A DNA stretch of 64,000 nt from contig NC_043012.1 in assembly GCF_006345805.1 (NCBI RefSeq), positions 19,902,001-19,966,000 on the forward strand, in the 5' to 3' direction. Numbering within the stretch: position 1 is the first letter of the stretch; each line of letters starts with the position of its first letter. The position numbers and the translations under genes are program-made. Under the pieces are notes generated by a model. It saw only the letters and a program-made list of their open reading frames with translations, was not told the DNA's origin and made no database searches. Shown here in pieces: positions 1-64,000 of the stretch. The stretch is from Octopus sinensis (taxonomy: Eukaryota).

Positions 1-227
1 AGTTAAATGTTCATATTTTAACAATTGATAAATAATTTGAATGTGTAATTTCAGTTTTAATTTCAAATTTTATGATTATATGCGTATCTATTTACTTCCG
101 TCATGCCTGTGAATATATATATGTGCGTGTGTGTGTCCCCATCCGTTTCTGTATGTGTGTATATGTATGTGTATGTGCGCGCGTATGTGTGGGTGTATGT
201 GCGTGTGTGTTACTGCGTCACACATAC

Positions 228-322
228 AAAGCCAGGTTTGTACAGATGCTGGTAACTTAGTTGATGGGTCAATGTTTCCGACGAAATATCCGTTAAGATG
301 CTTCTCCACAATGGCTGCCGAT
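228..322 (-). CDS. Candidate 95-nt internal exon of an unidentified host gene
   Basis: Minus strand has a pyrimidine-rich tract ...tttccttatcatgtatctttaacttgcttcaaccacAG, then 95 nt of non-repetitive sequence, then GTATGT. Two frames are open (SAAIVEKHLNGYFVGNIDPSTKLPASVQTWL or RQPLWRSILTDISSETLTHQLSYQHLYKPGF). No protein recognised. Confidence 0.35.
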
Positions 323-1274
323 CTGTGGTTGAAGCAAGTTAAAGATACATGATAAGGAAACATTATTTTTGATACTGAAATGCGTCACTATTTCACGTCA
401 GATTACAAACTTCTTCAAGTTTCGTTTCCCATAGTAGATGTCAAAAATAGATACTACTTTCTCATTATCGTTTTCCAGTGTCGGATAAATAATGGATTAC
501 AAGCTATTTATGGTTTGCACATAGCTCAGATAATGGAGGGATAGATATTTTCGAAAGCCAACAGAACGAATAAATCCAATCATGACGATACTCGTCACAA
601 AAATTACATTATAATCTGAAATTCTTGACTTTAAGATCAAGAGATATTTCAAAATAGAACGGAGCGTATTTAAATTTAAAACTATTTACTTTCCTAAATG
701 GAGGGTCTCTAATTCTCATATATATAGAGAGATATTTAGTGGAATGTTGCCACAAAATTGCGATTAAATGTACGACAGGTGAATCAATACACACAACTAT
801 GTAATACCTTTGGCTTACCTTACAATTTCTGGCGTATATCTAGAAAGTTATTTCATTGTTTTAATCTGTACAAGCAAATTTCATTGATTTTATCACTAAC
901 ATTCCAGAAATATTTTCGCGTTTATGTGTACAGAAATAAATGGTAGTCAACTGGATATGTGTATATAGGTGAAGCTATGTTGTTGTAAATGCATATTTGG
1001 ACTTATATTGCGTGCGTTTTAGAAAATGCTTACAGTATATCTAGGAATTACAGTCATGGCTTAGGCGCATGGCTCAGTGGTTAGAGCGTCGAGGTTACGA
1101 TCGTGAGATTGTGAGGTTGAATTCTCGGCCCGGGCGGCGTGTTGGGTTCTTGAGCAAGACGCTTTATTTCCCATCGTTTATATTTGACGGATATTTGTCC
1201 TCATCTTCTTCAGGTGTCTTGGGGATAACCTGGATTCTCATTCCTAAGGTTTTCTTCGATCTTGTTGTTATTGT

Positions 1275-1308
<34 letters not shown>

Positions 1309-1389
1309 ATTGTTGTTGTTGTTGTTGTTGTTGTTGTTAACCACTACGCCATATGCCCGTGAGCAATTATGGAGGGAATTTTAGGGCTT

Positions 1390-1790
1390 ATAAATCTAAT
1401 ATTTTTCTATCTTTCCTTATTACCAGTTCCCATATGCTGCACATATCTCCACTCGGTCTGCTTAGGAAGTTGTTGTGTCCAAGCATATGTGCTACTTCTT
1501 TTAGTTTTTGTATTTTCCATTCGTATTTTCCGTCTATTATTTTAACTTCATCCCACAGAGGGAGGTGGTCTCCATTTTTCCATACATGATCAGCTATACC
1601 CGATTTATCAATATCTCCTCATGTCACAGATTTGCGATGTTCGTCTACCATTACTTTGAGGTGGCGGCATGTTTCCCTGTGTATAACCTTCGACGGCTGA
1701 ATGGGATGGAGTACACTCAGTCTTTGGTCATATTTTCTTCTATTGTTGGTTTTACTCGGAGGTATTTTTGAAGTCCTGTATTCACATAGG
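1390..1790 (-). pseudogene. PLE GIY-YIG endonuclease C-terminal domain, decayed
   Basis: Minus-strand translation with a frameshift and stops: VYSIPFS..RLY / ETCRHLKVMVDEHRKSVT*GDIDKSGIADHVWKNGDHLPLWDEVKII..WKIQKLKEVAHM. This fits the PLE pattern VYxIPCxC..YIGETxRxLxxRxxEH...A.H...W....I...KEA. Confidence 0.8.
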
Positions 1791-1807
1791 GTAGACATAC
1801 TGTGGAC

Positions 1808-1841
<34 letters not shown>

Positions 1842-1888
1842 TAATAATAATAATAATAATAAAAAGTAAAATTAATAATAATAATAAT

Positions 1889-1922
<34 letters not shown>

Positions 1923-2011
1923 GTAATAATAAAGATAATAATAATAATAATAATGATAATAATATCGAAGAATACCCTAGGAATGAGAGCCGAGGTGCGA
2001 AATTTCCCCAA

Positions 2012-2057
2012 GACACCTGAAGAAGGCTGGAGGTTATATCAGCCGAAATGTTGTGTT
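2012..2057 (+). ncRNA. Minimal type I hammerhead ribozyme motif (PLE pseudo-LTR family)
   Basis: GACAC-CTGAAGA-A-GGCTGG-aggttata-TCAGCC-GAAA-TG-TT-GTGTT. Core CUGANGA/GAAA, 6-bp stem II, stem I GACAC/GTGTT, almost no stem III. Confidence 0.7.
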
Positions 2058-2499
2058 AACAACAAACAAGATGAGGACAGTTATCCGTCGAATGTAAATA
2101 ATGTAAATAATGTACATAATTCCTCATCTCTTAAATATAGAACTGTACTTTATTTCAGGTTGATCCAGTTCACTCAGCTGTAGAAATGAGTTGTGACATC
2201 ACATGTGCCAAGCTGTATCGGCCTTTGCCTTTCCCTTGGATAACACTGGTGGTATGGAGAAGGGAGGCCGGTATGCATGGGCGACTGCTGGTCTTCCATA
2301 AACAACCTTGTCCTGACTTGTGGCTGGGAGGGTAACTTTATAGGTGCAATCCCACGGTTAGTTATGACTTAAGGTGGTCTCAATAACAGTCATATATAGA
2401 AATTCATTTGTAACTATTATAAAATATAATATAATCGTTCGCAGTCTCAACTGATGTCCAGATAGAAGCAATTTAAACATCCTTCCATTTTCATGCACT

Positions 2500-3060
2500 C
2501 AGTGTTCAAATCAATTTTAAACTTCGCGAATCCGAGAATGTAAAGAAGCAAACCTGGACGGTGGAGCTGATGCAATATCACAATCCCATTAAATATTTCG
2601 CATCTCGTCCGGCTCCAATTATGCGAAAATCTAACGTTTTGGAAAATGATAAAGAACGTGGTAGCCGTGGGAAATCATTAAACAGTACATATTACGGCTG
2701 GTTGCTCTGATTACGAGCGCGAAACCTGGCTTCAGAGAATGTACAGAAAATCAGCGAATTTCGAATACATAGTACTTACAGATAAAAGATGTCTCCCGGT
2801 CATATCTGCTTCCAATAATCCATGTCTTGTATCTTAATAATGTTTATTATATAATGACATCTAAGAAAATTGTACGTGAATGAACTAGAGTGGATTGTGG
2901 ATACCATTCAGGAGAAGATGTGTTATACACATCAGGAGTTGCTGGCAAAGTGCTTTTTGCGTCAAGGCGATCTCAAACGATGTCGGAAATAGACGTACAG
3001 TATTATGGGAACTCATTGCACATTATACATGGTTATGACCTCAGACGTCGTTTAACTAAT
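2500..3060 (+). mobile_element. Highly decayed RTE-like LINE fragment
   Basis: gttgctctgattacgagcgcgaaacctgg (~2701-2729) resembles the RTE LLYGCETW motif. The rest is heavily degraded. Confidence 0.35.
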
Positions 3061-3286
3061 AATGCAGTTGTTTAAATAAGCTTTCAGGCGAATATATTCC
3101 ATACGCCTCTAATTGACTATTAATTTTTCTCTTCTCATCTATATTTAGGTTTACGCCTACTATCTATTTATCTATCTATCGACAGCAGTACGACATATCT
3201 ATGTCGTTCTGCTGTCGCTTTCTCCTTCTCTCTGACTCTATTTCTCTCTCTTTACCTCTCTCTCCCTCTTTCAATATACACACGCG

Positions 3287-3358
<72 letters not shown>

Positions 3359-3942
3359 CGGAGAGCACGCTATTCAATTCTTCATAGAGTAATAGAATTG
3401 TGAATTACCCACCAACAGTGTCTTACCTTCATCGATGCAGTCCACAGTGAAAATAGCCTATTTCAATCTTTCTATTCCGCGCGATTCTCCCCAGCGAATG
3501 AGCGAGTGGTGTATATATGGAGAGAGAGAGATAACAGTAAAGACACACCACTACAAACATATATATATATATATACTTAAGATGAAAGCAACGTCATCTT
3601 ATTGAGAACCTCCTTTAGAAATCATGTAAAAACTACTTTAGCCAACTTTGTGTTATCATGACTAAATGACGTTTACGTATCCTTGTGAGTGAAATGGTTT
3701 GGACGGAGAAAATATACAAATATACATGCTTTGAATTATTTGTACATGAAATCCAGATATAGAACCATGTCATATACTCTAACACTTCATTCCGCTTTCG
3801 TACTGTGTTAAGGAATAACGTGCAATGTTCAGTGAGTCAGGCGTCAATTGAACGACCTGTCAATGTTTGTCGTTGAAATAGTGACGCAATCCATCACACA
3901 TACATACACACACACTCACACACACATACACACACAGACACA

Positions 3943-4007
<65 letters not shown>

Positions 4008-5267
4008 GCATACTCATGTATATATGTGTGTAAGTTTGTCTGTGTTATTAACATGGCGTTGTTATAGAAAGAGCGAATCAGCATGTTATAGTACGTGATT
4101 GCATCAATCATGGAAGTCACTTTCAGTTCATATTCTAAGGTATAACTCACCTGCAACAATTTGTATTGGAATATTAATCACACGTTTTTCACATAGCTAT
4201 CTCTAATATGCAGTCAACATGGAGCCAAAACTTAATGAACAGAGTAAATGATGATTGATTGAAATATTCACGTCGTCTATGTTAAGTCTAAGACCTTCTT
4301 CTAATCTCGTTGGCAGTCATTTTAATGAATATTCATTATTGTAATCTATTCATTTTTAAACATTTCCATCAACCCTTCTGATCAGATGCATATTGAAATT
4401 TTCAATTCAACCAATCTCATTACAGTGAATGGTATTAAACTTAGATCAATACGCTAATGTTGCCGCCACAATTATAATCATATTTCCTACTTTTCATATA
4501 ATTACTATATATATTTTATTTCAATTACAGCTATTAAATATTAAGGCTCGTATAATTATTCAGTGATGATTTATATGGGTTTTTTTTAATGACAGAAGTG
4601 AAGAACCGATAATGGAATCACATAAATCGATGTTGTATAATCTCGATTTTTAGTGAATATAACAGTCATTTGTCATGAAGTAGATGGTATCAACGATGTT
4701 GAATCCCTCTTTTGAAGATTTAACAAACTTTATTCGGAATTGACTCTGCGATTGACGATATAGTATTATGATATATTGCGTTATTCGTAACATGGCCAGT
4801 CGTAATAGCATACATCGAAAGAAATTTTCTAGAATCGACAAGTATATAATTCTGGGCCTTTTAGAATTGACTATACTAACAAATCCACCCATCTACGATG
4901 GAGGCAAAAAGTGAGAGAGAGAAGTCATAAAAGCAGTATGTATTGAGAAATTTTTGATAGATTACTAGGTGATGTCTAAGAGAAATTACGCTATTGTTGA
5001 TACATCATTCTATTGCAGCTATATGATATGTGTTTGCGACTAAGGATGTTGTGAGGATGAATTCCTCTCGAACTGAAATAATCTTCCGACTCTGTATCAT
5101 GAACGTTTATGATACGTAAACAGTATTAATAAAGAATATTATTTAGATATACTTTTATTTTCGTTGTTTACAGAATTTTGCACCTGTATATACTCTCACA
5201 CATATAAAGTTCACAAATTTCCTTTTTGAAATTATGAATAATATTCCTTTTGATAATATTAATATAA

Positions 5268-5980
5268 TTACAAAATTTCTTTGTAGGCGATATTTTCTGT
5301 TTGATCGGCTCTAATTTTCAAATTTCTGCAGTCTGTTGCTCTACTCATAGCATGTGTAAACATAAGGAGTGGGTAAGTATACACCTACACAATCTAAAGT
5401 CTGGTCCTGTGCCTTGTTTGCTGTAAATGCGCGAGCGAAATCTTTAGGGATGCCAAAAATCAAACAAAGACTTACTTCTCATTGTTCTATGCGAATAATA
5501 TTTGGATGTTCAGACACTTCCATTAGATTTTTCGAATCCTGCTCGAGACTAACACACTTCAATAACCACTCAATAATAACAGACACTACATACTGACATA
5601 CAATATTTCTATTTTATTATTGCCCTTAACCGTTCTCACGAATCTCTTCCTATCTGCTATGGGGCCACGAATTATAAGATACATGTGGTTGGTTATTTTT
5701 TAAATACAAAATGTGAAAGCGGTTTATCATTTCAAAAATCCATATCCACGAAATAATTATACTTTTTAACGCTAGAAATCTTCCTGACGACCGCTGTTAT
5801 TTATAGAGTATTAAACACCTTCGGCATGCAAATTAGGGATTCCTTCATAGAATAACTGCTGCACTTTCTCAGCATATAAACAGCTTCGCTGCTTGTTTTC
5901 TCTGGGGATTGTACAACGGATGTGAACGACTCTCATGAGAATGCAATAAGGATCGAAAATCGATTAAACTTGTTCATCAT
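5268..5980 (-). pseudogene. Helitron RepHel PIF1-type helicase C-terminal remnant
   Basis: Minus translation ARAFTANKAQDQTLDCVGVYLPTP / AMSRATDCRNLKIRADQTENIAYKEIL* fits the Helitron pattern FAMTINKSQGQTL..VG.YLP.P..YVALSR..T.NIVYKEVL*. Confidence 0.75.
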
Positions 5981-6923
5981 TTGTTCAGTTTGCGGAGAAA
6001 TGGTTAAAAGTTACCCTCTATGTATATATGTGTATGTTTGTGGTTTTGGATTTCTATATCGTATATATATGTTTATGCTTATATGTATAGCTGTGTGTGT
6101 ATGTATGTGTGTCTGTATACGTAGCAATATATGTTTATAGATATGTATATGTATGTATGTATATATATATATATATGTATGTATGTGTGTGTGTGTGTAT
6201 TTGCGCATTTATTTTATACGCATGATTATTTGTTAATGGATAAATAAAGTAATGAATGTATCATCATATATACCTATATGATTTGATAACATGACTTAAC
6301 GAATTAACATTGAGGTGACATTATTTATATATTTATTTATTTATTACGATGTACATTGTAGAAGTTCTTTATTCTAACTGAAAATTATTGCTTGAGAAAA
6401 TTAAGGCTTTGTTTTTAAACTGAATCTCTGGTAGGTTCCTTTATTGAGACTAGATGTTTGTTATTTTAAATGTTTAATTGTATAATAATGTTGAATTACG
6501 AGGGAAATTTTTAGTGGATAAATTCATATTTCGTATTAAGTTCAAGTGAAGGCATTTGTATTGACTAAAGGATGTGTCGGTATATTCGAAGTAAGATATT
6601 TATTATAACTCCTAAGTAAGCTGTCTTCGTTAGACTAAATGATTATACATTTATGAATAAATTGAGTTAATTTATAAATTAATGATGATGATAATAATAC
6701 TAAATGAATAATTGTATATATTACCAGAATGTGACGAAAAAGTTTTACTTCCGAGTAAGTATTTCCGGTTACTTTTTATATCTATATAGCTACTTTACTT
6801 ATAAATATATAAACTTCGACTTACATTTTTTTCCTTCTTGTAGACTAAGTAATTTGGTAATTATTCTAAGATTTGCGTATGTGTAGATATGAATAAGAAG
6901 ATTACAAGGGTTATTATGTATAG

Positions 6924-7885
6924 TGTTACGAGGTGGGGACCTCCGATTCGAACTGTTACGGAATCCCTCAACCCACAGGCCAATTCGATGCAGCGAATAT
7001 TCTCGCTACGGAAACTCGTCGGAGAGGAGCGAAGAGATACAACAACAACAGCAGCAGCAGCACAGAGAGATACAGAGGCAACCGAGAGGCACAAAGAGGC
7101 AAGGCACAACTGGCTTACATTTAACAACTAGTTTATATGACAATCAATTGTTACAACATCAAATACATTTCAGATACATTTAAAAGAGGACATGCACGTG
7201 ACAATTCAATACATCATACAGGTATACCACAGATCAAAGCATTTAAACATGCAAGTAACAATATAACCGTCCGGTAACACAGTTCTATTCCAAAACACAT
7301 CAACAAGTCATATACAGTTCAATGTTCATTATACAATGTTCAAATCACAACACTGTACACAATGTCTTTACACAATTCACATTGTTCTTTTCACTGTCTC
7401 ATTTCTTTTCACTGTTCAATACATCAATTCATTGTACTTCTTTTTCTTCACATATCAATACACAATTCACGTACCTTAATTCCTAATTAGAATAGCCAGT
7501 GTCCCATATTGTAGTTCCTCTCTCTCAGTACTGCTAGCTCCAACTTGCCAAACTCCTGCCCCGAATTCCCAAATCCTCGCTCCTAAAATTCTAACTGCTC
7601 GCTTTGACGACCGAAATCCCGACTGTCTAAAAGCCTCTTACTCTATCACTACCCTCAATCCCTCTCTTAGCTCTAATATCCTCTCTATCTGCTCTCAAAT
7701 CCCTTAGTCTGTCTTTCTCGGCCCTCACATCTCTCTGACCCCTAATCGACCGGCACAAGGCCAAAGGTCCCTCCAAAAGCCATTACTCTTCCAGTAAACA
7801 AAGGGCTGTAGCTTTTTATTTCAGGCTTGCATCGCGACTTTCAACAAAGTAGGTCAAGAAATATTGTACTAGCCGAACCACAACA
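6924..7885. mobile_element. Solo LTR (probably Gypsy-type), 962 bp
   Basis: Starts TGTT and ends AACA, flanked by the 4-bp TSD ATAG (6920-6923, 7886-7889). Composition differs from the flanks. No coding signal. Confidence 0.65.
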
Positions 7886-8177
7886 ATAGTTATATATTTG
7901 TGAATAATCGTAAATATACTTACTTATGGTCATAGAGTTTATTTTATGTTATATTTGTATTATATTATATTGTATTATGTAATATTATAATATATTGTAT
8001 TATACTATATTATATTATATTATAATGCAATAAATTGTTAGTTGTCAATTGCAATTCTCTATATAATTTATTTTTAATTTGTGTTTATACCTCTATTTCC
8101 GTGGTATTCAACTTCCGTTCCAGTGAATTGAATGTTTTACATCCCTTTCAAGGAATCGTTTCTTCCTTCGTGTGTTT

Positions 8178-8212
<35 letters not shown>

Positions 8213-8364
8213 TATACATGCATGTATGTATACATACTTGTGTGTGTGTTTGTCTGTGTGTATCTGTATTTAAATTTATATTTATATCCATATATATGCA
8301 TACCTGCACACAAGTATAGAAGATATATATTTTTTGCATATATTTATATATGTATTTAAATTCT

Positions 8365-8445
<81 letters not shown>

Positions 8446-8452
8446 ACGTATA

Positions 8453-8926
8453 TGTAAAGATATGCAAGTTAGGTATGTCAATATACAAAGTATATCAAAT
8501 ACATGAAGTATAAAATAAATGCATATTTGTATACAAATATTTTTGTCATACACTCAATATCAAGTATAAAATGTGTTGAAGAAAAATATTACAAATCCAA
8601 CAGCAGTTTTTTCTTGTTCCGAAATAACGTTTGTAGATTGATTGCATCGTCGGACGAGACAGACTTCCGTCTACAAGGAAGACATTTTACATTTGAGGTG
8701 TTGACAGAAATAAGTTCAAAGATGGAACTTGTCTCATCCGTCGACCACCGAACCACAAGAAACAACTGTTGGATTTGTGATACATTTCTGTAACCCTTTT
8801 GATTCTTCATGTCATTTCTAGTCTGTGTATGTCAGGCCTTTTTTTACGCAAGTTACTTGCATTTTTTAGTATTTCCTGTATTTTCTATACGCTGTATATT
8901 GACCTCCTAACTTGACTATCCTTGCA
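8453..8926. repeat. Old ~470-bp imperfect palindrome (foldback/MITE-like)
   Basis: Nested inverted arms: caagttagg..gtcaatatac / gtatattgac..cctaacttg; acaaatccaacag..ttcttgt / acaagaa..ctgttggatttgt; ggacgagaca..ttccgtct / agatggaa..tgtctcatcc. Confidence 0.7.
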
Positions 8927-9072
8927 TTTGTTTTTCTACCCGCTGAAGTGTAATCCTCTTGAGCACTCATTAGTGTATTACATACGGAGAATATTTTATT
9001 TATATTTATTTATGATCTGTATGTACGTGTGCTTGTATGTATGCATACACATGTATAAATATATATATATAT

Positions 9073-9138
<66 letters not shown>

Positions 9139-9528
9139 CCCTTTTTACCCTTTTACTTGTTTCAGTCATTTGACTGCGGCCATGCTGGAGCACCGCCTTT
9201 AATCGAGCAAATCGACCCCGGGACGTATTCTTTTGTAAGCCCAGTACTTATTTTATCGGTCTCTTTTGCCGAATCGCTAAGTAACACCAGTATCGGTTGT
9301 CAAGCAATGCTAGGGGGGCAAACACAGACACTCAAATACACACACGCATATATATATACATACATATATACGACGGGATTCTTTCAGTTTCCATCTACCA
9401 AATCCACTCACAAGGCTTTGGTCGGCCCGAGGCTATAGTAGAAGATACTTGCCCAAGGTGCCACGCAGTGGGACTGAACCCAGAACCATGTGGTTGGTAA
9501 GCAAGGTACTTACCACACAGCCACTCCT
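9139..9528 (-). mobile_element. tRNA-derived SINE (family A, internal TA/TG microsatellite)
   Basis: Reverse complement of the copy at 9633-10100. Head GGAGTGGCTGTGTGGTAAG..GGTTCAGTCCC, tail GGCCGCAGTCAAATGACTGAAACAAGTAAAAG. Confidence 0.85.
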
Positions 9529-9632
9529 ATATATTAAGGCGCTGCTCCTACATGGCCGCAGTCAAATGGCTGAATCGTGGAAAAGATGAAAACAATAAAC
9601 AATAAAAAATAATATATAGACATATATGTATA

Positions 9633-9833
9633 GGCGCCGGAGTGGCTGTGTGGTAAGTAGCTTGCTAACCAACCTCGTGGTTCCGGGTTCAGTCCCACTG
9701 CGTGGCAGCTTGGGCAAGTGTCTTCTGCTATAGCCCCGGGCCGACCAATGCCGTGTGAGTGGATTTGGTAGACGGAAACTGAAAGAAGCCTGTCGTATAT
9801 ATATATATATATATATATATAAATATATATGTG

Positions 9834-9888
<55 letters not shown>

Positions 9889-10100
9889 TTGTGTGTCTGT
9901 GTTTGTCCCCCTAGCATTGCTTGACAACCGATGCTGGTGTGTTTACGTCCCTGTCACCTAGCGGTTCGGCTAAAAGAGACCGATAGAATAAGTACTGGGC
10001 TTACAAAGAATAAGTCCCGGGGTCGATTTGTTCGACTAAAGGCGGTGCTCCAGCATGGCCGCAGTCAAATGACTGAAACAAGTAAAAGAGTAAAGAGAGA
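9633..10100 (+). mobile_element. tRNA-derived SINE (family A), full length
   Basis: A-box TGGCTGTGTGG, B-box GGTTCAGTCCC, central (TA)n/(TG)n, 3' tail (AGTAAAAG)n. Several copies in the window. Confidence 0.85.
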
Positions 10101-10199
10101 GAGTATACCCACACACATATATACAGATGGATGTATGCGAGTTCTTATCTCAAAATTATTTCCTATATTTGTGCTATCTCTGATAATTACGATCTTCAG

Positions 10200-10800
10200 A
10201 TTCGTTCTGCTAGTGGAACTTATCTAAATGTTTTATACGTTTCCATCGCTTCTAATTTTACTTAAATTCACTTACAAAATTACTCGACGTGTGGTGGAAA
10301 ATAATTTGCACTGACATTTCTGTATCGACTATATTTCTTTTATTTCTTTTTCCATTAATCGATAATGTACCGATTGATGTTTCTCTGTAATTAAAGTGAC
10401 TTGCGTATCTCCAAACCCTGACTAACAGAGACTCACTATAATTCTGTCCTTTAAGAGGACATCGAGAAACCTCGAGTTTATTTGGTAAATCACTGTCCTT
10501 CTCAGGAAGTAGTCGTTTATTTAATATTTGTTTTAGACATCGAATTCCTTTTATAGTTTGTTGCACTGTTAGTAAATTAGTAGTTGTAATAATCTAGACA
10601 CAATACGTCGTGGTTTTGGACACATGACAACATAACATCATGATATGTAAATCAATATTACTAAATTTCTAATACAGCACGAAGTCTATATTGGTATAAA
10701 TCTGTTCGGAATCTTTGCAGCTACTACTTTTACGTGTGTCATGTTGACGCTTAAAAGAAACCTTAATCAAATGGTCCTAAACATGTCGCAAATCTAAAGT
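10200..10800 (-). mobile_element. Very decayed Penelope-like ORF remnant (linker/GIY-YIG region)
   Basis: ORF 10258-10566 contains RCPLKGQNYSESL, resembling the PLE Cys linker CPLxGxCLxxS/NxVY. Confidence 0.35.
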
Positions 10801-10997
10801 TCACTGGAGACGATTTCTATGATGGTATAGTTCTCTATTATTTAAATACTTTTATTCTCTCATCTTCATTATTTTTCTATCGTTGGGTATCATATTTGGC
10901 TAACGTGGGAAGTCTTAAATATATATATATATATTGTTGATGTATAAACTCAATATATGAAGGTAGAAGATTAACAAGTCTTTAAATATAATATTGC

Positions 10998-11412
10998 CAT
11001 CATCATCATCATCGTTTACCGTCATCCTTCCATGCTAGCAGAGGTTGGACGGTTCAACTGGGGTCTGGGAAGCCAGAAGGCTGCACCAGGCCCAGTCTGA
11101 TCTGGCATTGTTTCTACAGCTGGATGCCCTTCCTAACGCGAAACCACTCCGTGAGTGTAGTGGGTGATTTTTACGTGCAACCGACACAAGTGCCAGACGA
11201 GGCTGGCTAACGGCCACGATCGGATGGTGCTTTTTACGTGCCACCGGCACGGGGCTAGGCGTGGCTGGCAACGGCCACGATCGGATGGTGCTTTTTACGT
11301 GCCACCGGCACGAGGCCAGGCGGGGCGGCGCTGGCAACGGCCACGTTCGCATGGTTCTCTTACGTACCACCGGCACTGGTATCACAGCTGCAGTTTCCAT
11401 TGATGTTGGTCG
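10998..11412 (-). mobile_element. SINE or LINE-tail-type element with (GAT)n tail and internal ~60-bp tandem units
   Basis: (CAT)n at the left end. About 3.5 tandem copies of gctggcaacggccacgatcggatggtgctttttacgtgccaccggcac at ~11165-11375. Confidence 0.65.
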
Positions 11413-11784
11413 ATATATATATATATTACATACCTTCACAATTTGACAGAAACTTTGTTTTGCTCTTAAACAAATAATGGTGGTGAACGGATTGAATGGA
11501 ACGAGATGTGGACACCCCTTGCTAAAACGATTTGAGTAACGTAGTACCTGACAGAGACAGAGCACGAAAACAGAGAGAGCCAGTCAGTCAGACAGACAGG
11601 CAGAGCGCGCGGTGTGTGAGAGACCTCAATATTTAGACAGGTTATACTTTATGAAACTTTATAGGAAGAAGATCAAACAAGACCTAAGCAAGGTATCAAC
11701 TCCGTGCGTATGGAGCTGCAACACGTCCCACAATGCATTCTGTTTGATGATCCAATAATCCTGTCGATTAATCTATTTAAATAT

Positions 11785-12090
11785 CACGTGATCACGTGAC
11801 CGACAAGACCATCATATGTTGTTACACATCGCTGGTCACAATGCGTTCGCATTGTTTTTAGCCTTCGAATGACGCCACCCCGCTGGCTAAGCGAGCAGGC
11901 CAACAGATGAAAGGGTGGGAGAAAGAGTGGTGAAAGAGTACAGCAGGGATCACCACCCCCTGCCGGAGCCTCGTGGAGCTTTTAGGTGTTTTCGCTCAAT
12001 AAACACTCACAACGCCCGGTCTGGGAATCGAAAACGCGATCCTGCGACCGCGAGTCCGCTGCCCTAACCACTAGGCCATTGCGACTCCAC
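11785..12090 (-). mobile_element. tRNA-derived SINE (family D), full length with 12-bp TSD
   Basis: Minus head GTGGAGTCGCAATGGCCTAGTGGTTAGGGCAGCGGACTCG..TTCGATTCCC (A and B boxes). TSD CTATTTAAATAT at 11773-11784 and 12091-12102. Confidence 0.85.
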
Positions 12091-14422
12091 CTATTTAAAT
12101 ATAATATACTTAAATGCTTACTATCTCAATAAATCCTGAGAGCATATATGATAACTTTACTACGTCTTTCAGCGATGACTGTTTGTATATTCGATTCCAT
12201 AAATATATTTAGGCAACTTTTAAAATCAACGATGAATACAGGGTTGGTGTACCGGTAAAATCTTAAACTGTAGTCAGAGCAACTGACTGAAATGATACCA
12301 CATATCTATTTCCGTATCTTAAGGCATATCCTGATTATGATACGTTCTAAGCTTTTAGTATTATGGTATCTCTCAAAGGCTATCCTCATTCCTACCAAGA
12401 ATATGAACTAGTGATTTTTCTTAATATCAAGCGTCCATATAAAGCGCCTTGTTTGCAGCTTCAAAAGCACGAAAAGTCAACTTAAGGAAATGTTTTTTTT
12501 TTTGTGGAATAAGCTTGGGTTGACAATGACATATATCATACACTTAAAATATAGAGAAGCAGTTGGATACACAAAAATGCACAGACAAACAAGCATACAC
12601 ACGCATACACGCGAACACACACACACATACACGCGAACACACACACGCATTCATGTCTGTCTACGTCTGATGTAATACGGACCAAAGGAATTGTGTGCTT
12701 GAGTGTGAGAGAGAGAGAGGGGGGGAGAATGAGAAATAGACAAACGCACACATGCAGCGAGAGTCAGAGAGATAGAAATAAGGAGAATGTCTTTCGTGTG
12801 GGTGAGTGTGTATGTATATGTTTGTACGGATGCATGTGTGTGTAAGTACGCGTGTGTGTGTGTTGTGTGTGTGTGTGTGTGCGTGCGTGTATTTAAATCT
12901 CGGGAAAAGGATATAAATAGAAAAAGCATAAAGACTTCAAAGAAACCTTTTTTTCGATACCAGTTCTGCGTCGAATTACAAGTAATCCAACCTTAATACC
13001 TCGGATAAACTTGCTACCATTTTGAATTTGATTACGTTTACATATATATTTATTGCATTATGAACTTTCACGGTTTTGTAAACAAAACTGTAACCGCTTT
13101 CTTATTTCATTTGCAACATTTTTCTTGCAGGGGGAGCAAGTTTCTTGTCTATTACTTTCCTGAAAATTATGTTGTTCAGTAAAGTTTCCATTATTTTCAA
13201 TCTCGTTTCTCATCAATGCCATCCTCGTTATTAATATAATCCTAATATATTTTGTCTTCAACTATTGAAATATATAATATCATGCTGGATTTGCAATACC
13301 CCTGACGTTTAATTGACATTAATCTAAATCTGTTTCAGACTATGTGAAACATGGTTCTAAGTCAACAACTAATTCTCAATTTATTCAAAGTTTGCGTGCG
13401 TTTTCATTAGATAATGAAAGGTGTTCATTAGTTTATCTTGCGATTGTAAATTGACTGTCTAATAATTCGCTTACATTCAGTTTGATGCTATGCGTATAAG
13501 TAATAAAGGATAACAGTCACATGAAAGTTGTCTCCATGTGTGCCGTGCGCTTTCAGTGTCAAAACTTTTACGCTCTCCATACATGTTGCATCAATTACAC
13601 ATTATCATCTAAAACCATAACTAACAAGAACACCACGAATGAAGCAACTGAATGTGAATTTGCTTCTTTGAGGCATTCAAAGAAATGTATCTTCGAATTG
13701 TTCTGGCTTGTTTCTTGTATAACTAAATATTTCATATTCAACTTGTTATAATCATCTCCTTGTCCACTATGTATAGTTCTACCTATTGAAGACTACTTGT
13801 TCATTAATAGCGATGCGGAATAAGGTCGACATTAGCTGGGTTCATTTCGGATAAGCAATTCATCTTAAAGGGCAAAAAAGGAATTGCTCCTTTCGCTTCA
13901 CAGATTTATATACGGTCATGGATTCTTGTAGAGATAATATGCCATTCGTAGTGCGAGAGATATATTCTGGTGGATTGCAGCTTTCATAGTACGAACCCCG
14001 CTTTTGATACGCTGACATCTGTAACGGAGATAGGAAGCACTTCAATTGCAGAAAATACTGAGGAGAATCACCAAAGTATATACGCAATATTACTTGTCGT
14101 CATTCAGCGATCTGCTACGTCAAAGTACACAGGGTTGGTTTTCCTGATAAAAAGAAATATAGGAAAGGCTAAGATATAGCATCAATGAAAATAGAAGAAC
14201 CTTGAAGTTGCTTGCAATTTTCGTTGAATATGGCGTTGTTACAAAGGTCCTGTAATATACATGGACAGCCTCTTTACAGAATCTTATTTCTGGAGGGCAA
14301 GCATTGTACGTGAATGCATATTTGTAGGTATCTCTGCACTCACGCTCACACACACACACACACGCGCGCACACGCTCACACACAAGGGCACACACACACA
14401 CACCCACACACATATATATATA

Positions 14423-14453
<31 letters not shown>

Positions 14454-15475
14454 CTGAAAGAGAGGGAAGAGACAAATATATTCAAGTAAATAGATGGATA
14501 GATACATACATACGCGCACACACTCACACGCATACAGAGATACACACAAGTGTGTGTGTATGTGTATAGATGTAACAGAACAGACACGTAGTCAGATAGA
14601 GACAGACACACAGAGAGTGAAGGGGAAGAGCAGGGATGTTCTCCAAAGTGGAAACAACGCAGAAATTATTTACAACATAAAACCGTAATATAGGGTATAA
14701 TTTTAAGATAATCTATTTTGTGAAGACTTGGCAAGGCTAGAGTCTGATGTGGATATTGATTGAGGAGTAAATATCAATAGACGTGATTACATTTAGATTT
14801 TTCTTTTACTTTTAGCTGAGAATTTCTTGAATTCCTTGGCAGGAATTTGATACTACAAATAATATCGCCGAGACAATTATCAAGGGAAAAAAAAGTAGGT
14901 GCTACCATTTATTTACCCAAAATATCTGAGATTATCGTTGGTTTCGCTGAAAACCTTCGTTTGATTCTAGAATTTCTAACTTCATTCCGGTTGATATAAA
15001 TGAGATATTAATGCAACAAAGGATATTGATATGCTTGGAAAAATTGCAGCTGATAAAATTTAGCAAACAATACAAAATTAGATCAGAAGAAAGTTTAGTG
15101 TATAATTTCAGTACTCTTTATCAGTTATGATATATGATATCGGTGACGTGGAAGATGATAATAGTAATCATTCTATTAGATGGTGTTGGTGATTGTAGTG
15201 TTGGTGATGTTGTTACCATATTAGTTCGCGATGTCGACCGTAGCGCTGGCGATGATGATAATGATGTTGAGAGGAAGATGGATTTGAATGTAGAGATGGT
15301 GGTGGAGGTGAAGGTGGAGCTAGATGGGGGGGTTCGTAGGGTGGAGGGGAAGAAGGATGAGGAAGCGTGCGCGAGAATTGACTGTGGTGCTGGCAATACT
15401 GGCTGGTCGCAGTGCTCGTGCGTGTGGTTGGTGATGGAACAAACGTTGGTGCCGATGACCACAAAGATAATAAAA

Positions 15476-15477
<2 letters not shown>

Positions 15478-15527
<50 letters not shown>

Positions 15528-15546
15528 CAATATTAATAATAATATT

Positions 15547-15580
<34 letters not shown>

Positions 15581-15582
15581 TG

Positions 15583-15623
<41 letters not shown>

Positions 15624-15630
15624 TAATAAA
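15478..15630. repeat. (AAT)n microsatellite
   Basis: Seen directly in the sequence. Confidence 0.95.
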
Positions 15631-16090
15631 TTGGAGTGAGAAAAATCATAATAGAAATGATAATAATGGCAGTATTAATAATATCAATAATAATTGTCAT
15701 TTTTTATGATAAATGTGGAGGAAAGTTCTGTGTACAATCATACACGAACATTGAAATCTAATATTTGTGCAATAATGTCGTTGATTTTTCTTTTGTCACC
15801 AATGTTGTTGTCGATTTTCTATTATTCTTAATATATATTTATTGTATTTCCCGGTGATAATGTTGGAATTGAGACAAGAAACAAAAAAAAAATACAATCT
15901 TGCAAAAATATTCGTTGCTTAAAACCGCAATCAATATGAGCTTCGTTTTATGGTTAACGAAAGCTAAACAAATAACAAAAGAAAAAATACACTTTTGTCT
16001 TTCATACAAACACAGCTATACAATATACACGTATATGTAAATGTATACATATGTATGTAGATATATATGTATATATATGTATATATATAC

Positions 16091-16139
<49 letters not shown>

Positions 16140-17405
16140 CATGTATATGTATATATATATATACATATGTATATGTATTTATACATTCACATACATTCAC
16201 GTGGATATATGTATTTATATATCCGTATGTATATATGTACGTAAGTATTCACACAGTCACACATACACATACGTTAATGCAATCATATACATATATAGTT
16301 TGAAGCGTGGAGCATTGATAGATTAAATGTGTCGATGACTGGTTTTTCATCAACTGTCTTGTTCCTTTTTCACTTTTGTCTTCGTTAATGGGAAAACACA
16401 TCAAACTATTTAATACTTTCCAACGTGAGACAGTTGTTATCGTCTTCATTAAGCCCCAGGTCACCAATTATCGGGCAAATCTTAGATCAAAGGCGTATTC
16501 AGACATTTTTATATCTGTCTGTACTTTCCAATATATCATAAAGTGTTAATAAGAATTGAGGGAACATTAGCTGCTTTTCCTAATATATCCACTATTCAAA
16601 CAAATTGTCACTTGTTCGTTCAGCGTGGATTAATTTTGGCCGTGGCTAGTTCAAACCAGATGTGCTCTAATTTAGAAAACCTATAAGAAAGTGCCTTCCA
16701 GTCACGGCACGGCCACCCTTCTTCTGAGGAAGTGTATCATCGACTTCATTCGGCGATTATCTAATATTTTATAACCTGTGTTTTAAGGATGACACTGTGG
16801 TTTATCGGGCATTTATGGGGCTCATCGTACGTCGAGCATCTACAGCGTAATGCTAAGATTCCATTCAAAACGGACTATTAACATGATATTACGTATTATA
16901 GATTCTTATATCTAATAGTGAAAAATAGCATGAAATTGAGTGATTGACATTATCAAAGAAACACTTTAAAATCTCTACTCTGAGTAGTTAGAAATGGGGA
17001 AAGAAAACGGGCAAATATGTACCTTCAACTACACATTGGAAGTTACACATATTATAGTATAGAGATATGATGTCTGCAGGAAAAAGGCACCGAGTGATCG
17101 TCGCTCAAGTACTCTCCAGAATAGAATCTTCTACAATCTTTTTAACAAATACATCAAATTTGATAGAATATATTGATCCTGATAATGAATATATTGATAC
17201 AGAGAAGATATCTTGCTGCGTATCAGAATACGGGTGTGTGTTTTTTTTATAAATATATATTTATTTTAGATGGCTCGCTTCCGTCATTAAACTGAGAACA
17301 TGCGATCACTTTCTTACGAGAATTAGGAGATTTACCTCATACACAATTACTATGTTGTAGTAATGTTCTACTTCCGAGAGGTTCGACAAGATTTTCTATG
17401 TTCGC

Positions 17406-17406
<1 letters not shown>

Positions 17407-17484
<78 letters not shown>

Positions 17485-17597
17485 AATTTATCTATCTTTC
17501 TATCTATCTATCTATCAATCTATTTATCTATCTATCTGTCTATCTATCTGTTTGTCTGTCTGTCTGTCTAGCTAGCTAGCTATCCATCTATCTATCT
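17407..17597. repeat. (TATC)n/(TGTC)n microsatellite
   Basis: Seen directly in the sequence. Confidence 0.95.
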
Positions 17598-17786
17598 GTA
17601 GCAACTAAATATATGGAAATTGGATGTTTTACAAAGCACCTGAAAATCAATATGAATCAAGTGGAAATAGCCTTGAAAAATCGAGACGTCGAAGCCAGAT
17701 ATAATTGTGAATATTTGCCCGAATATTTTTTCATGAATTTCAATGGACCCGTTTGAAGCATCTTGAAACGTAAATCCTTTAAAATA

Positions 17787-18961
17787 TTGGGTTGGCAGCT
17801 AAGTTCCCGCTGTTTTATTAAATTAAATTTTTGGAAATGTTTAATAAAAAATAACAACTAATTAATCAATAATGTATTCTTCCTTGTTGTTTACAACTTC
17901 TTCCCAACGTTCAACAAGATTTTCAATACCTCGTTGGTAAAAATTACCCGGTTTCGACTCGAAAATTTGATCCAACCAAGCTCTCAATTCTGCATCATTA
18001 TGAAACGAAACTCCGCGCTTAGGCATTTGAAAGAGGTGGAATCCGTTGGTGCCAAATCAGGAGAGTACGGTGAGTGTGGGATCACTCTCCAGCCATGCGT
18101 TTGAGTGACTTCCTTGGTCATATTGGCGATGTGAGAGCGGGCGTTGTTGTGCATCAAAAGAAACTCCGTGTTGTCGATTACGACTTTTCTCTTGAGTAGC
18201 CGTTGTAAGTTGTTCCATCTGTTAAACATAGAGTTGCGAGTCGACCTTTTAGTTCCGTTCAAGCAATTTGTAATGGATAATCCCTTCCCAGTCACACCAT
18301 AGCACAACATCGCTTTACTCGGATGAAGTTCTTGTTTCACGCTGCATCATATTGATATACAGGCACCAGCTTTTGTCACCTGGGTAGTGACGAGCAAGCA
18401 AACCAGCGGAGATTGTGGCTCGTTAATTTTAGTTGTTGCCACTTATTGCATGCGGAACACATGTTCCATACTTCTGAACCTTATCCATCGAGTGAAGATG
18501 TTTCTCTATAGCAGTGTGGGAGCATTCCATTTTCTGTGCCAGTTCCCTTGTGGTTTGACGAGAATTTTAGTGCAAACGTTGGTTTAATTGCTCTTCATCG
18601 AACTCAACTGGAGGGCCAGAACTTTGTTGCGGCTTTGAGGTCAAAATTTCTATTTTTGAACTTTCAGCTATGGCACCCTCTCCATACGCAGCACAAATGT
18701 CGTGATCAGATTTTATGGCCTTAGAACATTGATTGAAAGCAAACAGTCGGACTGTCGAAAATGCTCATTTTTCTTAACTTGACATTCCATTCTAACGATC
18801 TGAAAATAAACAAAAAATAACTAAAATTAACTCGAAAAAAAAAATTATTCCAAAATGATTCAAAAATAGAATTCTGGAAAAAAATAGATTCCAAAATTTA
18901 AAACGCAATAATTTTCAAAATTTAAGAAAAAAAGAGGCCGGGAACAGAGTTGCCAACCCAT
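17787..18961 (-). mobile_element. Decayed mariner DNA transposon with TIRs and TA TSD
   Basis: TA|TTGGGTTGGCAGCTAAGTTCCCG ... CGGGAACAGAGTTGCCAACCCAT|TA. Transposase remnants MECQVKKNEHFR, MHNNARSH (HDNARPH) and PHSPYSPDLAPTD. Multiple frameshifts. Confidence 0.9.
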
Positions 18962-19149
18962 TATGTTTATCCACCTTCTCTCATTCAATCACATGTATCT
19001 TACTTTCTCCCTCTTCAGGTGCACACACACACACATACACACACTGGAAATACCTTTGATTCATAACTTTTTGATTGTGTCTCAAATTTCTTTCTTTATG
19101 GGGCAGAATGTGCCTACCTTCATTCGTCTTCTACATTTACTTTCAATGG

Positions 19150-19310
19150 AATGCGGCCATGCAGCAGCACCGTCTTTCGATCGAGTTAATCGACTTCAAT
19201 ATTCAGGATTTTAAAACCTGGCACTTACTTTACCTTGCTCTATTGCCGAATCATTACGTTAGAGGGACTTAAACAAACCAGCACCGATTGTCAATCGATG
19301 GTGGCGGTCA
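19150..19310 (-). mobile_element. SINE family A, diverged 3' fragment
   Basis: tgcggccatgcagcagcaccg...aaaccagcaccgattgtcaatcgatg matches the family A 3' half. Confidence 0.6.
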
Positions 19311-19586
19311 AATATATTCCTACATACACTGGATGAAAATATTATGGCATTATCTCCAACTAATGAAATGTGGAAAAATATCTCTGCCTCCAATACTCTA
19401 GTATGCAAAATATGTCCCAGATTGCTGCTATAACCGAATAGAGAATGTTAGTGTGAGGTGTTATGACTAAAAGAAAGAGGAATAACAGTGTGGCCTGATG
19501 AAGTTTTGTAAGCCACGCCTCCATTCAGGATGATCACATAATGAAGTAGGTCCTTCCATGGAGACATATATGTGTGTTTATGTTTA

Positions 19587-19622
<36 letters not shown>

Positions 19623-20269
19623 GTGCATGTGTGAGAGAAAGAGGGATTCTGAGTTTGTGGGTGCGTGTGTGTTTTTGTGAGTTTCCGTTTGTGTGATTTA
19701 TAAAACTACACACAAAAGAGGAAAACGTCATAATAAAATGGCTACGAAAGAATGGAACACCAAAATTCCTGACCATATCCAATATAATAATAATAATAAC
19801 AACGAAAATGAAAAGAGGTAAAGAGTTCATGTTGATATTCATATGTTCTCTGGTTCAAAGTCTTCCCTTTTGTATGACTCTGGTCTTAGTATGTTCATGA
19901 ACAAGTTCTAGACGTAGAGTTTACCAGGCCGTCTGTCATAAGCCGCTGTAGTCACACAAGCACACACCTACAAGCACATAAATACACGCACACAGGTACG
20001 TCTACGCATGTATGGATATATGCGTAGACGGAGACGCAGTCAGAGACCTATATGTAGATAAAGTCACAGTCATAACCTCTCATTCATGTGCTTATCAACG
20101 CTGTCTCAGTCACACAGCCATATAGAGGGGCAGATGCATGTGTATAGACAATGGCCGTATTCGGATATAACGCATTGTTCATCATTTAATTAGTGCAATA
20201 ATTATAGTGTTCAGTTCCACCGAATCAAGCTGACAAAACACCGAAGTTTATCGTATTTCATTAGTGTTA

Positions 20270-20930
20270 AATTTGCCGCTTGTATAATTGCGGAAAGTGC
20301 GATAATTCCTGTGTGCAAAACATCCCTAATTCATTTAGTTCATCGGGTAATTGATTATTGTTATCTAAGAAAAATTCCAAGCTATTTTCCATGCGGACAA
20401 GCGAAGACGTACTCTCTTCACCCTGTAGGTAGTAGAGACCATTTGAAACAATAGTTAGTCTTACTATCATATGCAAGATGGATACGCGTATTCCACTAGC
20501 GAAGTTTTCAAAAAAAAAAATTGTTCTAGTAAACACGTCAATTCATTGCGATAGTCACGTGATTCGTTGTCGTCCCTATGTGCCTGGAGCATGCATTTAT
20601 ACACTACGTTGGTTTGTACGCAGTGCTCATCCCGAGATAATTCTGCAGGCGTTCTATAGTTTATATGTCGAGGTTGAGATTCCGCTGGTACAGCAGTTCG
20701 GTAGAAGTATATCATGGTTGGAGGCTCCAGAATTATTCTCGATGGTGGTGTTCCTGATAGTTCCTCTACCTTTCTGGCAATTTCCAGAATCAAGGTCATT
20801 ATAGCAGCATTCATTAGAGCTAGCTTTATTGTGGTTCGGAATGGATGTATTTCCGCAGGTTAGCTTTCCAGTGACTTGATTATAAAAACACGTAAACTTG
20901 CGTCGAGGAATTGAGTGTGGCACAATTTAC
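20270..20930 (-). pseudogene. Penelope-like (Neptune-type) ORF remnant: linker plus GIY-YIG
   Basis: Fragments FYNQVTGKLT..SIPNHNK, EHCVQTNVVYKC and LNELGMFCTQ resemble PLE FNRNTxKLSYS..HN, CLxxNVVYK and C-terminal LNxRxELxxxCxH. Confidence 0.55.
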
Positions 20931-21774
20931 AGATATTTTGATAACATATCGCAATATCTAGGATAGTTTGTAACATATATGTGTGTGTGTAAATATATAG
21001 TCATATATATCTATATACAGAGAGAGAGGCGCACTCACATATATGTCAGATTTTACTCAAATACAAGGCATTAATATTAGTATCATGAATGATTATTCGT
21101 ATTAGTGTGGTGTTTATGTAGAGTCATTACTATGAAACTTAATGAAAAATATGACAAACGGTGAAAATCTTATCAAATAATTTATTAAGTTAATGCTTCA
21201 ATGGAAAGAGAGCGAGTCATAATATACCAGACTTTAGTTCTAGTTGTGAAGAAAGAGAATTTCATAGATGGATTTGAGAAAAGTATATATTCAGACATGG
21301 AAAGAGAAAAGAAAAAGGGGGCATAGTGTGGGCGTATTATGGTATGGAGTGAATTAATAAAGTGGAATCCGACGGTGTGAATATACATACTTTGGTTTGT
21401 ATCCGTGTAATGAAGCAGGCAGAAATTGGCATTTGTTTGTTTATTGTGGTAGGAGTTGGCTGGTATTTAAGTAGAAGTTTGAAAGTGTACAATTATATTG
21501 ACATAGATTAAAGATGCACTTTCATACGATTTTTGTAGGGCTTTGCTTTTTTTTTTGCTTTTTCTTTGCATTGTTATTATTATCCGGTGGAGTGGCAGAA
21601 CTGCAAAAGCATTGGATGCACTGCTTAACGTCCATTCTTTCGACTCTTCTAAGTTATAAGTTCTAAACACGCTGAAATTTATTTTGCCTTTTCACCGTTT
21701 CGCAATCGCTAAATCTTATTACCTATCAAACACTGGTGTGGGTATAAGCGACTAAGCTCCTACGTAAAATTGTT

Positions 21775-21970
21775 GAGCTGGCACAATCGTGAGGACGCCG
21801 GGTAACATGCTTAGCAGCATTGTGTCCATCTTTGGTGCTGAGTTCATATTCCGCCGAGGTCGATTTTGCATTTTATCCTTTCTGGGTCGATAAGATAAGT
21901 AGTAATTGAGTCGATATAATCGATCTACCCCACCATCGAAATTATTGGTATTGTGCCAAAATTTGAATCC
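21775..21970 (+). mobile_element. SINE family B, diverged
   Basis: gagctggcac..tgagttcatattccgccgaggtcga..ggtcgataa matches the copies at 44541 and 47066. Confidence 0.7.
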
Positions 21971-21974
21971 ATGA

Positions 21975-21993
21975 TAATTATTATTATTGTTGC

Positions 21994-22086
<93 letters not shown>

Positions 22087-22094
22087 CATTTTAC

Positions 22095-22158
<64 letters not shown>

Positions 22159-22228
22159 GTTGTTGTTTTTGTGGTTGTTTTTGTTGCTATTATTATTATC
22201 ATTATCATTATCATCATCATCATCATCC
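21975..22228. repeat. (TAT)n/(TGT)n/(CAT)n compound microsatellite
   Basis: Seen directly in the sequence. Confidence 0.95.
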
Positions 22229-22237
22229 TCATCAAAA

Positions 22238-22390
22238 CGGTGAGCAGGCAGAATTTTTAGCACGCTGATCTGTATGTAATCCGTTGCTACGTTCTGAGTT
22301 CAAATTCCGTTGAGGTCGACTTTGCCTTACCCCTTTTGGGGTCGATAAACAATGTACCAGTTGAACAAGTAGGTCCATGTAACTGACTTG
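22238..22390 (+). mobile_element. SINE family B, partial
   Basis: ctacgttctgagttcaaattccgttgaggtcgactttgcc..ggggtcgataaa. Confidence 0.7.
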
Positions 22391-22974
22391 CTCTATAGTA
22401 GAAAGGATTATTATTATTATTATGATCATAAATCTGTTAGAAAAATAGTGATTTTCTCGGATTTTTTAACTGTTTGTTTCACTGATTCTGCCGCTTTCTT
22501 GCTAGTACATGCTTCAATGGATGGTGAAGTTATGAAGCACATAACTGAACTTGTTGCATTTTATCATGGTAGAACTGATCGAGTTTAGAATATAGTAAGC
22601 ATGTTGTATTGACAAATATAGAAGATGCTGACATTTGTAACATCATCTGCGTGATAATAACGAATGCTGATGAATATAGGTATATAACGTTTGTATACAC
22701 ACCCGCTTTAATATGCTGATATCGTATTGAGAAAACTAAGATTATTAGACAGCAAGCATACTGGATTACTACTTTGAAAGGGGTGTAGTCCAACAAATCG
22801 ACTAGGTTACAGGGCCGTAAACAAACCAACATTGTTATGTAGAGGTGTTGGCAAAACCACAAACACACACAATGCATAGCTATGTACCTATATAAATATA
22901 TATAATTTTATGTATATATATATATATATATGTATATACACACACATATATATACATATAAAATTATATATATT

Positions 22975-23312
22975 TGCTTACGAACCACATTGTTCCGTGT
23001 TCAATCCCACTGCATGGCACCTTGGGCAAGTGTCTTCTACTCTAGCCTCGGGCCGACCAAAGACTTGTGAGTGGATTTGGTAGACGGAAACTGGAAGAAG
23101 CCCGTCGTATATATGTATATATATGTATGTGTGTATATGTTTGTGTGTCTGTGTTTGCCCCCCCCCCCATCATCGCTTGACAACCGAAGCGACCGATAGA
23201 ATAAGTACTAGGCTTACAAAGAATAAGACCTGGGATCGATTTACTCGACTAGAAGTCGGTGCTCCTGCATGGCCGCAGTCAAATGACTGAAACAAATAAA
23301 AGAGAGAAAAAA
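22975..23312 (+). mobile_element. SINE family A, 5'-clipped
   Basis: ggcaccttgggcaagtgtcttctac..ggatttggtagacggaaact..ggccgcagtcaaatgactgaaac. A partial minus-strand head follows at ~23411-23525. Confidence 0.85.
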
Positions 23313-23351
23313 AGATATACATAGCTCTATATAGATATATATATATATATG

Positions 23352-23407
<56 letters not shown>

Positions 23408-23815
23408 TATCAAGGCCTTGGTCGGCCTGAGCATATGGTAGAAGGCATTTATCTCAGGTTCCACGGTGTGGAATTGAACCTAGAACCATGTGTTTGGGAA
23501 ACAAACTTCTTACCACACGGCCACATTCACGGCTTTAGGAGATATATATTTACATGATGTACAATACATAATTTAACGTTCCACAAAATTCCATATAATT
23601 TCTTTATATCGCATGCAAAGACAAACTTAGTTTAAGCCATTCAATATCTTTTAATATCAGTAAATCTTTAATAATTTCTGCGAGGCAATACGATTGTTAG
23701 GCTGCATATTCGTGCATTACAATTTACTCTAATGTAAATGCAATATTTCATAAACTACAATCCATTGAGTGATTGTTTCACACAATACACACAATCGCAC
23801 AACACACACATACAC

Positions 23816-23861
<46 letters not shown>

Positions 23862-23866
23862 GTACT

Positions 23867-23944
<78 letters not shown>

Positions 23945-24713
23945 TCTTTGTGTATGGATGTCTGGTATGTATGTGTATGAAATTGATGCAGGTCAAGATT
24001 AAATGCAGCTTACATGCAAGCATTCCAATATAGTAACTTGTAATTTGGATGAACTCTATTCTAGACTTTCCTGCTGATAACTTCTAATTAATTTTCAACA
24101 TTATCAGTTACGCCGATAATTTATAAAGTTAACGTCCGGTTATCTAAAATGCCGAAAGCGATCAATCATCTAACAATTGCCACAGGCGCAATAAATACCG
24201 AACAAATTAAATACATAATAGGCAACACAATAAAACGTCTAAGAATCTAATGCATTACAAATCACCCCAGAGTTGTAAGTGAGATATCGCTAGTCATGAT
24301 ATAATCTCAACATATAAATGTTTATTTAAAGTTTTCGTGCAAGTCAGAACAATGACATTAATCATGTCTTGCAGTCAATGCTGCAAACGGCAAGAAAGGA
24401 AAGTTTCTGCTGAATACTATAGAATACATTTCAGAAAACGGAATGAAATTTCGCAGGAAAATGTTTAAATTGGTAATAGTGTATCCAATAACGATATAAA
24501 TGCAGGAATTTCTAAAGACATACGAGCGAGAAACTTTATGATAAATAGCTCGTTTTCATGATATACCCTAAACTATATTTGAAACATCCGAAACGGTATC
24601 TTTCTTTTTCTGGCAAATGCACTGGCTTACTCGTTATTTTAGCTATTATGTCTATATCGCTACAGACACACATTTTCTTTCTCTCTCTCTCTTTCTCTCT
24701 CTCTATCTATCTA

Positions 24714-24745
<32 letters not shown>

Positions 24746-25109
24746 TATTTGCATATATGTGTTTGTCTTCATACAGACATACATACAGCTGATTCGAAAA
24801 CTATGGATCCAACCTATCACTGGAATTGTAAAAATCTGTAAAACTTCTCAGAGGTTTAGTATTTAAGTATATATGAGCATGTCTAGATATGCAAGCATGA
24901 GATTACACACATAAATCAAATCTGCACATATACATAGGTGCTTACAAATATATTCTGTTGTTGAAATTCCCATGAATGAGCCTGGTATCTCGCTTAGAAA
25001 CCAGCACTTTCTCCATTGGAAAGAATTCATGAAATACAACTCAATAATCACATACACACACAGGCACACAGACACACACACACATACACAGACGCACACA
25101 CACACATAC

Positions 25110-25164
<55 letters not shown>

Positions 25165-25511
25165 ATATACATACATACATACATACATATATATATATAT
25201 ATAAATATTTAATTGAAAGCTGATTTTGTGCAATCGTATTTAGTGCCATGAACTTGACATTGCTACTTACAATTATAATTGTACACTAAATAAATTGCCA
25301 TTAAACTCAACGATCAGGTCTGGACGAGGGAGGTAGGTAGGTGAGACAATTCTAAAATTTTAATTGAAAATAAATATGTAGTCCTACACGGGGTATGTTT
25401 GATCTTAGTTGTAAAACACTAACTTGGGACAGGTACTTACTTTCTGCAACTGACTCAGACGACGCTGATTTTCCGTAATATTTAGAGACAGTTATCTTGT
25501 GTATATATATA

Positions 25512-25589
<78 letters not shown>

Positions 25590-25590
25590 A

Positions 25591-25622
<32 letters not shown>

Positions 25623-25861
25623 ATCAAAATAAGCAACAAGAATATCTTGTTTTCGTTTCTCGTTGAGTTCTACGTCTAGTTGTGGTATCTTGTACGTATA
25701 TATATTTATATATGCATGTATATATACATGTAGATGTAGGTACGTACATATCTGTTTGTATGTATGCATATATTTTATTTATTACACTATTGTTTGACAG
25801 CGCCTTCGCGTCGGGTTCGCTTCGCTTCGTTCGCTTCGTTCCGTTCTTATTCTCCCAGTAC

Positions 25862-25923
<62 letters not shown>

Positions 25924-26949
25924 TGTGGTTAGCAATATGAAGATAAATATAAATTTGTTAAGGGACGACACACTTACAAAATTGAAAATGTCTTCAGCTG
26001 AAACGTATCTCGCGTGTGTCACTCTATTGTGCGACCGAAATAGCATTGAAATGGCAAATTAGTCAAAAATACGGGACTGAATTTGGGTTAGAACATCATT
26101 AATGATAGCATATATTGAACAAAATCTAATATCTTCTCTTTAAAGCTGTTCTTTAAATCCGAATTGTCAGAATTTTATATTGATATAGAAAACAATATAT
26201 GAACGTGATTGTCTTTCTTCATTTAATAAGGTGAACTGACACAAATAGACTATAAATATAAAGTGAACTATATTAGTTTTTCGACCTGATTCGGAATATA
26301 TGTCCAAAGAGATGCATTTTTTCATGAAACAATATCATTTCTGATTCGCCAAATGAATACAGATGTATCAAACGTATGCGGAAAATTACATTGAGATACC
26401 ACTATATTTCAATACTGGAATATGTAATTATTAATCTGTCGGAAATGTCAGAAATGGAATAATATATTGTAGTAGAAATTGCTCCTAATTGTGCATTACT
26501 ATAGCTGTATTCACGATGTAACTCGGTGGTTGAGGCTTGGTATTCATTTTACTTGAATTTCCCAGTAAATACAAGTGCATAAATAGGGTTGATTGCGAGT
26601 TGAACAAATCAATAAAATGTTGCTTTTAATATAATGTCCATATAATTATAATTCATGTTTCATTACTCAAATCAGTTGCTCGAAATAATAAATTTAATAT
26701 ATATTTCAAATGTTTATTTATGCTAATAATAACTGGCTATATATCATACGCATCCGTGACTTGGAATGCGCATAAAAATCATTGATATTTCAAAATTATA
26801 CATCACAAAATTATAAATCACGAACTTATGAAAACATTGCCTGAAATGATAGCATTTGATAATATGGAGCATCATATGAATTCCCTAGTTTCCAGCTTGT
26901 TTTGAGTATTTTAAACTTTATTTACAATGTTAATTTTCTTTCAATTTGG

Positions 26950-27290
26950 CAAGAAACACGCATGAACAAAAACATCAGAATTTATTTTCATTTCGTTACT
27001 ATGTAAGCTTAAACTCTTAGTGTTTCCGGGTAAATTCATGCTCCAAAACAGAAGAACAATTTAAACGTGCTGATATATGCTTTCCCGCTTTGATTTTGAT
27101 CAAATGATGTGCGTCAACATTTAAACAACCATTTCCTGTCGTTCCTATAAATCGTCCTCCCAATATTGTTGGGTTTAATATAGAGAATATATCATTGCTT
27201 ACTGTAATAAAAAAAAATTGGAGAACAATGTATTTGATTAAAAGACAACTTTTGTAATGTTTCAACTAAATTTTGGGTTAATCCATTTGG
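26950..27290 (+). mobile_element. Very decayed Penelope-like RT-thumb remnant
   Basis: RVNSCSKTEEQFKRA and PNIVGFN..KIGEQ resemble PLE RxSxLSSxEExF and RNIIWFNPP..NIGK. Confidence 0.3.
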
Positions 27291-27439
27291 TGTTCATTGC
27301 CTGTTCTTACAGGCTGATCTGTCATTCAGTTTTTTAAATGTTCAAACATTCAGTAAATTCTATTTTTATAAATAGATCATTGGACGTACATACGATGCTC
27401 TGGTGCCTTACTTTACAATTACTTACCTTCCTTTGCCTA

Positions 27440-27790
27440 TTCCAGTCCGCATAACGGAGGGCGTAAGAAGATGTCACATACACTATCTCTCTCTATCATT
27501 TTCTAGCGCTCTCTATGTTTGCGCCTTCAGCCAGGGATCTTCGGTTCTATTCATTTATATCTCAACTCGCCTTAGGATCATTGTAGGTGTATAGTATCTG
27601 GGTTCTGTTAACATTTCCGAAATATTGCAGCTTTCTCTTCCTGACAGATACCAATAATTGTCTTTCAGTTCCCAGTTCCTCAGCTACTGACTCTTTCGGT
27701 CAGTGATTAGTCCAGCTGATCCTAACTGCTCTTCGGTAGCACGCTGTGTCAAAATATTTGAGTTTGGCGGTGCCGTCTGCACAAGAAGCT
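27440..27790 (-). mobile_element. RTE-like LINE, C-terminal ORF fragment
   Basis: Minus translation LKYFDTACYRRAVRISWTNH*PKESVAEELGTERQLLVSVRKRKLQYFGNVNR fits RTE FExxCxRRxLxISW...RKRxLxYFGH. Confidence 0.7.
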
Positions 27791-30050
27791 CTCTCCTTCA
27801 ATATTGATACATACATACGTATAGGTGTGTGCGTATTTCTGTAAGTTATTCTGTGAGTGTGTGTGTGTGAGTGTGTGTGTGTGTGTATGTGTGCCTGTGT
27901 ACGTGTGTTCACTAAGCGTAATAAGTAAGACTTGAAAAGTGTACTGTAATGTCAACTCTACTCTGAAATGTGAACAATCTGGTTGCATTATAATATAAAA
28001 TCAGTCTGTGAGACAAACCGTAGGATCTCTCTGCCCAGACTCCAGTGTTGATGTAATTCATGAGATTCAGAAAATTTGCCTGATCACAAGGCGGTCACTC
28101 TCTTACGGCTGTGTATGATGTATGCAAATGAGGTCATTGTTCTACTGCCTGTATTACAATTAATTCTTCCATAGATCTCTGGACGGTATTTTGGAAAATT
28201 TGAAATGTAAGTAGTATTTGTTAATTGAATTATGTCATTTTCGTCTCTGTGCATAAAACAACAATGCTAAATTCGTTTGTTAATTAAACAAGTATATTTT
28301 CGATTTGAAAATATTGCTGAACACAGATAAATATTCTGGGAACAGTTCAATTAATTTGCCTTTAATCTTTTTGTGGTATCAGTATAATAATATACCTGTC
28401 AAATACGTGTGGCGATTCCGTCGAGTATATTCTCTGGCAACCATAAAAAGATATATAATATGATACTTGTATTAGAAATCAATATTGTTTTATATATAAA
28501 CTGATACTTCTTTCATTTAAGGATTTTTCTTTTGATAAATCAATCAAACTCTAATCGATCCCTCGTGATGTGTATATAAATAGCGTATTTCTGTGAGTTA
28601 TTTCTCATCGCCATTTATATTCGTAACAACTATTTCTCTCAGTCTGAGTAATAGAATTAATATATTGTTGGGGTACTATTAATGAAAGAAAGTGACGTTG
28701 ACTTGTGAAACAGCATTTAGCAAGGCTCCTTCTCCAGTCTGTGATGTATGAACAGGGTAAAATTAATGAATAAATAAATCTGGTAAGTCGTAAACAAATC
28801 GGCTAATCGGATTTAGATTAATTTGACTTGAAATGACATGTGATCATTTGTGTTCTCTGAAAATAGTATCCTGAATAAGACCTTGCTAATTGTGAAAGTA
28901 ACAATAGAAATAAATCAGCTGGTATTGCACAAAAATCTTGTCTAACGTTATATTTCGACTACAAGATAAAATATATACGCATGTACATACAAACGCACAT
29001 AGAAATACGCATACATATTTATGTAACAATAGTGGATTGGTAGAAACGTCTGTCAAAGAATATATCTGCCGCATTTCATTGCCGGTAGAAGATTATGAAT
29101 AGAGAGGGGTAGTAATAATTTCGAATCTATGTGTCCGTATATATCACTTCCGCTCATATGTCATCCAAAATTCGTGAATTCTCTTCTCCACGATAAAATA
29201 TTAATAAGCCGATTACTTGTTAAGCATGTATCAAACCAATATATATATAGGTTTTAGAGACAGAATCACCCTCATGCAACTCAATCATCATTGAATGACA
29301 TTATCCACAATATGTACATATAGGACTAAATATTGAAATTATCAAAATTAATACCTTCAATTCTTATTACAAACCATATACTTTACATTATCTTGACTGC
29401 GCGCTTTTCTTGTCAAAGCATTCCTCGATATTACTGAAATAGAATGTCTCTATACAATACCATATTAAAACGGTTATATTTCCAATCTTCAGGTCTATCT
29501 TATATGAACTTATTTTGCAATTTACATCGTATATTAAGACAAGACAAACTAAAATTATATAACTAGAATCGTTGGAATAATTTTACTTCAGTAAATAATG
29601 AACAGAAATGTGGAATAAATGTAGGAAAAAGAATTGTTAGTAAAAAGAAATGTTAACTTATCTGTATGGTAATTTCCCCTCCATGAATTAAACATGGCTA
29701 CCGTCAATTATTATCCAAGATTGAGAGCTACTTCGTAGGGGAGATAAGTTAATAGGAATTATTAACGTTAGTCAAGATAATGTAAAGTATATGATTTGTA
29801 ATAAGAATTGAAGCTATTAATTTTGATAATCTTAATATTTAGTCCTACATGTACCTATTGCGGTTAATGTCATTCAATGATGGTTGAGTTGCTTAAGGGT
29901 GATTCTGTCTCTTAAACATATCTCTTTATATGTATGTAATACAGTGACTGATTCATTTTAGTACCACTAAATTGAACTTATCTCCCCTGTAGACTCGGAA
30001 ATAACTTCCCTAAGATTAATATTAAATATATATATAGAGAGAGAGAGATA

Positions 30051-31327
30051 TAAGGTTGTCAAGAAATTTCTCGCGGAATTTTAAATTTTGGTTTCAAACG
30101 ATTTATTTCCAAATTAATTTTCATTAAATCATTTAGAAGTTATATATCATTTAGAAACTCATTTTTCACACTATCTAATCGCGTTACTCTTTTTTTCTTT
30201 TTGAATAATAACGCCATTTTTCCAGAAAGTTGAATACAAAATGGACAAAAAGCACATTCGCAAATTTTTCTTATTCCTGTTCAAGCTAGGCTGAAAAACT
30301 GCTGAAACAACTCGCGATAACAACGATGCTTTTGACCCAGGAACCACTAATGAACGTACAGCACAATGGAGTTTCAAGAAATTCTGTAGCAGTGACGAGA
30401 AGATGATATGCGTAGTTATCGGCCATCGGATGTTGACAACGGTCAACTAAGAAACTTAGTCGAAGGCAATCTGCGCACAACTGTTCGTGAGCTTGCTTCT
30501 GAATTAGACGTAATGTATACAACAATAGCCAACAACTTGAAAGAGATCGGAAAAGTAAAAATACTTCCGAAATGGGTACCGCAAGAATTGAACGACAGCC
30601 AAGAAAAACAACGCCGTTTTGAAATGTCGTCTTCCCTTTTACGCAACAAGAACGACTCGTTTCTCGACCGGATTGTGACTTGCGATGAAAAGTGGATTCT
30701 TTACGACAACCGGCGACGCTCAGCTCAGTGGTTAGACGCCAACGTAGCTCAACGTCACTACCCGAAGCCAAAGTTTCACCAAAACAAGGCCATGGTGTCT
30801 GTTTGGTGGTCTGCGGCCGGTCTCATCCATCACAGCTTTTGGGATCGAGGCGAAACCATTACAGCGAAGTACTGTCAGCAAATGGATTAAATGAATAAGA
30901 TACTCCGACAACAACACCCAGCATTGGACAATAGAAAAGGACCAATTCTTCTTCACGACAACTCACGACCGCACGTCGTACAACTGACCCTGTGCAAGTT
31001 GAACGAATTGGGATATGAAACTCTGCCTCGTCCGCCATGCTCACCAGAACTCTCGCCTACTGATTACCACTTTTTCAAACATCTCTACAACTTCCTGCGT
31101 GAGAAATGCTTCAAAAACCAAAACGATGCCAAACACGCCTTCAACGATTTCATCACCACCAGAACGCAGGATTTTTACGCTACTGGCATCAATAAACTTG
31201 TTTCGCGCTGGCAAAAGTGTGTTGATTCTGATGGTGTTTATTTCGATTGATAAAGTTTTGTTTGAGCCGAGATATGTTCATCGGAATTTAAAGGTTAAAA
31301 ACCTCAAGAACTTTCTTGACAACCTCA
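30051..31327 (+). mobile_element. Near full-length mariner transposon (cecropia/Hsmar1-like), 1277 bp
   Basis: TIRs TAAGGTTGTCAAGAAATTTCT / AGAACTTTCTTGACAACCTCA, with a left TA TSD. Confidence 0.92.
30241..31250 (+). pseudogene. Mariner D,D34D transposase, disrupted by a stop and frameshifts
   Basis: MDKKHIRKFFLFLFKLG*KTAETTR, WVPQEL, TCDEKWILYDN, LLHDNSRPH, PCSPELSPTDYHFF and RWQKCVDSDGVYFD. Confidence 0.92.
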
Positions 31328-32532
31328 TTGATAGATATACAATTTTAAATGTAGATTAAGAATTAAATATCAATTTTTACCTGTGGTCAGCGTGCTTGTA
31401 AATGTCCGTAGGCTGCAAAATATCGTGTTATATATGTATAATAGTCGTACATTAAGGGAAAACCACTAAGTGCTTTTCCGTCAAGGTAAATATGTATTTT
31501 CACACCTTTTTACCATAAAGAATGTTTTTCCACGGTAACTACTTATGTTTACTAGCCTAAACTTTGCTTCTGCCTAAAAACCACTTGGAGCTGATATTAC
31601 CGTTAATTTCCACGACCTCGACTGTCTCTTGTTGCAAATCAGTCAATGTTTTTGACTGTATTTTAGTTAAAGCTATGCTTTGATAAGGTATCTCCAGACT
31701 TACCTTTCTTAGCTATTTCCTAGTGATACTGGCTATAGAGCTAAAAACATGAATATCTTGGAATCTTGACAGAAGGCGACACTGGACAGATAGGGTGACT
31801 TTACACCTGTTTACCATAAGAGAGGATTTCCTTTTAGCATTTCACCTATATCACAAACATATTTATCATACCTTTGTGTGCGTGTGAGTGTGTGTGTGTG
31901 TGTTTGTATGTGTGTGTGTTTGTGTCTTGTGAGGGTCTATAGAGTGAGAGAGAAAAATATGAAGAGAAAGTTTCCAAGTTAGAACGTGTTTGGTAATGAG
32001 AGGGTGATTGCGGACTCCTCCAAAATTCTGAAATCTCTAACTATGGTCTCATCACCCAATGCGGCTTTATTTATACAGCAACAACAACAACAAAATATGT
32101 GCAGCTATCAGACATACGGGTATGGGTAATGCAAAAGAAAATGGAAATGTCCTATAGGACTAGAGACAGGAGGATGGCAGGTAGAAAGTTAGAACTAAGG
32201 AAGAAGTAAACACACGGAACATGAAAAACGCAAAGGAATACAAATAAGTATGACTGACCTGGTCAACGCCAAAGCGAAAAAGGATGACAGAGGCCTAGAA
32301 GATCAGAGGTTACGTGGTAGTGGGAGGAGAGAGGAAGACTCGGGGAGGGCAGAGGGCTAGAAGCTACGGAAGAGTGTATTGAGGAGGGAAAGAGAAAGAC
32401 ACAGTGAGAGGAAGGTGAAAGAGAGGCAAAGAAAAAGAAAGAGAGAATTAGATATCGCACAAAAAATATTCCAAGAATGATTTACAAATGGGCGAAAAGA
32501 TCTAAGAAGAGCGTTGCGTTACATGAATAATA

Positions 32533-33125
32533 TCTTATAATAATTGTTATTGTCATTCAGTTCTTTAGCGCGTCCCTAACACTTCCATGTAATCAGCTTA
32601 ATGGAAGGAGAAGGGAAGAAGATGAGGGGAGGGCAGGAAGAGAGAGGGGAATAATGGGATATAAGGGGAAGGGTAAAGGGGGATATAGAGGAAGGGAGAG
32701 AAGGGTGAGATGGCGAACGAGGTGGAGTAGTGATCGAAATGTTCTAAATTTTAAACTTAGTTTTTCTTTCTCCGTTACTTAGCCCGTCTGCAACGCTGTC
32801 ACGGGATTAGTTGAATGGAAATGCGAAGAGCGAAAGAAAACGGAGAGAGTAAAGAAGGGTAAGTCAAGGAGGGAGAGAGGAAGAGGGAGAGTTCTGTGTA
32901 TCAATTCTATAAAATTGTGCATAAAGTATATAAAGTGTATATATGAAATTTGTTACGTAACCATCGTATACCAATTTTCTTCAATTTTCAATCATTAGAA
33001 ATGAGCGACTATTTTTCGATAGAGACGCAACACAAGCTACACTTACAGTTTTTTGGGATAAAGTTTTAAAAAACAAGCCAATAAGTTTACCATTAATTCT
33101 GCGAAATGTTCGCGGGTCCCGCAAA
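32533..33125 (+). mobile_element. Non-autonomous Helitron-like element, copy 1
   Basis: A|TCTTATAATAATT start. Subterminal hairpin CTGCGAA-atg-TTCGCGG followed by a degenerate CTAG (CAAA)|T. Collinear with 50243-50790 in reverse. Confidence 0.65.
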
Positions 33126-34039
33126 TATATATGAGTGGGAATGAATTTATACATTTGTATAGAATTATGCAGATATTGAACATTCATTAATTTCAAATTC
33201 AGATTTACGTGTTATGTTGAACAACGTTTCTTTGTCAGTATGTAACATTCCTCTTATTGGAATATTTAACGTAAAGTTTGATTTACACATATGCCATTCC
33301 TATTATATAAATTGAAACCTTTTGATAGCGTTACAATGTTAATGTTTATGATAAAATTACGCACAATTTTCTTTCGGCGCTTTACATCAGAAGAATGCGA
33401 ATGAATGAAGAAAATAGCGTAAGTAATATGAGGTCCCTCCTTTGGCTATATAATCGTGGATGTTTATTGTTTAATTTAAAACAATGTTTTCAAGTTCACG
33501 TCATAATATATTCCATGATATCAGGATATTGCTTTCGGACAAGCAATTTGGATGGAGTAATATGCAGTAATGTTTAAAAACTGATGTTAGATTTCATGCA
33601 GATATGTGTTTGCTTCACAAATATTGTCGTGATTAAATCAACGATATCAATTCAATTTCATCTACACACACTAAGCTGCAAAATGTAGTCTTAACACTAT
33701 CAAGCGTGATGTATGTCGTGGATTATTTTCATCAATTACTGCTATCACTGCGCAACGACAAATCAACCCCAAAGTGCAGATTAATGCAACATTCTGGATG
33801 TTGAACAGTCGTTTCCCATGTCTGTCGGTAGATTGTCAGATATTAATATGGTGAGATGCTTAAGAAAACATATGCTAAAACAGGTACACGAACACACACG
33901 CTCACGCCCACGTACACGCACAGAGAGGCCTGAAGAAAACCACAACTGTTTGAAATATCCCCCTTGTCCCCGTCCTAAAATCTATTGTGGAAATCGCTTC
34001 CTACCAGATTTCCTCACAATCTGCTAATAAAGATGTATT

Positions 34040-35400
34040 CAATCTTTATGCAGAATATTACAATTGTGCCCTACAATATACCGGCTATAAAAATTGAATT
34101 GGATATATTCCCATGTGGAATATTCCTCTCTCCATTAAACCCAGCACTGCAACCAGCACTGGCTCACCCCATATAATGAACTTAACCCACCCTTTATCCC
34201 ACCACTCTAACTATCCGTCCAAATTTCAGAGTCACAGATGACCTAACAAAGCACTCTTCTGCGATATAACCCCACTTCCTATATGCATTGCAAGTCATCA
34301 AAACAGACACCAGTGTGCACCTCCAAAATCCAATACCCACGCAGTGAACTCCACCTAATCGGATTAAACGAACAATAACCCGGGATGTTATCTGGTTCCA
34401 CGCCTTCATCCTCAATGTTCAGGTATGAATTCCTAGACTCTACCTCGCTCTAATCGAAACAGATTTCCCCAAATCTTGTCTGCTTAGGATTATATTTGAC
34501 CCATGATCTATAAAATTGTCTTACTCCATCACCATCAACATCCCCTGAGATATCCGACATCTTGACAAGAAACCCACAAATACACAACTAGCTAACATTT
34601 ACCCTAATAATTCTACTCAACATAACTCCCAGCTCCATACATATAAACCTAAAACAGTAACTGACCCATTTAAAACACTAACTCTAATAATTCGAACTAT
34701 AATTCCAGTGTTAAAACCCGGCCCTTAAATTTACCACAACTCCCAATTATAATTCTTGAAAATCTAAAGAACAACATAGACTATACTACCGGCCACGATA
34801 ATTATCATACTACACAACGCCACAACACTACCCTCAACTCCCTAACAAATACTACTCTTAACGTTGAGGAATAATAACGAACCTAACACTGGTTCCTCTA
34901 ATCTTAACGCCAGTGGTCATAACAAACCATCTTTTACATATATCAACCCGTTAATTCTTTTTTCTCATTTGCATAATTCGTTTTATATCTTTCCTCAGAA
35001 TTTATGTCTTTTTTCACTTAATCTTACCTTAAATTCCTTATTGTCATTTTCATATTTCTCTCTGTATCTTTCCTTATCATTTATGAATTTTTCCTCTTAT
35101 TTCACCTGCTTCCCCCTCCTATCTCCCCCTTTGTAAACTCACAGGTTCATACGCAAACATACACATCTACTACTTCATAATGTAAACACGCGAACCCCAC
35201 ACAATGTACAAGCCTTAATTGACTGCTAGAAGTAGCAGGCACGAATCTTGCCCCTTCTATCTTGCTTTCATCATGCATTCCTTTTTTCTCCCCTTGACCA
35301 AAAATACTTCCCCACCTTCTCCCCTCCACATTATCTTTTTTTCAAATACCACGCCCCTTGCTAATTTCTGTTATACTGCTAAACACCCCCATTGAATACT
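34040..35400 (+). pseudogene. Decayed Penelope-like ORF (RT thumb/linker, probable GIY-YIG remnant)
   Basis: RDVIWFHAFILNVQV*IPRLYLALIETDFPKSCLLRIIFDP*SIKLSYS (from ~34381) fits PLE RNIIWFNPPFSxNVxTNIGxxFLxLIDKHFP..L.KIFNRxTxKLSYS. Confidence 0.65.
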
Positions 35401-36329
35401 ACCGGTCAGATGACCTGGCTTCTTTTTCTCTTCTCACTCCATTGTTTTTTTACCTTGTTTTAATCCTAAGTTTTAAGTGAGTCATGGTATTTAACCGTGT
35501 GGGACAGACTAATGTCATCAATACAATAACGGATCGAAAATCAGATCCACTCGCAAAAAAAAGGTGTAAATATACCGGATTTCAAAACAGACCGGTACCA
35601 GCGAAAGTTCCTACACACGACGAAACGAGGATCCCGTTTTTATTATCTTCGTTTCTTGCATTTTTACCTCCCCTACCTTAACTCAATATGACTGAAACTT
35701 TGATGATATTCACTTCTTGTCGATCACTACTTACACTAATGAGTATTGTACATTCAAATAAATTGGTGCAGAGATGTAATATTATTGAGTGTTATGAACA
35801 TTTAACCTTGTCAACATCGAAATTTTTTAACATGTTTTTCTAATTCATAATTATAAATTTTTACTATTCATAAACAAAAGATATTGTTGAAACTAGTTTG
35901 GTATATATGTAAATGAATATATTTTAAACAAGTACAAGTTTTTTCAAATTGAGGTGCATTTTCAACAAAAAATTTGCCTATATATATATATATCTTATGG
36001 AGCTGTTCTGACATAGCAGGTGACTTGATCTGAAATCGTATGTTGAAACAAAAACGATTGCTGTGCGGAAGGTGTTCACTGACAAATTTCCGTGCTGCAT
36101 TTTTTCGTGAACAGGTTGCGGTCTTGTGTGTTTTTATGTGTGGTTGGGATTGTGCGAAATCCTCCCGGTACTGTATTATGTTAGCTGTTTTTTCTAGAGG
36201 GATGGGGCTGTCTTTTGTTGCATTGCTGCTTGCATTGAGTTTGGATGTGTAATACTTTGTTTTCTGGCTTGTTTATGGGAGTTCATTTCACTGGCCTAGC
36301 TTCTACATTTTGTTCATATGGGCTCTTTA

Positions 36330-36900
36330 TCATGCCCAATGTTCCAATTATTATTGGTATTGTTTTTACCTTTATACTCCAAATTTTGAATGCGTAAGAA
36401 TTTTCGTATTTCTGTCAAGATTACAGATTTCAGTAATCGAACGGTTAATAAAATTTGAAAATATAAGTCACTACCGGTATGACTAAAGTGTTGATCGCTT
36501 TGATCCTGTTTCTTGATTTTAGCTCTGTTTTGAGTATTGCACTTTCCCAAAGATAACATTCTTTTCTGATCCTATCCCTCTTCATTGAATGCTTGATTCC
36601 CTCCCCTTCAAATGCCCCTAGGAATTTGTAGCACCTCGCTGGTTCTAACTCCTTTCTAATTTTCTTTCGTTCAAGATTAACATTGGCTGTTTCCATCATT
36701 TTCCCCCGGATAAATGTAGCTTTTGCATATTTATCTGTGCCAAATTCCATCCTGACGTCATCTCTGTACTGATTTACAATTGTCAGTAAACCCTGAAGTT
36801 GTCGATCTTATTTTACAAAGAGCTTTAAATCATCCATGTAAAAGAGATTTATATTTTTTTACAAAATATTTTACAGCTATATTTTACATCATTGAGCAAT
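36330..36900 (-). pseudogene. R4/Dong-type non-LTR retrotransposon reverse-transcriptase fragment
   Basis: FYMDDLKLF at ~36820-36843, then MEFGTDKYAKA, YKFLG and NRIKAINTLVIPVVTY (ORF 36445-36750). Confidence 0.8.
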
Positions 36901-38231
36901 TTCCAAAGATGTAATGTTATGGAGAGTTCTATAGATTCAGGTTCGAATCTATAGGCCTTAAATGAAATTCACTATATTACTTCCCAATGAAAACATATTC
37001 CCGTAAACCTACAGACAGATATTTTACCGCATTTTTCTTACCTATATATTTTGTCCAGTTAGACTTCAATACCTGATCTTGTGCTTCTCCTGTATTCTGT
37101 CTCCATTTTCAGCCTTCATTTGTGCGAGGAAATCTGTATTGCACTATTACTAATTTCTGCAAACGTCTTTGGACAATTAACATGCAAAACCTTATTTTGC
37201 AAGTTAGATAATCTTGCTTCGTTTTTTTTTTCAACTACATTTATCTTTTAAATTTCCTTATCATCTATTAGTAAGTTTAAATAATCCTTTTTTCATTATT
37301 AGCAGCTATATCTGCTCTGGTTAGCAAAGTTTGAAACCAAGGTCTCTGCAAGTATATAGTTATGGATGAATTAGTGACACTAGATTTACTATCGCTGCGG
37401 ATTTTGAATTTCCTGCTGCAGAATTTATATTTTCTACCGCACAATATGTCCACATTCATTTCACATCGTCCACATTGACTTTAATTGTAGTGGTGACTAT
37501 AATCGAGGAAGAGTAACCAAGACTTTGCTGGTAGGTATTCAGTTTGGCAATCGACTAAATTAACCAGGATTACTGTATAAATGACCACAGCCAGATTAGA
37601 ACTCAGACATATTGATATGTAATATTGCTAAAGCATTTTTGCTGGAACTATGAAATCCAATTATTCGATGACGTTATTATTTCATTTCACATTTGAATAT
37701 ATATATATGTACGCGCGCGTGTGTGTGTGTATATGTATGCATATATATATACGTATATATACGTATGCGAAGGTGTCAGTGAGTTTTGTGAGATTGCGTG
37801 AGTGTGTGTGCGCACATATTATTAGAGTATTTCTTTTATTATAAGCAGAGAAGAAAAGTGACGTCAGTGACTTGAAGGCCCACAGATTCGTGACAGAGCA
37901 TTTAAAAATTTTAATGAGATTTCAAGATTTAATATAAAAGATAGAAAACAGATTTTAAAATTCCAGCTAATAAAAATGATACTTTTAATATATTTACCCC
38001 TACCTTTTGAAATAACTGCTTGCAGAAATATATAGATAAGAACATCGATGCACATGCACGCATCGACACACATATACACACAGACACACAGACGCAGAAA
38101 TTATCAGAGACTGATTGAAAATTTTCTGAATATATGCAATTAAAAGTCACACAAAGCAATGCAACAATAATGCGTATATAAGAACCACTACACAGATATT
38201 ATTTACCTGATTCATTAAGTAGTCTACGGCA

Positions 38232-38552
38232 CTACTGGGGCACGGCCATGAAGTATTTTAACTGAATGTTTTAAATCCTGGTATGCATTCTGTCAGTTCT
38301 TTAGCCGAACAACAAAAATTACGGAGAGGCAAACACGCCACCACCGTGGGGGCAAGCACAGACACGAAAGTACACACACACACATATACATACACGTATG
38401 ACGAACTTCATTCAGTTTCTTTCTGCGAGGTCCACTGACAAGGCTTTAGTCGGACAGTGATTATTTTAGGAAATATTGGAACAAGATATCACGAAGTGGA
38501 AATAAAACCGGGTATGATGTGGTTTGGGAGCAAATTGTTTACCATACAGCTA
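38232..38552 (-). mobile_element. SINE family A, old diverged copy
   Basis: tccactgacaaggctttagtcgg..tgtggtttgggagcaaattgtttaccatacagc matches the family A head in reverse. Confidence 0.6.
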
Positions 38553-39050
38553 CATACACACACACATACATACATAATATAAATGTGTGTGTGTGTTTGT
38601 GTGTGTATATGTGGATTTATGTGTATATAAATAAATATAGAGGACATTGTTTCTCTTAACATATAGTAGTGGCCACAAGCTTAAAACCGTATAGACAAAT
38701 TAATCGATATATATGAACAGTATATATAACAAAGATACTCAGAAGTACCACTTTTGCTAAAGGTGTCAAAAACACTCCTAAGCTACAAGAATTAGCACGT
38801 AATATTTACAGGCATGGCTGAAAAAAAAAGTGAATAAGTATTGTGTCTTTTCCTCTGCAAAATCACAAGAAGGAATGCCAGTTAACCAGGTTTCATGTTT
38901 TCGAATTTAGCGCCCAAATCACTTAAGAGTAATAATGTTCTTTATATGCTTATAAATTAATTCCTTGAGTTTGTTTTCTCAATGCGGTTGGGGCCCTCAA
39001 ATGAACTCATGCATTCGTTGGAGTAGATTATATGTCTTGTTAAGAGTAGA

Positions 39051-39106
39051 CTTCGCTGAAGAGAATCAAGTGCCTTTGGCACTTGATTCGAAATCATGAT
39101 ACCAAG
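39051..39106 (+). ncRNA. Type I hammerhead ribozyme motif with canonical core
   Basis: CTTCG-CTGAAGA-GAATCAAGTGCC-ttt-GGCACTTGATTC-GAAA-TCATGA-TA-CCAAG. Perfect 12-bp stem II closed by G10.1-C11.1, palindromic stem III (ATCATGAT), stem I 4/5 paired, AUA cleavage triplet. Confidence 0.8.
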
Positions 39107-39894
39107 ATACCTGGCATTCCTTGTTGCACCTCCCCATTCAGTACAACTCTTGGAGCAGATTTCGACTAGACACAGCATTCCCCATCTAGGCGGGCAGTCA
39201 TCACATTTCTCAGATCTCGCTCCTTTCCAATAGTCAAATCCTACTTGAAAGGAAGAATGCCACGTGGCAGCTGCTTTTTATCACAGAACACGAGTTCTAT
39301 GAATGATTCTATGAATGGAAACAGCGCTGAATTAAGTGTGTGATTTCTAAAGGAGACTAATGTCAAGGAGATTAAATGCCAAATTGGCACGTGCTGTAGT
39401 TTTGATTTTATAACATCAGACCTCGTACATGCATATATTTATTAACTTCTTCCTCAAAACGGCTTATTAACATCCTGATAACATATTTCATAACATTTTC
39501 CTTTAGAATATCATACTTTAAAATTACCGTTACCCTTCAAAACTCTATTAAGCAATTCGCATATACTTTCTTATCTGTGAATATAAAATTGTGTTGTATA
39601 ATGCGTAGTGTCATGATAATGAAGTTATGTATATATAATTTATTATACACTGAAATTATTTTTATATTAAACAGGGTGCTTAACACAAATATCGAGCAAT
39701 GCAAATGAGTGCTCTATACCGCATTAGTAGATAAAGGTCCTTTATTTGTGTATTAAGGTTACCATTGGTTTTATATTACGGAATACCTCAACAAATTATT
39801 CAAGCCAATCATATAGAAAAAAAAACAGTGTTCGTCTCTATTTCTGATCAGAGTGAAATACATTAGCACATATATACATATATACACATGAATG

Positions 39895-40035
39895 TGCATG
39901 TCTGAGTGGTTAAAGTATCGTGTCACTAATCATGGGATCCTAAGTTCGATTCCCAGACCGAGCTGTGAGCTGGGTTCATGATCCCGACACTTTATTTCAT
40001 ATTGCTCCAGTTCCCTCAGCTCTAGAAATGAGCAG
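39895..40035 (+). mobile_element. SINE family E, 5' part
   Basis: tgtctgagtggttaaag..agttcgattccc..gacactttatttcatattgctccagtt matches the split copy at 1058-2381. Confidence 0.7.
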
Positions 40036-40598
40036 CTTTCCTCCTCCCCCTGTCTCTTATCCCTGTCTTTCTGTCTGTCTCTATTCCTCTCCATTCTCGC
40101 TCCCTCTTCCTTCGCGTCTCTATTTAATGAGTTATCTCAGAAACCCTTCCATGAGCTTCATATATTGCTGATATTTTTAAGGAAAAGATAACTCCGTATC
40201 TTATTAGTCCGATGCAAGCACAGTCTCTAATTTCTGGATTACAATCACTGATGGCAACACAGTGGCGGCAGCCATTATAAACAGGACATGATTGGATTAG
40301 AGATGTTTACTGATGGATGTATTTTTGTACAATCTCTCTCCCTCTCTCTCTTATTTATGCATCCAATTATATATATATATATAGTTAATCCAAACATGAA
40401 AGCACAAAAAAACACAACAACGCGAGGACGTGGAACAAATATAGTAGTGTGTGTATGTCTGTGCATGAATGTATGCATACATACATACGTACATACACAC
40501 GCACGTCAACACACTCACATATATATGTGTGTGTGTGTGTGTGTGCGTGTGGTCGTATGTGTGTGTATGTGTACGTATATGTATGTATGCATGCATTC

Positions 40599-40637
<39 letters not shown>

Positions 40638-42534
40638 AGTGTGTATGTATATATATACTCACCTCTCTATCTTTGGAATATTGTTTAAAGACGTTCTATT
40701 ATCGAAAAGGTAAATCTATACTTCTCGGATTCATTACGCATATCAATTCAAATTACTCGTTAGATATACCTTCCTAATGGGCAACTTCACATATAGATTG
40801 TTTGTTTGTATTTCTGATTTTAGATTCCATTGTATGTCCGTACGTTCGATTCTTCAAACGTTATTTAAATGGATACGAAATTTCAGTGTTAAGCACTGCA
40901 AGATTTTGATCTTAATGTACACAGACTTGTATGCATTTTAACAGGAAATTTCAAAGATAAAATTTATCAGTAATGCTTGAATTAGGAAAGGTTGATGAAG
41001 GAACGTAACTATATAAACGTAAGCAAACACATATACCTTTTACACACAGGCGTGTTACCTGTAAAAATGTTCACTATATATGCATGCATTTATTCATAGT
41101 GATGCATAACCTACGTAAATAAATGATCTCTACACTTTAACAAGATGGTTAAATTTAGAAAGAAAATATTTCAACGAAAAATGATAACAATGAATTTTAA
41201 TTAACGTGGAATTTCAAACGTGCATTTGTCTATTATATATCTTTAAGAGTTCAATGGGAAGCAAATTTCATTAATGTTTCATACAATTTATTCATAACCT
41301 TTCTGAAGAAAAAAAATCATAATTAACTCAATGCTTTCGATAGAATTATTTGCTATGCGGGTACACCATATTATCTAGTATCGTTACCTTTTTGAACAGA
41401 AATCGGATTTCTTTAATGATGCGATCCTTGAGCAATTCCGTGTCAATGCGTATTTTAATACACGTAATTAACACCTGAAAGAGATGTTCTCTATAAGATA
41501 ATTAATATCGTTTTCATATTTAGAATTTGCTGCTTATCATTCATCGTCTTATTACATGACAAGTTAGAATTCTGTTCTGTGATACATTGTGTATTTCTTT
41601 AAGAAATTACCAAAGAATTGCCCGTTGCATAACATTTTTATCTTCTTCATAAAATGTTTAGCTGCAATCATACATCACTAAGCAACGACTGTTCAGGTCA
41701 TAAATTTCTATATTGTTTGAAATAAACTAGGAATTTTGTTGACTTTAAATGTTACGACTCTTACTTTCAAAGAAACATGTTCACACATATCTTCTCATAT
41801 ATGATAAAGGATGACAAGAATAATAAAGATAAGGATGAGTATGCGGTAGAAGGAAAGCGGTAAAGCATGATTATCAACATCACCACCATTACCATTGTTA
41901 CAACTGCCGCATACGTCTTAAATATTATCCTCATCATCATCCTGTCGACAAACTTTTGGCTTGATTTCAAATCGCGAACGAACCCAAATAAATTTTTTGT
42001 ATTTCATAAGTTTTTGACAAATTTCAAACAGTAATTTACTGTTATTTCACTCTCACAAACTTGGTTGACTATTCTACAACATTTATCCAACGTAGTGCCT
42101 TAACATCAAACGAAACGCAGCAAATAATTATCGTTTAGATCTGGTATTTAATCTGTAGGTGTTATTTGCAGTACTATTAGTTTAGAGACGTAAACAAAAT
42201 ATCGTCGGTTGCGAAATGATCTTGTTGGCAGACATTAACACATACGCTCACGCAAAAGCACACACGCACGCACATACATGCATACACACACACAACACAA
42301 GCACATATATGCATGTATTTGCAACGTATTTCCAGAGAGTTTCCGTCCGTCTACAAATTCACAAGTCACCTGTCCACCTTGGAACTACGAAGCTGTGATC
42401 TTGTAACTCTGTGGCTTCAAAGCTAGCTTCTTTACCACACATTCCTGCCCGTACAATTTTACCTGCATCGATATGGATATCATAATCATTTATATTATTT
42501 ACATTTGACGGATATTCGTCCTCATCTTTTTGTT

Positions 42535-42579
42535 AACACACGTTTCGGCTGATATACCCTCCAGACTTCATCAGGTGTC
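42535..42579 (-). ncRNA. Hammerhead motif (PLE pseudo-LTR family), probably defective
   Basis: GACAC-CTGATGA-A-GTCTGG-agggtata-TCAGCC-GAAA-CG-T-GTGTT. One stem II mismatch and one nucleotide missing at the cleavage triplet. Confidence 0.6.
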
Positions 42580-42598
42580 TTGGGGAAATTTCGCACCT

Positions 42599-42660
42599 GG
42601 GCATATGGCGTAGTCGCTACTATCCTCAAGATTCTGAGGTCGATTCCAAGCAGTGAACTC
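42599..42660 (+). promoter_or_regulatory. tRNA-like Pol III head (A and B box) at the start of the PLE repeat
   Basis: GGGCATATGGCGTAGT.. (A-box; the same motif with TGGCGTAGTGGTTAA occurs at 1337-1358 minus) and GGTCGATTCC (B-box-like, 42638-42647). Confidence 0.55.
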
Positions 42661-42697
<37 letters not shown>

Positions 42698-42700
42698 GTG

Positions 42701-42798
<98 letters not shown>

Positions 42799-42799
<1 letters not shown>

Positions 42800-42913
42800 G
42801 AACACTTTCCATACAATAACCATCAGAGCATCACAACAAATCACAGCACATACCCAAGGCACACAGAGCTGCGCTCGGTAGTGAAGTGAAAGCACGCTAT
42901 AAAAATAAAACTA

Positions 42914-42916
<3 letters not shown>
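42799..42916 (+). mobile_element. 3' end of an R4/Dong-like LINE inserted in (AAT)n
   Basis: 118-bp unique segment bounded on both sides by (AAT)n. Begins RTLSIQ* (similar to R4/Dong ORF ends), then a short UTR with AATAAA. Family assignment is from recall. Confidence 0.55.
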
Positions 42917-42963
<47 letters not shown>

Positions 42964-42994
<31 letters not shown>

Positions 42995-43045
42995 AAGAAG
43001 AAGAAGAAGAAGAAGAAGAAGAAGAAGAAGAAGAAGAAGAAGAAG

Positions 43046-43077
<32 letters not shown>

Positions 43078-43086
43078 GAAGAAGAA
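42964..43086. repeat. (GAA)n microsatellite
   Basis: Seen directly in the sequence, about 40 units. Confidence 0.95.
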
Positions 43087-43113
43087 CATCGGCAAATACC
43101 GAAATTTCCGCTG

Positions 43114-43159
43114 GACACCTGATGAAGGCTGGAGGGTATATCAGCCGAAATGTTGTGTT
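43114..43159 (+). ncRNA. Minimal type I hammerhead ribozyme motif (PLE pseudo-LTR family)
   Basis: GACAC-CTGATGA-A-GGCTGG-agggtata-TCAGCC-GAAA-TG-TT-GTGTT. Confidence 0.72.
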
Positions 43160-44540
43160 AACAACAAACAAGATGAGGATAAATAATGTTAATAATGTAC
43201 ATAATTCTTCATCTCTTAAATATAGAACTGAATATCATAAAATTCTGAAATTTTCAAGTACATGGTTCCGAACTAAAATTCTCGCACTTGCTTTTGTTGT
43301 TGTTATTTGACCAAAATATAGAAAGATATCCTCAGAGCCATCCCGGTTCAGCACCGAGGACTATATTTATTACAGATATTCAGCATTGCCACGCCTTCAG
43401 CGATGAGGACCGTATTTTATGACCAGTCTGAATTGAAAGGAAATTGCCTTGCAGCACGAGACACACCGTATACTCTGGCTCCCATGTATTTATTTATTTA
43501 TTTATTTATTGGTGCGGTAGATAAATAAATGAATTGAATTGCTTTAATCTCCACAGATTACAAATCATTTGTCAGTTATACAGCTGTGTTTTTTCTGTAT
43601 GTGTCTAACATATATAATAAGATACATGTATCTACAAACTTAAAATGTCTTTCTTAGGTGTGATCATCTTGGGTATATGATGCTATGCGGAAACTTTACT
43701 ATTAATTATCAGTTTAGCATTAATCCATTGCACTATTCGAAAAGAATTACTTTAAAATATTTACTTTTTACAAGAAATTGAAACCAAACCACTTGGACAG
43801 AAACAACTTTGCAGAAATGAAGCGCCCATTGTAATATCTAAAATGAATTTGAATTACAACCATGATAATCAAATAGGGCAATGGGTATTTCCATGTATTC
43901 AGTTTGTAGCTTTCGTATTGTAACTGGTTTTATATTTCCAGTCTTCTTCTCGGGTATCTTACATTCATTTATTTCCTACATTTTGTTGCGGTTATTACCC
44001 GCCAAGACCTTCAGATTGGACATAAACGTAATTGTCACATTAAATTTAGAGGTTACTGGTGGAGTAATGGCGTTGTGCATTTTTTCTGAACTTACTAGCG
44101 ATAGAAGAATGGAACTCCATGGGCCATTTTGGCGATGCGTAGAACATAAGGTAGCAGTGAAAGATGAAAATATATGAAGTTTCTAACTGCATCAAGATAG
44201 GTAAAATTACATTCACTCTTCTATAATCATATATTTACATACCTTCCCTACAAACATCTAAATAGCTAAAGAATTGACATACATAAACTAGGTTATCGTA
44301 TAAAAATCTTAACTGTCTCGTAAATATATACATTTACGCTGAACCGCAAAATATATGTGAGACCTGAGTGACTGTGAAATACGTTTTAACTTCATCATGT
44401 CAGAGACAAGTTTTAATGTCAGAGACAAGTTTCAAATTTCTTGGAAGCACTTTGACCAAAGTCTATGGGTCGTTGTCATGTGTTCTGGCAATGGGCGGAT
44501 CCAGCACATCGAGATTGTAGGATGTAACAGGGTTAATACC

Positions 44541-44778
44541 TATTTCTTTATTACCCACAAGGGGCTAAACATAGAGGGGACAAACAAGGACAGACATAGG
44601 TATTAAGTCAATTACATCGACCCCAGTGCGTAACTGGTACTTAATTTATCGACCCCGAAAGGATGAAAGGCAAAGACGACCGCGGTGGAATTTGAACTCA
44701 GATCGTAGCGGTAGACGAAATACCGCTAAGCATTTCGCCCGGCACGCTAACGTTTCTGCCAGCTCGCCGCCTGTGATC
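44541..44778 (-). mobile_element. SINE family B, full length with 15-bp TSD
   Basis: Head GGCGGCGAGCTGGCAGAAACGTTAGC..GAGTTCAAATTCC. Perfect TSD AACAGGGTTAATACC at 44526-44540 and 44779-44793. Confidence 0.9.
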
Positions 44779-44804
44779 AACAGGGTTAATACCGTGTATG
44801 TCAT

Positions 44805-45575
44805 CCCTGGGTATTCAAAATGGCCGTACACTGTCGGTACATGGAGTGCACGAAGCGGTTCACAAACACCATTGTCACTTGTGCCCACTTCTGAGGAAAG
44901 CTGCTTCCAGTTCCACATGAGTTGTCTGCCTTGGGACAACCTGGTTCAGCCGTATCTGGATTTCCTCCCATAGGTGTTCAATTGGATTCAAACACGGTCT
45001 GTGAGCCAACCACGGACTAAGAGCCAGGACGTCCATGGTAACCTGACCGTTTTGGAGGGAGCATTGTTCTGCTGGAACATGTGGCTATGTTAACGCGTGA
45101 AGAAGGGCAGGATGTGAGGTTTTAGGATCTGGTAGTCGTAGCGCTGCGCTGTGATGTCATTTCCTCTGCCTGCACCAACATTTTGGAACATATGGCGCCA
45201 CAATCCTCTGACTCAGGCCTTTTGCACTTTTGCGAGCTGTGATGACAGGCCCACGCGCAGGACGACGGCAATGCAGGTTCTTGGCGACCAGTCGACGTCG
45301 TACCATGTCTTCGCTGATGGGTCGCTGTCTAGTGCCAATTGTCTCGAGAGCTGAGGTGTCACAGGTGGATGAAGCAGTCTTTGCCTGGGCATGGTCTCCC
45401 CGAGGCATCCCCTGAGGGCTCGGTTTGCAGTGATGTTGGTGTTTTTGTATTGCTGTTGCAGGCGATAGATGGTGCTGACGTGGACATTGTAAGCTTTCGC
45501 AACAACCAGGGCACGCTGCCCTGTGTGCAATCGGCAGATAACCTGTTCTCTCTATGCTGCTGACAATCAGGTCAT
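44805..45575 (-). pseudogene. Tc1-like transposase remnant
   Basis: VAKAYNVHVSTIYRL (HTH), RRRL..LHCRRPARGP, FQQNNA, PWLAHRPCLNPIEHLWEEI (SPDLNPIE motif) and terminal GHFEY. Stops, frameshifts and an internal deletion. TIRs not resolved. Confidence 0.85.
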
Positions 45576-47065
45576 ACCTGATACATCCAAATTACGAATG
45601 CCTGGAACGCGGTTCATGTTGCATTTCGGTTTTCAGGACTATTGTTTGGGACTGCCATTCACAGCAGTCAACGCAGGTGCGTTTTTGGCATCTCGTTTCA
45701 GGGAAATTTGAAAGTGTACCTGAAATTTGAGTCTCGGTTATGAACCAGTATGTCTTCGAATATTTACATTTACATCCCCGAAATAAGGTTTCAGAATTTA
45801 CCATATAAATATGACATTTGGAAAAAAACGCGTTTCTGTATAGGCATGTTCTATTGTTCTTGTGTTCATTTCCATTCCCATGCATAAGTTTATTAGCAAA
45901 CATACGCATACAAACCAGGAATTATACATTTTAAAAAAATATTACAAGTGATGAGCTATGGCTGAATTTTGTTGAGAATGAACGACGAAAGAAAAAACGT
46001 TTAGAAATGAAGTATGGAAAATAAGCAAGTGATATGGAATAATGATATAAAATATAGTTTATCAGCGCAAACGTGGCATAATACGATTTTTTCTGCATGG
46101 ATCTCTACAGTTGCACCAATATAAATCAATAAGCCAATCGGAAAGATTCCAAAAGATAGGGAGAAAATGACGAAAATGAGATCATCGAAAAGTAGAACTT
46201 TTAGTCTAAGAAGAAAAATGAAAACCAGATTGTTCAAGTCACTAGAAGAAATAATTTGGGCAAAAAAATTATCATTTTTCATTTAGTTTCTGGCGTGAGA
46301 CTTCAGGAAAAATAAGATAATAACAGTAATCGATTGTCAGTGTGTAAGATTCCAAGGTCTGACCAAGTGATTACAAGTGTTCTGAGTACTGAATGAGTTA
46401 GATGCATCAAAAGCATATTACTGATGGGCCAACGAGGAAAAATAGATTAGCCGCACGATTGACTTTATAGAAAAGACAACTGAAATTCCATGAAATCACA
46501 TATTACTCTTATAACAGTGAATATGTGATGGAAGAAAACTAACTCTGAGGAAAAGTCTACCTCATCAGGAAACTAAACTGCGACTTAGTAACAGAAGTAA
46601 TGCAAATATAATGATAGAGTACGAAAAAAAATAAGTCAAAATTCTTGCATTTATTCTGAACGTCTTTGGGTGACATAAAAACGTGTGGATATTCAGCTGT
46701 ATTTCATTAATTATTCATATCTGACTGGTATAAAGGGCGCTTAAGTCTTATGCAGACAGCTGAAATGTCTCTTACATTTTGTACTTGATACCGCTACAAA
46801 ATATTTTCAAAATATTTTTTATCAAAATATAGACTTCACTTCGAGCCAGCCAGGACACAACGGCTCTGCATTAAATCAATAAATAAATATTTATAAATGA
46901 TTTTAGTTTGAAAATTGTTTCTGGAAAAGAAAAGTTCATCCAACCTCAAGTCATTTGCATATTAACAGGGAAAATATAAAGTGTGCCTTCCCAAATAAAA
47001 TGTTTGTGTATACTCGCAAGGGTAATTTGTGCGTGATTCCGAAATGCGTATATATAAGTACTTAT

Positions 47066-47271
47066 GCGAGCTGGCAGAAACATTAGCACGCCGGACGAAA
47101 TGCTCTGCGGTATTTCGTCTGTCGTTACATTCTGAGTTCAAATTCCGCCAAGGTCAACTTTGCCTTTCATCCTCTCGGGGTCGATAAATAAAGTACCAGT
47201 TTCGACTTAATCCCTTTGTCTGTCCTTGTTTGTCCCCTCTATGTTTAGCCCTTTGTGGGCAATAAACAAAT
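47066..47271 (+). mobile_element. SINE family B with 18-bp TSD
   Basis: TSD GTATATATAAGTACTTAT at 47048-47065 and 47272-47289. Confidence 0.88.
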
Positions 47272-47300
47272 GTATATATAAGTACTTATACTAAGAAGAA

Positions 47301-47531
47301 AGGCGGCGAGCTGGCAGAAATGTTAGCACGCCAGGCGAAATGCGTTGCCGAAATTCGTCTGCCGTTACGTTCTGAGTTCAAATTCCGCCGAGGTCGACTT
47401 TACCTTTCATACTTTCGGGGTCGATAAATTAAGTATCGATAAATTAGGTACCAGTTAATGTAATTGACTTAATCCGTGTGTCTGTCCTTGTTTGTCCCCT
47501 CTGTGTTTAGCCCCTTGTGGGTACTAAAGAA
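47301..47531 (+). mobile_element. SINE family B with ~27-bp diverged TSD
   Basis: ATATATAAGTACTTATACTAAGAAGAA (47274-47300) versus ATATATAAGTGCATATACTAAGAACAA (47532-47558). A further 3' fragment lies at ~47826-47895. Confidence 0.85.
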
Positions 47532-47682
47532 ATATATAAGTGCATATACTAAGAACAAGAATTCAACGCAAGCATCCACACGTACTTTATGCACACACTC
47601 ACATACACACAAGCACGCATACACATACAACACACGCACCCATACACTATAAATGCATACATACGTACACGCAGGCACACTG

Positions 47683-47713
<31 letters not shown>

Positions 47714-47756
47714 TATGTGTGTGTGTATACGTGTGTTTGCGTGTGTGCGTATATAT

Positions 47757-47830
<74 letters not shown>

Positions 47831-47959
47831 TTAATCCCTTTGTCTGTCCTTGTTAGTCCCCTCTTTGTTTAGCCCCTTGTGGGCAATAAAGAAATGTATA
47901 TATAATAATTCAGAAATTCAAAAATGCAACGATGTGAAAATCAATATATTTATATATAA

Positions 47960-48877
47960 TGTGAGGCTACTTTTGTCTCCTTATCGCACAGGAATGCAAA
48001 GGCCCATTGAAATTATTTACACATCTTTGGAATTTGGTCTACCAACCTAGCTCCTTCTCTTCCTCCTACTATTCACTTCAACCCTCATGTATTTATGATA
48101 ATAATAGAAAAGAAACAAATAGAATAAAGGTGAGGAAAAGGAAAGAAAATTTACAGCGACAATGTACTTCTCAATATGTATGACATACCATTTGAGACAA
48201 TCTTTGCATTTCCTGCATTGATGGTAAGCCACAAATCATTTTAGAATAATTTTCAGTTCCTGTTCTCCTAAACGTACGTCTTTAGACGCCACATCTTTTC
48301 GAATTCGATAAGCAAATATTTATATTTTCTGAGCTTATCAAATTGTTTTCCCGAGATATTATAGTCATAGGGCATGCTCATGTCAATCGATAAACAGACT
48401 TTATTGCTTTTGTCTTTAACAACAATATCTGGTGTATTTGCTTTCATGGTCCGATCTGTACATACTGGGAAGTCCCAAAGTACATTTTCTCCATTTACAG
48501 TCTCAGGGTGGTGCTTGTACCATTCGTCAGAAGTTTTGATTTTATAATGCCGACAGTTACTTTAACATTGCTATTACAGCATTGCTCATCATTATTTACC
48601 ACCAATAGTGCTTTGATCTGTATAGTTGTGACTAACCTTTGTATCCACGGCGACAATATAACCGTTATTTATTTAAAACAACCGCCTTTGCTACTACTAC
48701 CGTTCGGCATTTTCGAATGTTTAGTTTCATCTTTTACCTTGTACTTGAGATAATCATAAATACGTGAGAGTTGAAGGGAATAGTAGGAGGAAGCGAAGCA
48801 GCTGGGTGGTTAGACCAAATTCTACAGGTCTGTAAATATATTTGGCAGATGATAAGGAGGCAAAAGAAGCCCCACAC
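47960..48877. mobile_element. Non-autonomous DNA element with ~130-140-bp terminal inverted repeats
   Basis: tgtgaggctacttttgtctccttatc..gaatttggtcta..cttcctcctactattc.cttcaac.ctca.gtatttatgat (47960-48099) is the reverse complement of 48750-48877. Confidence 0.7.
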
Positions 48878-48991
48878 TCTTGGGGTCACCAGAGATGAAT
48901 TGAAGGCAAGGATTCCCCACCTTAAACATGGAGACTTTATTTAACAACGACAAGACTGTCCAGAAGAGTTGCAGCAGATTCCGAAGTCGCC

Positions 48992-49069
48992 TGTGTTAAC
49001 AACAAAGAAAATGAGAGCAAATATCCGTGATTAATGTACATAATCCCTCGTCTCTCAAATATAGAACTG
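48992..49069 (+). mobile_element. PLE pseudo-LTR 3' fragment
   Basis: tgtgttaacaacaaa..aaatatccgt..aatgtacataat..aaatatagaactg matches 2052-2145. Confidence 0.65.
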
Positions 49070-49744
49070 TATCCTCACAACTGATCAATACTCTGTAAAC
49101 ACAGCGATGTCTGTAAGATGTGTTAGAAGTGGTTGTTGGGAAGAAATTTTCTTCGAATCACAAGCCACAAATTCTACTCACCCGGTTTCCCTGGCTCAGT
49201 GGGGTGCTTTGAGAAGCACATCTAGCACTCTGCTTTGCAGTACCAATGCCGGGATGGAGGCTAAAAAGAAGGAAGTTTGTTGCAGTTCTTCCGAGAGATA
49301 CAGAGTGAAACGCATGCGTTAATTTCCAGCGTGCTCTTGAAGTCGTACTGGAAAATGAGGTAAACCATTACCTCGTTATTTCCCGGCCATAATCTAATTA
49401 TTAGTTCTTGATTTTCCTTATTTCTAAATGCGATACTGTTTTTTTTATTTTCTATTTATTCAAAGCATCAAATTTAGCCGCCTTATAAGTACACATACAT
49501 AATACATTTTATGATTAATTAAAACGTTTTAATTAAAACATTGTCTGTCTTACCGTCTGTCTGACACTCACTTACTCCCCACCCCACCCCTCTCTCTCTC
49601 TCTATCGATCTATCTATCTATCTCTCCCTTTGTCTCTCGTTTTCTGTCACTGGTCTATACTTAACTTATTTCTTGTTTCTATAGATTATCATCTCTGTTA
49701 ACTTTCTGACTGGTGATATGTTATATATTTATGAAGCAATTTTA

Positions 49745-49929
49745 CAGTGGCTGTGTGGCAAGTTGCTTGCTTACCAACCACATGGTCCCGGATTCATTCA
49801 TACTGCGTGGCACCTTGGGAAAGTGTCTACTACTATGGCCTTGGCCCGACCAAAGCTTTGTGGGTGGATTTGGTAGACGGAAACTGAAAGAATCCCGTCG
49901 AACATATGTATATGTATATGTATATGTAA

Positions 49930-49978
<49 letters not shown>

Positions 49979-50233
49979 GTGTGTGTGTGTGTGTATGTAT
50001 GTATATATGTATGTGTGTATGTGTCTGTGTGTCTTTGTTTGTCGCCCCAATATCGCTTGACAAGGATGCTGGTGTGTTTACGTCCCCGTAAATTAGCGGT
50101 TCGGTAAAAGAGGCCAATAGAATAAGTACTAGGCTTCCAAAGAATAATTCCTGGGGTCGATTTGTTGACTAAAGGTGGTGCTCCAGCATGGCCGCAGTCA
50201 ACTAACTGAAACAAGTAAACGAGTAAAAGAGAG
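49745..50233 (+). mobile_element. SINE family A, near full length
   Basis: Collinear with 9633-10100. Confidence 0.88.
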
Positions 50234-50242
50234 TATTTCAAA

Positions 50243-50790
50243 CTAGCGGGTCTCGTGAAAATTGCATGGAATTACTGAGTAACTTATAGATTATTTCTAA
50301 AAAAATACTTTATGCCAAAATCCTGAAAGCGTACCCTGTGTTGTGTTTGTATCAAAAAACAGTCGCTCATCTATTAATAATTGAAAAGCCTGAGGAAATT
50401 GGAATACAACGATTCCATAATGCACCAGAATTAATATACAGCACTCTCTCTCTCTCTCTCTGTTCCCTCTCACTCATCACCTTACCCTCTTTTCCCCTCT
50501 TCTTTTTCTTTCGTTTTTTGCCTTTCCTTTCAACTAATCACGTGAAAGCGTTACAGTCGGGCTAAGTAATGGACGAGAAAAGCTAGGTTCAAATATAAAA
50601 TTATACATTTCACTGACCACCCCAGCACCCTCTCCCACCTTCCCTTCCCACATGTCCCCTCGCCATTTCCATGCCCTTGTCATTCCTACTCCACCTCCAT
50701 CCCTCATATACCTTTCCTCTCTTCAACTAATCACGTGAAAGCGTTATGGACGTGCTAAGTAAAGGAGTAACAAGCAGAATTATTATAAGA
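50243..50790 (-). mobile_element. Non-autonomous Helitron-like element, copy 2 (548 bp)
   Basis: Minus strand A|TCTTATAATAATT...CCATGCAATTTTCACGAGACCCGCTAG|T: TC and CTAG ends at an AT target with no TSD. Internal duplicated motif tcaactaatcacgtgaaagcgtta (~50531, ~50723). Confidence 0.75.
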
Positions 50791-51912
50791 TCATGCAAAA
50801 TCAATTTTGACCTCTGTGCTGTTAATTAGGTGCTTAAACTGCGTTCCTACGCCATACACATGTATTATGGAAATTGAACAGAAGTGATGAATTCTATCCG
50901 AATTTTAGTAATGTGTATATAAGTAACTACAACCACCGGAGTAAACAAAATTCATGCAGACTACATTTCATAGATATTTACCAACAGAAGAAATTAACGA
51001 GGTTATTCTCTTTATCGACACTCGCAGATGGACAGAAAAGTTGTTAAAAAACAAATTGTTTCCGTGTTGCAGTGACGTTACACTGTAATGTTGAAAAATG
51101 AATGCTCGCTACATCCAAATAGCCGAAACGGTAGAAGTGCAGAATAAATTGACTAATTTTCGTTTGCATCGCAGGAACGTTTATGAAAATTATCGCGACT
51201 AAATTAACACTAATTTTGTACTGCTAATTGCCATAAATATTGCATTTTTCTGGAGTGAGGGCATATATAATTTTAATGATTTTCTTGAAGAAAATAAAAC
51301 ACTAAACTTGATGATATTGCTTATCACATATATATGGAACATAGAGTATAACACCTAAATCTAATTTTTATAGTAAAGCTAAATAGTATTTTTATAAAAT
51401 ATTAATAGTTAATAAATGGTAACAAGGAGGACATGCTGAAAGATGCAATACGAAGTTATTTGCGATGCTATAACATATTCTGACACACAAATGAAACACA
51501 ACACAATTTCGTTCTACGCGAGTTTTTTTGTTTTATTATTTTACTATATCGATGTTATTAATGTTTCTGGAACAAGAACGAATTAGCTCTGTCCTTCTTA
51601 TTTCGAGTACACAGAAACCTATAATCCTGTGCGAATTCCTCCACATAAAACTAATCCAAGTGATGAATATTTAATTCATAAAGGTCTATGGCTGTGTATA
51701 TCTCTATAATAATAATAATAATACAGCTTTGCTGCGTAAATGCCTAATTTGCTTTACATGGTGACAAAGAAACTCCTCTGTGGTTGTGAAAACGTTATAC
51801 CTGTATGTGGAAATATAATCTGTTAGACAATTAGCCATAAATAAATTCCTTTGACCGCATTTGAACAAACATAGCATTAAAAAAAATTAACACTATAGCA
51901 ATACTATATATA

Positions 51913-51980
<68 letters not shown>

Positions 51981-52849
51981 TATATGTATGTATGTACGTA
52001 TGTATGCATATGCATGTATGTATGTATATGCCTTCTAATGTTCATTAAGAGGGTTCATTTGGGTATTTTACCCATGAAGCATATCTCTGAATGATTTTGT
52101 AAGAATAGTGCAGGTTGGTTTACAACACCACACCTTTAACGCTAGTTCTTCCTACTTCAAAATATTACGTCTATAATCACACGCTAAAATGGACGTATGC
52201 ATCGCACTTGCACAATCTCTAACCTGTATCAGCCGAAAAAAATGTATATACATATGTATAAAATGTTAATATAATTTCTCTTCTACATTTAATCATTCAA
52301 ATTTGCCTTAGTGGAAAGTGCAGGTTTTGAACAAAGATAGGAAGCTCGGGTATGCTGGTATGAAAGTAGGTAGGTAGGTCTGTAGATAGGTAGGCAAGCA
52401 GGCTGGGAGGTGTGTTGATAGGTAGGTAAGTACTCAAGCAGGACGGCCGCCTGACAGGCAGGCAGACAGGCAGGTAGGTGGCTAGGTTTATAGATAGGTA
52501 GGTAGCCAGGCAGACAGACATACGTACGTTCTCCAGCAGGTCGGCTGATCGTCAGGCACGCAGGTAGGTAGGTAGGTACGTACGTAAGTTAGTGGAGAGG
52601 CAGGTAGTTGTGTACGTATTTATGTTTTGAATTGAAACAAACTAAGAAGCAGGTGCAAGATATAATGAAATAAGTTTGCCAGGTTTTAGATGAAGACAAA
52701 TAGTGTCACGTTTAAGAGGAGAATATACAGAAAAATTTACGCAAGGAAAGAAAACGACAATGGTAATTGCAACAAATATTCAGCTTTTGGAAAAGGAAGT
52801 GACATGATATAACAATGATAAATGAAAGTGTGTCTATTTACAACTGAAA

Positions 52850-53157
52850 GAATATATGAACATATACATATGTGTATATGTGTATGTCGACATATGACAC
52901 ATGCATATATGTATATGCTTAAATATATAAATATTTATATATGTATCTGTGTACACAGGTGTAAATATATATATATACACGCATATATATGTGTATGTGT
53001 ATTTATACATATGTATACATATACGTATGCAGACACGCATATATATACACACAAAGAGCCACACGTACACACACGCACACATACAATTATACAAATACAT
53101 ATGCGTATGTAAATATATATATATATATATTATATATATATACATATATATATATAC

Positions 53158-53211
<54 letters not shown>

Positions 53212-53245
53212 TTACATATATATATATTATATATATATACATATA

Positions 53246-53284
<39 letters not shown>

Positions 53285-53308
53285 TACTATATATATATAC
53301 ATATATGA

Positions 53309-53385
<77 letters not shown>

Positions 53386-53392
53386 ATATATA
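52850..53392. repeat. Long degenerate (TA)n/(CA)n low-complexity tract
   Basis: Seen directly. Many similar tracts occur elsewhere (e.g. 8367-8442, 16030-16300, 25500-25620, 51900-52030). Confidence 0.95.
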
Positions 53393-53661
53393 TTCTTCTA
53401 GAATAACATTTGTCACAAATGATTTATTCTGTTTCTCTTTTGTAAATAAAAATATTTTTAAAGAAACACTGGCTTTATGTTTCTACTTGTTTCGTAACTG
53501 GCAATATTTATATTCCGTATACATAAAATTTTCCTAACTATAACACGATTCTACGTTGTCACCATCTTACATGGAACATTAAATGCAATTGCTAACGATG
53601 TTTTTATAATGACCACAACGAAAATAAGACAGTTAGTATATATATATATACATATATATAT

Positions 53662-54188
53662 ATAATTAATCAATATAGGGTGGCAAAAAATTTTGTAGAA
53701 TTTTTTTGCCACCAGCGGCCTAGTGGGAAAAAATTAAATAGTCATAGACCATTTTTAAGTTCAACATCACAATCAAGGAACGGCCATAATAGGCCATTCA
53801 CCCACTAGAAATAACAGCCAAAGCTTCAACCGCAAAATAACATCAATTCCGTAAACCAGGAGAAAATTAAAAAACATTTACCCTGTAATTTCTTATACGA
53901 TGCACCGTTTCATCTACTGTTTAATGGTAAACTAACCTGATTAAATTAAATGAAGCCAATCTTCCATAGGCCCTTAGAATCATCAGTAAGAAATAGCCAA
54001 GTCGGAACAGATATTTTCACGAGGCATTTCCGCCCCTGCCTCGGCAATATCTGACCTAAAATTTTCAAATCATCGCACTCGCGCCAAATTTATCGGCAGC
54101 AAATAAATATAAGCCGCCGATTCCATTACGGAATTAACCAGAAAATTCATAATTAATCAATATAGGGTGGCAAAAAATTTTGTAGAAT
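53662..54188 (-). mobile_element. Retrozyme-like non-coding element: 487-nt unit with 40-bp terminal direct repeat and a hammerhead
   Basis: ATAATTAATCAATATAGGGTGGCAAAAAATTTTGTAGAAT is identical at 53662-53701 and 54149-54188. Flanked by (TA)n, no ORF of 60 aa or more, many hairpins. Confidence 0.75.
53888..53994 (-). ncRNA. Type I hammerhead ribozyme with enlarged, branched stem II
   Basis: Minus: ATTTCTTA-CTGATGA-T-TCTA-(58 nt)-TAGA-T-GAAA-CGG-tgca-TCG-TA-TAAGAAAT. Perfect 8-bp stem I, stem III with palindromic UGCA loop, GUA triplet. 10.1-11.1 is U/U rather than G-C. Confidence 0.75.
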
Positions 54189-54234
<46 letters not shown>

Positions 54235-54299
54235 ATATATACAGTATATTTATATATATTATGTTACGTTGCCATATATTGTAAAGGCATCTTAAAGTA

Positions 54300-54480
54300 T
54301 TACGATGTTCAATTTGTCTGCATTATCAGTTTCCTCTGGCGATGAAAGTTTTATGTAGATGACCTTCGGTAGGTGGATAGGTTGTCTGCAAATGTCATAT
54401 GTTAGCTCTGCTTCATAAAACTCAGGTAATATTCTCTAGGTTGTACATAGCACATCCTGAGTATTAATATGGCGGAAACG
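54300..54480 (-). mobile_element. Very decayed Penelope-like RT remnant
   Basis: Minus LPKVIYIKLSSPEETDNA resembles PLE IPxxIxxRLSxLSSxEExFxxA. Weak. Confidence 0.3.
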
Positions 54481-55241
54481 TTCCAAATATGTATCTATCA
54501 CCTTCGCATGGGCTACAACTGCGATGCCAAGTCTACAGGATATACATTTAATTTTCTGATAATTACTAATCATTCTTGAAAATCACCTTTCAAGTAGTTA
54601 TATGTATCATGCATTTCTATATTTAAACTTAATTCAGTTATATGAGATTGTGTGACATCTAGATTTGAACGTCAGCGAAGTATTTAGCAGGGAAATCATA
54701 CAAAGCCTAATGTAAGCGATTGCGGTGTCAATCCTCTACCGTGGTGAATACCGTAGGGGAGAAGAAAACTCATTTTGGTACTGATGAAATCGAGAAATAT
54801 TTCGTATTTTGGTTATTGTGCCTAATGTAAGCGTCAGCTGTAATCTACAGATTATATAGATATACAACGATGAGGAAATATACACGTGATTACACACGAT
54901 CATGCTACGAATTTTCTTTCATCATTTTATTGTTGTAGCATAGTTTTGTATTTGTTCTTTTAAGTGCCAATTTGCCTTGAAATATGTTCTGGAAAAAATT
55001 GTTACTTTCATTGGTGGTGTTCTGTGATGCCCAATTGCACCGATAGGAAACATTCAATTTTCTAATGTATATTTAAACAAAAAAAAGAAACAAGGTATGT
55101 TTATTTTCCCTATCATCAGTGGATGTCTCTATTTAGATCTAAGAAACATTGAGAAAATTTGCATTTGATATTCTACCTCTGTGAATGACTAAATCTGGTT
55201 TATATTCTTAGCTAGATGTACAAGTCCCTTGCAATTTACCA

Positions 55242-55295
<54 letters not shown>

Positions 55296-56944
55296 TATAT
55301 ATATATAAGAAAATCAATCCAGGAAGGCATTATGTATTTTCTCGATACAAAATAGTAGTTAATTAGTTATTACATCACATAATGCTGTTTCTATGAAAGC
55401 AAATATGATGGATAGATTGTATTATATAGACATATGTGTACTATACTTGAAATAAGCCGTCATGGTCATAAAAAGAATAAGCTGAGAATTAAGTAAAATC
55501 GACCCGAGTTGACCAGAAGCAACTATTTAAAATATATGCAAAGCCCAAGAGATGATTTTGTTCCTGACTTTTGTACATTTGTTAAAGATCGGATATACTG
55601 ATATGTTAGAATCACATTTTATTGCATTACATTTAACATGCCATTCTAGAAGTTATTCAACGTAATTATATGCATAATAGTTATCTGTTTGATTTGATTG
55701 AAAATCTAATTAGATTAGATCCTATATAAAGTTATTATAAGCATTAGAATTTCAAACGTACGAGTGTCCACAAATTGAGTAGAATATATGGGAATTGACA
55801 TGCATCGTATTTCTTTCATGTTGTATTGTAAGTGAAGTATCACCTATGAAATATACGAGAATACCAAACGGGAATATTTACACTCGTCTTCACGCTTCAG
55901 CTAATTCTCTATGATTGCATCTGTGATGTTTAATTATATATGATTTATACTTAAATTAGGAATAATTATATTTCGGAATATATTACAGAAACTCACAATC
56001 CTGGTTGCAGAGATAAAAGGAATGCGAATATGCCGAATATAACACAAAGGCAACCAGAAAAGTTATATAAATCTACCTATTAAATGTTTAGTGTAATGTT
56101 TCCGTGCATAAAGCATCAATGAGTTAACAACTGTTCATTTTAACCCTTTTTATGTTGCATAAATAATAAAATGAAAACTATTAATTTTATAGTTCAATTT
56201 AACCCAAAATTACAAATTCGTGTGATATCAATCAATTTAGTTGGAACGTATGGTAGAATTGTTTTTTTTTTTTTTTACTTTAATGCATGAATTTAATTTA
56301 GTATTATGCGCAGTTTTGAATTTCGCAAATGAAATAGCAAATTAATTTCAGTTGTTGGGGAGGAACGCTTATTCATATCATGTTAGAGAACGGGATTTAC
56401 GACAGTTCGTCACTGGTAAAGACTGGCAAAGTTTTGATTATCCCATCCAGGGAACATAATACTACTCGATGTGTCTTGAACTCAGAATATTAAGATTTAA
56501 AGCTAAACGTTTTAATGAATCATGGGCTGTACTGTTTCAAATAATTTAATATCGATAAAATACATCAAGTAATTATTTCTGATAAGTACACTGGGCTGCA
56601 AGTTTTTACAAAAGATATATCAACTCTTTCGGTTGATTTTCATAAATGATATTTTAATTTCCGGTCCTTGGAGTATGAGAACAATTTTGAATTCCTCGAA
56701 ATTTGAACGCAATTATTAACAAAGTATAGCTAAGTACCGCATGACATTTTGTCTGAAACTAGCAATCCCTACAATCCACGAAGCTGAATTTTAAGGTAAC
56801 TATACACTAACATGAATCAGTGGATATCTAATTAGCATTAATTAGGTGTTTGTTGATATAATAAATTAACCTTAGTCATCATCATGTAGTGATTTATAGT
56901 TAACATATATTACATACACGTTTACAGCTAGTAATGATTTATTA

Positions 56945-57255
56945 TTATATTTCGGAATGGTCATTTTGCCAGTTTAGCCAATAAAAAAACACGCCCTATA
57001 TATTTGGTGTTATTTTGCTTCAGTGTTATTTAGTTTTTACATTAATCTTAATCTTATTTCGGCCAGAGTTCTTTCGTTGACTCCTGTGACCGCATCAGTG
57101 GTCCTTTGTTTTCTTCTTTCTTATTTGTGTCTCTCGTTACTAACCGTCAGCCATTTTGTATGGCAAAATGACCATTCCGAAATATAACAATATCTGTTTC
57201 AACACACGACTTCACATAAAAAATATTGCACAACAAATATATAAATGATTTAGTC
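56945..57255. mobile_element. 311-bp element with an internal inverted repeat, a hammerhead-like motif and a 32-bp flanking duplication
   Basis: TTATATTTCGGAATGGTCATTTTGCCA (56945-56971) / TGGCAAAATGACCATTCCGAAATATAA (57161-57187). Direct flanks 56913-56944 and 57256-57287 are 30/32 identical. Confidence 0.7.
57061..57104 (-). ncRNA. Variant or degenerate hammerhead-like motif
   Basis: Minus: GGACCA-CTGATGC-GGTCAC-agga-GTCAAC-GAAA-GAAC-TC-TGGCC. A9 is C and stem II has two mismatches. Confidence 0.4.
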
Positions 57256-58189
57256 CATACACGTTTACAGGTGGTAATGATTTATTAAGTATACAATGGC
57301 ATATCTTCCTCCAAATTCAAATTGGTATTCACTTAATTGGAGGCATTACAAATATACTTGCAATGTAGATATTTAGGAACTGCAGCAGTAATAGGCTCTT
57401 ACGCAAAGTTTTTGTGAAATACACATGAGGAGGTGATCAATCTGCATGGGGAATTACACAAGGGACCGACTAAATTTAGCAGCTTATTAGAGTTCGTGGC
57501 GGTGCTTCATCTCCACAAAATCCGAACGAGCTCTTTCGCCTACCATATATATTATACCGCTGAGAAAATAGTTTGAATAACTGTTTGACGTTAGATTTAT
57601 ATCTTTTCATATTAGTAAGGTACATCGTGCCTTAGCAACTGAATAATGTTACGTTCTTCACTAAAGTTTTAATAAATTTCAATTTAAAAATTGTTTGAAT
57701 ATTTGATTTACTAATGCAAACATCTGAATGAAATACGCAATGAGGGAAGAAACCATGAAAGGTGTATTGAAGCTAGAAACCAAAAGAAAGCGTATGTGTA
57801 TTTTTAAGGTGTTCTGCAGCGTTGTGTAAATCTGGAGAGTGAGAGGATCAGTTCGTCTCCTAATAAAGTCACTTTCATCTAAATAGTTAAGTATTGATTA
57901 TAATTTATCGATTATAAAGCTGTATAATGAGTCTTGATATTCTTGACTGACTTGTGTATTTTGAGTACATGCTACTTCTTTGGAAATTGCACTACTAGAT
58001 ATGATCTGTAAATATTTTGCATGCGTTAAAGGCATAGCCATTTGTTTATTCAAATGAAACAAAACCAGTGACCTTAAATAATTATATGTGTCTGTGTGTG
58101 TGTGTACTGCTATATTTCTATTTTGATTAAAGTCCTCGGCTCAAAAGCTGTGGCCATGCAGGTGTCCCACTGTTACTTGATATGTGACA

Positions 58190-59800
58190 TTTGAGGAATG
58201 AGATTCTTTGATGTTGCTCATTTATCTGTTTTTCTCGCCAGGTGTTAGGTTCATACAGAACTCTCAACACAAGGACATCCACTTTTGCTTTGACTTTTGC
58301 TTTGAAGACGCCTACATCCATCTCATGTAGATTTCTCAGGCTCTTAAAGGCAATATTGAAGAGCTGTGGGCCCTTGGAACTCAAGCTTCTGTATCTGGGC
58401 TTATTGCCTGATGGCAATGTTAGCATTTAGAGTACTATGCAGTGGCGTCCCATTCCGTTCTTTGTGAAAACTTAAATGCCAAAGTTTGTTACAAGTTTTT
58501 CAACGATTTTCCAGATGTGTATGACCGCAAAACTTTCCAGCATTCGGTCTAGAGAATATAGTCTTAACTTTTTCAGTTTCTCCCAATAGCTGACATGTTG
58601 CACTGAAACGATCTTCTTTGTGTAGCTTTGCTGGATTGCTTCGACTCGCGTCGTAAATTTTACACTATGTGGTGACTATGTCTGAGAGGGCCACTGTGAA
58701 TAGCTACGATCCTAAGTCAATTCCTTCTGATACTGCACTCATTATTTGCGTTTCCTTGGAGACACACCGTTGGCGATTACTACCAGATTTCTATCTTTTA
58801 GAAAGTCAAGTAGCCACTCCACAAGGTTCCCTACTATGTCGAGATTACATAGCTTGTGACATATCTTGGTTGACTTTATCAAAGGCATTTGCAAAGTCGA
58901 GATTATTCATGTCAACATTTGAGTATTTCAGCAGCTGCCTTAACACCCAGTGGTAGTGTTGCAAGAGCGGTATCATGCATCTTCTCCCTTGTCGAAAACT
59001 GTGTCATTCAGCATCTTCCTTCAGGCTGTTCGTTCCAAGACTGCTTATGTATGATTTTAGGGCGATATTTCTATCATTTATAGCATCCGCTCTGCTTCCT
59101 ACTTTATGTATAGGGCATAAGATTCCCTCTCTCAATTTTCATGGGAGCTTATCAGTTACAAGGATTCTATGATAAAGAAGCTGCACTCGATTTGCAAGGC
59201 TTTGCTTACATGATTAGAGAAGGATTGTTGGGAGCCCGTCGAGACAGCAGCTGAGATTGCGTCTAACTCATCTACTGCTAGTATTAAATACCATATTGTT
59301 TCTGAAGCAGAGATCAATTATATTGTTTGCCCTAGTAGCTTGGAGTATCACAAGTTCCATGTAGAAGTTGTTGATGAGTTTCGACAGGTATGCCACCTGC
59401 CTGTGTTCACATTGCATTACTCCTGAAAGGAAAAGGCTCACAGGCCATTCTACGTTGGGGAGATGAAGTCTCCCATGAGAAGCACACTGGTGTGTTCTTC
59501 TCTTTCGATTAGTGCTTCTAATATAGCAAGGCATTCTTCGAATTGGCCAGTGTCAGTTAGAGCATCTTGTGGGCGATAAATAGCTCATATCACTATATAG
59601 AGTCGTGTTATATGAACAACTAGTGTCAGTTTGACAAAATAATATGGGACGTGAAGTCTTCAAGCATGTACATTGCTTCGCAAAACAACATACTTTCTAC
59701 GTGTATATCTATATCTACGATGTCGAATTTTAGGGGTATTTTAGTGGGTGGTATGCATAAGGCTTGATTGCATGCCACGGTATCTCTCAGGAAAGGAAAT
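58190..59800 (-). pseudogene. CR1/L2-group LINE ORF2 remnant (APE plus RT, internally deleted)
   Basis: Minus fragments YRPQD, HLPNVEW and ATRANNIIDLCF (APE); NVDMNNLDFANAFDKV (RT); LKKLRLYSLDR; GPQLFN..LRNL..VFKAK (C-terminus). Confidence 0.8.
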
Positions 59801-59911
59801 TTAGTTCTGTAACTGAGTTATAACAGTCTTCTAATGATTATAATGAATACTGACGTGACATCAGTGCTTCATGTCAGTGGTGGCCATCAAGTAGCCATTG
59901 ACTGTGCTGGA

Positions 59912-59958
<47 letters not shown>

Positions 59959-61394
59959 CAGCATTACATATATATATATTTATGTATGTGTGCGTGCGAT
60001 TATGTGTGTGTGTTATGGCCTTGGTGAAATGTGTAAATATTAGTTCTAATGCATTTGCCTTTTTATATGTAAGAACTATGAGTGAAAAACAAGGAATCAA
60101 AATTCCAGTAGAATTTGTACAAATGATCGCTAGTAATAGAATACTCGCAACTTCCCCAAACTGCAAATATTACCGATTTTTGAAAAGAATTCGATACTCA
60201 ATGTACATCGATGAAATATTCGATTGCGAAAGTGAGATGGCATCTGTATGAGTAGTGCGTGATTCTTTAAAAAATACCATGAAGCCGCTACCTATTTTAG
60301 TAAACTGATGGGACATTCTGGTAAATGCAATGGCGTAAGTACAATGTTCTACCAAAAGTGTTTGTGTCAAAGGAAAACGATTCTCTTACTACTGAGACAA
60401 AACTCGTTCAGTGCCTGATATGGAACAATTTCTAATGTAGCTTAGAGGCACAGCTCTAGTAATACTAACAGAAAAAGTATTATATTTGATATTTACTATT
60501 GAGAAGGAAATTCAAAATGCCATACTACATTTCCAAGTTCAATAATGAAATATTTATGTATCAATCTTCACCGTGTGGAATAGCAATTCACTTGTTCGCT
60601 GATTATCTTTACAATATTCAGAAGTTTCAAACTGGTTTATATAACAACTAATATAATTTCATTATGTTAATCTAACTATATAAACTCTGATCTTTTCTCA
60701 TTTGATCATATAATAATTATAGAAGCAATCATTGTTTCGTGACCTTTATGAAGAATGACGCGATTGCGGCATTGCGACTCGTCAAATTAATTTAGCGGTA
60801 AGCGAAGGTTATAACGTTTACTAGATAAAGTATTCATTCGGTGATAATAGTTAATGTGCAATATGTCAAAATTAGAGATACAAATAATGAGGACAGACAG
60901 ATCACATTTCCACAGCTGTTTTCGGATTGTATGTGTAGCATTAAAGAACGCTCTAGAATATAAACAAATTTACTGAAATTTAGAACATCGATGCACGTAT
61001 ATTGGCAGTTGATAGATAAATGTACAAGGACACGGAATTTCATTTGTACAGAAATCACAGTGTATATTTCTTACTTGAATATTAAGAAAGCATCCCTAAA
61101 GATATCATAATTAGCTGTTTGCTAAGTTTATTAATGCCATAATGAAATTATTTGACTTTCTAATATCATTTCAAAAACAAAGTGCAAGCACTGGGATTGT
61201 GTAACTAACTATAAGCTTTCGTCACGCAATACATTATAACCGCAGAAAGTTTTCAGGAACAAACAATATTCGTATACAAAAAATTTGCGTGTGTGTGTAG
61301 AAGTACAATAATTGATAAGAAGGACGAAGAATTAGAATAGTCAAACTTCATGTTTAATTATAGTTGATTTTTTCATAATAATTGTGGGACAATT

Positions 61395-61530
61395 ATCTCC
61401 CTATATATAACGGTCTTTGTCTGTCTGTCTATCTGTCTGTCAGTTCCCTATGCATTCTCAAACGAGTCGACCAAATCAAATCAAATTTTACATGGTAATG
61501 GTATTAGACCCCGCGAGTGTCAACACGTAA
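61395..61530 (+). mobile_element. Possible Helitron-type 5' end
   Basis: A|TCTCCCTATATATAA followed by (GTCT)n and ..gaccaaatcaaatcaaatttt, a layout typical of small non-autonomous Helitrons. 3' end not identified. Confidence 0.35.
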
Positions 61531-62521
61531 TTTTTATTATCATTTGGATTAAAACAACATAACATTTTATTAAAGACATCTTTATATATGCAATAATAAT
61601 AAACGATATTTTATACATAGACGACGATGACGTCACATCTTTTATATGTGCGTATATTTGTCTGTGAGTGTATGTGTGCGTTTGCGCGTTCGTTACGTAG
61701 GACATAGCAAAAAACATTCTATATCGACGACACATTTTGTATGTATGATTCTGTGAGAACGAGTAATGGACAAATATGCGATTCTACCTGCTAGATGGCA
61801 CTTTCATTTGTTAGAGATTGTAAAATACAATTCCTCGATCTCGTTGCCGTGGCGTTCAGCTTTGTTACAAGGATTATCATAAGGGTAATTTTGAGGAAGT
61901 GCGTAAATTTGTTTACCCAGAGGAAGACCCATGTTGCATTTCACTTTTGTACACCAGCATTACACTTTTTAACATACTAATGCCCTTAAAGATTTTATAA
62001 TCCAATGCCAATTATATAAAAAATGCAGGAGAAAAATTAACGGAAAATTTGTTCACATCGATAAAAGCAATATTGATTACCTTAAACAAATTTCAAAAAG
62101 AAGCATGACATTTCCTATAATTAATAATGCAGAAATATAAGGCAAAACATTGGAACGGATAAAAAGGGAAAATTGAATAACGATAAATGTCGATGCATTC
62201 TTCAATAAAATGGTATAGCAACGGAAATGTGCGTCTGGTTAAGCTTATCGTATTTAAACAGGTAAAAATATAGCTTTATACATTTTAGGTGGAAATATAT
62301 ATAGAAACAATTCTGTGCATTTTAGCCTTTTAACTACTCCTGCTGACAGAATAATGTATATATGCAAGCAAATTCACATATACACAGACATACAAACACA
62401 TGGTTTAAAGTATATACATATATACTTTCATGTGCATTGCTATAGAGACAGATGGATAAACATATAATCTATATACTATCTTATACATTTATACTCCGAA
62501 ATGCGTCTGCAATATATATAT

Positions 62522-62574
<53 letters not shown>

Positions 62575-62766
62575 TGTACCATATACTTTAGTAAATATAC
62601 ATATGCACCTCTTTATTCATACATTTATAAAACTTATATACATATATTGAAATATACGCTTACATATGTATAGCGTGTATACACAAAGGTTTATGTATAT
62701 GAACATTCATATATACTGTATATATACACGATTATATAAACTCTCACATACACACATATAATTGTC

Positions 62767-62803
<37 letters not shown>

Positions 62804-63800
62804 GAGTGTTCTTGAGTATCTCTGTGTATAATGTAGTAGCAAAAGCAATAGCAGTAACTATAGAGTAAACAGTTAGATAACTATTTGTGGCAACTAAATA
62901 TGTCTTTCCATAAAATGTGAATACATATATATTTAAGACATTTTCCTTTGCACGATTTTTATTTACTTGTTATTTCGAAATTTAAAATGTCTTAAAAGCA
63001 CGCACAGAATAGAAAATAAAGAAAATAGAGGGAGAAGTGTAACATATAAGAAAAGAAGAAATCAAAGAATAATCTGTCATTCCACAGACATTAAGTTACG
63101 ACCATTCTCTCTGGTGCCGTTTTGACGTAATTCTAGAAATCTTGTCGGAGTTCTTCACTTCAAGCCTAAGAAATTTGTCTCCGTTTCTAAGACAAATGCA
63201 TCTTGCTTTAATAATTCTAAGTGATATGGAAAATAGAAAACAAAATAAATATCTAAGTATAGCATAGATCAATGATTCTTCCTCTCATGTGAAGGATTTT
63301 TTTTAAATTCTTAATGTACTGTATTTATAAACTTTTGATTTTTGATTGATTATGTATTTTCAATATTTTTAGATTTACTCATAGGTGGTGAGTAACAAAA
63401 ATTCTTTGTGACATTCAGTTTACTTTATTTTACATTTTGAGTTCCAATTTCTCTAGGGCTTCAGTTTTCATTTTGTATCAATCTAAAGTTGATATATGTA
63501 GTCACAGTAATATACTAGTGTCGATTTCATAGAGTGTACATCTTTTGCAACAGCCTGGACGTCGTATATGTCAAATTATTATATCAAATGTGTTTTTGTT
63601 TTGTTGTAATTCTTGTCTCACCGTTGATCAAAATTCAATATGGAAACCCGTTACAAAGACAACTTAGTGCTCGTCTGCACTTTCTTTTAAAACACAATGC
63701 CGAAATGAATATGCCATGACATCTCAAGGTGGTAGGATTTCATTTGAATGAGATTTCACTGCGCTACCTAAGTAGTTTATGTTATAGAAATGTACATTAT

Positions 63801-64000
63801 AGAAATGTACATTATTTACAATTGACGGGTATGTGTCCTCATCTTGCTTGTTGTTAACACAACGTTTCGGCTCGTATACCCTCGAGCCTTCATCACATGT
63901 CTTGGGGAAATTTCGAATCAGGGTTCTTATTCCGAAGGTATTTTCTATGTTGTTGTTGTTGTTGTTATTATTATTATTATTATTATTATTAATAATAATA
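63801..64000 (-). mobile_element. PLE pseudo-LTR copy, running off the window end
   Basis: Reverse complement of 1960-2117, continuing into (TTG)n/(TTA)n. Confidence 0.8.
63856..63901 (-). ncRNA. Hammerhead motif (PLE pseudo-LTR family) with covarying stem II and mutated C3
   Basis: Minus: GACAT-GTGATGA-A-GGCTCG-agggtata-CGAGCC-GAAA-CG-TT-GTGTT. Confidence 0.6.

Follow-up and report, generated by a model that had tools for sequence, protein, structure and literature searches.

A hammerhead-bearing, non-coding repeat family of Octopus sinensis with the two-start insertion ends of Penelope-like elements

The 64,000-nucleotide stretch of Octopus sinensis DNA analysed here, referred to as the window, contains a short segment that lies between two runs of (TA)n and ends with the same letters with which it begins. 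This raises the question of what kind of element the segment represents and by what machinery it reached its present site. A sequence-only reading had proposed a candidate retrozyme, a terminally redundant, structured unit with a hammerhead on its minus strand. Read-out of the sequence bears out the perfect 40-bp direct repeat (53662-53701 and 54149-54188), its spacing of 487 nt and the (TA)n on both sides. The insertion is laid out as follows.

53637..53661: (TA)n target, left side.
53662..54188, minus strand: whole insertion, one-armed and 1.08 units long; the RNA sense is the minus strand.
53662..54148, minus strand: repeat unit of family A, 487 nt.
54149..54188, minus strand: initial 40 nt of a second unit, a variable truncation end comparable with inner ends elsewhere.
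54189..54241: (TA)n target, right side.
53845..54135, minus strand: long-range stem AAUUCCGUAA/UUACGGAAUU, surrounding not only the hammerhead domain but also hairpins at 54008-54053 and 54092-54121.

That the element is terminally redundant is not borne out by other copies, in which 127 inner ends are scattered over the whole unit, from position 23 to position 487. The 40-bp redundancy in the window is a variable truncation point and not a terminal repeat. The accompanying suggestion, that a monomer plus 40 nt is what results when a circular or tandem RNA is copied for more than a unit's length, stands. Since the window copy has a single hammerhead, it cannot itself free a unit-length monomer through double cleavage. 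A 478-nt contig, X10, was considered as a closed unit and rejected; it bridges the unit junction but lacks 12 nt.

The unit has no ORF, as had been read: the longest frame from an ATG is 34 aa and the longest from stop to stop, in a tripled unit, 60 aa. It is also highly structured as described, with both strands folding better than all 100 shuffles (z = -4.51 for the minus strand and -5.74 for the plus strand, 0/100 shuffles being equally stable in each case), and all five pairs of complementary arms are found where they had been placed. GC content is about 30% in 2-kb windows around the unit. Elsewhere in the window, mariner/Tc1 transposase fragments lie at 30396-30890 and 45157-45591 (PF01359, E = 3.5e-19; PF01498 weak and below the cut-off).

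The elements of a minus-strand type I hammerhead can be read in the sequence much as proposed, with the predicted cut between 53896 and 53895.

53888..53994, minus strand: type I hammerhead motif, stem I being 53994-53987 / 53895-53888.
53986-53980, minus strand: hammerhead core CUGAUGA.
53911-53908, minus strand: hammerhead GAAA, with stem III at 53908-53897.
53895..53896, minus strand: predicted self-cleavage site, after GUA.
53924..53967, minus strand: long hairpin within stem II; a near-private change of the window copy at 53952 breaks one pair.
53969..53998, minus strand: predicted pseudoknot, GGC (53998-53996) with GCC (53971-53969); GGU/ACC in family B.

Stem I is AUUUCUUA/UAAGAAAU, the stem II domain comprises 68 nt, stem III is CG-GUGCAU-CG and the cleavage triplet is GUA, replaced by GUC in family C and some copies of family B (see below). 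Two sub-hairpins had been seen in the stem II domain; in the fold, stem II is instead short and carries a single long hairpin, a shape common to families A, B and C. The U.U said to close stem II is genuine as a trait of a sublineage but is not conserved, being found in two of 24 position-ordered family-A insertions, with A.U in 16. Taken alone, the hammerhead region folds with z = -2.0, 5/200 shuffles being equally stable. An Rfam scan of the window unit found no hammerhead at E<=10, the probable reason being the long insert in stem II, and a scan of family D gave no ribozyme match.

Core and stems are conserved over copies. The full core is present in 250 of 289 stem-III-anchored copies, for which core and part of loop III were prescribed by the search pattern, and the stems covary across families A, B and C. 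Pairs were counted in 92 copies, one per locus and family (57 A, 9 B and 26 C, one B copy being assigned to C by the sorting rule). The first pair of stem I is intact in 92/92 (shuffle mean 73.8, maximum 79), as A-U in A and B and as G-C in C. Pairs 2 and 4 of stem II are intact in 84/92 and 85/92 (shuffle means 48.7 and 44.2) and stem III pair 2 in 89/92 (shuffle mean 55.2), while stem II pair 1 is no better than shuffles (47/92 against 46.9). The bulge of stem I and the internal loop of stem II have a predicted contact, which is GGC/GCC in 54 of 57 A copies, GGU/ACC in all nine of B and GGC/GCC in 18 of 26 of C. RNAalifold, suggested as a check by the earlier reading, was applied to a MAFFT alignment and supported stem III together with the pairs of the pseudoknot and the hairpins of the tail; it missed stems I and II because alignment columns were misregistered, and the pairs of these stems were counted instead by anchoring on the core. 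The predicted hammerhead covaries over three families, with few independent events and in three or four lineages only. The 10.1-11.1 pair is frequently mismatched in families A and B, which, together with a CCGA core in family D, means that cleavage may be slow. The conserved core is understandable only at the RNA level.

The element is real, young and abundant. In genome G000 (2.7 Gb), 183 matches came from the best 40 of 631 candidates, among which full-length copies are mainly 98-99% identical, dispersed and often in tandem, the tandem arrangement being one of the outcomes for which a BLAST comparison had been advised. An exact 18-letter stem III pattern gave 1,840 + 1,801 = 3,641 matches (control 0), a lower bound, as the pattern covers families A and B only. 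Family B, with a unit of about 474 nt (L079:1271-1744), is about 74% identical to A; family C, with one of about 465 nt (L175:1501-1968), is 69% identical to B; overall, A, B and C are about 70-75% alike. Family D is a 501-nt distant relative with the same scaffold, reached by a profile match (L200:1501-2701; L190-L209). Its hammerhead has a longer stem III, a CCGA core in 8/8 pattern-matching loci of 19 and a possible AGGU/ACCU pseudoknot. Short hammerhead pieces with stem II domains of 55-60 nt are also seen between (TA)n tracts at L097:5830, L098:444 and L102:579; long stem II inserts occur repeatedly in this genome. At L136 (G000:C5:59.27 Mb) and L110, entire insertions are doubled a few kb apart with identical junctions, which may reflect segmental duplication or an assembly artefact.

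We mapped 72 insertions of families A and B, comprising 37 from the first 100 position-ordered motif matches on C1, 33 top similarity matches, which are biased towards young copies, and two more; the duplicate L136a was dropped, and L110a is probably a duplicate of L110b. Fifty-five of the 72 are two-armed, with the arms head-to-head, and 17 are one-armed. Their outer ends fall at two fixed sites, binned as S1 (unit position <=8) and S105 (positions 86-125).

53662..53665, plus strand: fixed start S1, its edge blurred through AT microhomology; putative downstream reverse-transcription start.
53766..53769, plus strand: fixed start S105, putative upstream reverse-transcription start, used by other copies.
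53662..53765, minus strand: 'tail', the 104 nt between the starts, on one arm only of inverted insertions (48/48).
53679..53713, minus strand: hairpin whose end lies, in the RNA, about 17 nt ahead of S1.
53779..53798, minus strand: hairpin whose end lies, in the RNA, about 13 nt ahead of S105.
53720..53808, minus strand: stem CUAGUGGG/CCCACUAG around S105; families B and C show compensatory changes in it.

In every two-armed insertion with both outer ends intact, 48 in all, S1 on one arm is paired with S105 on the other, an outcome with p = 3.6e-15 if arms picked their start randomly. The other seven comprise one cut at the locus edge and six with a non-canonical start. Family A starts of the S105 type lie at 100-111, mainly 104-108, and family B follows the two-start rule too. 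Among 16 family C insertions, 11 are S1/S2, one is S1/S1 (with a 24-nt arm) and four have non-canonical starts, so that the rule is kept in 11 of the 12 with canonical starts. Family D, whose starts are about 82 nt apart and whose ends are (TA)n, has 11 S1/S2 insertions and three with non-canonical starts (n = 14), the rule holding in 11/11. Across the four families the tail is about 80-105 nt long. Targeting of (TA)n, raised by the earlier reading, is clear: of 117 canonical starts, 115 have (TA)4 no more than 30 nt away, the background being 5.1% of window positions. Circular permutation, raised along with it, is not seen at the starts, which are fixed at the two sites.

Only three of the 127 inner ends fall at positions 231-238, near the predicted cut, where about two are expected, and the idea that inner ends mark the cleavage site was rejected. 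The 55 arm junctions comprise 33 overlaps, five abutting ends and 17 gaps. Inner ends seem to cluster at the start-site hairpins, with 21/127 at unit positions 23-67 (about 12 if uniform) and 20/127 at 112-146 (about nine if uniform). Two of ten non-canonical starts (L212 and L211) are no more than about 2 nt from the predicted cut, too few to weigh.

Similar ends are known from Penelope-like elements (PLEs). Passages of Frangieh 2024 (PMC11167929) describe a PLE protein, predicted to be a dimer, that nicks and extends both strands of AT-rich DNA and uses two internal RNA starts, the interval between them being a tail of 30-40 nt; for the anole PLE, they report that the hammerhead is not needed for insertion, with unprocessed RNA serving as the main template. 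Inverted 5'-truncated arms, a tail that is frequently one-ended and a bias towards microsatellites are described in parts of Craig 2021 (PMC8557442) and Arkhipova 2013 (PMC3846280). The octopus insertions have in common with those of PLEs two internal starts downstream of the hammerhead, an optional and one-ended tail, an inverted 5'-truncated arm, partial tandems and AT-rich, microsatellite or (TA)n targets. They differ in that the unit has no ORF, the tail is 80-105 and not 30-40 nt long and the hammerhead is full-size rather than minimal. Moreover, Frangieh 2024 saw no strand difference in start site in vitro, whereas here the pairing of one site per arm is strict. Hallmarks of PLEs include a pair of internal sites at which reverse transcription starts, a tail on one side only, inversion of a 5'-truncated arm and an AT-rich target, and we regard mobilisation of the PLE type, by itself, as highly probable, in keeping with the view of retrozyme mobility that the sequence-only reading had given.

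Candidate machinery is present in the same genome, where the best 150 of 5,029 GIY-YIG candidates were scored. Two young PLE families have an intact RT and GIY-YIG ORF and an upstream ORF (L095:674-4377; L102; L218). The ORF is 781 aa in PLE-A and 775 aa in PLE-B, with GIY-YIG above the Pfam cut-off and RVT_1 slightly below it. Both families end in (TA)n; the optional tail is about 40 nt in PLE-A and about 17 nt in PLE-B (15/20 ends). The hammerhead-like motif of PLE-B is minimal, its core being CCGA and its stem II having U.U at the base. PLE-B, which is autonomous, makes tandems and inversions too.

No sequence is common to the unit and PLE-A, PLE-B or other GIY-YIG loci examined, and an attached unit is absent from 45 PLE loci and 10 extended regions (of 5,029 GIY-YIG candidates). 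Using tblastn on 153 loci and the window, PLE matches were found in six loci. In two of these the match borders the unit, each time at a non-canonical start, and the unit position differs between them; nowhere in this set does an RT and GIY-YIG ORF adjoin the repeat at a fixed point. The solo PLE pseudo-LTR that the earlier reading had given as its alternative is disfavoured, as no canonical end lies next to a PLE ORF in the loci checked. An 80-nt fragment of another distant unit relative (L182:3802-3881), found by profile match, was rejected as a PLE-attached unit: it lies about 1.5 kb off the PLE fragment, beyond simple repeats.

PLE-like coding sequence is fused at three of ten non-canonical starts, the pieces coming from different PLE families. 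The PLE-B/retrozyme fusion at L210 was considered as a template switch and rejected. Its PLE part is 92-96% identical to its nearest relatives, and identity to the window unit is 98.6-100% for its retrozyme units; the PLE piece is thus older than the adjoining units, and a more likely course is that an older PLE underwent an insertion or deletion. Arms without a canonical start are often fused same-sense to another truncated retroelement (L210:3812, L211:2519, L216:2315, L110:1949, L215:3605). One fused ORF, which we take to resemble a restriction-like LINE endonuclease, had no match in a Pfam search, and another fused piece is presumably SINE-like.

The nature of the template can be approached through the arms themselves, which have a median length of 739 nt and a maximum of 6,791. 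The predicted cut is crossed at least twice in 68 of 125 arms, and up to 14 times. Of 227 crossings, 216 are free of indels, the indel rate being 0.062 against a median of 0.061, and such seamless crossing implies a template that was ligated or uncleaved, and not a cleaved monomer. Variants were analysed in 43 family-A insertions with at least three pieces, where 245 occur in every unit, 47 in a subset of units and 211 in one unit alone, giving 32 haplotypes. Most of those fixed in all units are subfamily marks, and 25 of 30 two-armed insertions have a fixed variant common to both arms. Among variants private to an insertion, 14 are fixed, 22 are in subsets and 137 are single; fixed ones span both arms in four insertions and subset ones in five. 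Fixed private variants require a single-unit bottleneck, which a circle provides simply. Sharing within a subset requires either a template that is multimeric or heterogeneous, or else duplication at a later time, conversion or an error of assembly. A mirror-unit test for a common linear template gave 17 versus 15 with one tie (n = 33), and L135 and L136 display higher-order patterns. A circular template is the best fit to the seamless crossings and fixed variants, and we think, with some reserve, that a circle probably was the template. The same PLE machinery and starts could also act on an uncleaved linear multimer transcript of an array, with the hammerhead slow or cutting later, which is possible though in our view rather doubtful. 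It would accord with the subset variants shared across arms in five insertions, the higher-order patterns, the mismatched 10.1-11.1 pairs, the dispensability of the hammerhead for PAc insertion (passages of PMC11167929) and the tandems and inversions that PLE-B likewise yields. It would, however, need repeated single-unit bottlenecks to give 32 haplotypes in 43 insertions with many variants in every unit, and it sits poorly with private variants fixed across both inverted arms in four insertions and with the preservation of hammerhead stems across diverged families; a partly cleaved multimer should also give some pile-up of inner ends at the cut, which is not seen.

A different origin of the arrays can be imagined, in which the unit is the pseudo-LTR and tail of an unsampled autonomous PLE and local unequal crossover has added units later, an amplification scenario discussed in the main text of Li et al. 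2026 (bioRxiv 10.64898/2026.07.22.740005). The PLE-type ends and the three non-canonical starts fused to PLE-like coding sequence fit this, and the 45 PLE loci and 10 extended regions cover a small share of the 5,029 GIY-YIG candidates. Against it, unit-to-unit junctions are seamless and free of ORF remnants, both arms are often multimeric with non-integer lengths, and private variants are mainly single-unit (137 versus 22 in subsets), as expected if the units were born together. The fused PLE pieces, too, are drawn from more than one family, and in the best case the piece predates the retrozyme units. We consider this origin unlikely. Helitron-like elements form tandem arrays of which one end is fixed while the other varies, insert at AT targets and bear terminal hairpins. 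The arrays, AT targets and terminal hairpins of the present family resemble these traits, and its structure might conceivably act as single-stranded DNA in a non-autonomous rolling-circle DNA element (HUH: Helitron- or Replitron-like). The hammerhead catalytic core conserved in 250 of 289 anchored copies makes sense, however, only as RNA, and alternative starts paired one per inverted arm are the PLE pattern, so that a DNA element of this sort appears very improbable.

Our preferred explanation is therefore of an ORF-less hammerhead element whose RNA likely cleaves itself and is closed into a 487-nt circle, which a Penelope-type RT-endonuclease likely copies into (TA)n from two starts; in this complete form it is slightly favoured. 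Arrays of at least two units would be transcribed from the minus strand, and neighbouring hammerheads would free monomers for a host ligase to close, by analogy with the account in PMC7229834. A PLE protein, probably a dimer, would nick both strands of (TA)n, one cDNA being primed at S1 and the other at S105, each immediately beyond a hairpin. Each cDNA would travel around the template for a variable distance, and the cDNA ends would then unite, often via microhomology, to give head-to-head arrays. Where a single arm was made, a one-armed copy such as that in the window would be left.

This explanation has a more ambitious extension, which we offer tentatively and which may well be wrong. A dimeric Penelope RT would reverse-transcribe a single genome-encoded RNA circle in rolling-circle fashion and in two directions. 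One strand of the nicked (TA)n would prime each subunit, which would be locked to one of two hairpin-marked starts 104 nt apart. Families A-D would then be an old circular-RNA parasite lineage, keeping its fold and its pseudoknotted, hairpin-extended hammerhead with no sequence trace of the PLE partner. Several observations weigh against the preferred explanation. No PLE examined shares the unit sequence, and the tail exceeds both the 30-40 nt of the literature and the tails of PLE-A (about 40 nt) and PLE-B (about 17 nt). Private subset variants (22) outnumber fixed ones (14), and five insertions share a subset variant across arms, which is not what a single monomeric circle would predict. By analogy with the anole PLE, as described in passages of PMC11167929, the hammerhead may be dispensable for insertion.

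How does the family compare with known elements? The pDo500 unit is reportedly about 500 bp. pDo500 is a hammerhead-bearing satellite of cave crickets (PMC2837043), and can be likened, by description alone, as a hammerhead-bearing repeat. Animal non-LTR retrozymes were defined, their circles shown and PLEs named a strong mobilisation candidate in the main text of Cervera and de la Pena 2020 (PMC7229834), while that of Li et al. 2026 discusses PLE co-occurrence, pseudo-LTR phylogeny and local amplification. In both, PLE mobilisation of retrozymes and circle templates were proposed earlier from common hammerheads, co-occurrence and phylogeny. The octopus element is likewise a short, non-coding, dispersed, multicopy tandem repeat, ranging from monomers to multimers, with one type I hammerhead per unit (full core in 250/289, Rfam being blind to the motif), no LTR, low GC, a highly paired fold and co-occurring PLEs. 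By these sequence criteria it is an animal non-LTR retrozyme, for which self-cleavage and circles are predicted; unit, copies and absence of an ORF all support the non-autonomous, hammerhead-bearing tandem element first proposed. A U.U at the stem II base is also found in axolotl HHR_Amex2 (main texts of PMC7229834 and bioRxiv 10.64898/2026.07.22.740005).

There are also differences. The unit of 487 nt exceeds the 170-400 nt given in PMC7229834, at least in its main text, although the preprint range of 51-972 bp includes it. A 44-nt stem II hairpin and a predicted pseudoknot belong to the hammerhead here. Pseudoknotted hammerheads are known (passages of Perreault 2011, PMC3088659), but the putative one here has only 3 bp (4 in family D) and arises from the internal loop of an extended stem II. 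Xenopus retrozymes have pseudo-LTR homology in 24/57 families according to the main text of the preprint, whereas none was found here. Word searches of the main texts of PMC7229834 and bioRxiv 10.64898/2026.07.22.740005 found no two fixed starts, inverted arrays or (TA)n targeting, nor the words 'tail' or, in a relevant sense, 'inverted'; the same two words are absent, the latter again in a relevant sense, from the portion of the 2020 review PMC7761336 that was covered. A literature search, with supplements, Repbase and Dfam outside its scope, found no paper describing the family or such an end pattern in a retrozyme. Set against these main texts, what is new is the long tail, the extended pseudoknotted hammerhead and a countable rule of one start per arm that links the element to PLE chemistry.

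The insertion junctions themselves bear the PLE two-start signature in four related families. They provide junction evidence for PLE mobilisation, a step that the retrozyme papers, in their main texts, only propose. The one-site-per-arm rule, in turn, suggests an origin for the inverted insertions and tails of PLEs, which is left open in the relevant passages of Craig 2021 (PMC8557442). With a 487-nt RNA, mapped starts and intact candidate enzymes in the same genome, these questions become testable in the published PLE in vitro assay.
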